Translations under genes and position numbers: made by a program | The notes under the pieces: generated by a model | Told to the model about the DNA's origin: nothing | The model's input: the letters and a program-made list of their open reading frames with translations, nothing else | The model's database searches: none | From: Prorocentrum cordatum | Taxonomy: Eukaryota | DNA: 64,000 bases | Reading direction: 5' to 3' | NCBI GenBank assembly: GCA_963575745.1 | Contig: CAUYUJ010000037.1 | Span: 1-64,000 of the forward strand | In this document: piece by piece, positions 1 to 64,000 of the stretch | Position numbering within the stretch: position 1 is the stretch's first letter | Layout: each line of letters opens with the position of its first letter

Positions 1-70
<70 letters not shown>
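1..70. repeat. (GT)n microsatellite, truncated by window edge
   Basis: Pure GT dinucleotide run. Confidence 0.98.
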
Positions 71-73
<3 letters not shown>

Positions 74-2004
74 AGGGACCGTCAGAAACCGGGGAACATG
101 CCCAACTACAGCGACTATATAAACCTTCTTGCGTCGGCGGCGAGGCAGAGGCAGTCCGCACCAGCGTGGGGCTCATCGGGGCGACCGATCGGCAAATTGC
201 CCGGCGCGCAGGAGAGAGAGAGAAGCGAAGACAAGGGCGGCCGCACGAAGGGGCGACTATATAACCAAGAAACTATCATTTAAGAAATCTGGGCCAGCGT
301 CCCCGAAGTGTCTCGAAACAGACCTGTGCCAATTTCTGCTGCTGTTCACGATGGAGGGGCGAACGCGCTCAAGAGGCTCGGCCAGCTCTCCGGGAAGTTG
401 GTTGAGAAACGCTGGCCCAGCTGTTCGGCGGAGATGTCTTCATCTGATGCTCGACTGTGCTCAGAAAGAGAAGTCAGAACCCCTCGGTCCAAGCGCGGGT
501 AGGAATAAGATCGAAGGAAAAAGGCCAAAGCCTGAGCAGGAGCCTCAGGAAGCCCCACAGTTTGTGGGGTAACCAAATGGTTCCGATACCGCTACTCCCC
601 GGACCTCTCCCGGGGTGCGTTCTGACCAGAGTGTCGAGGCGAATCCAGCGGTGGCGACGAGGGCCTCCGATGAGGCCCAAAAAGGGGAAAACGAGGAAAG
701 GGTAGAGGTATGGCTACCTCTTCCTCCTCTGACGTTGGACGCCGGGGGGAATCCCCACCAAGCCCTCCCCTTGCTAATGGGGAGCGCCTCCCGGCAGTCT
801 CCAGCCCCGAGTCCACGGTCGTCACAGTAGAGGAAGAAGTCAACCTCCACAGCGCGCAGCCAGCATGGAAGAAGGCAGGAGGACAGAGCACGGAGGAGCA
901 GCGAAAGGGAGGCACTCGGAGGGCAAGCGTGAGCAGGGTAGGTCCACACAAAACTGCTTCCAAGGCTGGTCGTCCACTGGTGACCTCAGCACCAGGGCGC
1001 AAGCGATCAGAGAGAAGGGCACGCAGAACGAAGGGACACTCTGAGACGCCAAAGCGAGAGAGAGAGAGAGAGACAGAGAGACAGCCCACAGCGGCCTGTC
1101 TGCCGACGGCGGGCACAACGCCCTCGCGCATGTCTGTGAAGTGCAGGTAGATCCTGTTGCCCCTCAGCTTGGGGTGATCAACCTGGGAGCGGATCAACAC
1201 AGAGAGAGTGGTGGGGGACGGCACTGCGAAAGCTCGATCATGAGCGCGCGAACGAGCCTGAAAAGGCTCGGGGATGCTCGAGCAAGCTGAACCCAAGCGA
1301 TTTGCGTATGTACACGACTGCTTAGAAAGGATTCCCAGCGTAAGCCCCAGACAGAAGGTTCTCGCACTCTCGACGCCCACCTATAGGATGCTACAGGGCA
1401 CTGGCCATAGCGCGCGCACTACAGGGCGATTACTCCTGTGAAAACGGCGGATCACGATAGCCAAGTTACCTACGGCAAATCGCAACAGCAAGGGCAAGGG
1501 TGACTCGGCACACGGCGGCAAACTGCAACAGCCACTGCAAGCGGATTCCTGGACTGACGACGGCGAATCACTGAAAAATGGCCCGCCCCACGAGCCGACC
1601 AAGGCGACAGGCGGGCGCCGATCGTCTGAGATGGCACACTGCCCCAGATGGTGCTCGCATGCGTGCAGCCCACACGCCCGACATCACGGTGAGGGCATTA
1701 GATGAGGAACTTCAGGAACCATTGAATAAGGAGTCCAGGGCCTGCAAGCTGGTGGAACTTCAATCGTAGATTGGCCACGGATATCACCGCCACCCTTATC
1801 AGAACAGGAATCCACCATGGTCTGAAGCTTCCTGGGCGCATTCCTTAACCAACGTCCCAATCATATGCCTGTACAGTGGGGTGGACACAGCATCAGAAAT
1901 CATTTGGCCACTGGACAAAACAGCGCAACGGAACCTCAAGTACAGGACGGCAAGGCGGGGACTGACTCAGCAAAATGATTCACAGCCTGTGCCCACGAAT
2001 TGCA

Positions 2005-2330
2005 TGTCACGTTCACCCGCTTCACTGTCACCCAAGGCAATTTCACCCAGGCTGCTTCGCCCAATGTGATTCTCGCAGCCTGCTTCACAAGCTCTGCTTC
2101 ACCCAGGGCTATTTCACCCAGGCTGCTTCACTGGTGTGCTTTTCGCAGCCCGCTTCACAAGGTCTGTCTCACCCAAGGCTATGTCACCCGGGCTGCTTAA
2201 CCCAGTGTATTTCTCGTAGCGTGCTTCCCCCGCTTGTTTCATGAAATTTCACATCGGCTGCTTCACCCAGTGTGTTTCTCGCAGTCTGCTTCACCTGGTC
2301 TGTTTCACCAAGGGCTGTCTCACCTGGTGT
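2005..2330. repeat. Degenerate minisatellite built on TGCTTCACCCAG / TATTTCACCCAG motifs
   Basis: ttcacccag-like motif recurs many times at short spacing. Confidence 0.8.
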
Positions 2331-2896
2331 GGCCTACCTTGGGTATTCCAAATGGTCTTTTCCGCCAGATTTGTTCTCTAGATTAGCTGAGCTGCTGTAT
2401 CATGGGCCGTGTCGCCTTTGTCCGTGTCACCCTTGGTTGATGCGGCCAGGAGGGGGTGAGGATGAGAAGAAGAAATGGCAGCATCAGGCATGCGACCACA
2501 GCATGGAGACTGGTGCCACGAACGCCTTCCTTCCCTGCTTCCCAAAGCAAAACACGCTATTACGCCACCTGATGGGGGTTAGCGAGGGTGCCTCTTCAGG
2601 CCAGGGGGCAGGGGCGCGTGTGCATCGCTCAATTCTGCAAGCAAGGTCGATCTGCGAAGTTCCTGGGTCCCTAAACCGGGCGCACACGCCTAACTCGCAT
2701 AAAAATCGGCCGCCAGGATCTCCGGGAAGGGGGGGCACGGGCCGCAGGCAGGTGCGGCCGGGGCAGGAGGGAACAGGGCTCGAGCCAAACAGTTTTTTCC
2801 CAAACCATCCTGTGTTGGGCCCTCGTTTTGAAGAGACAGCGCCCCGCGTATCCTCTCCTCCTTCCTTCTTCCTCCTCCCCCTGCGTGCCTCTGACC

Positions 2897-4275
2897 TCCG
2901 CATGCCCATTTCAGCACACCCTTCAAACGCTTCGTGGCCCCATGGGGAGCTCCACCGCAAGCCCAAGTGGCTGCGTTCGCATGGCACCACCGCACCCAAT
3001 TTGGCACACCCCTCACACGCGTCGTGGCCCCATAAGGAGTTCCACCGAAGGCCCAAGTGGCTGCATTCGTACGGCGCCACCGCACTCAATTCGCCACACT
3101 CCTCACACGCTTCGTGGCCCCAAAGGGAGCCCCACCGAAGGCTCCAATAGGAGGGTTCGCATGGCGCCACCGCGCCCATGTCGGTACACCCCTCACACGC
3201 TTCGTCGCCCCATATGGAGCTCCACCGAAGGCCCAAGTGGCTGCGCTCGAATGGCACCACCGCACATAATTCTGCAAACCCCTCACACGCTTCGTGGCCC
3301 CATAGGGAGCCCCACCGAAGGCTCAAGGGGTTGCGGTCGCATGGCACCACCGCACTCAATTCGGCACGCCCCTCACACGCTTCGTGGCCCCATAGGGAGC
3401 CCCACCGAAAGCCCAAGTGGCTGCGTTCGCATGGCACCACCGCAACCATTTCGGCACGCCCCTGACACGCTTCGTGGCCCCGCAGGGAGCCCCACCGATG
3501 GCCCAAGTGACTGCGTTCGCATGGCACCACCGCACCCATGTCAGCACACCCCTCACACGTTTCGTGGCCCCACTGAAACCCACCGAAGGCCCAAGTGGTT
3601 GCGTTCGCATGGCACCACCGCACGCTTGGCGGCACCATGAGGAGCTCCACCGAAGGTGCAAGTGGCTGCATTCGTATGGCGCCACCGCACCCATTTCAGC
3701 ACGCCCCTCGAACGCTTCGTGGCCCCGTAGGGAGGTCCACCGAAGGCCCCAATGGCTGCGTTCGCACCGAAGGCTCCAGAGGGAGGGCTCGCATGGCACC
3801 ACCGCGCCCAATTCGGCACACCCCTCACACGGCTCGTGGCCCCATATGGAGCTCCACCGAAGGCTCCAGCGGGAGGGCTCGCATGGCGCCACCGCACTCA
3901 ATTTGGCACTCTCCTCACACGCTTCCTGGCCCCATAGCGAGCTCCACCGAAGGCTCCAGTGGCAGGGTTCGCATGGCGCCACCGCACTCAATTCGGCACA
4001 CTCCTCACACGCTTCGTGGCCCCAGAGGGAGGTCCACCGAACACTCGGCACACCCTCTCACACGGCTCGTGGCCCCATAGGGAGCTCCACCGAAGGCCCC
4101 AATGGCAGGATTCGCATGGCACCACCGCGCCCAATACGGCACACCCATCACACGGTTCGTGGCCGCCCGGGGGGCGCCACCCAAGGCTCCAGCGTGAAGG
4201 TTCGCATGGCGCCACCGCACCCAAGTCGGCACACCCCTCATACGGTTCGTGGCCCTATCAGGAGCTCCACCGAAA
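2897..4275 (+). repeat. ~90-bp tandem satellite, about 15 units
   Basis: Unit cgtggccccatagggagctccaccgaaggcccaagtggctgcgttcgcatggcaccaccgcacccaattcggcacacccctcacacgctt; cgtggccc recurs at ~90-bp spacing (2933, 3113, 3293, 3473). Confidence 0.95.
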
Positions 4276-4589
4276 GCGGTACCCACAATGCGGCACTCGC
4301 ACTTGCATTTGGCCGGGCCCTGCGTCAGGCGACTTCGTGTTCGCTTTATTGTCGGTGTCCGTCGTTATGTCTTCGTTCTTCCTGTACTGCGAAGCGAATT
4401 CAAAACGAAAGCGGTCCAAGAAATCGCCCAAAAACCCGCTTAGCTCCCTGGGAGGGAAGGTGCAGAGCGCGCACCCCCAGCGGCCGAGGGAAACTCGGCC
4501 CAGTAGAAGTTGTTGTTCGACAGGGAGGGGGCGGGGGAAGTCCACTGCACTGTTCCTCGCCCTCCTTTTTCCTCCCTCCTTCTCAACGT

Positions 4590-5360
4590 TCATCGATCCT
4601 CCTCCTCAACCCCTCCTCATCCTCCTCCTCCTCCTCCTCCTCCTCCTCCTCCTGCTCCTCCTCGTCTTCCTCCTCCTCCTCCTCATCCTCCTCCTCCTCC
4701 TCACTTCCCTCCTCTCTACTCCTCCTCCTCCTCCTCCTCATCCTCCTCCTCCTCCTCCTCCTCCTCCTCCTCCTCCTCCTCCTCCTCCTCGTTCCCCCTC
4801 CTCCTCATCCTCCTCCCTCCTCCTCCTCCTCCTCATGCTCCTCCTCCCCCTCCTCCTCCTCATCGCCATCATCAGCATCAATCAGCATCAGCATCAGCAT
4901 CAGCATCAGCATCAGCATCGTCATCAGCATCATCATCATCAGCATCATCATCATCGTCATCATCCGCATCAACAACCTCATCGTCATCCTCATCCTGATC
5001 CTCTTCTCCTCCTCCCCATCCTCCTTCTCCGCCTCCTCCGCCTCCTCCTCCTCCTCCGCCTCCTCCTCCCCCTCTCCTCCTCCTCCCCCCATCGCCCGTT
5101 CCTCCTCCTTCCGCCGCTCCTCCTCCTCCTCCTCCTCCTCCGCTTCCCCCTCCTCCTCCTCCTCCACTTCCTCCTCCACCTCCGCCTCCGCTTCCTCCTC
5201 CTGTTCCTCCTCCTCCTCCGTCTTCCCATCCTCCTCCTCATTCTACTCCTGCTCCTCCTACGCAGTTTTCCTTTTCCGCCTCCTCCTCATGCTCCTTCTC
5301 CTCAGCATCCTCCTCCTCGTCCTTCTCCTCCTCCTCCTCCTCCTCGCCCGCTTCTTTATA
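4590..5360. repeat. (CCT)n / (CAT,CAG)n compound microsatellite
   Basis: Direct inspection. Confidence 0.95.
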
Positions 5361-5595
5361 TGATTATGTTTCTTTGTATATGTATTAGTGTGATGGCTAA
5401 AAACAATCTAAGGTTAGTACTAATCCGATTAACAATACGAATGATGGCGGTCATAATAAAAAGATAGCTTACATACTAAAAAATACCCCTGGTAATAACA
5501 ACCGTAAATATAAGAAGAATGATACGTACCATTAGTAGTGCCATTGGTAGTAGTATTAGTATCAGTATTAGTATCAGTATTAGTATCAGTATTAG

Positions 5596-5599
5596 TACG

Positions 5600-5643
<44 letters not shown>

Positions 5644-5671
5644 GACTACTACTACTACTACTACGACTGCG

Positions 5672-5714
<43 letters not shown>

Positions 5715-5756
5715 TTACTACTACTACTACTACTACTACGACGACGACGACGACGA

Positions 5757-5807
<51 letters not shown>

Positions 5808-5808
5808 T

Positions 5809-5866
<58 letters not shown>

Positions 5867-5927
5867 ACGACTACGACTACGACTACTACTACTACTACTA
5901 CTACTAAATACTACTACTACTACTACG

Positions 5928-5961
<34 letters not shown>

Positions 5962-5989
5962 TACTACTACTACTACTACTACTACTCCG

Positions 5990-6020
<31 letters not shown>

Positions 6021-6120
6021 ACTACTACTACTACTAATACCTACTACCTACGACCTACTACTTACTACTAACTACTAACCTACTACTACCTACTACCTAC
6101 TACCTACTACCTACTACGTA

Positions 6121-6181
<61 letters not shown>

Positions 6182-6206
6182 GACTACTACTACTACTGCT
6201 ACTACG

Positions 6207-6274
<68 letters not shown>

Positions 6275-6275
6275 G
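5596..6275. repeat. (CTA)n microsatellite with (CGA) variants
   Basis: Direct inspection. Confidence 0.95.
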
Positions 6276-6527
6276 AATAATAATATTAATACTAATAATA
6301 ATGAAAATAATTACGCTACCGAGGAGACCCACATACCTAGTTTAAGTCGCGTGTGTTCGCAGACCCTCGCCGCCCATCTGAACCATTGCAGTCTTCATCG
6401 CCTAACATGGAGGTGGCAGCGCATCCACGGCGATATTGGGGGGCATGGCTGCCGCGCAGGTCGGGCGGTGCTCTGAAGTAGGACTACAGGAGCGCGCCTG
6501 CGTGACAGCGCAGGCGCGCAGGGCCGG

Positions 6528-6548
6528 CTTGAGCCAAGGTGTTTACAG
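6528..6548 (-). other. Relic dinoflagellate spliced leader
   Basis: Minus strand ctgtaaacaccttggctcaag vs SL ccgtagccattttggctcaag (16/21; last 10 nt exact), followed by a GC-rich UTR-like stretch and gcagccATG. Confidence 0.5.
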
Positions 6549-6572
6549 ATCTTGGCAAGACACAACTTCCCA

Positions 6573-7205
6573 CCCCAGCGCACCCCCTGTGGCGCCCAGG
6601 AAATACCACGCCTGCCACGCCCTGGGGGCCTGCAACGCATAGGGCCCCCACCCCCAGCGCACCCTCTGTGGCGTCGAAGGAATGCCGCGCCTGCCACGCC
6701 TTGGGAGCCTGCAACGCATAGGGTCCCCACCCCCAGCGCACCCCCTGTGGCGTCCAGGAAATGCCACGCCTGCCACGCCCTGGGAGCCTGCAACGCACAG
6801 GGCCCCCACCCCAAGCGCACCCCCTGTGGCGTCGAGGAAATGCCACGCCTTCCACGCCCTGGGAGCCTGCAACGCATAGGGCCCCCACCCCCAGCACCCC
6901 CTGTGGCTAAGAGGAAATGCCACGCCTGCCACGACCGTCGTGCATAGCGGCCGAGCTCAGGGACCACCCCCTGCGCACCCACTGTGGTGTCGAGAAAGTG
7001 CCACGCCTGCTGTGCCTGGACGACCGTCGTGCATAGCGGCCGCTCTCAGGGACCACCCCCTGCGCACCCGCTATGGTGTCGAGGAAGTGTCACGCCTGCT
7101 GTGCCTGGACGACCGTCGTGCATAGCGGCCGAGCTCAGGGACAACCCCCTGCGCACCCCCTGTGGAGTCGAGAAAGTGCCACGCCTGCTGTGCCTCGACG
7201 ACCGT
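6573..7205 (+). repeat. Two related tandem satellites (~79 bp then ~88 bp units)
   Basis: Shared core gcgcaccccctgtggcgtcgaggaaatgccacgcctgc. First block continues with cacgccctgggagcctgcaacgcatagggcccc, second with tgtgcctggacgaccgtcgtgcatagcggccgagctcaggg. Confidence 0.92.
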
Positions 7206-7517
7206 CTGTGCTGTGCTGTGCTAGTCTGTGCTGTGCTGTGCTGTGCTGTGCTCTGCTCTGCTCTGCTCTGCTCTGCTGAGCTGTGCGGTGCTGTGCTGAG
7301 CTGAGCTGTGCTAAGCTGTGCCGTGTGTGTGTGTGCGAGTGTGTGCATGCGTGCGGCTGTATGTAGACGCGTGTCTCATGTACTTGCCGTGCATGTGTTG
7401 AGCGCGGGTGAGGAGAGGAAGAAGAGGGAGGAGGGGAGGCGAGGAGACGCGGGTGCGCCGCGGCAGGGAAGAAAACCAGAACCCCACGAAAAATGTGGGG
7501 GGTAATAAGTTTAATAC

Positions 7518-7548
<31 letters not shown>

Positions 7549-7561
7549 GATAATGATAATG

Positions 7562-7595
<34 letters not shown>

Positions 7596-7625
7596 AAATA
7601 ATAATAATGCTAATGATAATAATAT
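7206..7625. repeat. (GCTGT/GCTCT)n, (GT)n and (AATGAT)n microsatellites
   Basis: Direct inspection. Confidence 0.85.
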
Positions 7626-8189
7626 AAGTAAGACGACTACGATTATGAGTAGCAGTCATCTCATTCGTGTCATTAATACTATATGTATTGTTGGTATTTC
7701 TACAAATCACGCAATACTAGAATTACTACGACTAGTAGTAATAGTGGTATTATTCGTAGCAATACGGTCATCAATAAGAATATTCGTATTGCTAGGATTA
7801 CTAGAACTATTACTGGAAGTAGTAGTACAAGTACTTCTGATAGCATCATCAGTAGTGTTACTCATATTGTTATGAAATGTATTACTATTCGTACTAAGTT
7901 AGGTATCAGTGTTATTAGGAGTAGTGGTATAAGTAGTAATAGTTGTTCTCTCCCTGCAAACAAATCCATATCTCAAGAATCCGCTGCCCCTCGAGGAGGC
8001 TTTTCTGACCCCCACGCACGGTACACAGAACTAAGCAGCGAGCAAGAACTGGCAACGGCACAGGACGCGCAGAGTTGTCCTGCGAACGTGCCCGAAATTC
8101 TGTGAGAGAGGCCGCGCGGGGAGAGGGCAAGGAGGACGGAACTGAGGGGGAACAAACGGGGCGACGTGACCGGGCGACGTGACCGCAGC

Positions 8190-8370
8190 AAGAGTAGTAG
8201 AAGTAGTAATAGTAGAAGTAGTTGCAGCAGCATCAATACTCTTACTCGTATCACCAGTACCGTTACGAGTATGATGCGTAGTAGGAGTAGTAGTAGTAAT
8301 AGTAGTAGATGTAGTAGTAGTCGTAGTAGTCGTAGTAGTCGTAGTAGTCGTAGTAGTCGTAGTAGTCGTC

Positions 8371-8456
<86 letters not shown>

Positions 8457-8471
8457 CGTAGTAGTAGTAGT

Positions 8472-8504
<33 letters not shown>

Positions 8505-9659
8505 GCTATTAATAGTTTGAGGAGTATCGTAGGAATATAGCTTGAGGAGTATAGTAGTAATAGAAGTGTAAGTGATAGTAGAAAAAGTTTAGTTTTAGTA
8601 GTTGGAGTCGCATTGTCAGTGGTAGTAGAACAAACTGTGGTATTATGAATAATTTGAGTAGTAGTATTAGTATTACCGCAATCGCACTAGCATTATTATT
8701 GACAGCGTGGATATTAATACTTCTACCACCAGGTTGGCATTATTCGTATGTCTAATACTCTTATAACTATTGATAGCATTACTATTCCTCCTCCTCCTCC
8801 TCATCATCATCCTCTTCCTCCTCCTCATCATCATCATCCTCCGCCTCCCCCTCCACCCCCTCCTCCTCCTCCTCCTCCTCCTCCTCCTCATCATCATCAT
8901 CATCATCATCAGCATCATCATCCCCCTCCTCCTCAGCCCTCAGCCCTCCGCCCTCCCCCTCAGCCCTCACCCTCCTCTTCCGTCCTACTCCTCATCCTCC
9001 TCCTCCCCCTCCTCCTCCTCTTCCTCCTCCTGCTCCTCCTTCTCCTCATCTTCCTCCTCCTCCTCATTCGCCTCTTCCTCCTCCCCCTCCTCTTCCTCAT
9101 CCTGTTCCTCCCACTCCTCCTCCTCATCCTCCTCATTTTCCTCTTCCTCCGCCTCCTCCTCATCCTCATCCTTTTCCTCCTCCTCCTCCTCTTCTTTCTC
9201 CTTCTACTCCGCCCCCTCCTTCTCCTCCTTCTCCTCCTCCTCCTCATCCTCATTCTCCTTCTCCTGTATTAGTTGCACTATTCATGATATTACTAAAACA
9301 ACAAATAAGACTACCGCACGGATTAGTATGATCAGTATTGTTAGTAGTAGCATGTGCAGTATTACTGCAGTAGTATCAGTAGCCCTACGAGTATTAAGAT
9401 AGGAATACTACTACCACTAGTAGTAGTAGAAGTGTTAATAGTATTACGTGGAGTACTATGAATCGTCTTAATGGCATGGTTACTAATATGATTAGTATTA
9501 TCCGTATTATTAGTGGGAGTAGTAGTAGTAGTTGTAATAGGAATGGCAGTAGTAATACCCCCGGTAGCATGATAAGTGTTGGTGCCAATGCTCATAACAG
9601 TTGTAGTGCTGTTCGCATTACTGTCAGTAGTATTGCGATTAAGAGTCGTAGTACTAGGA

Positions 9660-9701
<42 letters not shown>

Positions 9702-9702
9702 A

Positions 9703-9735
<33 letters not shown>

Positions 9736-9774
9736 AAGTAGTAGAAGTAGTAGTAGTAGTAGTAGTAGTCGTAG

Positions 9775-9838
<64 letters not shown>

Positions 9839-9968
9839 TTGAGTAGTAGTAGTAGTAGTAATAGTAGCAGTAGCAGTAGCAGTAGTAGTAGTGGGAGCAG
9901 TAGTAGTACCAATACAAATAGAATTAGCACCAGTACCGTTACGAGGATGATTCGTAGTAGTAGTAGTA

Positions 9969-10024
<56 letters not shown>

Positions 10025-11017
10025 GTTCTTAGTGCTGAAATTAGCTGGAATCATATTATTAGAAGTGATCGGAAAAGCGTTGGCAATACCAGTAAAATGA
10101 ACATAAAACCCGCAGTCGAATTAGCATCCGCATTGTTAGTATGATTAGAAGTACAAGCACTAAGGTTGCCATTACTCGTATTACTAGTACTGTTATCATT
10201 AGTTGTATCGTTACTTATCCTCGTCATCCTCTTCTTCCACCTCCTCCTCGTGTTCCTCTTCATCCTTCTCTTCCTCCTCCTCCTCCTTCTCCTGCTCCTC
10301 CTCCTCATCATCCTCCGCCTCCTCCTCCACCTCATCATCTTCATCCTCCTCCTCCTCATCATCCTTGTCCTCCTCCTCCTCCTCCTCCTCCTCCTCCTCC
10401 TCCCCCTCTGCCCTCCGCCCTCCGCCCTCCCCCTTCCGCCCTCACCCTCCTCCTCCTCCTCCTCCTCCTCCTCCTCCTACTCCTCCTCTCTCCTCCTCCG
10501 CTCCGCCTCGCTCTCCCTCCTTCTCATCATCCTCCTCATCTTCCGCCTCCTCATCATCCGCCTCTTCCTCCTCCTCCTCCTCCTCCTCCTCTCCTCCTCC
10601 TCCTCCTCCTTCTCACCATCATCCTCTTCCACATTATGTTACTACTCCTCCTCCTCTCCTCCTCCTCCTCTCCTCCTCCTCCTCCTCCCTCCTCCTCCTC
10701 CTCCTCCTCCTCCTCATTCCTTTCTTCCGCCTCCTCCGCCTCCTGATCCTCCACCTCATCCTCATCCTCTTCCTCCTTGTCCGTATCCCTCCTCCTCCTC
10801 TCCTCCACCTCCTCGCCTCACCTCCGCCTCCGCCTCCTCCTCCTCCTCCTCCTCCGCATCCTCCTCCTTCTCCTACTCCTCCTCCTCCTCCTCATTATCC
10901 TCCTCCTCTCCTCCTTCCTCCTCCTCCTCCTCCGCCTCCTCCTCTCCATCATCATCATCATCAACAACAACATCATCATCATCATCACCATCATCTCATC
11001 ATCATCATCATCAGCAG

Positions 11018-11054
<37 letters not shown>

Positions 11055-11071
11055 TCATCATCATCATCATC

Positions 11072-11137
<66 letters not shown>

Positions 11138-11149
11138 CATCAGCATCAG

Positions 11150-11190
<41 letters not shown>

Positions 11191-11202
11191 CCATCACCAT
11201 CA

Positions 11203-11251
<49 letters not shown>

Positions 11252-11438
11252 GTCATCATCATCGCTCATCAATCATCATCATCATCAGCATCATCAGCAT
11301 CATCAGCAGCAGCATCATCAGCAGCATCAGCATCAGCATCATCATCATCATCATCAGCATCATCAGCATCATCAGCATCATCATCACCATCATCATCAGC
11401 AGCAGCAGCAACAGCATCAGCATCATCATCATCATCAG

Positions 11439-11482
<44 letters not shown>

Positions 11483-11722
11483 CCATCATCATCGTCATCA
11501 TCATCATCCACCTCCTACTCGTCCCCCTCCTCCACCTCCTCCTCCTCCTCATCATTCCTCCTCCTCCTCCACCTCCGCCTCATCCTCCTTTCCTCCGCCT
11601 CCTTGTCTTCCTCCTCATCCTCCGCCTCCTCCTCATCCGCCTCCTCCTCCTCCGCCTCCTACTTCTCCTCCGCCCCCTCCTCCTCATCCTCCTCCGCCTC
11701 CTCATTGTTCTCCTCCTCCTCC
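8190..11722. repeat. Compound microsatellite field: (TAG)n, (CCT)n, (GTC)n, (CAT/CAG)n
   Basis: Direct inspection; ORFs here are homopolymeric artefacts. Confidence 0.95.
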
Positions 11723-11744
11723 TCCGTAGCCATTTTGGCTCAAG
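11723..11744 (+). other. Perfect 22-nt dinoflagellate spliced leader (DinoSL) in genomic DNA
   Basis: TCCGTAGCCATTTTGGCTCAAG matches the established consensus DCCGTAGCCATTTTGGCTCAAG 22/22. Confidence 0.97.
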
Positions 11745-11760
11745 CACAGGGAAGCGGCGC

Positions 11761-11785
11761 GCCGTAGCAACCTTTTGGGCTCTCG
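11761..11785 (+). other. Second, degenerate SL relic just downstream of the perfect SL
   Basis: gccgtagcaaccttttgggctctcg resembles ccgtagccattttggctcaag with small indels. Confidence 0.55.
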
Positions 11786-12007
11786 GATGTGCTAGCCGCC
11801 TCGCCTGCTCTCCGCCTCCTCGGGGCGCTTGAGGGACACCCCTACTCTGGCTCTGGTATTCTACTGGTGTGGATTCTCGGATTCAGGTTGGGTTGACTAA
11901 GGAGAGTTAAACACGTTTCCGACAGCATCGGCGTCGTTTACGCTGACATCCTCGGACGTGACAAGAACGGGACAATTTCTTCAAGTACGGCAACGGTCGC
12001 ACCCAGT

Positions 12008-12994
12008 ATGGCGGCGCATTCAATCCTGCGTCACTGGGAGATGTCGGACATTAACCCGCAGGTAGTCGAGCAGGCTGCACAACCGCTCCTCGAGTCGCTG
12101 GGCATCCCGTGCAAGAGCCGCGATATCTTTCAACTATATGAAGATCGTGAACTCTGTGCGTCATCTGCACTCGTGGTCATATCCTGCGTCTGTCCGCCAT
12201 CTCAGGGCCGCGACTACCTCGACCCCTTGATGCAGAAGTACCTCGGCTACGCAGTGGACAGGGCCGAGAGACGGCTCGTTTACGAGAATATGACATTCGA
12301 GGCTGCAGTGGGTCAACTTCCGCATGCGACGGTGATCAGTATCAGCCGACGGTCGGACAAGGTCAGAGTCAGCGGTACCCCCTCGACGATTGCCACTCTC
12401 GGCGCGATCCCAGGGTACAAGCCGCAGCAGTGCGCGGAGGCATCAGGATCGGAGGCCACGCCGCTTGTGAACGGCCGCGACCTGATTGTCAAGGTCGCCG
12501 ACAACGGACCGCTCGAAGCCTCTCACTACTTGGGGACCGACGGCATCTTCAACCTTGTCAGAGCGTGCAGCTCCGCCACCATACGCGGTTGGAAAATTCT
12601 TTTCGCAGCCGATGGCGGTGGAGGTTTAACTTACGGTTGCGGTCTCAATGTGCTCGCCACCCCTCGAGGGCGCCAAGTACCAGCAACGCCGGTGGCCACT
12701 GAGTACATGCCAGTTGTCCTTCGTACGTTGGGAGGCTCTACGGGCACCTATGCAGACTTCCACGAATACGCCAAGGACTTGAGGGTTCAACAACTCATGG
12801 ACGGGTACTTGCGCAGCGTACAGGCTGGAGGTTCTGATACAATATGGGACCAGGCAGTGGTTGCAACCAGTGTGCTTCAGCCGCACGCCAACTACAACAC
12901 GGGGATCATGTGGCTCTTCGCGACGGCAGTAAGGCCACCGCAGCCCAGCACTAGCCGCTTGGGGGGTGGACCACAAGAGCGCGAAGGCCACTAA
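12008..12994 (+). CDS. Intronless 328-aa protein of unknown function
   Basis: Uninterrupted, high-complexity, globular-looking ORF 263 nt after the SL; the frame is open from ~11897; no motif recognised. Confidence 0.7.
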   Translation: MAAHSILRHWEMSDINPQVVEQAAQPLLESLGIPCKSRDIFQLYEDRELCASSALVVISCVCPPSQGRDYLDPLMQKYLGYAVDRAERRLVYENMTFEAAVGQLPHATVISISRRSDKVRVSGTPSTIATLGAIPGYKPQQCAEASGSEATPLVNGRDLIVKVADNGPLEASHYLGTDGIFNLVRACSSATIRGWKILFAADGGGGLTYGCGLNVLATPRGRQVPATPVATEYMPVVLRTLGGSTGTYADFHEYAKDLRVQQLMDGYLRSVQAGGSDTIWDQAVVATSVLQPHANYNTGIMWLFATAVRPPQPSTSRLGGGPQEREGH

Positions 12995-14369
12995 CCACGA
13001 ACATCTCAGCTACTATAGTCGTGTGTGAATCTCTGCAGGAGGCCTCAGCTCGGCTAATATTGTGGCGATGGGGCTTTCAGTCGTTTTTCTCAGCCAATGG
13101 TGACAACCCTCTATCTCTCTGCAGTAAGGCGGTGAGCAATATCATCCTCAATCAAGTTGGGTGCTTCGGCTCTGCCCCTGGCTGCATCTCCTACGGTTCT
13201 GTTATCTCACAGCGCCGCTTGGGGAGGGTACCGACAGCAATCAGAGGGCTGCTTCCTGGAGTCGGTGGCTGCAAGTATTGGACACTGTGTGTTTCACGGG
13301 GTTCGCCTTCTACGTCATCATACCAGGCATTTTCGGGCTGTCTTTCTCCGCTATCCAGTGGGCACTCAAGTGGGGCTTGGTCAACAGCAGGTGTTGAGAG
13401 TCCGACGTCGCCGACAGGAGTTGCTATGTCCAATGTAGTTGGAGATCGGCTTTCAACGAGTATTTGGTTCTTTGCGAAGCAAAGGGCTGCAGGCGTCATC
13501 TCTTACGGTCCAGTTATCTCCCAAATCCGCCAGGGGAGTTTACAATCGGGGCTGCCGCTCACGCAGGTGGTCTTGCTTTTCTGGTGGTGGGAGCTTTCAA
13601 CTGTGCAGTGGATCAGTGCGCCATCCTCTACGGTTGTGTCCTCTCCCAATTCTGCCAAGGGAGTTTATAGTCGGGACTGGTGGTGAGTACAGCTGGTTTC
13701 CATCCCTCTGGCAATGAGAGCCGCAGATAGTCAGGTATTCAAGTCATCCGCTACCACTCTGTACATCAGTAGCGTGGGTTTATGACGGTTCAACAATCTC
13801 AACACTGGAAGAATGGGTGCAATCAGGTTGTCGGGTGCTGACTTTGTATTGTGCTTTATTCTGCAGCCATGGGGTTTCTCATTTTCTCGCGGACAGGGTG
13901 CAAGCTGCTAGTACTTCTGTCAAACTGCAGTGAAGGGCTGGGTCCAATTTTCTGCACCAACGGTCTCAATGGAAAGGATGTGCAGGGTAGTTTACGGCCT
14001 GGCACTGTACGCAGTTGTTGCTTGCAGGATGGTCAGGTGTTCTGGAACCGTTGGTGCGCACTGTTGTGGCGAAACGGCGCAAGTCCATGTTGCATCTCTC
14101 CTGCATTACGAAGGAGGGAGATCGTTTCCAGAGTTTCGGTTGGGAGGGTCTGAGGAGTCGGTCTTGCTCACGTGCGGCTCTGGCAGGGTGGGTAGCAGCA
14201 TAGCTAATGTCCGAGGAGGCGCAGATGTACGAACCATGTCATACTCGTTTGTCCAGCCAGCTTCCTGAAGGTTTTCTGGCCACGTGTTGACTCTGTGTTC
14301 GAAGTGAATGGTGCTCGCACCATCGAGGTCACATGCGCGTCTTGGCAGGGTTCCAGGTCGTCGTGGTCC

Positions 14370-15050
14370 GCCCTCCCTCCCTCCCTCCCTCCCTTACTAC
14401 TCCCTTCTCCCTGATCCCTCATCCCTCTTTCCTCCTCCCTCCTCCCTCCCCCCTCCCCCCACCTCCTCCTCCCTCCTCCCTCCTCCTGCCTCCTATTATT
14501 CCTCCCTCCTCTCTCCTCCCTCATCCTCCCTCCTCCCTCCTCCCTCATCCCTCCCTCTGCCCTCCTTCCAGCCGCAGCACGCCACTTCGCCTCCATAGCA
14601 GCAACAGGCCCCATCGAGGGAAGTCTCAGGGTGGATCTCGGCGCCCGAAGTGTGCTCTACAGGCAAAGACGCCCGTCTGAGATCGGCGGCCAAGCCGCGG
14701 CGGCCAGAGAAAGGCGCGCAAGCACCTTCTGGGAGGGCGTGATGAATCCATACGCGCCGCGCCGCTCCTTTCGCGCAGGCGGAACTCCCCGGGACGCGCC
14801 TCCTCCTCCTCCACCTCCTCCTCCTCCTCCTCCTCCTCCTCCTCCTCCTCCCCTCCTTCTCTCCTCCTTATCCTCCTCTCCTCCTCCTCCTCCTCCTCCT
14901 CCTCCTCCCTCCTCCTCCTCCTCCGCCTCTTCTTCTCCTCCTCTCCTTCTCTCCTCCTCCGCCTCTTCCTTCTGTGCCTGTTCCTGCGCCCCCTCCTCCC
15001 CCTCCTCCTCCTCCTCCTCCTCCTCCTCCTCCTCATCATCATCATCATCA

Positions 15051-15084
<34 letters not shown>

Positions 15085-15569
15085 GTCATCAGCAGCAGCA
15101 GCATCAGCATCATCAGCATCATCATCAGCAGCAGCATCATCAGCATCATGATAATCCTCATCAGCATCATCATCAGCATCAGCATCATCATCGTCATCAT
15201 CAGTATCAGCAGCAGCAGTAGCAGCATCATCATCAGCAGCATCATCAGTATTATTAGCATCATCATCATCATCATCAGCATCATCATCAGCATCATCATC
15301 AGCATCATCATCATCATCATTATCATCATCATCATCATCATCATCAACATCGTCACCATCAGTATCATCATCACCATCGTCAGCATCATCATCATCAGCA
15401 GCATTGTCATCATAATCATCAGCATCAGCATCAAAATCGTCAGCAGCATCAGCATCATCATCACCATCATCAGCAGCAGCATCATCGTCATTATCATCAT
15501 CAGCGTCAGCATCACCATCATCGACAGCATCATCAGCAGCATCATCAGCATCATCAGCATCAGCATCAG

Positions 15570-15601
<32 letters not shown>

Positions 15602-15998
15602 GCATCATCATCATCATCATCATCATCAGCATCATCATCGTCGTCGTCATCATCAGCATCAGCATCAACAGAATCATCAGCATCATCATCATCAGCAACA
15701 TCGTCAGCAGCATCATCATCATCAGCATCAGCATCAGCATCGTTATCATTGTCAGCATCATCATCAGCATCAGCAGCAGCATCATCCTAAGCATCCGCAT
15801 CATCATCGTCAGCAGCATCATCAGCATCGTCATCAACAGCAGCATCATCAGCATCATCAGCAGCAGCATCATCATCGTCGTCATCATCATCAGCAGCAGC
15901 ATCATCAGCAGTATCAGCATCATCAGCATCATCATCAGGATCAGCATCATCATCAGCAGCAGCATCATCATCAGCATCAGCATCAGCACCAGCATCAG

Positions 15999-16029
<31 letters not shown>

Positions 16030-17059
16030 AACAGCATCATCGTCAGCATCAGCATCATCATCATCAGCAGAAGCATAATCAGTATCATCATCAGCAGCAT
16101 CACCATCAGCGCATCGTCGTCGTCATCAGCATCATCATCAACAGCATCATCATCAGCATCATCAGCAGCATCGTTACCATCAGCATCATCAGCAGCCTCA
16201 GCATCAGCATCATCATCGTCAACATCATCATCAGCATCAGCATCAGCATCAGCATCAGCATCAGCATCATCATCAGCATCACCAGCATCAGCATCAGCAT
16301 CAGCATCAGCATCATCATCAGCATCAGCAGCAGCATCATCAGCAGCATCATCATCGTAGTCATCATCAGCATCATCATCAAAAGCATCAGCAGCATCATC
16401 ATCATCCTCATCCTCATCCGTAGCCTCATTATATTCCTTCTCCTCACCATCCTCCTCCTCCTCAGCTTCCTCCTCATCCTACTCCGCCTCATCCTCCTCA
16501 TCCTCCTCCTCCGCCTCCGCCACCGCCTCCGCCTCCGCATCATCATTATCACCATCAGCATCATCATCAGCATCAGCATCAGCATCATGATCATCATCCT
16601 TCTACTCATCCTCATCCTCATCCCCATCCTCATCATCATCATCATCCTCATCCTCATCCCACCCTCATCTTCACCATCTTCCGCCGCCGCCGCCGCCTCC
16701 TCCTCTTCCTCAACCTCCTCCTCCTCGTCCTCCTCCTATTCCTCCTCCTGCTGCTTCTCCTCCTCCTCCTCCACCTCCTCCTCCTCCGCCTCCTCCCCTG
16801 ATTCTCCTCCTCCTCTTCTTCTTCCTCCACCTTCTCATCTTCCTCCGCCTTCACTATCTCTTCTCCTCCTTCTCCTCCTCCTCCTCCTCCTCCTCCTCCT
16901 CTTACGGCTCCGCCTCCGCCTCCTCCGCCTGCGCCTCCTCCACCTCCTCCTCATCCTCTTCCTTCTCTTACTCCCCCTCCTCCTCCGCCTCATCATCATC
17001 ATCATCATCGTCACCATCAGTATCATCATCACCATCGTCAGCATCATCATCATCATCAG

Positions 17060-17129
<70 letters not shown>

Positions 17130-18046
17130 GGCATCATCATCATCATATGCATCATCATCATCAGCATCATCATCATCAGCAGCATCATCATCAGCATCAT
17201 CATCATTATCATCATCAGCAACAGCATTAGCATCAGCATCAGCATCATCATCAGCATCATCATAAGCAGCATCATCAGCAGCAGCATCAGCATCAGCCTC
17301 ATCACCATAACCATCATCAGCATCATCAACATCATCATCATCCTCTTCCTCATCAGCATCATCATCCGCATGGTCATCCGCATCCCCATCCGCCTCCTCC
17401 TCATCCTCGGCCTCCTCCTCCTCCGCCTCAACCTCCGTCTCCGCCGCCGCCTCCGCCTCCGCCTCCTCCGCATCCTCCTATTCCTCATCCTCCTCATCCT
17501 CCTCCTCCTCCTCCTCCTCCGCCTCCACCTCCGCCTGCGCCTCCTCCCCCTCCCCCTCCTCCTCCTCCTCCTCCTCCTCCTCCGCCTCCTCCTCCTCCTC
17601 CTCACCAGCATCATCATCATCAGCATCATCATCATCATCATCATCATCAGCATCAGCATCAGCATCAGCATCAGCATCATCATCATCAGCAGCATCATCA
17701 TCAGCATCATCATCATCAACCGCATCAGCATCATCAGCATTATCAGCATCAGCATCAGCATCAGCATCAGCATCAGCATCAGCATCAGCATCAGCATCAT
17801 CATAATCGTTCTCCGCATCAACATGAGCATCATCATCAGCATCATCAGCATCATCATAAGAAGTAGCAGCATCAACATCAGCATCAGCATCAGCAGCAGC
17901 ACCATCATTAGCATCATCAGTAGTAGCAGCATCATCAGCATCGCCATCGTCATCAGAATCGTCAGCAGCACCATCATCAGCAGGATCAGCATCATCGACA
18001 TCAGCATCAGCATCATCAGCAGCGTCATCATAATCAGCATGATCAA

Positions 18047-18096
<50 letters not shown>

Positions 18097-18178
18097 GCAT
18101 CAGCATCATCATCATCGCCAGCATCATCATCATCGGCATAGTCAGCATCAGAATCATCAGCTTCCTCAGCATAATCGG

Positions 18179-18257
<79 letters not shown>

Positions 18258-19326
18258 TGCAGCAGAATCAGCGTCAACGTAGTCAGCATCATCAGCACGA
18301 TCGGAATCATCATCAGCATCAGCAGCATCATCAGTGCCATCATCGGCATCATCATCAGCATCGTCATCTTCATCATCAGAATCGTCATCATCGTCGTCAT
18401 CAGCAGCATCGTCAACATCATCAGCAGCATCGTCAGCATCATCAAAATCAGCATCATCAGCAATAGCATCATCGTCAGCATCATCAACATCAGCATCAGC
18501 ATTATCAGCAGCAGCACCGACATCATCATCATCAGCATCATCAACATCATCAGCATCAGCATCAGCATCGTCATCATCGTCAGCATCAGCATCCTCATCA
18601 GCATCAGCATCATCGGCATCAGCAGCAGCATCATCATCATCATCATCGGCATCATCATCATCAGCATCAGCATCAACATCCGCAGCATCATCCGCGTCAG
18701 CATCATCATCACAGCACCATTACATCAGCATCACCATCCGCAGAATCACCATCGTCATGAACCTCATCATCAGCAGCAGCATCCGAACCATCAGCATCAT
18801 CATCATCATCCGCCTCCTCCTCCTCCTCCTCCTCCTCCTTCGCTTCATCATCCTCGTCCTCATCCTCCTCCTCCTCCTTCGCCTCCTACTCATCATACCC
18901 ATCCTCTTCCTCATAGTCATCCTCCTCCTCCTCCTCGTTCTCCTCCTCCCCCTCATCCTCCAACACCTCCTCCTCCCCCTCCTCATCGTCCTCCTCCTCC
19001 GCCTTCTCCTCATCATCTTCCTTCGCCTCCTCGTCCTCCTCCTCCTCGTCATCCTCACCCTCTTCCTCATACCCATCTTCATCCTCCTCCTCATCCTCAT
19101 CCTCGCCCTCCTCTTCCTCCGCCCCCTCCGCCGCCGCCGCCCCCTCCTCCCTCTCCTCCGTCTCCTCCTCCTGCTGCTCATCCTCCTCCGCTTCCTCCTC
19201 CTCCTCCTCCTCCTCGTCGGCATCATCATCGTCATCATCACCACCACCATCATCACCACTATCAACATCATCACCATCATCAGCATCATCAGAAGCATCA
19301 TCAGAATCATCATCATCATTATCAGT

Positions 19327-19363
<37 letters not shown>

Positions 19364-19391
19364 GCATCATCATCATCATCATCAGCAGCAG

Positions 19392-19423
<32 letters not shown>

Positions 19424-20522
19424 GCATCATCATCATCCTCATCATCATCATCATCATCAGCATCATCATCATCATCATCATCATCATCGTCATTAATATC
19501 ATCATCAGCATCACCATCATCAGCGTCAGCATCATCATCACCATCAGCACCAGCATCATCACCATCATCCGCAGCAGCATCATCACCCGAATCACCATCC
19601 AGCATCAGCATCATCATCAAATTCATTGGCATCATCATCAGCAGCATTAGCTTCGTCTTCGTCAGCATCAGCAGCCTCAACATCATCAACCTCACCATCA
19701 GCATCAGCAGCATGAGCATCAACAACAACATCATCATCAGAATCATCAGCATCAGCATCGCCAACAGCAGTATCATCATCATCAGCATCATCATCATCAG
19801 CATCATCATCATCAGCATCAGCAGCATCAGCATCATCAGCATCATCATCCTCATGATCCGCATCAGCATCAGCATCACCATCATTATCGCATCATCATCA
19901 TCCCACCATCAGCAGCATCAGCATCCTCATCATGATCGTCATCCACCTCCGACTGCTCCTCCTCATCCTCCTCCTCCTCCTCCTCCTCCTCCTCCCCCTC
20001 CTCCTCCTTCCCTCCCTCACGTCCTCCCTCCCTCCCGCTATTCCTCCCTCCCTCCATATCTCCACTCCATCCCTCCATCCACCTCCTCCTCCTCAACATC
20101 ATCCCCCATCCGCCTCCTCCTCCTCATCATGCTCCTCATCCGCCTCCCCCTCCGCCTCCCCCTCCTCCGCCGCCTCCTCCTACTCCGCATCCTTCCTCCT
20201 CCTCCTCCTCCTCCTCCTCCTCCTCCTCCTCCTCCTCCCTCCCTCCTCCTCCTCCTCCTCCTCCCCTCCCCTCTCTCCACCACCTCCACTTCCTCCTCCG
20301 CATTATCCTCATCCTCCTCCTGCTCATCATGTTCCTCCTCATCCTCCTCCTGCTCCTCCTCCATCTCACCCTCCTCCTCCTCCCCCTCCTCCTGCGCCTC
20401 ATCATCCTCCTCCTCCGCTTCTTCCTCCTCCTCCTCCTCCTCCTCCTCCTCCTCATCCTCCTCCTCCTCCTCCTCCTCCCCATCATCAGCATCATCATCA
20501 TCATCATCATCAGCATCATCAT

Positions 20523-20558
<36 letters not shown>

Positions 20559-20559
20559 G

Positions 20560-20604
<45 letters not shown>

Positions 20605-20731
20605 GCATCAGCATCAGCATCATCGACATCATCATCATCACCATCATCATAATCATCAGCATCAGCATCATCATCAGCATTATCATCGACATCAGCATCA
20701 GCATCGCCAACAGCAGTATCATCAGCATCAG

Positions 20732-20767
<36 letters not shown>

Positions 20768-21424
20768 TATCAACATCATCCTCAGCATGATCAGGTTCAT
20801 CATCAACATCAGCATCAGCATCCTCATCATCAGCACTATCATCATCGCCGTCGTCATCATCATCATCGTTGGCATCAACATCATCATCAGCAGCAGCAGC
20901 ATCATCACCATCATCAACAACATCATCATCGGCAAAACCATTAACAACATCATCATCATCAGCATGAGTAGCATCATCAGCCTCAGCATCGTCATCATCA
21001 TCAGAAAAATCAACATCATCAGCAGCATCAGCACCAGCATCACAAGCATCACCATCATCATCAGCAGCGTCAGCATCAGCATCGGCATCAGAATCGTCAG
21101 CCTCATCATCGTGACCAACAGCAGCATCATCGCCATCGGCATCATCATCATTACCACCTTTATCAACATCATCAGCATCATCCTCAACAGCATCATCAGC
21201 TTCATCGCCATCATCATCAGCATCAGCATTATCATTATCAACATCAGCGTCATCATCAGTAGCATAATCATCAGCAGCATACTCGTCATCATCATCAGCA
21301 TCAGTATCGTCATCGTCATCAGCATCATCAGCATCATCAGCAGCATCACCATCGTCGGCAGAATCACCAGCACCATGATCATGAGCATCATCATCATCAG
21401 CCGCATCATCTGTATCATCATTAG

Positions 21425-21480
<56 letters not shown>

Positions 21481-21654
21481 GCATCAGCATCAGCATCAGC
21501 ATCCTCATCATCAGCATCAGCATCATCCTCGTCCTCCTTCTCTCCAACCCTCCCTCCGTCCCTCCCTCACTCCCTCCTTCCATCCATCCATAAATACATC
21601 CATCCCTCTCCTCCTCCTCCTCCTCCTCCTCCTCCTCCTCCTCCTCCTCCTCCT

Positions 21655-21688
<34 letters not shown>

Positions 21689-21732
21689 CTCGTCCTCTTG
21701 CGTCTGCACATCCATCTCCACCTCCACCTCCA

Positions 21733-21763
<31 letters not shown>

Positions 21764-22654
21764 ATCCACCTGCACCACCTCCTCCTCCTCCTCCTCCGCC
21801 GCCGCCTCCTCTCCTCCTCCTCCTCGTCATCCCCTCTCCTCCTCTCACCTCCTCCCCTCCTCCTCCTCCTCCTCCTCTCCTCCTCCTCCCCTATTCCTCA
21901 TCATCAGCATCATCACCATCACCACCATCACCATCATCGCCATCATCATCATCATCAACATCATCAGCAGCAGCAGCAGCATCATCAGCATCATCATCAG
22001 CAGAATCGTCAGCATCATCAGCATCATCACCATCACCACCATCACCATCATCGCCATCATCATCATCATCAACATCATCAGCAGCAGCAGCAGCATCATC
22101 AGCATCATCATCAGCAGAATCGTCAGCATCATCAGCATCATCACCATCACCACCATCACCATCATCGCCATCATCATCATCATCAGCATCATCATCAGCA
22201 TCATCATCATAATCATCATCAGTATGACCATCATGATCAGCATCAGCATCATCATGGGCATCATCATCAGCAACAGTCTCCTCCTCATCATCATCATCAG
22301 CAGCATCAACATCATCAGCATCATTGTCAACATCGTCAGCATCATCATCAGCATCATCAGCAGCATCAGCATCAGCATCATCAGCAGCAGAATCATCATC
22401 ATCGTCATCAGCATCATCAGCAGCATCAGCATCATGGGCATCAGCATCCTCATCACCAGCATTACCATCGTCATCATCATCATCATCATCGTCAGCATGG
22501 TTATCATCATCATCACCTTCACCACAACCACCATCGTCATTAGCAGCATCATCATTATCAGCATCAGCAGCAGCATCATCAGCATCAGCATCATAACCAG
22601 AATCGCCATCGTGATCAACATCATCGTCATCATCATCAGCATCATCATCATCTG

Positions 22655-22706
<52 letters not shown>

Positions 22707-22862
22707 GTAATCAGCATCATCATCATCATCGTCCTCACCCTTATCCTCATCATCATCCTCATCAGCAGCACCATCAGCAGCATCATGTGCATCATCAGCA
22801 TCATCAGCAGCAGCATCAGAATCACCATCTTCAACAGTATCTTCATCAACGCCTCCACCATC

Positions 22863-22896
<34 letters not shown>

Positions 22897-23821
22897 TCAT
22901 CGTAATCATCAGCAGCAGCGGCAGCACCATCATCAGCATAGTCATCACCTGCATCAGCATGATCAACATCATCAACATCATCAGCATCATCAGCAGCAGC
23001 ATCAGCATCGTCTTCATCAGCATCAGCATCCTCATCATCAGCATCAGCATCATCGTCGCCAGCATCAGCATCAGCATCGGCATCATCATCGTCGTCGTCA
23101 TCAGCATCGTCAGCATCATCAACCTCATCATCATCAGTATCATCATCATCCCTCCCCCACCTCCTCTTCCTCAGCCGTCCCGCCCCCCCTCCCTCCGTCC
23201 CTCCCCCTCCTTTCCTCAATCCATCCATCCAGCCCTCCCCCCCTCAACCTCCTCCTCCTCATCAGCCCCATCCCCCTCTTCCCCCTCCTCATCATCATCA
23301 TCAGCATCAGCGTCGTCAACCTCATCATCATCAGCATCATAAGCAGCATCAGCATCATCAGCATCAGCATCATCGTCGTCGTCATCGTCATCAGCATCAT
23401 CGTCATCCTCGTCAGCATCATCATCGTCAGCATCATCATCAGCATCATCAGCAGCATCATCATCCGGATCATCATCATCAGCATCATCACAACCACCACC
23501 ACCACCGTCAGCATCATCATTATCAGCATCATCATCAGCATCATCATCATCATGAGCATCATCATCCTCATCATCCACCTCTTCCTCACCCTCCTCATCC
23601 TCATCTTCTCCAACCCTTCCTCCCTCCCTCTCTCTCTCTATCCCTCCCCCTCCCCCATCCATCCATCCATGCACCCCTCTCTTCCTCCTCCCTTCCTCCT
23701 CCTCCTCCTCCTCATCATCATCATCATCATCTTCCTCCTCCTCATACCCCTCCCCCTCCTCCTCATCCTGCTTCTCCTCCGCCTCCTCCTCCTCCTCCTC
23801 CTCTTCCTCCTCATCCTCCTC

Positions 23822-23855
<34 letters not shown>

Positions 23856-24782
23856 TCCTCCTCATCCTGCTTCTTCTCCTCCTCCCTCCTCCTCCTCCTC
23901 CTCCCTCCTCCTCCACCTCCACCTCCTTCTCCACCTCCTCTTCCTCCTTCTCCTCCTCCTCCTCCACCACCACCTCCTCCTCTTAGTATTATTTGCAGTC
24001 GCATGTTTATTATTATTCACAGTATTATCCTTAGCATGATTCGTGTAATTGTTGGTTGCGTAGTGTTCATATTAGTAGTTGTACTCCTATTCTTCTTCAT
24101 ATGGGTTATTACTATTAATTAGTCTTCTTCCTCCTCTCCTCATCATCAGCAGCAGCATCAGCATCGTCATCATCAGCAGCACCATCCATCATCATGGGCA
24201 TACATCATCAGAATCACCATCAACAGCATAAGCATCACCGTCATCATCAGCATCAGCATCAAAATCCGCATCACCACCATCAGCAACCGCGTCATCATCA
24301 ACATCAGCATCATCATCACCATCACCACCATCATCAGCATCATCATCACAAGCATCATCACAATCACCACCATCAGCATCCGAATTATCGTCACCATCGT
24401 CATCATTAGCATCACCACCACCAGCATCATCATAATCATCATCAGCAGCATCATCTACAGCATCATCATACGCAGCATCATCAGCATCAGCATCATCAGC
24501 CGCATCAACATCATCATCATCATCGTCAAAATCCTAATCAGCATCATCATCATCAGCAGCATCAGCATCATCATCATCGTTATCATCATTATCAGCAGCC
24601 AGCAGCATCAGCAGCAGCATCAGCATCAGCATCAGCCTGGGCATCATCATCAGCAGCATCAGCAGCGTCATCATCACCATCATCATCGTCACCTCCGCCA
24701 ACACCATCACCATGACCATCATCATCGTCATCGTCATCAGCATCATCATCAGCATCAGCATCAGCACCATCATCAGCATCAC

Positions 24783-24817
<35 letters not shown>

Positions 24818-25297
24818 CCATCATCACCCTCATCAGCATCATCAGCATTATCAGCAACATCAGCAGTATCAGCATCAGCATCATCAGCATCATCAGCATC
24901 ATCAGCATCATCAGCATCAGCATCAGCATCACCATTACCATCACCACCATCATCATCCACCTCCTCCTAATCCTCCATCCATCCTTCCCTCCCTCCATCC
25001 ATCCATCCATTCATCCCTCTCCTCCTCCACCTCCTCCTCCTCCAGATCCTCCTGCTCCTCATCATCATCATCGTCAATATCATCATCTTCATCAGCATCA
25101 TCATCATCATCAGCAGCAGCATCATCATCATCATCATAATCCACCTCCCCCTCCTCCTCAGCATCATCCTCATCCTCCTCCTCCTCCTCCTCTGTCCCTC
25201 CCTCCCTCCCTCCATCCATCCATCCGTCCATCCATCCATCAATCCATCCATCCCTCTCCTGAACCTCCTCCTCCACCTCCTCCTCCTCCTCCTCCCC
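14370..25297. repeat. ~11-kb compound (CAT/CAG)n-(CCT)n microsatellite field with a small unique island at ~14570-14800
   Basis: Direct inspection. Confidence 0.97.
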
Positions 25298-25404
25298 ACG
25301 CGTTCGGAATGCCAAACTCTGACGACACGCGCCCTCCCTGGAAGGACTCCAGCCAGACACCTTCTGTTCGCAGCGCTGGCTGTCGCTCGGCGCGGTCGAA
25401 ACAG

Positions 25405-25497
25405 GAGCGGGGCAACGTAAACGCTGATTATTACGCACGTCGGCTACACCCAGGAGTCAAAAGTGACCTTTGGTACGCGGATTCTGAGGGGCGCAAG
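25405..25497 (+). CDS. Candidate short internal exon of a host gene (ERGNVNADYYARRLHPGVKSDLWYADSEGRK)
   Basis: cag|G acceptor, AAG|gt donor, 93 bp, phase 0, protein-like composition, in a unique island between microsatellites. Confidence 0.35.
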
Positions 25498-25681
25498 GTC
25501 GCCAAATCCAAGCGCGCAAGCAGCCGGTGACGCATCGCGCTCAGCGATCGGGGGGACCACGATGAGCCCGCACCAAAGGTCACTCTGGCGAAGGGTCACT
25601 CTCACGTGTAGTCGAGCACAGGTGGGGAGAGGGGGATCTGTGCATGCGCCTTCTTGGCTTGGCCAGGGTAGCATTTACACG

Positions 25682-25935
25682 ATCTCTCTCCCTCTCTCTC
25701 TCTCTCTCTCATTTTCTCCTCTCCTCTCCTGTCCTATGCTCTCCTCTCCTCTCCTCTCCTCTCTCTCTCCTCTCCTCTCCTGTCCACTCTTCTCCCCTCC
25801 TCTCCTCTCTTCTCCTCTCTTCTCTCTTTTTATGTACCGCTCTCTCGTTTTCAGGATCTCTCTCTCTCTCTCTCTGCCTCTGTCTCTCTCTCTCTCTCTC
25901 TCCTTTATATTTCTCTCTCTCTCTCTCTCTTTCCC
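25682..25935. repeat. (CT)n / (CTCTC)n microsatellite
   Basis: Direct inspection. Confidence 0.9.
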
Positions 25936-26429
25936 TCTGCATATGCAAGTGTACATAAACATGCCTAAAAGTAAAGGCAAACATCCACAGCGTCAAGACA
26001 CATTTGGTTTACCCCTAGAAAGCACGTGATGAAAGCCAAACTCAACAGTAAAGAAAACAGAACAAGACTCCAGGCCATACACCATAGCAGAAGAGAAGGG
26101 GAGATTGCGAAATCGCGAGTGGCCGGGGTGGACAATAGGATACGGAATGATGATCAGAATGAGGCGCGGATGGGCATGACGACCTGGAAAAATAGAAAGG
26201 AGACAAAGACAACTGTCTGAGAGAACATAAGCGCAATCTGACCATGAGATCATAAGACCTCCGCTTCAACCAAACAAACTGAAACTTGCCAGGCAGCGGC
26301 AGCACAGAAGGATATTCCGGAAGGATTGCGAACACTATCGCATTCGTCTTGCAGCAGAGTGCTGAAAGGACCATGTGTGAACCTATACTACTTCGCTCGC
26401 TCCGCATGTCACTATGTGCATGTAAACCT

Positions 26430-26995
26430 ACATGCACAAACCCATGTAAACGTGTATATCTATCAATATGACTGTACATATCTGCATGCATGCATGATGT
26501 ATCGGCACTGCAATATATATATATATATATATATGATGTGCATATATATACCGTTTGTGGATACGCCTGTACACAACTATATAGATATGTACATATGTAT
26601 ATATGGATATGTTTACACGTGTACATATGCATGGATATGTGTATATGTCTCTCGATGTATACACATATATATATATATACATATGTATACCTCTCTCTCT
26701 CTCGCTCTGTCTCTGTCCCCCTCTCCCTTATGTATATCTATATATATGTATATATATATATATACATACGTGCCGAAGCATGTGTACATATATATAAACA
26801 CTTCTCTACAGGTATGCATAGATCCACACATGCATTCCCAACGACGCAGTGCTTCCATATACGGATGTACACATACAGTGTCTGTCCATGGAAAAATATC
26901 CGTAGCGTCTTCAATGTACTGATCAATGAATGAGGACTTCTCATACACATGTGTAGACATATGTGAGCAGATCCGTCTCTCTCTCTCTCTCTCCC
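26430..26995. repeat. Degenerate (TA)/(CATA)/(CT) low-complexity tract
   Basis: Direct inspection. Confidence 0.85.
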
Positions 26996-27149
26996 CACAC
27001 CCATCCGTGTCTCCCTCTCTCAGTCTGTCTTCCCAAAGGATTGAATGTGTTAAGACATACAGCGACGCATGCACGCACACATTCAACAAATGACCCTGCA
27101 CCAGGAACAAAGCCAAACACCCAAGCGGCTCCAGCGGGGAAGCCCTCCT

Positions 27150-28970
27150 CACAACATTGCCCTCTCATCTTTCCGTCTGCAGGAACGATCTGGCGGCGGG
27201 GTAGGCTCTGCGCAAAGTTTCGGGCGAGGGCCGCCAATCATGGTATCCTTCCAGGAAGCTGGGATGGGATCATGGTACAAAGACTGGGCCCAAAATACAG
27301 CAAACACATGTGAACGCGCATCTGCATTACGGACGGCCACCCAGAGCCAAGCGGTCCTGCACCACGCCAGCAATGCGGTTGTCGAAAACCAGCTTCCGGC
27401 CTTTGGAACCCGACGACGTCTGCCCACCATCGCTCCGCCACGGCGTTTTTGGCATGGCTGGCACCCTGCCCAACAAGCAAGCAGCTCGAGCTGGTGCAGA
27501 CGGGGCCCAGAGACCGCTTCGAAAAAGCAGCGCTTACCTCGACATAGGCACAGGCTGCTTGAGAACCTGGTATACTGGAATAGGTCCGACAGGGTCAGTT
27601 TGGTCAGAAATGTCAAACATTTCCTGTTGAGTAGCAGACCAAACAGCGTCTGGTCGAAAGGCAGCCCTATACATAGGAATACAAAGACGATACTCGAAGG
27701 CGTTACTCTTGAGAGCGCGCACACATCATTGAGAATGTGCAAGCCGTGCCCACCAAGAAGAAAAAAAGACACCTGTGCCATGTTACCAGCTGGAGTGCCA
27801 TTCCAGACATCACCCTTGCAATGCGGAGTCTCTGCTCTGCGAAAAATCCACCGAATGATTCACAAAGATCGTTGCCACCTCCGCCCCCTGCAAAGCCCCA
27901 TGCCCTCGAGCTCCGACACCCGAAACTCGCCTTCGTCACTGCCCCTACCTAGCCAACGCGCCTGCGCTGCCGATCCATGGCGTTTGGCCAACACTATCCC
28001 CGGCCCTCATGTAGAATTCCCCCAGACCAAAATCTAGCGGGGGGGTACCTTCCCCTGTAAAGAAATCCACGTGGCATGTCTGCAAGTTCTGTCGACCAAC
28101 ATCCACAAGGGAGCGAGGTTTTTCTAAGACCGCATTCACGGCGAGGCTTTGTTTCCCTGAACCAGGAAGGGCGCCAAACCTGTACACGTCGGTCGGAAGA
28201 AGCAGGTCAAAGCATGAAGTAGGAAGGCGGAAAAAAGTAGATTGGGTTCAGGCCCTCCCAGAGAATTACAAAACACAGCAAAAGCATATCGTTTCTTCAA
28301 GTAGGAAGGCGCTTCAAAGAGGTTGGGATCTGGGAATCCAAGAATACCAACTTTCAACGACCGGCATGTATTTCCACTGACCGAGATCCAAGCGCCCTGT
28401 GCACATTCCCAAGTCCAAACGTCCAGGGAGCCCAGCTGAACCCCCTTACAAACACGCACTGTCCACTCCTGGTCTCTAGGGGGCCCCAGACTTCCCGTAA
28501 GCTGAGATCTGAGGCAGGGTCTGGACATTCCCTAGCCCAGACTCCAAAATGGTGCCTGGATGCGTTCCCTATGTCCAAATCCGACTCAAGTCCACGAAAA
28601 GGGACCACAAAGCTCGTGCACCAACAGCCCTCCTGTAAGTTGCGGGCAATGCTGAACGGCGTGGCGGCGTCCGTTTCCACAGCAGCGAGCTACGAGCAGG
28701 GTGCCTGGACGAGGGAAATGCCCCAGTCGGCATCGAAGCGTTTGGGCTGGACGTGTGGTGCGACGCAAACTTCCAGAACAAAACTGCATAGACAGTTTGG
28801 CACCATCGGCACGTAATTCGAAATATAACATCTGATTGCGACGTGTGAAGCCAAACGGACGGCTAACAAACAAGGGCGATTGGACAATATACCTCACGTT
28901 GGAGAGGTTTTCAATGTCTGACGGACGTTTGCGAAACCATGAGAGCAATGTGCAGAATATACCATGCAAC
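27150..28970 (-). pseudogene. Decayed coding-like segment, possibly a P-loop NTPase remnant
   Basis: Fragmented minus-strand ORFs of high complexity; GALPGSGKQSL at 28143-28175 is an imperfect Walker A (Q instead of S/T). Confidence 0.2.
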
Positions 28971-29525
28971 TCGACCTACATGCTTAACACCCCGCGATTG
29001 CGGATAAGAGCGAGGGGAAGGACACGGAGTGGGTCGCAGGTGGGTCGCGGGGTGGGTCGCGGGGCGGGTCGCGGGTGGGTCGCGAGCGGGGCGACGACAA
29101 CAACAACAACAATCATGTTACCCTCATGCTCCGTGCTTGTACATGCCACATGGATCCATCATGATACCACCCCCTTCTGGGGACGGCCTGTATGAAAAGA
29201 GGGCGGATACACCCACGCCCAGATCCCCCGCCCAGGAAGGTCGAACCAACACGCCTCCCGAGAAAGCTCCCTATTTTCAGCTCGCACCACCCATAACAGA
29301 TCAGTGCAGGATGAGGATTCGAAACGCAAAGGACTCGAGTCCCAGAAGAAGGACAATGTGTAGGAACATACGTAAACACATAAAGAAATCGAGGTCCAAT
29401 CGAAAAAGACAATGTGTACGAACATGCGTTAAACAAGATGGATTCGAGCACAAGTCAAAAGGCAATAAACATACATATATGTATACACGTATGTATATAT
29501 GTTTATAAATGCATATACATACATC

Positions 29526-30095
29526 GCGTTACCTACGAGACCAAGGGAGCTACCTTAAGACCTAGCTGAGGTGGCCAGGAGAGCCCAAGATGAGATCATT
29601 ATCATTATCTCGGACCGCTGGCGCAAGCTATCATATTGATCAAGCAACTGAAACGCTCGAGCACATTTGAAAGCCACGAGACGACACACTGCTGACGTGC
29701 GAGGCCCAACAAAACTACGAAACAATCGCCACATGTGAATGAAAGAGAAAGGAAAACCCGACAGCAGAACTGATGATATGATTGAGGGAGGAGGAAGGGA
29801 AGACGGAAGAGCAGAAAAAAACGTGAGCCCAATAGTTCACAAGTGGGAGACCTGGCCACGACTCGTGCTGCAATGCAAAGAACCATCTGTGACTATTGCA
29901 ACATATCTATATGAATAGAAAACGCTCTACCTACGGGGCGAAGGAAGCGACCTTACGACCCACTTGAGGAGACCAGGGGAGCTCAGCATGATATTTTTCT
30001 CACTATCTGGGGCCACTGGCGTAAGTCATCGTATTGAATAGACAACTGAAACGCTCGAGCACATTTGCAAAACCACTGCACGATACACTGCTGAT
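29526..30095 (+). repeat. Diverged ~170-bp direct repeat pair (29526-29695 and 29923-30095)
   Basis: Shared caactgaaacgctcgagcacatttg and acactgctga, with alignable upstream sequence. Confidence 0.85.
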
Positions 30096-30436
30096 AACAA
30101 TTGTTCGACATCCGACCGGGGGGCTGTACCTGGGATCCCCCTTCTCTTCGGTCGATGGCCTCCAAGATGGCCACCCCAAGAGAGCCCCACGAGGTCCCTC
30201 AAGAGAGCCCCAAGAGAGCCCGAACGGCCTCCAAACTGGGCGCAAGAGGGCTCAAGTAAACTACGAAGAAGCTCCCAAATCGAAAGATCCGCGACTGCAT
30301 GTACGTTTGACTCCTAGGCCTGCTCAGGCTAATCCCGACCTCCGGTTTGACGGCTGCCCCCCTTTGTTCCACGGTTTGTTCCTACATTTGCCGGTTCAAA
30401 GCAGCTCGCGTGGGCATATTTTCTGGATGGGCTGGT

Positions 30437-31370
30437 GGGGATACTTTTTAGTCAGCGGCCGCAGGCGAGAGCGCCAACGGCGAGTCCAGTCAGAGCGGGC
30501 CGCGCAACGACGAATTCACCTCAAGCGGTGGGCCGGAGCCTCACGCGGCACCTCGGCGGCCAGGCCGGCGAGTGGAAGGGGGCTGACGGCAACTGCTGGG
30601 GAGCTGCACTGCCAGGGTGCACGCATGCACCGCGCTGCAAAGATGGGCTGGCTGCCAGGGTGGTCGGCGGCCAAGGTCTGCGAGCTGCGAGTGAATTGAG
30701 TGCAGGGGCGTAGGCACCCGTGGAACCGCGAAAGTATCAGGATGGCCGAAGCCAAGCGAACCGACTGCCACAAGCCGAATTGTGTCCCCAATGTACGGCG
30801 TGAGCATCAGCGAGCTGCGGATTACCAGGGTGGCCGAAGCCAGGTGGTCCAACAGCCTGGAATCGCATTGGATGCGAATGAATTGAGCAGCCGAAGCTGC
30901 AGCACGGCCAAAGCTGGCGGGGATACTTTTTGTTAGTCAGCGGTCGCGGGCGAGCGCGCCGGCGGCGAGTCAGGTCAAAGCGGGCCACGCAGCGACGAAT
31001 TAAACGAAGGCAGCGGGGGCAGGCCACGCCTAACGCGGCTACCCGAGGCCTCACGCGGCGACCCAGCGGCGGACCGGCGGGTGGCAAGGGCGACTGAGAC
31101 TGAATCGAACTGCCAGTGTGCAGGTGCGCATGGCGTCGGGAGCACCAGGAGGTCGGGACAAACAACGACCCGGGTCGGAAGCCGAGGAATTAATGCATGG
31201 GCCCGAACCCCAGACAATTGCGAGAGCACCAGGGTGGCCGCAGCCAGAGGACCGCCGGCCGAGGTGGAATTGATAATTGCAAGGGCTAAGCCCCGGACGT
31301 CTGCGCGAGCGAGAGCACCAGGGTGGCCCGAAGGACCGTCGGTCGAAGAATTAACGCCAGGCGGCGGAAG
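30437..31370. repeat. Diverged ~480-bp tandem duplication with accagggtggccgaagcca sub-repeats
   Basis: gggatacttttt..gtcagcgg..cgacgaatt at 30437 and 30920; sub-repeat at ~30654, 30737, 30824, 31228 and 31317. Confidence 0.8.
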
Positions 31371-31389
31371 CGTTGGCAGACTGCAACTC

Positions 31390-32289
31390 CCAGGGCGGCC
31401 GTAGCCGAGAGGTCCCGAGACAGCAGAACGCGCGAGTGCGGGAAGCAGCGGAGCCGCGACGCAGCCAAAATGGCGCGGGTCACCACGAACCAGCGCGTGA
31501 GGTGGCGTCAGGTTGACCCAGCACGGGCCCGGTACCGGGCCACGAGCACGGAGCTGACACACAAAGTGACGACGGGCGGAGGGCACCACGGGAGAGGCCC
31601 GAGCCTGAGTCCAGGGAGCCAACCACACGTGGCGCGAGCGCCCAGGATAGAGCGGCGCCGTGACGGCCGCCAGCCCAGCACGGGGAAAGAACCGCGATTT
31701 GAGCGGCAAGGCAAAGGCCGGAGCGGTGGAGGGACGGCACCACCGACCGACGAAGAAGCCAGAGGAAGAGCCGCGGGATGAGCGGCAAAGCAAGAGCCAG
31801 CGCGGTGGGGCAGACGCCACCGACCGGCAAAGAAGCCAAAGGCCAGGCACAACGGGGAGAGGAGGCACCCCGACCCGGCGGGCCGCCCGGCGGCGCGGGA
31901 AAACGCACCCCAGGGGCGAGAACGCCTACAGCGGGCCGAAGGCCGGTATTGGACAGACGCACCACGGCCCCAGCAGTAGCCCACGAGTCAGCATTGTCAG
32001 CGACGTCCCACTGCTCAAGTTCCCAAGGACGGGGAGCAGCGGTGCCGGGCAGGAAAGGCACCAGGGAAGGAGCACTGCCTGCGGGTCGACCGGCGGCCAC
32101 CGCGTGAAACGCAGCGAGCACGCCAGGGGTGAAACGAAGGGGGGACGGGTGGACCACGGCCCCAGCGTAGGCCCACACGTCAGCAAGGTCAGCAGCCCGA
32201 AGTCCCTGCCCGGAGGGTCTGAACGACGGGGGCTGGGCAGGGGGTGGCCCCAGGGGGGGGGCACTGCCTGCAAGCCGGGCGTCGGCCAC
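31390..32289 (-). pseudogene. Tyrosine recombinase-like remnant
   Basis: AVVRLSNTGLRP resembles YR box I (LxxxTGLRxxE); LTPPHALVRG resembles box II (HxLRxG) in another frame; frameshifted. Confidence 0.4.
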
Positions 32290-32699
32290 AGCGGGCGTTG
32301 CGTGAGCCGTGCCCAGGGCGATGCAAGCGAGGACCGGTGTCGGAGGTCCTCGTCAAGCCCCTAACAAGCACAGGTCGGAGGTCAAACCAGGGAGGGCGAG
32401 AGACCACGTCGAGCTGCGTGAGTGAGGCACCGAAACCATTGGCCTAACGGGCCACATTTTACAGAACGTTAATAGCGAACCACGTTCCTGCATGGCCTAA
32501 CGAGCCCTATTTAAACTGGAGAATCGGGGCACAGCCCCGGCGAGTCCATCGGGCCTGAGGACAGCACATCGGGAGAGGAAGGTGGCGGTCGGCTGCCCAC
32601 TGGGGAACCAGGTCGGCGTCTGGTCGGGCGTGTCGGGCGCTGGTGGGAATACGTTTTGGTCGGCGGCAGCGCGACAACGGTCTGGCGGCGAGAGGCAAA

Positions 32700-33900
32700 G
32701 TCCGGGGCGTGCGGCACGATGCGACTTAGCGAAAACCGCCGCCACGTTGGCAAGCCGGTTCGCACCTGCACAACAAGAGCGCAGTTGCACACATGCACAG
32801 AACAAAATGAACTAAAGTCACAAGACAACGCACATAGGCGCCGCAGTGTGAACCGAGGTGGACAAGCGGCAGAGTGTGCGAATCAGAAAGAAAACCGAAG
32901 GCTGTACAGGCGTAGCAGGCTGAACCACACGGCGCCCAGACCTCAGTAATCCGCCTCCCAGTGCCAGGTGGGGCCATGCGGCTGTGCCCAAGGCGCAACT
33001 GCGATGCCGATCCCTGAAGCGAAAAGATCCGCAGGCGTGGGGGGTACCGCCGTCCAGTGGTGAAGCGCCTTCGCAGCCTGCCAGGGGGGTCCTGCTGCAG
33101 CGGAGGCAAAGGGGAGGCCGGTGGAGTGAGTCGCCCGTGGGGCGCCAGACTCCGAACGCCCGCGACGACGTCTGCAAGCCAAGCAGCTGTCGCGGAACTG
33201 GCGCGGCGCACTGGCCGGCAGCTGGTGGGAGCCTGGGCGCCGTCCTGCTGCGGAAGGCTGAATCACTCCGCGGCGACCCAACACCCGAGTAACCACTCCA
33301 CAGGGCAAGGGGGGAACAAGCGACTGCGGGCCACGCAGCGCGCGCCGGCACGGCGCCAAGCCTCAGAGAGGGGGGGAGGGCCCGCAGGCGGGGACGCACC
33401 GCCAGCGGAGGAGTGAGGGGAAGGGCGGCACTGGTGGTAGCGACCCTCCTGCGGTGTCAAAGGGCGAGGCGCCTGGGGGAGCTGCACTGTGGAGGCACGT
33501 GGGCCAGGAGGCAAGCCAGGCCCAGTCCGCCGATAAGCACTGCCCCCCAAACCCGAGACCCAACACACACCACGAGGCCCTCCAGGGCCGAAGCACACTC
33601 CGCAGAGAGTGGGAGCCAGACCACGAAGCGCGGAACACGGGCGGCCCTGGGAGGGGGGGCAACCACCCCGACGTCGGATAGCACGTCTGGCAGGTCCCGA
33701 GGCCGAGGGCGGGGGACACCCGCCAGGCCCGAGAGGGGAGAGGCGAGGAGAAGCACCGCCACACCCCACGGCCAGGCCCCGAATCCGAGGGCTAGGGGCC
33801 AAGGTCATCTCCTGGGTTTCCCCTAAGCTGATGCGGCCCTGATCTAATGTGTTCCTGAGGTGGGCGCTCTCGTAGGCCTCGAGGCCCCTCGGAGTGCCCA
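32700..33900 (-). pseudogene. RT-thumb / RNase H / methyltransferase-like remnant
   Basis: LLASPLSGL and WLPLSAECASALEGL (thumb/connection), VVCVGSRVWGAVL (DASxxGWGAVL-like), RPLTPQEGRYH, then PADLFAS (DIRS MT-like). Confidence 0.4.
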
Positions 33901-33943
33901 CCCTAGGTGTTCGCACACACTGATCCTGAGTTGTGCTGAGAAT

Positions 33944-36270
33944 GGGGGGTGCAGCTAACCGCCGCAGAATACTCTCTCTCATGGTCATGGGGGGTGCAGC
34001 TAACCGCCGCTGAGTTCACTCTTCCATTCACATTGGGGGCGCAGCTAACCGCCGCTGGAGTCACTATTTGTTGGCGGTTGCCTCCGTCTCCGTCGCCAGA
34101 TTGCACCTCGGGGGTGTGGCTCGCCACTGTCTGAGGAGATACACGGGCATGCTTTCTGGGGGGGTGGACAACGTCCTCCGCAGCTGCGAGCTTTTGCCCC
34201 TCCTCCTGGCACTCCCTGGGGCTCGCCTCATCCGATGCCTCTCGGTGCCCCCCTGGGCCGCCATTGTCAGCCTCAGGGGGCTGGATGGCCCTCACTGCTG
34301 GAGGCGAGGAGTCCCGAGCGGCCCCGAGGCGGGGGGAGGAGGGAGGCGTGGGCGGGACAGGGAACGAGACGGGGTCAGGAGTGAGGATGGGGGGAGTCGA
34401 GACAGGACACTCCCGAACCTGAACATCCGTCTCCATGCCCTCGTTCCCATCCGGTCCGCCGCAAGTGTGTCTGCGAGAGCCCCGTCTATGGTACATCGAC
34501 CTTTCGTTGACACGGGGGGGCAGCTAACCGCCGCAGAACACGATTTGATGGACAGCGCGTCTGCGAGAGCCCCCTCTATGATTGGAAAGTGCCTCCGCCT
34601 CTGCTCTCAGCGCTGCAACTGATGACAGTGAGCGACCGTACTTGCCGCTGAGAGCGGTGGGGAAGCTGATCGCCGGCATGACGGGGGGCGCAGCTAACCG
34701 CCGCGTAACGCGATTTGATGGAAAGTGAGTCTGCGAGAGCCCCATCAATGATACATCGCCCTTTCGTTGACACGGGGGGAGCAGCTAACCACCGCAGAAC
34801 ACGATTGATGGAAAGCGTGCCTGCGAGAGCCATCTATGATTGGATAGCGCCTCCGCCTCTGCTCTCAGCGCTGCAATTGATGGCAGTGAGCGCACTTGCC
34901 GCTGAGATTGGTGGGGAAGCTGATCGCCGCTATGATGTCCCTTTTATCTCCTCGGGGGTCGCAGCTACTCGCCGCCGAGGTCCTGGGGGTCGCAGCTACC
35001 CGCCGCGAGCGCCTGCGTGGAAGGACGGGGGGAGCAGCTGCCCGCCGCTAGGAAACATTTTACAACCCAGCGCTGCCACAGACGACGTGGGCACCAACTT
35101 AGCATCCCACATCCCGGCAATGCGCCACCCCCGGGAGGACAGCGCCAGGATGCGAGAGCCAAAAGGAAAACCCGCGGGACGCGGGGCACGCACCCAGACC
35201 CCACTGCCGACACAGAACACGTTGGCCACCTGCCGCCATGCTGGGCGGGGAGGAGCTGCAGCCGGTGCACACCCTTCACGCACCTGCTCTCGGCGCAGCA
35301 ACTGGTGACAGTGGGCGCTGCAAAAACGAAGCGCGCACGGGGGGGGAGGCGAAGGACGGCCCTTGGCTGCCAGGGCAAGGATGCGAGAGTGCCTTGAGCT
35401 CCCGTGAAAGGCCCCGAGCCCGTGGTCCAGGCAGGCCCCTGCGCGAGTCCAGGGTACCCTGAGCCCGGTGGCGGCCCTTTTCGCTGACTCCGTCGAGCGG
35501 TAACAGTACTTGCAGTCATTGACAACTTAGCGGTCTGAGGTTCCTTCCGTAGACTGCCGCCATGCTGGGCGGGGAAGAGCTGCAGCCAGTGTACACCCTT
35601 CACGCACCTGCTCTCAGCGCGGCAACCGGTGACAGTGGGCGCTGCGAAGGCGAAGCGAGCAAGGGGGGGGGGCGAAGGACGGCCCTTGGCAGCCAGAGCA
35701 GGGATGCGAGAGTGCCTTGTGCCCCCGTGAGAGGCCCCGAGCCCGTGGTCCAGGCAGCCCTGGCGCGCGTCCAGGGTCGCGGAGCCCGGTGGCGGTCACG
35801 TTCGTTGACACGGGAGGCGCAGCTAACCGCCGCAGAACACGATTTGACGGAAAGTGTGTCTGCGAGAGCCCCATCTATGATACATCGACCTTTCGTTGAC
35901 ACGGGGGGCGCAGCTAACCGCCGCAGAACACGATGTGTTGGAAAGTGTGTCTGCGAGAGCCCCATCTGTGATTGGATAGTGCCTCCGCCTCTGCTCTCAG
36001 CGCTGCAATTGATGACAGAGAGCGCCGTGAAGACGAAGCGTCCACCAGGGGGGGGGCGAAGGATGGCCCTTGGCTGCCAGAACTGGGATGCGAGAGTGCC
36101 TTGAGCCCCGATGGGAGGCCCCGGCCCGCGGCACAGGCAGGCCCCCGCGCGCGCCCAGGGCGGCCGTGTCCGGTTGCGGCCAAGACGAAGCGGGCACGGG
36201 GGGGAGGCGAAGAAAGGCCCTTGGCAGCCAGAACGGGGATGCGAGGGCGCCTTGACCCCCCGAGGGAGGC
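33944..36270. repeat. Composite modular repeat built on GGGGGYGCAGCTAACCGCCGC
   Basis: Motif at ~33946, 33991, 34035, 34514, 34684, 34774, 35813 and 35904, plus three other shuffled modules. Confidence 0.9.
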
Positions 36271-36299
36271 CCAGGGCCCGAGGTACAGCAGCCCCCGCG

Positions 36300-38165
36300 T
36301 CGCCCAGGGCCGCTGGATCCGGATGCATCCCTTTCGCAGGCCGCGTTTTGCTGGGCAGCAACAAGCCTGCTGCCAGTGACCATCCTCCTCGCACCTGATC
36401 CCTGCGCGCGCGGTGCCACGAGGTGGGGCAGCAACGGCTACTGTGGGGAGACGGCCCGCCACTGTTTTTTGCCCTTCCTGGGTGCCTGGGTGTCCGGGTG
36501 GCCTTTTGCCGCGCGGTGATCCCTGCTCGCTCCGCCGCTTCGACCCGGGTGCAGATGCCACAAGCCGAGTCCAGTCGACGTCGAGGCCCAGCGAGTCGCT
36601 GAAGACCCGTACGTCGCACTTGTGGCTGCGGAAGGATTCCAGGAAGAGGTGACAGGTTTGGGGGTCGCGCCGATGCGGGTCGAGCGCGCCTGTGCTGCCA
36701 GGCACGGACTGCCGCTTGGCGAAAGCGTGCCAGGTGCCTGCGAACATTGTTCCCAGTGTGACGTGGAGCCGCCTTATCGCCTCGCCGGGTGTCTCCCCGG
36801 GTAGGTCCCACTGGTTGTTGATTTCTGTCTTGTACAGCTGCTATCCCGTGTCGGGGTCCGTGGGATCTGGCCATTGGCGCGGGTCAGGCAATTGGTGCTG
36901 CCGTGCATCCTGGCCGCAAGTCTCCAGCGCACCGGCCTCGCTGTCCTGGCCGGAGGGCTCGCGATCTGCCCGCGACAGTTCCGGCTGCACGCCTGGCGGG
37001 GCTCTGCGGGGTGAGGCGGGCCGCATGGTTGGCCGCCAGGCGGGGGTCGGATCGTCTCTGGCAGCCAGGGCGGACGCTGCCCTGTGGTGCGTGGGGAGAG
37101 GCCCCTTTCGCTGGCGTTCGCCTTCGGGCCTGTGCCCGCCGCGGCTCCCGGGCGCGCCCCCTTCGGTCAACGCAGGACTCTCGCCGGTCTCGGAGGCACC
37201 GCTGGTTGTGCCAGGCGCGCGCACGTACGGCGACACAGTTTCCGCTGCCAGAGCACAAGATTCTTTGTCAGTAGTGCCCTGGACGCCAGGAGAGAGCGCC
37301 TGGGGTTCGCCGCCCATTAGAGTGGGTTCACTGGCAGGGGGAGGGGGGCGAATAGGCGCGAAGGGGTTTCTTCCGACGAGCCAGTGGATGGCTTCGCTGT
37401 CCTGCGTCTGGACGGTAGGTCCGTGGCCCCCCCGCTGGGTCTGCGGCGCCCCCAGAGGACTGCTGACGGTCTGATTGTTTTGAGGGGGAGGTGGGGGTGG
37501 CACGGCGTGGCAGGCGAGCCCCTGCTGTTCCGGGATCTCGGTTGGCTGACTGTTGCGGCTGCCGTCAGCACTTTCGGGGGACACCCCCTGCCCACCCGGT
37601 TCTAATCCAAAGACACGGATGAAGGCTTGTGCCACTTCCGCACCTTCAGAGGCTTCCGCCGCTTCGGGCCCCCGATACTCCGCGGCCTCCGCAGCCTCCG
37701 CCGACTCCGCCGCGGCCACCTCCAATCTCCTTTTCTCTGCCCTGCTGCTGCTGCTGAGGGAGCAAGGGTACCTCTGAGTCTTCTCGTGGGTTCTGCTGGC
37801 TCCCAGAGGTGCCTAGGAGGCTGTCAGGGAGCAGGGGTACCTCCTTCTGGTCGTCAGAGAGGTACTTTGAGGCTCGCGGGTCTCTCGTCCCCGGGGAGGG
37901 TCTGCTGCTGCTGGGGCTGCTGTTGCTGCAGCTGCAGCACCTGTTGCTGGTGGTGCGGCTGTGGTTGCGGGTGCTGCGGCGGTTGCTGCGGCTGCTGAGG
38001 GGGGTGTTGTTGCTGCTGCAGCTGCGGGGTGCTGTTGCTGCAGCACCTGAAGCTGCTGCTGTGGCAATGGTTGGGGGTGCTGCCGCTGTTGCTGCCGCTG
38101 CTGCGGCTGCTGCTGCTGTTGCTGCCGCTGCTGGGTTATGTTGCTGCTGCTGCTGCTGCTGCTGC

Positions 38166-38208
<43 letters not shown>

Positions 38209-38913
38209 CTGCTGCTGCGGCTGCTGCTGTTGCTGCTGTTGCGGCTGCAGTTGCAGCAGCTGCGGCTGCTGCTGCAGGTACTGCTGCTGCGGCTGCTGCT
38301 GCTGCTGCTGCTGCTGCTGCGGCTGTTGTTGCTGCTGCTGTCGCTGCTGCCGCTGCTGCTGCTCCTGCAGGTGCAGCTGCGGCGGCGGCTGCTGCTGCTG
38401 CGCGGCCGCCGCGGCCGCCGCCGCCGCGCCAGCGGCTGCGGCAGCCGCGGCGGCGGCGGGCCCAAGGGCGGCCGCGCGGGCCACGGCGGCCGCGGCGCCG
38501 GCTGCGCGGCCCGCGGCCGCCGCGGCGGCCGCCTCCGCCACGGCGGCGGCGGCGGGCGGCGCGGCAGCCGCGGCGCCGGCGGCCGCAGGGGCGGCGGCGG
38601 CGGCGCCGGCCGCCGAGCCCGCGGCGCCGGCCCCAGCGCGGGCAGCCGTTGCACGCTGACGCCGACGCCATGCCGAGATGGTCTCGTGAGGCGGCGCCTG
38701 CGAAGCATCTGGCCGGCGGCCTGCCCGCGGCGGCGGCTGGCTGGCGGCCTCATCAGGCGGCCAGCCGGCGGTGGCCTGCCGGGCGGCCATCGATCGTGCA
38801 GCCTCCGTTCAAGGGTCGAAGGCTTGCCCTCGGCCCCTCGGGTCTCGCCGGCCGGCCTGCCAGCGCGCGGCAGAGGCGGGCGCCCCTCGCGCCCGCCATC
38901 CGCCTGCGGCCAT
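36300..38913 (-). pseudogene. gag/ORF1-like protein with polyQ/polyA tract and degenerate CCHC knuckle
   Basis: ATG at 38913 after the SL relic; ORF pieces 37813-38790, 36841-37725 and 35914-36747; (G)IRCEEDGHWQQAC at 36361-36402 fits Cx2Cx4Hx4C with the first Cys lost. Confidence 0.5.
37900..38645. repeat. (CTG/CAG)n followed by (GCC/GGC)n tract
   Basis: Direct inspection. Confidence 0.93.
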
Positions 38914-38986
38914 GGGCGTTGGAATCAGGACGAAGGAAAAAGAGAAAAGGAAAAAGGGGGCAGCGGGGCCTCCTGGCGGCCAGCGG

Positions 38987-39019
38987 CTTGACCCAGAGCG
39001 GTTTGAGCCAGGCTACGGA
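38987..39019 (-). other. Tandem relic spliced leaders
   Basis: Minus strand tccgtagcc----tggctcaaa (SL lacking 4 nt), immediately followed by ccgctctgggtcaag (11/15 to ccattttggctcaag). Confidence 0.6.
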
Positions 39020-39359
39020 CCTGGCGGGAATACGCGAAGCGTCCAAAGGTTGACCAGCGCCAGAGCAGCACCATTCTCAGTCAGGAGTGCCCACCTCGGC
39101 CGGAATCCGCGGCAGAGCGCCACACGCCTCCCCGACCATCCCTGGAAGAACATTACGAGCCCCTCAAGTGAAAACATTGCTCGGTCAACTGGAAGTCCCA
39201 CCCGCACCAGAAATCTGCGCTCGCCCAGTGTTCGGTGACTGCTGGCTCGCAGCTTTACCCCTACACCCCATGGGAATAATCCCCCGAGGATAAGAAAGTT
39301 CAGGGGCCCGCAGGGACACTACATATTTGTTCCTGGCAGGTCGCAGCATAGAGATTCCA

Positions 39360-39597
39360 GGGACCTCCATTGCGGCCCCCCCCCAGCGCCAGAGCGCGCC
39401 AAATCTACGCCCCTGGAAAAAGGAGGGCGCCCCTGGAAGGTGGCGGGCCCAGTGACCTCGATTTCGGTCCCCCACGCGACAGAGCGCTCGAAATCTACGC
39501 CCCTGGGAAGTGGCGGGCGCCCCTGGGAGGCGGCGGGCCCAGGGACCTTCATTTCGGCCCCCCCGCCCTCTAGCGCTCGAAATCTACGCCCCTGGGC
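39360..39597 (+). repeat. ~89-bp tandem repeat, about 2.7 copies
   Basis: aaatctacgcccctgg occurs three times with alignable spacers. Confidence 0.88.
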
Positions 39598-40001
39598 AAT
39601 GCAGCTTCTCAAGAGAAGAAGATAGCAGATACGATTGGTACTTGGCCCAATGGGTAATACCGCGCGGCCTCGCTGTCGCCCACCGCCCACCAAAAATGTC
39701 TTGACCAGAGATAATCAACACCGGGGGCTCAAGGGGGGGTAAATATCATTATCCGGGGCACGGGTTGCCTTAGTGCTCGGGCTCTGCTGGGACGGCCAAC
39801 ATGCCTCAATGAATCATTGCCTGCATATTCGCGGGCGACACAACAATGCAGCGCCGCCAGTGTCCGCCCACGCATGTGCATGCCGCGTGGAACACACCAT
39901 CCAGACACCAGACCTGGAACCACCACTCATCCCTCATTTTCTTCCCTTTCACCCCCCTCCTCCGCATCCTGGCAGCCACCTCACCTCCGCGGCAAACCCA
40001 G

Positions 40002-40052
40002 GGGCAGCCCAGAGACTTCGAGGAGCTCCGGACGGTCTCGGAGGATATCGAG
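40002..40052 (+). CDS. Candidate short exon (GQPRDFEELRTVSEDIE)
   Basis: cag|G acceptor, GAG|gt donor, 51 bp, phase 0, GC3-rich codons. Confidence 0.35.
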
Positions 40053-40316
40053 GTTTCAGCGGGGTCTTGGGAGGAGGGACTGGCTCACTGATCTCGACCT
40101 TGCGGTGGTTCGGGCGCCCTGGCTTTCTGTTCGGGCCCCTCCTCCTGGGATGTCCCCAACGGCAGCGGTCTCAGAGGCTTCGGAGACCCCCTGCTGGGCA
40201 GGCAGAAGACGCACGCTGTTTCATCAAGGGCTGTACAAAATTATTCCTGACTCAGCGTCAGTGCCCTGCACACGTCCGCAACTTCCACGGCTTCGAGACA
40301 CTCGTTACAGAGGTTG

Positions 40317-40378
40317 TTCACGGAACGTCCTGTTTCGTGTATGGAAATTCACGGAGCGTCCTGTTTCGTGTATGGAAA
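40317..40378 (+). repeat. 31-bp near-perfect tandem duplication
   Basis: ttcacggaacgtcctgtttcgtgtatggaaa x2, 1 mismatch. Confidence 0.95.
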
Positions 40379-40486
40379 TAGTTTTCAGAGCAGCAGCTCC
40401 GCGCACAACCATGTGCTGGTCTCACTTCAAGGACCTCCCTCCCCTGCTGGCCAAGTCTGATGGAGGAGCCTACGCGGGCCGCCCAG

Positions 40487-40573
40487 GGCAGCAAGCGCAA
40501 GGGTGCAGCGAGCAGCTCAGACGGGAAGGGGACGGCCAAGGCGGCCAAGCTGCTGGAGACCATCGGGGACGAG
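40487..40573 (+). CDS. Candidate short exon (GSKRKGAASSSDGKGTAKAAKLLETIGDE)
   Basis: cag|G acceptor, GAG|gc donor (GC donors are common in dinoflagellates), 87 bp, phase 0, strongly GC3-biased. Confidence 0.4.
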
Positions 40574-41066
40574 GCGGCGAGCAACCAGAAGGGGGGCAAG
40601 GGCGGGGCCTCGGCAGCGCTGCCAGTGGTGCCAACACGCCTCGCCCTCACAAACGCGCGCGAGCGGGCCTAGGTGACTGTCGCCTGCTTCACGTCTTTCA
40701 CGGTGGCCGCAGCGGTTCCCTTCCGCCCAGGGGACGGGGCGCAAGTACTCGGAGAATTGAGAGGCACACGAAAAAGATCATCAGCACGGCCCGCCATGGC
40801 CACACGTATTCAAAGCTTTTCTAAACTCTCAAGTGGGCATGCACGGAGAGAGCAGCGACGATATCTCCACGGGCCAAGGCCTTGTTCGAGGATTACTGGC
40901 ACAAGGTATGCCTGGCCCCAAAAGCGGCCCAGACCATCCAACTGCACTGCTGTCACTTCAGAATCAAAGCATGCTGGTTCGACAATCAGCCTGGCAATTG
41001 ATCCTACAATATGCAATGTTGACTACCATCTTTGTTCGTACGCACCGCAATCGGAGAAGATCCCAA

Positions 41067-42415
41067 GAGGGCCACGAAACGTGCGCTGGGTATGCCAAAA
41101 TGGGTGCGGTGGGCCACAGAACAAGTGAGGGGGGTGCCAAAACAGGTGCGTTGGGCGCATGCGAACGCAACTACTGGGGCCGTCGGTGGAGCTCCCTATG
41201 GAGCCACGAAACGTGTGAGGGAGGGGTGTACCAAACCGGTGCGGTGGGCGCGTGCGAACGCAGCCGGTGAGGCCATCAGTAGAGCTCCCTATGGGGCCAC
41301 GAAACGTGTGAAGGTGTGCCAGAGTGGGCGCGGTCGGCACATGCGAACGCAGCCACTGGGTCTGTCGGTGGAGTTCCCTATGGTGCCACGAAACGTGAGA
41401 GGGGTGTGCAAACAGAGTCGCGCTGGGCGCAAGCGAACGCAGCCACCGGGGCCGTCGGTGGGGCTCCCTACGGGGCCACGAAACGTGTGCGGGTGTGCCA
41501 ACATGTGTGCGGTGGGCGCATGCGAACGCAGCTACTGGCGCGTTCGGTGGAGGTCCTATGGGGCCACCAAACGTGCGCGGGGTGTGCCAAAATGTGGCGG
41601 TGGGCGCAGACAAACGCAGCCACCGCGGCCGTCGGTGGAAATCCCTGCGGGGCCGCGATACGCGTGAAAGAAATACAAAAATTGGCGCGGTGGGCGCATG
41701 CGAACGCAGCCGCTGGGGCCGTCGGTGGAGCTCCCTGTGGGGCCACGAAACGTGCGCTGAGTGTGCCAAAAGGGCGCGGTGGGCGCATGCGAACGCAGCT
41801 ACTAGAGCCGTCGGTAGAGCTCCCTAAAAAGCCACGGAACAAGTGCGGGGTGTGCCAAAAATGCGCGCAATGGGCGCATGCGAATGCACCCAGCGGGGCC
41901 GTGTGTGGAGCTCCCTGTGGAGCCGCGAAACGAGTGAGGGTGTGTCAATATGGGTGCGGTAAGCGCAGGCGAAGGCTTGCATGTGGACCTTCGGTGGAGC
42001 TCCCTATGGGTCCACGAAATGCGTCAGCGGTGGACCTAAATGGGTGCGGTGGTCGCATGCGAACGCAGCCACCGGGATCTCTCTGGGGCCACGAAACGTG
42101 TGCGAAGTGCCAAGAAAGGGCGCGGTGGGCGCATGCGAACGCAGCCACTGGGGCGATCGGTGGAGCCCCCTATGGCGCCGCGAAACGTGCGAGGGAGGGG
42201 TGTACCAGAATGGGCGCGGTGGGCGCATGCGAACGCAGCCACCGCGGCCGTCGGTGGAGATCCTTATGGCCACGTAGCGTAGCGTGCGAGAGGTGGGCCG
42301 ATATCGGCGCGGTGGGCGCATGCAATCGCAACCACTGGGGCCGTCGGCGGAGTTCACCGTGGAGCCGCGAAACTTGCGAGGGAGGGGTGTACCAGAACCG
42401 GCGCCGTGGGCGCAG
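41067..42415 (-). repeat. ~90-bp satellite, same family as 2897-4275, opposite orientation
   Basis: Unit ggggccacgaaacgtgtgagg..gcggtgggcgcatgcgaacgcagccactggggccgtcggtggagctccctat is the reverse complement of the first array's unit. Confidence 0.95.
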
Positions 42416-42457
42416 GCGAGGCTGGGGGCCCAGAGTCACTTTCTCAACCCCGTTGCA

Positions 42458-42479
42458 TCCGTAGCCGTTTTGACTCCAA
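42458..42479 (+). other. Relic spliced leader
   Basis: tccgtagccgttttgactccaa, 18/22 to SL; gccATGg about 80 nt downstream. Confidence 0.7.
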
Positions 42480-42754
42480 TGTCGCGCTGTCAGAGCGCGA
42501 CAAAGCGTCATTCCCAGCAAAGCAGCGCAGGCGCGATGCAGTCAGGAATCTCCGGGCCATGGCGGGCGAGGTCGCGGTGGAGATTGGCAGATGCAAAGTG
42601 GCTACGCCCCGCAGCGTGGATGAGAGGATCCGCGGGGCGGGGCGGGCCCCGGTCGCTTTTCGGCCGCTTCTCAACGCGCGCCGATTCCATATTCTCTGGT
42701 CTGAACACCACAGGAAGGAGCTCCCTCCTACATGTAGAGCCAAAGAAACATACC

Positions 42755-42798
42755 GACGTCGACGACGGCGGACGACGACGACGACGCCGACGACGACT

Positions 42799-42835
<37 letters not shown>

Positions 42836-42860
42836 CGACAACGACGACGACGACGACGAC

Positions 42861-42937
<77 letters not shown>

Positions 42938-42999
42938 AAACGACGACGAAAACGACGAGGACGACGACGACGACGACGACGACGACGAGGACGACGACA

Positions 43000-43039
<40 letters not shown>

Positions 43040-43162
43040 TGGCGAAGACGACGCCGACGACGACGACGACGACGACGGTCCCACTCGAGACGACGATCGA
43101 CGAACGACGATTAGCGACAACGACGAACCGCGGCGACGGCCGATTCACAACGACGACGACGC
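42755..43162. repeat. (GAC)n microsatellite
   Basis: Direct inspection. Confidence 0.97.
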
Positions 43163-43539
43163 CATGGGGCTTGACTCTGGGTCCGTCTGGGGCGCTGGGG
43201 AGGATTCAGTCGGGGCGCATTCTGGTGCGTTCGGGACGTCATTCGCGGCCCATTCAGGCCCGCTTGGGCTCATTCGGCCCCGGCGGGCGGTCTCAAAACC
43301 ATACGCTTTGGCAAGATGTGAAAGCCGAGGTGGCGCGTTCGCCTGCATCCGCCGCAGCTTTTTTTTCTGCGTTTCTAATAACAGAACCCCCATCTCCGGG
43401 GGGGGGGGAGGTGGGGGCCGCGAACTCGAAGCGCTCCCTTCTAGACTTTACCCAGCCCTCACGCCCTGGAATTTAACCTCGGCCGGTTGAGGTCGGCCTT
43501 TGAGGTTTGGCCTTCTAATCCTCGTTTTTCGGTCGTGCT

Positions 43540-43828
43540 TGGTCGGTCGGTCGGTCGGTGGTCGGCGGTCATTGCCGTCGTCCTTGTCTGTCCGTCGTCG
43601 CCGTCGGTCCGTCGGTCGGTCAGTCGGTCGGTCGGCTGGTCGGTCGATCGGTCGGTCGGTCCGTCCGTGGGTCGGTCGGTCCGTCGGTCCGTCGGTCCGT
43701 CGGTCTGTTGGTCCGTCGGTCGGTCGGTCCGTGGGTCCGTGGGACCGTGGGACCGACGGTCCGTCGGTCCGTCGGTCCGTCGTCCCGTCGGTCCGTCGGT
43801 CCGTCGGTCAGTCGGTCCGTCGGTCCAT

Positions 43829-43860
<32 letters not shown>

Positions 43861-43861
43861 G

Positions 43862-43910
<49 letters not shown>

Positions 43911-44088
43911 TCGTTCGCTCGGTCGGCCAATCGGTCGGTCGTCGTCGGTCGCTGCGTTGGTCGCGTCGTCGGTCGCTGCGTTGGTCGCTGGGTCGCTCGG
44001 TCATTCGTTCATTCGTCAGTCGTCGCCGTCGGTCGTTGTCTGGTCGTTCGGTCGGTCGGTCAGGGGCAGGTCGGTCGGTCGGTCGGGC
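43540..44088. repeat. (GTCG/GTCC)n and (GTC)n compound microsatellite
   Basis: Direct inspection. Confidence 0.95.
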
Positions 44089-45789
44089 GATTTTGAAAAG
44101 CTGTCGCAAGGGTGGGCAGCTAGAGCGACCACGCGTCCACCACGGCTTCAACACCTGACGGTGTTGGGGCCAACACCCACACAGGACGAAGGGTTGGCCT
44201 TTGGAAGCGAAAACGGCGACGAGGAGTTCGCGAGACAACATCGGCGCCGCCGAACGCACAGCGTTTGGACGCGCTGCCCCCAGCAACCAGGAGAAGAAAT
44301 AGGGCTTCATATTGGTTTGAATACCAAACTTCCCCCCCCCCCCCCCAGCGAAAAAAAATGGAAACTGGCGGGTTGCGGTGGCGGGATCTGCGAGAATGGT
44401 CCCCCCCAGGCCCCCTTGTTCAGACTGGGCAACAAATTTGCGACGAAGTAGATATCGGATCCGTGCGCCACAAGAACATCTGATCCACAACATCAAACAA
44501 ACGGATTTAAGCGGGCCAAACTTACACCAAAACCAAAAGCAAGCCGCCGGCGGAAACTTGATTTCCCCACTGCACTATATCCGACGGCGGCTATCCCACA
44601 CGCGCCGGCTACAGACCTCAAACCGTCGTTCCTGGCTCAAGAAGGGACAACGCTCGCCCTGGGGACGTAGACGGACACACCTCGTCAAAACGACCCCCAA
44701 TTAGCCCACTTACCGCAAGGGGCCCCACTGTCAAATTGCAATTCGCAGCCCCCCCCCCCCGCCCTCTGAATTCCCCCAACTTCCTTTGGGCCCCTCTGGG
44801 CGCCTTCACAGTCCCCCCCCCCCAATGGGCACACGACATCGGCGCTTCACCGTCAAATGTTGGGCCCCTCTCGGCCCCTGCACTGCAACTTCCTTGAAAA
44901 TTCCTCCCGATGCCCCTTCTTGGGCCCTGAGACATCCTTGCGATCCCTGCAGATTCTTGCCGCGCGTCGCAGCTGGCGACGATTCATCTGCGGCGGCGCC
45001 CCGCGGCTGCGCAGTGGGAGACTGTCGGCCCGCAGAAGGCATCGTAGAAGACAAGTTCGTTTCGTTTCGCGTTCATACGACACCACAGGGTCCCGCGCCG
45101 GGCGCCCGCCGAACGCCCGCCGCCCGGCCCCGGGCGCGCCGCCCCTCACAGCTGCCGCAAGCAGCCGCTCCGAGGGAAGATATGGACGCCGCCAGGTGGT
45201 GGTCTCTCACACCCCATCGCGCCCGACCTCCAGCTGCCCGACCTCTGCAACACCTCCAGCTGCCCTCCCCGCCCGACCTGGGCGGACAGCGCAGGTCCTC
45301 ACCGGGGCAAGGAGGAGTGGAGGGGGGGGAAGGGGGGAAACGCCGCTCTCCCCACTGACTCACGGTGGACAGCGCGGAACCGCGAGAAACCGCCCCCCCC
45401 CCCCCCCGACACGTTGGACACGAGGCGGACGGACAGCCGGGCGGTGCTTGGCCCTTTCGGCCTTTTCCCGCAGAGTACTCATCATGCGACACGCCTCTGC
45501 GGGGGGCTGGCCAAACGCCAGGGCGAATCGCCAGCCACCAGCTCCCACCGAAAACGGAGGAGACGCGCGAGGCGGGAGCGGCAGAGGAGGCACAGCTATG
45601 GCACGGCCCGCTCGCGCCCGAATCGGCCCTGTGGTCTGCAGGGCAGACCGGGCAGGCCCCGTCAGACCAGCCAGGGAAAAATGGCACGACGGCGACGACG
45701 ATCACAAGTCACCAGCCCCCTCCGCAAACGGTGGAGACGCGCGAGGCGGGAGCGGCGGAGGAGGCGGCGGGGGAGGCGGGGGCGGGGCC

Positions 45790-48700
45790 GGCCAAGCAGC
45801 TTGCATCACCGCAGCTCCTACATAACTGACGTGCCCTGCACGGGCACGCGATGGAAGACCCTCGCAGGAGAGGACCTGCAGGGCCAATTCTGGGGCAACG
45901 TCTTGGATGCGCGGGCCGTCTCGTGCCAGCAGGTCCTGGTGCACTGCCGTGGCCCGGCACGTCACGAGGGGATGGTCAACGCCCACGTCCAACGCACCGC
46001 ACGCACCGCACCGAGGGAGAGTGGCCGGTAGCCCCCCCTGGCCAAGCACAGAAAGGGGCCAGCAACCCGTCATACGCGTGACCGCCCACACCCTGTAGTG
46101 CTTCCAAAAATATGGGGACGCCTCCCACCCCAGAAGAGTCCAGTCCGGGGGAGACGGACCCGGGCAGAGCTCAGCAAACGAGCGCTGCAGCGAAGGAAAA
46201 ACGACCGATGCTGCCCGCTTGCTGGTCGTACTCGAGCAACGCCGGGCAGACGACCCGCCAGCGATACCACCCCAAGAGGGCTCTCCGCCGCTCGGGATGA
46301 CATCTCGCAGCCTCCAGCTGCTCCCCGACACAAGCTGGGTGCCTATCCAACATCACCGGCGGCGACGGAAGGCGCCCTGCTAGTGCAGTCACAGCGGTGT
46401 CCCAGGATGGGACGCGCATGTTCCGTGAAGCCTGCCAGGCCCGGGACGCCGGGTGGTCCAACGGGAGGACGGCGAGCCTGGCTCGCGTCATCAAGGCACG
46501 CTCCAAAAACTACGTGCCCAGCCTCAGCGGCCAACCGCATTGGGCCACTACCACACTGTGACGGACAGGCGGGCCCGTGTGGCAGCCGCGGAGTTTGCGG
46601 CCCCACTCAACCTGGAGGCGGTTCAGCGCTGCTTCAGCCCCTGCGGCCAGTGCCAGCAGTGGAGAGGCGTAAAGGATCACCGTCTCCACGCGCGGGGGGA
46701 CCTGCGCTGCGGTGACCGGGACTGAGAAGCCACCGCACTCGGCCGCCTGCAGTAAATCTTCAAAAAGACTCCTGCCTCTCGCAAGTGTCTCTTGGAGCAG
46801 CGGCTGAAAGGTGAGGTCAGCGTCCACTAGGACGCCTAGGAGACGCTTAGTGAGCACAACTGGGGCCCCTGCAGAAAGAGGCGGGGGGGCACCCAGGAGG
46901 GGCAGGGCCGCCGTCTTACCCTTCTCGCAATTAAAGCGCCCCTTGTACGCGCCGAGCGTAGAGGCGACAGGCTGACCATTCCTCCTCGGGCAACACTGCC
47001 CCCGCGGCCCCCTCTGACGGGCAAGGCGCGGCGATGTCATCTACAAACTGCGGGGAGGCTAAGCGGTGAGACCCTAAACGCTCCACCACGTCAATGCGAT
47101 CGGCCAGCGACGACAGCTCACTCAGGGCCCCGCTCAGGAAGTGCCTCGCCTGCGGCCACGGCGTCAATTCCGCCGCTGCCAGACGCGACGCCTCCCTCAC
47201 GACACCGTCGAGCTGGAGCTCCCCCCGCGGCGGGGCGGCGCAAAGCACTGGCGGCGCGTCTTCCACCGCGTCGAGCAAAGCTGCCCGGGCGAATGGCGGA
47301 ACGATCGTGCTACAGCCCTGTGGGAGCACGTCCGCTATGTCATCCGCGAGCCCGTGGAGCTGGGCGTTGAAAACACGCACGGAAAAACGCCTGCCCTGGG
47401 CAGTGCCACGTAGCAGCATGAAAACCGGGCTGAGCAGCCCATGCAGGCAGAGGCACTGGTGATCCTGCGCCATTACATCGGCTAGGATTAGCCAATCCGG
47501 CCCACGCACGCCGGCCTGGAAGACACCCAACAACATGGCATGGCGCGACGTCACATCAAAAGCCCACTTCCCGTCCGCGAGGGCCCACCAGGTGTGGAGG
47601 CCCTGCGCGTGGCGCAGCTGGGCTTGCAGGACCAAGCCCACGACAAGAGTAAGGGCGTCTCCAACGCCATCTTGCTGGCATGGCCCACAAAACGCCTCTA
47701 ACAGACCGCTGTTCCGAGCAATCCAGAGGGCGTCCTGAACAGACGCCATATCCGTGGCGATTGAAATCGGCCGCAAGGCGGACACGACACGCACGGTGGC
47801 TGGGCCACTCTTGCGAAGAGGCGTGATCTGCCGCAGCGACCAGATTCTCGCAGTCACACAGGCGGCGCGCGCCAGGTTCATCAGGGCCTTAGTCAGGCGT
47901 ATCCCTGCAGGGGCCTCCGCCCGGAGGGCAGCGTAGCAGCCATGCAGCGTGCGTTTGCCTGGTTTTAAAGCCTCCAGCACAGCGATCAAATCCGTGTCCG
48001 AATACGGGGGTGACGAAGCAGGCGCGCCCTCCACGGCACCCGCTTTCCTAATCCTGGCAACCTGTCTCCCCATGGCCTCCGCGGCCTCCGGGTCCTGCTC
48101 AAAATTGTTCCTATCGCGCGCGAAAAGATCGCGTTGGACGGCCTCAACCATCTCCGAGGGTGGCATCGTGGCCCCCGTGGTCGGGTCCGCCAGCCTCACG
48201 TCAAAGCGTTTTCACACCTGGAAGAAACCCGAAAGGAACCGCTCCGCGGCTCCAGGGTTGACCTCCCGGAGATGCAAAAAAACTGTGGATCACCCTCCTA
48301 CGCTCGCCCCAAGCAGCCCGTGCTACTTCCATTTTGAATTCTTGGTGCGACGCAAAACTGACAGGGTCCAGCAGCTTACGAGCGGTGGCCTGCGGGATCC
48401 GTCGTTTGCCCCCCATCACCTCGGTGGCGCCAGCCGCGTGCCCCACCAAGGTGCAGACGGCATCGCGGGACCATGCTTCTTCCACGCACCGGCTAAGCGC
48501 CTCGAGGGTAGTAGAGATTTCCCTGAGGCCCTCGTCCCACTGGGGGCCCGACGTCCAGGCCACTCTACCAGGGCCCGCTGCCCACGGGGCTGTAAACTGG
48601 CACGGCACCTCTGCGAGGACTAGGCGATGGTCAGATAGAGCAATAAAATCAGGCTAGACGTGCACGGGGAGGGGCAACGCCCTCACACCAACAAAAAGGT

Positions 48701-49320
48701 CGACGCAGGTGCCTGGGATAGGCGTCGGCGTGGGGGATTAGATGCCCGGAGCCCCGCAGCCTCCAGCCATTGCTGGATCTCTGCATCCGCGCAGGACTGC
48801 TTACAGTGCGCGCAAGTGCAAAGCTCCGGGTGATCAACCAAGTAATCCAAAATTCCAAAATGGCGTCCCCGTCCCTCCCGAGAAGCACACGCGCGTGTGG
48901 GTACCGCTCTTTGCAGAGCGTGCCATCCGCCACGACGGATCTCCAAGTGTCCGTCTCCCCTTTCGTGCCTGGGGTAGCAGGCGCAGAAAACTACGACCGA
49001 GCCTTGCGTGGGCCCGTCGCCCCACACCTCAAACCACTGCTCCCTGTTCGAAGAGAGGTCTGGCAGAGGTCGCAGCATGTGTTCGACTTCCGAGCGAAAG
49101 AAGATGCCAACAGAGTCCCACGCCGCGGACAGGGCACCATCCCAACAAGTAGGGAAACCCTCAGGGAACCGAGCCCCCGGGAGAATACAGATGTCCACTG
49201 ACTGGGCGTCGAGGGCAAAAGCAACCGCTTCGAGGCGCCACTCCAGCAGCTGGTCGGCCCCCAACTGCAGGAACCCACAGCAGCCCGGGTTTAAAGTGGC
49301 AAGGCGCAGGGTCGCTCGGG
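45790..49320 (-). pseudogene. LINE ORF2: APE endonuclease + reverse transcriptase + C-terminal CCHC
   Basis: EN: LRLATLNPG, DICILPGA, GTCVDLF, SDH (48627-48635). RT: PLRKSG, LRPISI, DGKWAFD, GTAQG (47393-47407), FVDD (47036-47047), FNCEKGKT, LLGVLVD. C-terminus: CGACGALDVGVDHPLVTC. Several frameshifts and stops. Confidence 0.92.
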
Positions 49321-50436
49321 CAGGGGCATCAAAAGAACCCAGTCCACCGGCGCTGCCTCTGCAACAGGAGGCGGCCCGGCATAGGGGGAGCCCACACCTG
49401 GCGACTGGGGGGGCGGCACACGCAGAGGCGCGGTAAGGACGTGTTTCAAGATGTACGCCATTTCATCAGCGAAGGCCCAGCTCTTGCAACGCCGGCCCTG
49501 TTTCACTCAGCATGTGGGCAGGGCGCGCCGGCAGCAGTTCCAAGAGCGCCAGGACGTCGCGCAGGGCCGCCACGGCCTCCAGCCGGCGGGGGCCGCGCGC
49601 TAGCCACTCCTGGCAGAAAAAAACAAAAGGGCCGCAGCTGCTTCTGCGCTTCTCCTAAGGCGTCCGGCCGCGCACGGGCGCTCCGATCAGCCTCCATCGG
49701 CCGGCCCACGCCGCGCGACCGGGCGGCGCGTCCGGCTGCGCGGGAGAGGTGGCTGCGCGGGCGGGCAGAACCACCACCACCACCAGCTCGACGCGACGCG
49801 ACATCGGAACCCGACAGCGGCAAGGGCGACGGCAACGGCGCAGCAGCGGCGGCGGCGACCCTGGCCACATCCTCGAGCAGCAGCGGCAACTCCCCTGGCC
49901 GTCCGCGGTGCATTTGCCCCATCACATTACAAGCTTGCTGACAAGTCGTGAGAGAGGGAGGCAAGGCAACAACGCTCCCAGCTACCCCTGCCTCAGGAGC
50001 CTACTACTAACCCACTCTTGCTACTGCGCACATGTGTGTAATGTGACCTGCCGTGCTCTCAGTTTGCCTGGCGCAGTCGTTAGCGGAGACCCCAGAGTGC
50101 CAGTTCTGGTCACGGTCCACGCGAGGAGCGAGACCAGGGGCCACAGTGGGGGATGGAAGGGGCTTGCGAAGCGCACAGTCTCTGTTACACGCGCCAGGCC
50201 GCCGCAGAGTTATTATCTTTTTCCCGAGGCATCGCGCCGGAACTCCCGCCCACGGATCTGCACAGCCAGCAAAAGCATAATCATAAGGGGGCGGCAGGAG
50301 GGGTGGGCACGGGCAGAAGGGGAAAGACACGGGACGAGGAGCACAGGACAGGCGGGGGAAAACGGAACTGCCACTCCCCTGCCCCGACGGGGGGCGCAGC
50401 CAGGGGCCCCCGCCGACGCCGGACAGCGACGTCCTT

Positions 50437-51095
50437 CTACTGGACGGTGGAGGGCCTTGTGGCGCTCGCGAAGCGCTCCCGGGCCGACAGGCGCACGACC
50501 GGCTGAGCGTCGTCAGCGTGCTGCGCCGGGAGCGTGGCGGCTTTGATCCCCGCCACCGGCCCGAAATACATGAGCAGCTCCTCCACGTTCGCTTCTAAGA
50601 CAGACCGTTTTCCTTTGACCTTCACGAGGCCCTTCCTTCTATTCTCAAGCTGGATGGTTAATATTTTTTTCCGCTAAGGGGCTCACCCGGAACGTTACCT
50701 CCAAAGCTGGCTGGTTTAAGTCGCCAGTCACCAATGCGAACGGCGGCGGCGGGCGCGGTGTCGCGGGGCTCCGCGCGCGGGTGTCACCATGGGCGGTGGT
50801 GACGCCGATGTCTCTAACGAGCCGGTGGAGGTCTTCTTTGGAGGAGGAGGTACCCGCAAGGAACGTCGCCTCAACGCTGACCCTGCCGTCCTTGCTTTTA
50901 CCTACTGTGTCACGCATCTGGCGCTGGCAGGCGCCCACGGCTGAGTCGAGGTCCGACTGGGTGCGCAGCGTGGCCGAGGTGAGCAGGTCCTGGGCTGCAG
51001 GCGAGCTTGTCGGAGCTAGGGCGCCACCTGGCGGCGCTACAAAGGCGAGGGCCTGAACTTCACGTGGAGTAGCTTGGGCTTCCTGGAGGAGGGCC
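50437..51095 (-). pseudogene. Putative LINE ORF1 remnant
   Basis: Protein-like fragments (KEDLHRLVRDIGV..ALEVTFRVSPLAEK; VKGKRSVLEANVEELLMYFGPV) upstream of and co-oriented with ORF2. Confidence 0.45.
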
Positions 51096-52189
51096 TGCTC
51101 CACTGCCTCCTCCTCCTCCTCCTCCTCCTCCTCCTCCTCCTCCTCCTCCTCCTCCAGCCTCCCTTTCAGTACAGCCCGCGACAAGTGGCCGGCGACCGCT
51201 CGGAGCACGCGCCCACGGCCCCACTCCAGAGGGTCCCGACGGAAGCCCTCGACCCCATCACCTCGGGAGGACGCGGTCTGCCTGGACACCGGCTTCTCGC
51301 CCCTGTCTCAGGCTCCACGCGCCGTTCTCCGTTCATGTTCCAAAAACAGAGCGTGTCTTCTCCTCAGGCCTGAGTGCACCCTCTGGGTGGCGCTAGGTAG
51401 GATCCCTTTACCGCCTCCATGACCTTTGCTATGTACGCTCGCCCATGTAAGCGCGAGGTGGGGAAAAGGAGCGCTACGCCGCCGCGCTGCTGCGTCGGCG
51501 CGCGGCGGACGCCAACAAGCGCATTGCAACCACCTGCAAATCGCTAGCAGGTTTCCACGTTCAGCCACAACAAACAAGACGGAGAAGCGGGCGGGCGCGG
51601 GGCAACCCTTGCTCCGCCGAGTCGGTACTTCTCCACTACGCCTGGGCAGGAGGAACGCCGCACCACGTCAGCAGCCCTGAGGCCTTCAGCCTCTGAAGCA
51701 GGAGGTACTAGGCTGGAGCTCGCGCGGGGAAAGACTCGGTCCTGAGCCCTGCGGACGCGATTCCCTCAGCCTCGGGAGCTGCGGAGCAAGGAAGGGGAGG
51801 AGGGGAGAGGGAGGACGGCAGAAAGGACAGACAAGGCCAACAGATGGAGGACGGGGAGACGGAGCAGGAGGCCAAGCAGGGAGAGGGAGGGAGAGCACAC
51901 AAGACACAAAAGCCAAGGAAACATAAGGGCAAGACGGAGGACACGGGGAGGGAGAAGGGAAAGGGGGAGCCGAGAGACAGAAAGAGCCGCTCCGCTCCGC
52001 TCCTCCCGCTCCCTCCCCCCTTTTCTCCCTTCCCCCTCCTCCTTTCTGCTCCTCGACCCCTCGCTTTCCCACCTGTCTCTGTTCCTTGCCTGGCCCGCGT
52101 TTCTTTGTGGGCCCAACCTGTGGCCCGACTGAGAGAGCACCTCCTGGTTTCTCGTCTCACTCGATCTGCCCTGGCGTTTGTCCGCGCGC

Positions 52190-53367
52190 CGTCAGGGGCC
52201 CGACCCGCCGCGGCCGGTCAGCAGACTGCTTCTTCTGGAGCTGCCTGCGGCCTCGCCCTTGCCACCGACTCCCGTGTCGCACTCGATGTAGGCGTCGCAC
52301 GTCGTGCTCTTGCAAGAACCCTTCATTTTCGACTCAATTTGGTTAGTCTTGGTCTCTGTCGGGGCCTGCGCCCTTGTGAAGTGCACCACGTTGCCAGGAC
52401 AGTCGTACTCGGTAGGTTCGTGCACGCTGGCAAGGAGTCCACCAAGCTCGCTAGGACCACGACCTTCTCATCCTTGTCGCAAGGAACGTCGAGGGTGGCT
52501 CGAACTCCACTTTCTGGATATTCTTCGCCACTTCCTCCGGGCGTGGGGCCGTTCTTGGCGGCACCCTTGTGGAGCAAACTGTTCTCGGGGACCACGACGA
52601 CCTCACCGACAAACACAACATCGCGCATCTCGATGTTTTTTTTGTTTTTGCTGCCCCCCCTCCTTGGTCCAGGGCAGCCGCGTCCCCCCCGCAGCCCGTC
52701 CGAGCCCCCCCGCGCGCCCTCGGTGAGTGTGGGGCAGGGGCACGCCCCGAAGGAGCGGGAGGTTCTCGGCCAGAGCCAGGAGGACCTCGAACCTGCCGCG
52801 GGCTAGCCTGGGCGCAAGGGGGCACCCGCGCTGCGCAGCGTGGCGAGGGGGCTCGCCCAGCCTCCGCCGGCAGGTCGCAGCTGCTGCTGCTGCTGCGCTG
52901 CCCCTGCCTCCGCCGCCGCCGCCGCCGCCGCCGCGGCCGTCAGCCAGGCGGCCGCCGCCGTGGCCTCCGCTGGCTCCGACGATGGCGGAGTCCTGCACGA
53001 AGTAGGCGCGACGCCCCCGCCCCCTGTGCAGACGCTTCGCCTCCAACCCGCACTGGAGCAGCGCCTCCGCGCCCGCCCCGAGGAGGCCATACCCCGCGAC
53101 GATCCAAAGCGCCGTCGCCCCGCCGTCGATCTCACTCGAACTGCCTCTCTTGGACCGCCGCCTCGACCTTCGCGCGCAGGACGGGCTTGGTGAGCTCGAC
53201 TCGCGTCTGGATCTCGTCGATTCCACCTCCTTGTCCTCGACAGGCAGGTTGCCGCCGTCAGCCTGGGCCGTCCGCTAGAGGACCACCGCTGTGACCGCCA
53301 CCACCTGGCGAGAGCCGCCAGCGCGCACAATAGCACCGAGAAGAGCTTCCGCCATCGCGTCGGACAT
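52190..53367 (-). pseudogene. SL-headed decayed ORF (retroelement ORF1-like or retrocopy)
   Basis: ATG at 53367 (MSDAMAEALLGAIVRAGGSRQVVAVTAVVL*), 38 nt after the SL relic; stops and frameshifts. Confidence 0.45.
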
Positions 53368-53405
53368 GACCGTAGCCAGCTCGTACCAGCTGGGCGAGCA
53401 GGCTG

Positions 53406-53422
53406 CTTGAGCCAGAAAGGCT
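53406..53422 (-). other. Relic spliced leader
   Basis: Minus strand agcctttctggctcaag, 15/17 to agccattttggctcaag. Confidence 0.7.
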
Positions 53423-53479
53423 CACATATAACAAAACGGGGGAAAAAAAGATGCCAGGGTGATCTTGAACAGCCACCGT

Positions 53480-53790
53480 GGGGGACATCGGCTGCCCAGT
53501 AATGGACACGATGGTCCTTCTGGGGAGCTCTTTGATCCCAGTCTCACCCCCCGCCCCGTGCGGCAGGCCACGCTGCCCGTGTGCTTTCCCAGTGAGATGG
53601 GGGATTTTGGTCTCCCCATCCTGTGCGCCCGCAGGCCGTCGCGAGTGGGATCTGCCTTGCTCTCTAACCCTCCCCGCCCCCCACTTGCTCACGTGGTCGA
53701 ATGCCTTTCGCTCTGCGTGGCAATGCTGCCCCGTTGCGGTGCTTGTGGCGCGCACGATGTCGAGGTGTATGTGTGGCATGCGGCCTGCCC
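53480..53790 (+). pseudogene. 3' fragment of a related LINE ORF2
   Basis: LPRCGACGAHDV matches LPRCGACGALDV of the minus-strand LINE at ~45980-46020. Confidence 0.7.
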
Positions 53791-54319
53791 TCTGGTCTTG
53801 CTTCGCCTCGGCTGTGCTTAGGTCCTGTGGTCTCGCCTGCCCTTGCCTCCTGTCCTGCCCAGGTTCCCCGGTTTCTCTTCCACCAGTGCCGCCCGCCAGC
53901 GGAGCGCCGTGAGCATACGCACTTTGTTGCCGCGGCCGTGCCCCTGGCCACGACTGGCGCTGCGCAGCTTTGCGCGGGCGGCGCTATCAGTGGCACGCCT
54001 GGTGCCTGGGCGGGGGGGTGCAGGGCGACAGTCGGCACCGTACCGCCGTGGCCTGTCCCCAGGGGGTCTAGCGTGCACAGCGTCCGTGGACTGTGTTGTG
54101 TTGGCTGTGGGGGACAACCGGATGAGGACCCTGAAGCATGCCCAACATTGTTAGCGGGATTCCAACGCCGCGGATAAGCTTGACTGTTGCGTCTGGGGGA
54201 TTTCACCCCGCGCCCGAACGACAGTTCTGGAATCCCAACACCGCACCGCCAATCAACGCAAGTGTTGCGACCTCAAAATCCTGAAGCCTTCCTGAACGCT
54301 ACTTCTGATACGCTGGCCC

Positions 54320-54880
54320 GGAAAATCCGTGAAACCCATGCAAAGACTAGAACAAATCTGCGCAGCGCTTCGGCGAGAGCCACATGTTGAAAAGGAACCG
54401 CCCTCAATCCGTGAAACTCTTGCCAACGTTTACAACGAGTTTGCGCGGCGCCATGGCGAGAGAAAACCCGCCCTCAATCCGTCAAACTCTTGCCAACGTT
54501 TATAACGAATGCACGCGGCACTAGAGCAAGAGCAACAGTTTGAGAACCACCCGCCCTCCATCTGTGCATCTTTTGCGAATGTCCAAAACGAACGCACGTG
54601 GCGCTAACGCGAAGGCCACATTTTGAAGACGACCCGCCCTCAATCTGTGAAACTATTGCAAATGCTTACAACGAATGTGCGCGGTGCGAGAACGAGAGCC
54701 ACATGCTAAAAACCAAGAGTCCTCCGTCCGTGGAAATTCTGCACCTGTAAAACGAATGGGCGCGGCGCTACTGCGAGAGCCACACGTTGAAAACCACCCA
54801 CCGTCCATGTGCGCGGTGCTAGGGCGAGGGCCATATTTTGGAAACCACCCGCCCTCCAGCCATAAAACTCTTCCCACGTG
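54320..54880 (+). repeat. Degenerate ~80-bp tandem satellite
   Basis: acccgccctcaatccgtgaaactcttgccaacgtttacaacga..gcgcggcgcta..gcgagagccaca..ttgaaaa recurs about 7 times. Confidence 0.9.
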
Positions 54881-54989
54881 TCACGCTCCCCAATCAGCAT
54901 TGGTGAGGACGCGTCAAGCCGCGCGCCCGGCCCGTCCTCAAAACTGGCATCGGGGCAAGACACGGCGAGGTTACCCTGACGAAAGGTAT

Positions 54990-55390
54990 GGAGGAGGAGA
55001 ACAAGGAAGAGGAGGAGGAGGAGGAGGAGGAGGAGGACGAGGAGGAGGAGGAGGAGGAGGAGGAGGAGGAGGAGGACGAGGACGAGGAGGAGAGAGGACG
55101 AGGAGAAGGAGGAGGAGAAGAGGAGGAGGAGGAGGAGGAGGAGGAGAACGAGGATGAGGAGGAGGAGGAGGAGGAGGAGGAGGAGGAGGAGGAGGAGGAG
55201 GAGGAGGAGGAGGGAGGAGGAGGAGAGGAGGGGAGGAGGAGGAGGAGGAGGAGGAGGAGGAGAGGAGGAGGAGGAGGAGGAAGGAGGAGAGAGGAGGAGG
55301 AGGAGGAGGAGGAGAGGAGGAGGAGGAGGAGGAGGAGGAGGGAGGAGGAGGAGGAGGAGGAGGAGGAGGAGGAGGAGGAGGAGGAGGAGG
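54990..55390. repeat. (GAG)n microsatellite
   Basis: Direct inspection. Confidence 0.97.
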
Positions 55391-56200
55391 CCGTACAGGA
55401 CATCAGCGTCTACGCAAACACCGCCAGCACCAGCGCCGCCATCTACACCAGCCCCAACGCCAACGCCAGCGCCTACACCAGCACCGACGCCAGATCCGAT
55501 GCCAGAATCAACGCTGGCGCCAACGCCAGCAACAGCGCCGACAGTCGCTAACGCCTCTTCTATTCCGGCACCAAAGCCAGCAGGGTCGCCGAGGACGCCA
55601 GCACCGACGCCAACAGCGACTCCGCTGACACCAAGGCCAGCACCTCCCAACATCATCGCCGACAGCGTCGAGCAGGCCCTGAGGACCGTCGGGATGAAGC
55701 CCGTGGACCAGACGTTCGACACGCACCCGGAGCCTCTCTCCGGCGCACAGGCGACGGAACCCGTGAAAGCCGTCGAGGTGTGAGGTCCGCGGACTCGGCG
55801 TCTGACAACTTCCTGGAGCCTCTCGCCGGCGTCCCCGCGAAGGAGGCCGTGAAGGCCGCCAAGACGAAGTCCGTGGACGGCGCGCCCGACATCTTTCTGG
55901 AGCCTCTCGCCAGCGTCTCGGCGGAGGATGCCCTCAGGGTCGCCGAAAACGTCCTCGCACGGGCCGTCCGACATTTACCTGAGGACTCTGGCAGGCGCCC
56001 TTGAGGAGGCCCTGCAGGCAGTCGCGAAGGGGTCCGCGGATGGGTCGTCGGACATCTTGCTGAAGCCTCTCTATGACGCCCTCGCCTCGCGGAGGAGGCC
56101 CTGGAGGCTGCCGAGCTGCGGTCGGCGGACGGGGCCTCCGACGCCCTCCCGAGGCCTCTCTCCAGCGTCCCGGCGCAAGAAAGAGGCCGGGCAGGCCAGG
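55391..56200 (+). pseudogene. Frameshifted repeat-protein remnant: (PTPA)n linker plus ~27-aa repeats
   Basis: About 6 copies of EA(L/V)xA..xSADG.SDxFLEPLAxVxA across frames; gagcctctc recurs at 80-87 bp. Confidence 0.55.
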
Positions 56201-57974
56201 GCCGACGGAGCCGCGCGCGCGACGGGAGCCTGCCCGCGCCTCGCCCCCTCCCCGCCCTCACTACGGCAGCGCGCGGCGCGCGAACGAGCGAGGGGGCAGG
56301 CGCTGAGACCGCCTTGCGGGGGGGAGGGGGGGGGGCAATCGTGGCGTCCAGAGCGCGGGTAGAGCAGGGCGGTCCGAAGCAGGCGAAGCTCTGTGGGAGA
56401 CGCTGGCAGGAACGCTCGGACACAGCGAGGCGGCCCCCGGCACGCGCCAAGGGGCACTCCTGCGGCCGAGCCGCGCTGCCCATGGTGTAGCGCAAGGGGG
56501 CCGCCGGGCTCCTTCGATGACACGCGGCAGCCCAGCTGCGCAACACGATCGTGGCAGCCGTTCCCAACGCAGGCCCCTCTGCAGAGCTGGACGCAGCACT
56601 CACTGAATTGCTGCGCGCCCGGGGGGGGCGCCGCCCCGCGGCGGGGGATCTCGCACGCAGCGAGCGCCAGGCCAATCGCCAATGAACCCATGGCGGTGGC
56701 GGACCGCCGAGCGATCGGTACAGACAGGCGTGCGCCCCAGTGCCGGACCGACCGCCAGGGAGGCCCCGGTGGCCACCTGCAAGCGACAGCGGCGTTTGAC
56801 AGCGCACGGCTGCCAACACTTTTCACGTCGGCGGCTGGGCAAGGAGCCACTGCGCCGGCGAGGGAGCGAAACGGGGCTGCCGATGAGCAAAGTGCGCCGA
56901 TGGCTACCAAGACAGGCGCGACGCCAAGCCTGGCGAGCGATCGACGCTGTCCGCGCCACGACGGCGAGGCTCCAGGGACAGCGTCGTCCGAGAACTTCCC
57001 CGCACTCCACGGGCGGCCGCCACCGCAGGAGCACGGCCCAGGCAGGCCCCAAACTCACCGCCTCGGCTCTGCAGTGCACTCGCTGCTCCTCCCCGACGCC
57101 CCGGACAGGCTGCATGGGCACGAGGCCTCCGGCGGGGCCCGGAAACGGCAGGGCCTCTTTGAAACCGTGTTCGACAAAATCTTCCGGAAAGGACCGGAAA
57201 CTGCCATGGCACCAGGACCGGAACCGGAAAAAACAGAGACGGCGGCAGACGGCGAAACGGACCGGTAAAAAAACTGCCCTGTCGTTTCCAAGAGCCCAGT
57301 GCCACCGAGCGGCGACGGCAGGAGCACGCCAGCCTCCCCTGCGAGGCAGGCCACCTGCCGAAGTGTCCGCCTTGCGCGGGGCAGACCCCCCTCCTGCTGC
57401 AGGGTGGCGGAGGCGGGCAGCCAGCGGCGGCTGGAGCTCACGCGCGCGCCCGAGGCCGTAAGACATCCTGGCGCGGACTCCCCGCAGGGCGGGCTGCATC
57501 AGGGCAGGCGCGATGCAGGCAGAGCAACAAGCATAGACACCAGAGCACGGGAGCACAAAGAGCACAGAGCACAGAGCAGAAAGCATGGAGCGAAGAGCCT
57601 CAAACGCAGAGCACAGGGCAGGGGGCCGGGAGAGCAGAACCCCTGCGCCCGTCGAGCACGATTCCGCGCACTCCAGCGCGAGCGGCCCAGACCCCCGACG
57701 TCGTGATTTTGTCGCAGCGTCGACACCTAGGTGGTCTGGGCCCTTTCCCTGGGACCGGTTTTTCACCAAGACTCGTTCTTGACAGTCCCGGGGCCCGGTG
57801 AGGAGACCCCGGAAGCCGAAAATAACCAAAACAAACTCCCGCCGTGATTGTTTCACAACTCAGGGGGGCCTGGGGGGCCCCCAGGAGGGCCACCCCAGAA
57901 GGATGACAACATCTCAAAACCCGGAGGGCACAGGACTTGCAGGCACAAAGGGAAGCAGCGAGGATGCGCCGAGA

Positions 57975-58395
57975 AGAGGAAGAGGGAGGAGGAGGAGAAG
58001 GAGGAGGAGGAGGGATGAAGGATGAGGGAGGAGGGAGAAGGGAGGAGGAGGGAGGAGGGAGGAGGGAGGAGGGAGGAGGGAGGAGGAAAACGAAGAGGAG
58101 GAGGAGGGGGAGGCGTAAGAGGAGGAGGACGAGGAGGAAGAGGAGGAGGAGGAGGAAAGGGAGGAGGAGGAGGAAAAGGAGGAGGAGGAGGAGGAGGAGG
58201 AGGAGGAGGAGGAGGGGGGAAGAGGAGGAGGAGGAGAGGAGCAGCAGCAGGAGGAGCAGGAGGAGGAGGGATGAGGGAGGAGGGAGGAAGGAGGAGGAGG
58301 AGGAGGGAGGAGGGAGGAGGGAGGAGGGAGGAGGAGGAGGAAACGAAGAGGAAAAGGAGGAGGAGGAGGAGGAGGAGGAGGTGGAGGAGGAAGAA
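57975..58395. repeat. (GAG)n / (GAGG)n microsatellite
   Basis: Direct inspection. Confidence 0.95.
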
Positions 58396-59119
58396 AGTCC
58401 TGGGACATTTGCAGGATGTCGCCATTTGCGTCCCAGGGCTATCCCCACCCCTCCTGGGTTTGGGGGTCTTCCCCGACGGGGAAGGCGCGCCTAGGGCCTC
58501 CTGGGACATCCTGAGCGAAGGGCGACCACTTTACAGTGAGTCTCTCCTGTTCCCACGCCCGCTTGATCCCCATCTGCTTGCATGGGCTGCGACCTCAACA
58601 GCCTTCAGTAGCGAGCGAGCGAACGAGCCAGGAACGGGATCGTGGGATCGTGGAGCCGCAGAACACGCGTCAAGGAGCCGGGGCCTTCAGCAGGGCTCGA
58701 GCTACGCAAAACAGTGCTTTCCGTTGTCCTTCTGCTTCCGTTTGCCCTCGTTCCGTCTTCGTTCCGCCCTTGCTGCGAAACAAACTCAAAACGAGAATGG
58801 TCCACGAAGTCGCAATACAGCAGCCTTCGGTCGGGAATGTCCCCCTACAGGCGGATTTTGGATGACAAATAAAAACATGCAGAAAATACGCAAAAAAAAA
58901 AAAAACAATCAAGAATGGTAGAAAAATCTTCACCCTGCTATTTTTCTGACTATGTTTGAATACTCCCCCTGTAGAGGGACACGCCCGACTTAACTCCAGC
59001 CCTGGCACTCAAGCGCAACCGCTTCGCAGCGCAACACGGGCGGCGCTGGGGGCGACGCAAAGAGGCCCGCAGGCAGCCCCCCACGTGGCTACCGCGGGGA
59101 GAACGCAGACCCCCTCCAC

Positions 59120-59535
59120 CGAAGACGAGGAGGGCGAGGATGAGGACGAGGAGAAGGAGGAGGAGGAGGAGGAGGAGAAGGAGGAGGAGGAGGAGGAGGG
59201 GGAAAAGGGGGGGGAGGAGGAGGAGAGGAGGAGGAGGAGGGAGGAAGAGGAGGAGGAGAAGGAGGAGGAGGAGGAGGAGGAGGAGGAGGAGGAGGAGGAA
59301 GAGGAGGAGGAGGAGGGGGAGGAGGAGGAGGAGGAGGGAGGAGGAGGAGGAGGGGAGGAGAGGAGGAGGAGGAAGAGGAGGAGACGGAGAAGAGGAGGAG
59401 GGCAGGAGGGGAGAAGCAGGAGGAGGGGGGAGGAGGGGGAGGAGGGGGAGGATGAGGCGGAGGAGGAGGAGGAGGAGGAGGAGGAGGAGGAGGAGGAGGA
59501 GGAGGAGGAGGAGGAGGAGGAGGAGGAGGAGGAGC
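59120..59535. repeat. (GAG)n microsatellite
   Basis: Direct inspection. Confidence 0.97.
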
Positions 59536-59727
59536 TCTTCCGCAGCTCTTCCCTGGGCGCCGAACGCGCCTGTCTTTCCCGCGGCGGAGGCCCAGCATGC
59601 GCCGCCGCGCGGCGGCCGCGGGGCGCTCTCGCTCACGGCGGCGCGCTTCCAAGGGCGGGGGGCTGCAGTCTCCTCCCTGGCACCGCGCCTCGACGCGAGG
59701 CTGGTCCTCCTCGCAGGCCCGCCCTTC

Positions 59728-60164
59728 TCACATGATCTCACAATCGTCCGCTGCACTTCTCACACTTCTCTTGTCAAACTTCCGTTTCAGCCACCGTCTG
59801 TCGCTGGCCTCGCTCCCTGCGTTGTACCTGATGATGGCGGCGGGCTTCGACTTGATCGCCCCCTTCCGCTTCGGCTCCATCACTTCGCCTCCCGCCAGCC
59901 ACTCGTCTGCGATCGCGGCCCTGGCCTCCCACATGGCCCAGCTCGCTTTCTCGGATCCAGCCGTGGCGACGAGGCGGGACGAGGAGTAGCTAGGGCTAGG
60001 GATATTGGGCTCTTGCTTCGCCTCTGCTTTCTTCTCGCATGCCCTGATCCCAGCGCCGTAGCAGATGGCGTCGGGCTCTACCTTCGCCTCCCACTTTTCG
60101 CGCTCGCTGATCCCAGTGGCTTGGATCTTCGCCTTCTGCTGCCACTGCCCGTCTCTCTCGCACT

Positions 60165-60198
<34 letters not shown>

Positions 60199-61469
60199 TT
60201 TCTCTCTCTCTATCTCTCCCTCTCTCTCTTCTCGCACGCACAGGGTCCGCCTGTGCGCGGCTTCCACTGCCCGTCCGCTGAAGGCTGCCACGCCACGCTG
60301 TAGCTGAGGCCGTCTGGCTCGTGTTCTTGAAGCTGCCACTCCCCGCCTTGCACGCACTCGCCGGCCTTGCCCTCTTGAAGCTGCCACTGCCCGTCCTTCT
60401 CGCACGCACAGGGCCCTGCCTTCCTGGAGGCCCACTACCCGTCTTTGTCGCACGGCTGCCACTGCCCGTCCTTCTCGCACGAGCTGGCCTCCCGTCCTGG
60501 AGGATGCCAATGCCTGTCCTTAGCGCACTTTCGCCCCTTCCTCTCTTGAAGCTGCCACTGCCCGTCGCTTTTGCACGCCACTCTGTAGCTGGTAACGTCT
60601 GGCTCGTTTTCTCGGGGCTGCCACTGCCTGGCCTTCACGCACGCAGAAGCCTTGCCCTCCTGAAGCTGCCACTGCCCGTCTTTCTCGCACGCACAGCGTC
60701 CGGCTCTTTGAAGTTACCGCGGCCCGTTTTTCTTGCGCAGCGCGCTGTAGCTGATGGCGTCTGGCTCGTCTTCTTGTGGCTGCCACTGTCTGCCTTCTTG
60801 GAGCTGCCACTGCCCGTCCTTCTCGCACGCATGGGTCCTGCCTTCCTGGAGCTGCCACTGCCCAGTCTTCTCGCACACACGGGGCCCGTCTCTTTGAGGC
60901 TGCCACTGCCCGTCCTTCACGCACGCATGGGTCCTGCCCGCCTGAAGCTGCCACTGCTCGTCCTTCTCGCACGCACAATGTCCGACTCCTCGAGGCTGCC
61001 GCCGCCCGTCCGTCTTGCAGGCCGCACGGTAGCTGGTGGTGTATGGGTCGTCTTCTTGAGGCTGCCACTGCCCGTCCTTCTCGCACGCAGTGGGCATGCC
61101 CTCTTGAAGCTGCCACTGCCCGCCCTTCTCGCGCGGCTGCCACTGTTCTTGAAGCTGCCACTGCCCGTCATTTTCGCCCACTGGTTCCTCCGCGTCGGCC
61201 TGCATCCACTGCCAACACCACAGCGGCTCGTCGGTTTGCGGGGTGACAAACGGCATGACGAACTCCCACATCATGGCGCAAGTCACGAAGGGCGAGGCGT
61301 CGGCGTTCAGGCTGCAACCGTCTCGTTTCGCTGGGGGCTGCACCTTCGCCGCTTCTGCCTTCCACTTCTCGACTTCCCTTCGTAGCTTCTGCACCAGCCT
61401 GTCCGCGGAGGCGCGAGCTCCACCAGCGCCCCGCACAGGCTCCCGTCGCGCCTGCGGCGCTGGGGGCAT
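59728..61469 (-). pseudogene. Frameshifted ORF with PPR-derived tandem repeats and a PAM2-like motif
   Basis: ACEKDGQWQ recurs many times; EPDAISYSA, EPDVTSY and WEAKVEPDAICYGAGIRACEK match dinoflagellate PPR motifs; LNADASPFV at 61284-61310. Confidence 0.75.
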
Positions 61470-61486
61470 CGGCTCCGCGGGCCCAC

Positions 61487-61500
61487 CCGAAATGGCTAGG
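61487..61500 (-). other. Possible truncated SL relic upstream of the PPR-repeat ORF
   Basis: Minus strand cctagccatttcgg (tagccatttcgg is 11/12 to tagccattttgg), 17 nt before the ATG at 61469. Confidence 0.4.
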
Positions 61501-61520
61501 CCGCGCTGCCCGTGCCACCT

Positions 61521-61615
61521 GGAGGAGGAGGAGGGGGAGGAGGAGGAGGAGGAGGAGGAGGAGGAGGAGGAGGAGGAGGAGGAGGAGGAGGAGGAGGAGG
61601 AGGAGGAGGAGGAGC
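61521..61615. repeat. (GAG)n microsatellite
   Basis: Direct inspection. Confidence 0.97.
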
Positions 61616-61640
61616 CCCCTCTCAACTTTCTGCGCAAAGA

Positions 61641-61856
61641 TTCGGTGGCAACTCATGGGAGCCTCCCACACCATCTTGTCGGCTCTTGCGAATCGACGCG
61701 AATCGACGCTAAGTCGACGCTAAATCGACACGCTTATCGGCGCTAGCCGATGCGAAATAGGCGCTATCTCGTCGACTCCCAGACGCTAATCAACGCTAAT
61801 CGACGCTAGAAACGGACTTGAGAGGGTGCGCCAGGCTCCCATGATTTGCTACCGAA
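61641..61856. mobile_element. MITE-like element with 24-bp terminal inverted repeats
   Basis: ttcggtggcaactcatgggagcct (61641-61664) vs aggctcccatgatttgctaccgaa (61833-61856), 22/24 inverted; internal aatcgacgct repeats; no clear TSD. Confidence 0.75.
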
Positions 61857-62937
61857 CAAAACTGCCCGGAGGGGGATCCACGACGGGGAGGCCAACAAAA
61901 CGCCGCAAGCACGCGGACGGAAGCTCCTCCTCTAGAGACCCCCGCACGGCACTGCACGGGGGCACCCGCGATCGCACGGTGCCGCCCGGGGGGCCCTTCG
62001 TGAAGCCCAAAGGCTGCCGGCAGCTGCTGGGGATGGGCCGCCCGCTCGAGCGCGGGCGACCTGGCGCCTTCGCGGACGCCGCAGGCCAGGAATAACGCGA
62101 CGCAGGCCAACGGGCAGCCCGTTCCAGGGCGCGACGCAGGCCCGTCAAGGCGGCATGCGCGAGCAACAGCGACATGTCTTGGAGGGCGGACGCGCGCGGA
62201 GGAGGCGGGCCGGCGCGTGCGAGCGAGGTGGGCAGTAGAAGCAGCAGCACCAGCAACAACGGAGGCCCGAGGGCGTGCCAGCACCCGGGTGGCCCGTCTC
62301 AAGTGGTTGCAGTGCGCGCCGCCTGCCTGGGCCGCAGAAACGTAGCGGACGCGGGGCCGACTGGAACTGACCGAACCGGACTGGGACTGGGAGAGAACGG
62401 GAGCAGGGGACTGCGCTGAACCAGCACACAGACCAGAGGCTCGCCTCGAGGGCGGCTAGGCTGTCCTTGGGCCAACACGACAACACGGGCAGGGAGACTT
62501 CGCCTGCCCCACCTGGGCGAGCCTGGCAAAGGCGCCAGAAGCAGGCAAGCAGCAACGACGTGGCCATGCCTGGAATCTTTGACTGGACCACACGCGATCG
62601 CCCTGCTCACCAGCCAGCCAAACTTTCACACGTCGCATGCCGCTCCGGCACAGCGTCCGAGGCTCCACGCTCCCGTGGCCCAGCCGCCTGGCCCCCAGTT
62701 GCTGCGCGCCGAATGCTGCGCGACGGTGGCAGCCCTGGGCCACGCAGCCCACGGTGCACGAGTGGCAGCGCCGCGCGCCCTTCCCCCCGCACTGCGGCCT
62801 GCTGCGCGGCAGCTCGCGTGGCAGAGGCAAGGAGCCGCGCCGCCCCAGAGCGGCCGCCCTGCCCAGCTGCGCCAGGGGAGCGCCCAACCCGAACACTTGT
62901 GGAATGCCATCTGAGAAGATGCAACGCAGGTATGCGT

Positions 62938-63012
62938 ACACAAACCAACAAACCAACACACAAACAAACCAACAAACCAACCAACAAACAAACAAACAAA
63001 CAAACAAACAAA
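62938..63012. repeat. (CAAA/CCAA)n microsatellite
   Basis: Direct inspection. Confidence 0.92.
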
Positions 63013-63671
63013 AGCGCCTGTAGGCATCTGAGCGGACTTGAAACGCAGACTACGTGCGCCAACCCTTCCGCTATCCAAGAGGCCCTGCACGACCCCCCGT
63101 GGTTGGCCTTTCAAAAAGCAATACGAACATGTGCCAGCAGCACAAAGCAACGAAGAGCCACTCAATGTGAACAACTGCTTGGCGTCACGTGGAGTTGTTT
63201 GGCATTGCTTGGGGTGGTTGTTTGGCCCTGCTCGGAATTGTTTCGCGTTCCTTGGCATTGCTTAGCAGTGCTCTTTTCGGGGCACTCGTGCGTCATTTGG
63301 GGGTCAACTTGTGCCCTCAGTGACCCTGCATATGCGAAAAGGCGAGAGGGCGAAGCGAACACTATGGATGTTCCAAAAAGGTGTTCGACTAATGTTCGGT
63401 TCTCGGGACAACCCCGGAAAGCTCCGGCGGTCCTTGGAGCCGTCTTGGGACGGTCTTCGGGACCAGTGGAAGTACCTCGGCAACTATCTTAAGCCATCTC
63501 GGGCCCTCGGGTGCCATCCTGCAGGCCTTAGTGGACCATCTTGGGCCCATCTTGGACCACCCTGGGCCTTTTGGAAGCTTAATGGGGGGGCGTCAAAAAG
63601 GCGACGGGATGGTCGCGGGGTGGCGGACACCAGGGGCGATAATAGACGCGACGGGATGGCTACGATATCAT

Positions 63672-63862
63672 TTGTATATATATATATATATATATGCAAG
63701 CATACACACATGAATCATATATATATATATACATACATACGTAGTATGTGTGTATGTGTATGTGTATGCGCATGTGCATGTGTATGTGTATGTGTATGTG
63801 TATATATATGTATATGTGTATGTGTATGTGTATGTGTATGTGAATGTGAATGTGTATGTGAA

Positions 63863-63893
<31 letters not shown>

Positions 63894-63910
63894 GTGGATG
63901 TAGATGTGGA

Positions 63911-63959
<49 letters not shown>

Positions 63960-64000
63960 GTGCATGTGTATGTGTATATGTGTATGTGTATGTGTGTATG
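63672..64000. repeat. (TA)n and (TGTATG)n microsatellites, truncated by window edge
   Basis: Direct inspection. Confidence 0.97.

What the first reader, a model, noticed from the sequence alone, without database searches (positions are those of the whole stretch)
11723..14369. Young SL-capped intronless insert carrying an intact 328-aa orphan ORF
Seen: a 22/22 DinoSL abuts a (CCT)n tract (sharing tcc microhomology) and is followed by a second decayed SL, then the only long, complex, unbroken ORF in the window outside the LINE RT. About 1.4 kb of complex sequence follows before microsatellite resumes. Established: DinoSL is added to mRNA by trans-splicing, so a genomic copy ahead of an intronless ORF marks reverse-transcribed mRNA, and tandem relics imply repeated cycles. 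Inference: a recently mobile unit encoding an unrecognised protein, with no RT of its own here. It could be a non-autonomous SL-capped retroelement, the ORF1 half of a truncated LINE, or an endogenised viral gene.
Basis: partly seen in the sequence, partly recalled or inferred. Interest (0 to 1): 0.8.

Follow-up and report, generated by a model that had tools for sequence, protein, structure and literature searches.

The report
Ordinary spliced-leader-tagged dinoflagellate retrogene
This is a reverse-transcribed copy of a dinoflagellate messenger RNA that still carries its spliced-leader tag, a common and well-described kind of gene copy, and its protein belongs to a conserved but unnamed family rather than being an orphan.

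Summary
The sequence facts hold. A perfect 22-nt DinoSL sits at 11723-11744, directly against a (TCC)n tract. A decayed second SL lies at 11762-11782. An intact 328-codon ORF runs 12008-12994, followed by about 1.37 kb of complex sequence before C/T-rich repeats resume.

The ORF is not an orphan:
- It is 298/298 identical to a public Prorocentrum cordatum gene model.
- That species has a roughly 98% paralogue and a 34% deep paralogue.
- 62 cluster representatives match it in a 1.84-billion-protein library.
- A 42% relative on a metagenome contig also sits behind a decayed DinoSL.

No viral relative, no reverse transcriptase and no informative fused form was found.

The best reading (0.8) is an ordinary DinoSL-tagged retrogene that went through two rounds of retroposition. 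This is a known phenomenon; about 22-23% of genes in two Symbiodinium genomes are retrogenes.

Two family members fold confidently into a Rossmann-like alpha/beta protein. It resembles solved methyltransferases only weakly (Z 6.4 or less), so the function stays open.

Not found or not testable here: poly(A), a target-site duplication, the parent gene, expression of this copy, and independent support for the SL/CCT junction. No assembly is held.

Interest is low.

The parts
11507..11722 (+). Upstream (TCC)n/(CCT)n tract into which the copy is inserted; 90% pyrimidine on the sense strand
   Evidence: TRF row 11507-11725, period 3; pyrimidine fraction 0.898
11723..11744 (+). Complete DinoSL (22/22), the 5' end of the retroposed mRNA. 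Bases 11723-11725 (TCC) are shared with the tract.
   Evidence: Exact and unique in the window, 0 expected; sequence read; DinoSL consensus from the passage in PMC6050394
11745..11761 (+). 17-nt spacer between the two SLs. Inferred to be the genomic flank of the parent locus, downstream of the AG acceptor used in the second cycle.
   Evidence: Sequence; inference
11762..11782 (+). Older, decayed DinoSL relic
   Evidence: 17 matches, 1 mismatch, 3 gap columns; 4 of 2000 shuffles reach the score
11783..12007 (+). Rest of the 5' UTR. ACG at 11987-11989 stands where other copies have ATG: T at 11988 in 4 contigs of X1 and 2 of X3, and paralogue P0001 starts MATVAPSM.
12008..12994 (+). Intact 328-aa ORF of an unnamed conserved family of about 320 aa. 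It carries all 26 invariant or nearly invariant residues of the 21-member alignment.
   Evidence: model pLDDT 86.7
12995..14361 (+). 3' region, presumed 3' UTR; its end is undefined. It holds three roughly 62-nt direct repeats (13181-13242, 13493-13554, 13618-13679). One stretch, 13965-14237, has very high contig depth in run X3. There is no A-run and no AAAA[G/C].
   Evidence: The region is shared with other copies: X1 pieces cover 13050-14103, and P0001 and P0100 read 13226-13397.
14362..14560 (+). Downstream C/T-rich (CCCT/CCT) tract; 92% pyrimidine

Best explanation
The stretch 11723 to about 14361 is an ordinary DinoSL-tagged retrogene of Prorocentrum cordatum. It is a processed, SL-capped mRNA of a conserved cellular gene family, reverse-transcribed by enzymes supplied in trans and integrated into a (CCT)n tract inside a CAT/CCT microsatellite field.

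The parent was itself a retrogene. Its full-length SL is now the decayed relic at 11762-11782. It was transcribed from upstream and received a new SL at an AG 17 nt ahead of the old one, and that mRNA gave the present copy. That makes two cycles.

Shown:
- a perfect SL exactly at the repeat boundary;
- the relic;
- an intact ORF collinear with its family.

Inferred:
- the source of the reverse transcriptase (LINE-like);
- joining at TCC microhomology;
- possible expression of the new copy by read-through plus trans-splicing at the AG inside the retained SL (CCGTAG|CC) behind the 90% pyrimidine tract, or from the SL's TTTT(G) motif as proposed by Song et al.

The protein is a stand-alone, probably soluble Rossmann-like alpha/beta protein of about 320 aa with unknown activity. 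My best guess, at about 0.15, is a cofactor- or nucleotide-binding enzyme descended from a class-I methyltransferase-like fold.
For: SL anatomy:
- The SL core is exact, unique in the window and not expected by chance.
- It abuts the TCC array.
- The relic lies 17 nt downstream on the same strand.

The ORF belongs to a real family:
- 62 cluster representatives match at E<=1e-3 and 19 at E<=1e-30, mostly 300-370 aa, collinear from residue ~5 to ~308.
- Two members fold with pLDDT 86.7 and 89.0.
- P0100 (CAK0788342.1, P. cordatum) is 298/298 identical.
- P0001 (CAK0827611.1) differs at about 6 of 256 aligned residues.
- P0020 (CAK0870340.1) is a 34% paralogue that falls in a sister clade with P0009 (100/98), while the window groups with P0004 and P0005 (99/95).

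Retroposition recurs in the family. L001 is a JGI metagenome contig encoding a protein 42% identical to the window ORF and differing from P0002 at two residues by eye. It has a decayed DinoSL at 609-630, 52 nt before its ATG; 0 of 2000 shuffles reach that score.

The phenomenon is common:
- Two further SL relics lie in this same window.
- Passages read: retrogenes are 22-23% of genes in two Symbiodinium genomes (PMC6050394); 477 retrogenes were reported in P. minimum transcripts (PMC12014239 section 3.1); LINEs are the presumed RT source (PMC5585692).

No copy of the unit lies elsewhere in the 64-kb window.
Against: - There is no poly(A) remnant: no A/T run of >=6 in 11000-15200, and no AAAA[G/C] in 12995-14420.
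- No target-site duplication can be read in the repeat.
- The 3' end is undefined.
- The parent gene was not found, because no assembly is held.
- The second relic is separated from the SL by 17 nt. This is not the directly abutting truncated DinoRL seen in 95% of transcript-defined retrogenes (PMC12014239 section 3.1).
- Differences from other copies look nearly neutral. 6 of the 17 listed ORF differences are synonymous against 24% expected (P=0.22). The listed X1 pieces differ by 2.7% in the ORF and 4.1% in the 3' part. This copy may therefore be an intact but unconstrained retrocopy.
- The public gene models put an intron at about 12934-13246 and a hydrophobic tail exon after it.
Confidence: 0.8

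Rival explanations
1. DNA-level (segmental) duplicate of an older SL-tagged retrogene, not a fresh retroposition. The SL would have been inherited with the duplicated block, and the microsatellites expanded around it later.
For: No poly(A), no AAAA[G/C] and no target-site duplication. Several near-identical copies exist. A perfect 22-mer is not strong evidence of youth.
Against: The unique sequence begins exactly at SL base 1-4, with nothing of another flank in front of it. In run X1 the other copies are covered only from about 11872 onward; the bin 11781-11871 has depth 0.08. This hints that their 5' ends differ.
Confidence: 0.1
2. Non-autonomous SL-capped retroelement: a unit selected for its own mobility that exploits LINE enzymes, with the ORF serving transposition.
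For: Two cycles of retroposition. Multiple variant copies appear in runs X1 and X3, with up to 17 contigs at one position in the 3' part. Divergence among copies is near neutral. A relative in another organism is also SL-tagged.
Against: All of this is equally expected for any expressed dinoflagellate gene (PMC6050394 passages). The family is old and diversified at 25-45% identity, with conserved motifs and two deep paralogue lineages in one species. The fold is enzyme-like, not nucleic-acid-chaperone-like. No shared ends could be shown.
Confidence: 0.05
3. Endogenised viral gene that was later expressed and retroposed.
For: The family has no Pfam match and no named relative. Among NCBI-named records it appears only in P. 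cordatum.
Against: In IMG/VR, 15 pattern matches were found and 0 were confirmed as relatives. BFVD gave no match at E<=1e-3. Relatives sit as single ORFs on contigs of 0.5-4.3 kb. L001 shows one in a repeat-rich, SL-tagged context typical of eukaryotes.
Confidence: 0.03
4. ORF1 half of a 5'-intact, 3'-truncated LINE.
For: It is a single ORF with no RT, followed by 1.4 kb of non-coding-looking sequence.
Against: A LINE transcript need not carry a trans-spliced SL plus an older relic. The 'longer' search found one protein only, P0109, whose extra part is upstream and joined through a low-complexity CT-repeat translation. No RT family was found in 188 frames of the window.
Confidence: 0.02

Closest known systems
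DinoSL-tagged retrogenes of dinoflagellates ('recycled processed cDNAs'; Slamovits & Keeling 2008 as cited in PMC6050394; Song et al. 2017, PMC5585692; Haro et al. 2025, PMC12014239)
   Same: A genomic DinoSL lies on the coding strand ahead of the start codon, a second more decayed relic lies downstream of it, and the ORF is collinear with its family. No RT of its own is present.
   Different: The relic is a full-length decayed SL set 17 nt behind the new SL. The commoner form is a truncated DinoRL (CCATTTTGGCTCAAG) abutting the SL directly. The 5' UTR is long: 263 nt lie between the SL and the ATG at 12008. No parent lies in the window, that is within 11.7 kb upstream or 49.6 kb downstream. 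By contrast, most Symbiodinium retrogenes were reported within 10 kb of their parents (PMC5585692 passage).
LINE-1-mediated processed retrocopies of mammals
   Same: An mRNA is copied by trans-acting RT, introns are lost, and microhomology at the 5' junction is possible.
   Different: No poly(A) tail and no target-site duplication are visible. The 5' end is marked by a trans-spliced leader.
Beta-class N6-adenine/N4-cytosine DNA methyltransferases (Pfam PF01555; e.g. 1g60 M.MboIIA, 1boo M.PvuII, 8urk M.BceJIV, 8s9m N4CMT)
   Same: These are the best structural neighbours. The top 13 rows of the second-look search all belong to this group, at Z 5.4-6.1 with 123-158 residues aligned over model residues ~30-216. 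A strand-CPP motif lies early in the chain and a strand plus Gly-rich loop lies late, which is the order of motifs IV and I in this class (motif order recalled, not tested at residue level).
   Different: There is no sequence match: 0 of 21 members hit any methyltransferase Pfam family at E<=1. All Z values are under 8, which the tool calls common for unrelated folds. A second member gave no better (Z<=5.9, with a Mur-ligase C-domain on top). The residue after PP is never aromatic.

Membership tests
Dinoflagellate DinoSL-tagged retrogene | DinoSL or a relic in genomic DNA upstream of the start codon on the coding strand | tested here: met
   22/22 at 11723-11744; ORF on the same strand from 12008
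Dinoflagellate DinoSL-tagged retrogene | More SL relics than the parent, with the number of relics equal to the number of cycles | tested here: inconclusive
   A second relic is present, but no parent could be sought because no assembly is held
Dinoflagellate DinoSL-tagged retrogene | Coding region free of parental introns | tested here: inconclusive
   The ORF is collinear with 20 relatives from start to the MWxFA motif. The public models P0100 and P0001 insert differing 3' introns. There is no RNA evidence.
Processed retrocopy made by target-primed reverse transcription | 3' poly(A) and flanking target-site duplication | tested here: not met
   No A/T run of >=6 and no AAAA[G/C]. A TSD is unreadable in the CCT repeat. 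Genomic poly(A) sites in dinoflagellates are only 3-5 A (PMC2488372 passage), so this weighs little.
SL RNA (donor) gene | The SL exon is followed directly by a GT splice donor and a short intron (recalled from Zhang et al. 2007, not read here) | tested here: not met
   The SL is followed by CACAGG
LINE ORF1 | Lies upstream of an EN/RT ORF2 in full-length copies | tested here: inconclusive
   No RT family in 188 frames of the window. The only longer relative is P0109, which has no RT. Full-length copies elsewhere in the genome could not be sought.
Beta-class amino-methyltransferase (PF01555) | Match to the family profile | tested here: not met
   0 of 21 members at E<=1; the window protein has 0 Pfam families
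Beta-class amino-methyltransferase (PF01555) | Catalytic motif IV, (D/N/S)-P-P-(Y/F/W) (recalled) | tested here: not met
   The family has C/Y/W/Q/A-P-P followed by S, M, C, T, V, I, E or A. None of the aligned members has an aromatic residue there.
Beta-class amino-methyltransferase (PF01555) | Shared fold | tested here: inconclusive
   Z 4.9-6.1 in three VIA searches. Foldseek found no hit at E<=1e-3.
Endogenous viral element | A relative encoded by a virus | tested here: inconclusive
   IMG/VR: 0 of 15 candidate stretches confirmed. BFVD best E 4.7e-3 with TM 0.23.

The most novel reading that the evidence does not exclude
The unnamed 320-aa family could be a dinoflagellate-restricted, catalytically re-tooled descendant of beta-class DNA amino-methyltransferases. 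Motif IV would have changed to C-P-P-x and motif I to a G-x-x-D-G-S-L loop. The family would be kept in several old paralogue lineages and repeatedly amplified by SL-mediated retroposition. On this reading it is a candidate nucleic-acid-modifying or nucleic-acid-binding protein of the dinokaryon, not just a 'dark' gene.
Probability: 0.12. Interest if true: 0.45.

Novelty: new member of a known kind. Interest (0 to 1): 0.2.

Why it matters
The practical value is in lowering the finding's rank. A perfect genomic DinoSL ahead of an ORF is the expected signature of ordinary gene retroposition in dinoflagellates, not of a new mobile element, and the ORF is already in the public annotation.

Two things remain mildly useful. 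First, this is a clean two-cycle example in which the older relic kept its full 5' end plus 17 nt of the parent's flank. That flank gives a search key for the parent locus. Second, it points to a conserved, confidently folding family of about 320 aa with no Pfam model and no clear structural relative, which is a reasonable target for biochemical characterisation.

Tried and rejected
- Whole-genome copy census: impossible, as no assembly is held.
- Pfam profile search via the genome search on L001: the locus is not in a held genome, so it was dropped.
- Sequencing runs: no listed holder is on record as RNA. The best holder has 0.33 of the words.
- Laying four runs of contigs: no listed piece spans the whole stretch or bridges the SL/CCT junction. 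Contigs that hold the SL run on into unrelated sequence after 11744/11745, as other SL-bearing molecules would.
- Joints: none corresponding to the annotated intron (about 12934-13246) is among the 9 listed. Contigs cannot show absence.
- An apparent stop in other copies (12780 T>A gives TAG) was rejected. P0001 and P0017 read Tyr there, which needs a second change that the truncated table may not list.
- Sequence and profile searches:
  - PHROGs: one hit at E 0.17.
  - PDB by sequence: best E 0.59.
  - PDB by profile: best E 1.1.
  - ESM Atlas: top scores 0.89, below the 0.9 lead level, pointing at pesticin/lysozyme-like clusters that nothing else supports.
  - Rfam on 11400-14900: only sub-threshold snoRNA-like hits on the CAT repeat.
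- UniRef's name 'Subtilisin' for P0100 has no support from Pfam or the fold searches.
- The first 200 residues of P0109 gave no PDB hit, and the whole protein gave no Pfam hit better than E 0.05.
- Window against L001 by blastn: only the conserved C-terminal coding motif matches.
- Earlier-findings look-ups returned nothing.
- A paper search for the four accession numbers returned 0 papers.
- The idea that the pyrimidine tract serves as a trans-splicing signal has no support in the one paper checked. 'Pyrimidine' occurs 0 times in PMC2488372, which states that no simple acceptor consensus exists. It stays an analogy.
Full report
**What is there.** Reading 11000-15200 shows, in order:
- a (CAT)n field;
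- a (TCC)n array (TRF 11507-11725);
- TCCGTAGCCATTTTGGCTCAAG at 11723-11744;
- a 17-nt spacer;
- a degenerate SL-like stretch at 11762-11782;
- about 225 nt of further leader;
- an ATG-initiated ORF at 12008-12994 (328 aa);
- 1.37 kb of complex sequence;
- from about 14362, C/T-rich repeats.

The 21-nt SL core is exact, is the only match in the window even at 3 mismatches, and is never seen in 100 shuffles. T is an allowed first base, since the consensus is DCCGUAGCCAUUUUGGCUCAAG with D = U, A or G (passage in PMC6050394).

The second SL aligns with 17 matches, 1 mismatch and 3 gap columns. 4 of 2000 shuffles of the 263-nt leader reach that score. Similar scores occur at about seven other places in the whole window, so its weight comes from its position and strand.

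**The organism and the annotation.** The ORF's best named relatives are Prorocentrum cordatum proteins.
- P0100 (CAK0788342.1) is 298/298 identical to residues 12-309. It then continues with the translation of window 13248-13397. This locus, or an identical one, is therefore already a public gene model with a predicted intron at about 12934-13246.
- P0001 (CAK0827611.1) is a paralogue with about 6 differences in 256 aligned residues. It has a frameshift-like gap bridged by a model intron, and a different 3' splice choice.

Two near-identical paralogues are given different splice sites. In addition, the aligned relatives end soon after the MWxFA motif with no conserved extension. I therefore read these introns as prediction artefacts. 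This is an inference, and RNA reads are needed to settle it.

**The ORF is not an orphan.**
- phmmer against 1.84 billion cluster representatives gave 62 hits at E<=1e-3, 33 at E<=1e-10 and 19 at E<=1e-30. The full-length ones are 296-370 aa and match from about residue 5 to about residue 308.
- A 21-member alignment has 2 invariant and 24 nearly invariant columns. The window protein carries the conserved residue in all of them.
- Sources are ENA contigs of 0.5-4.3 kb, three P. cordatum records and three EukProt records.
- In a maximum-likelihood tree of 24 members, the window protein groups with P0004 and P0005 (99/95). The other P. cordatum member, P0020, groups with P0009 (100/98) in the sister clade. 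The family therefore has old paralogue lineages.
- A search for longer forms found only P0109 (617 aa). Its extra N-terminal part is joined through a low-complexity translation that looks like a CT-rich repeat, and it matches nothing in Pfam or the PDB.

**Retroposition recurs in the family.** The one DNA locus I could fetch is L001, a 3120-nt JGI metagenome contig. It encodes a protein 42% identical to the window ORF, differing from P0002 at two residues by eye. The ORF is uninterrupted at 683-1645. A decayed DinoSL lies at 609-630, and 0 of 2000 shuffles reach its score. Microsatellites lie on both sides. This also shows that at least this branch of the unnamed relatives is dinoflagellate.

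**How common the signature is.**
- The same window holds another decayed SL at 42459-42480 (+), ahead of an ATG at 42537. It also holds an SL 3' half at 53420-53406 (-), ahead of ATGs.
- Passages read state that retrogenes make up 22.3% and 23.2% of genes in two Symbiodinium genomes. They also state that multiple DinoSLs record multiple retropositions (PMC6050394).
- 6544 retrogenes were found in 37 of 43 species' transcriptomes, 477 of them in P. minimum. 5% carried two or more relics (PMC12014239 section 3.1).
- LINEs are the presumed source of EN/RT (PMC5585692).
- The P. cordatum genome paper reports dinoSL on transcripts of 20.1% of 85,849 gene models (PMC10666404 passage).

**Other copies and selection.** No assembly is held, so I used one run search and one lay of contigs.
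- No run holds more than 0.33 of the sampled words, and none is on record as RNA.
- The eight listed contig pieces of run X1 (of 895 laid, by the depth table mostly on the CCT tract and the SL) cover 12002-14103. They differ at 28 of 1048 bases (2.7%) in the ORF and 43 of 1045 bases (4.1%) in the 3' part.
- Of 386 differences, the table listed 40. Of these, 17 fall in the ORF: 6 synonymous and 11 not, against 24% synonymous expected at random (P=0.22). The recent copies thus look close to neutral, while the family as a whole is clearly conserved.
- All contigs covering 11988 (4 in X1, 2 in X3) have T there. This makes ATG where the window has ACG, and P0001 indeed starts seven codons earlier. 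The window copy has therefore lost the upstream start but keeps the next in-frame ATG.
- The EukProt fragments P0006 and P0017 are 96% and 95% identical to the window protein. Their data set carries a green-alga label, which I take to be a labelling or contamination problem. I recall that set as a transcriptome, but the call does not say so.

**What is missing for a textbook retrocopy.**
- There is no A/T run of 6 or more anywhere in 11000-15200.
- There is no AAAA[G/C] in the 3' part.
- No target-site duplication is readable in the repeat.
- In dinoflagellates, genomic poly(A) sites are only 3-5 A (PMC2488372 passage), so this weighs little. It does leave the 3' boundary open, and it keeps DNA-level duplication of an older retrogene alive as a rival (0.1).
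- The insert has no similarity to the rest of the window. No parent therefore lies within 11.7 kb upstream or 49.6 kb downstream.
- A perfect 22-mer is weak evidence of youth. Its probability is 0.55 at 2.7% divergence and 0.19 at 7.3%.

**The protein.**
- Pfam finds nothing for the window protein or for any of 21 members at informative levels.
- PDB sequence and profile searches find nothing.
- AlphaFold2 with the family alignment gives pLDDT 86.7 and pTM 0.86 for the window protein, and 89.0 and 0.87 for P0008. The fold is an alpha/beta sandwich over residues ~5-230 plus a helical C-terminal part.
- Foldseek finds no PDB or BFVD match at E<=1e-3.
- VIA-align gives a best Z of 6.4 for the window model and 5.9 for P0008.
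- In the second look, the top 13 rows are all beta-class or type III N6/N4 DNA methyltransferases, at Z 5.4-6.1 over model residues ~30-216.
- The tool notes that Z under 8 is common for unrelated pairs. Mur-ligase C-domains score equally well.
- The family's C-P-P motif (62-64, after strand 54-59) and Gly-rich loop (199-207, after strand 196-200) stand in the order of motifs IV and I of that class. That order is recalled, and the register was not checked residue by residue. The aromatic residue of motif IV is absent in every member.
- I therefore file the methyltransferase link as a lead, not a membership.

**Rivals.**
- An SL RNA gene is excluded, because the SL is followed by CACAGG rather than a GT donor (the defining feature is recalled).
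- A viral origin has no support: IMG/VR confirmed 0 of 15 candidates and BFVD gave nothing.
- LINE ORF1 has no support: no RT family in 188 frames of the window, subject to my length and complexity filters, and no fused form.
- A selfish SL-capped element cannot be excluded without a copy census. Everything cited for it is equally expected of an expressed dinoflagellate gene.

**Verdict.** The retroposition inference is right and already textbook for this lineage. The 'orphan' and 'novel mobile unit' readings are not supported. Interest is 0.2.

Noticed in passing
window 42459-42480 (+): A second decayed DinoSL (about 18 of 22; alignment score 31, higher than the relic at 11762) lies about 55 nt ahead of an ATG at 42537. 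It is probably another retrogene.
   Followed up: partly
window 53420-53406 (-): An SL 3'-half-like CCTTTCTGGCTCAAG (13 of 15 against CCATTTTGGCTCAAG) sits on the minus strand, followed within about 50 nt by ATG codons. It may be a truncated relic of a third retrogene.
   Followed up: partly
window 2905-4274 and 41111-42419: Two arrays of a roughly 90-nt satellite whose consensus units look like reverse complements of each other. This would be the same repeat family in opposite orientation about 37 kb apart. Judged by eye from the TRF consensus.
   Followed up: no
window 15033-25141: One (TCA)n/(CAT)n microsatellite field of about 10 kb (3353 copies, 72% matches). The whole first 25 kb of the window is dominated by CAT, CCT, TAC and GTA trinucleotide arrays with strong negative GC skew.
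   Followed up: no
window 13965-14237: Contig depth in run X3 jumps to 500-1300, against 20-120 over the rest of the unit. This suggests a short repeated segment embedded in the 3' region.
   Followed up: no
window 13181-13242, 13493-13554, 13618-13679: Three direct repeats of about 62 nt (66-76% identity to the reference copy) lie inside the 3' region. Their meaning is unknown.
   Followed up: no
proteins P0006, P0017, P0021 (EukProt EP00959): Fragments 95-96% identical to this Prorocentrum gene, plus a member of a second family lineage, are filed under a Pyramimonas (green alga) label. Contamination or mislabelling of that data set is the likely cause, not gene transfer.
   Followed up: partly
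protein P0100 (UniRef100_A0ABN9PAX1): UniRef names this gene model 'Subtilisin'. Neither Pfam nor the fold searches give any support for that name.
   Followed up: yes
protein P0109 (ENA, 617 aa): A family member is read through from an upstream part of about 200 aa of unknown family. The linker looks like a translated CT-rich microsatellite. So a pyrimidine-rich repeat lies just upstream of the gene here too, as in the window.
   Followed up: partly
No RT Pfam family matched in 104 frames of >=150 aa or 84 frames of 90-149 aa that passed my complexity filter. A broken or low-complexity-embedded RT could have been missed.
   Followed up: partly
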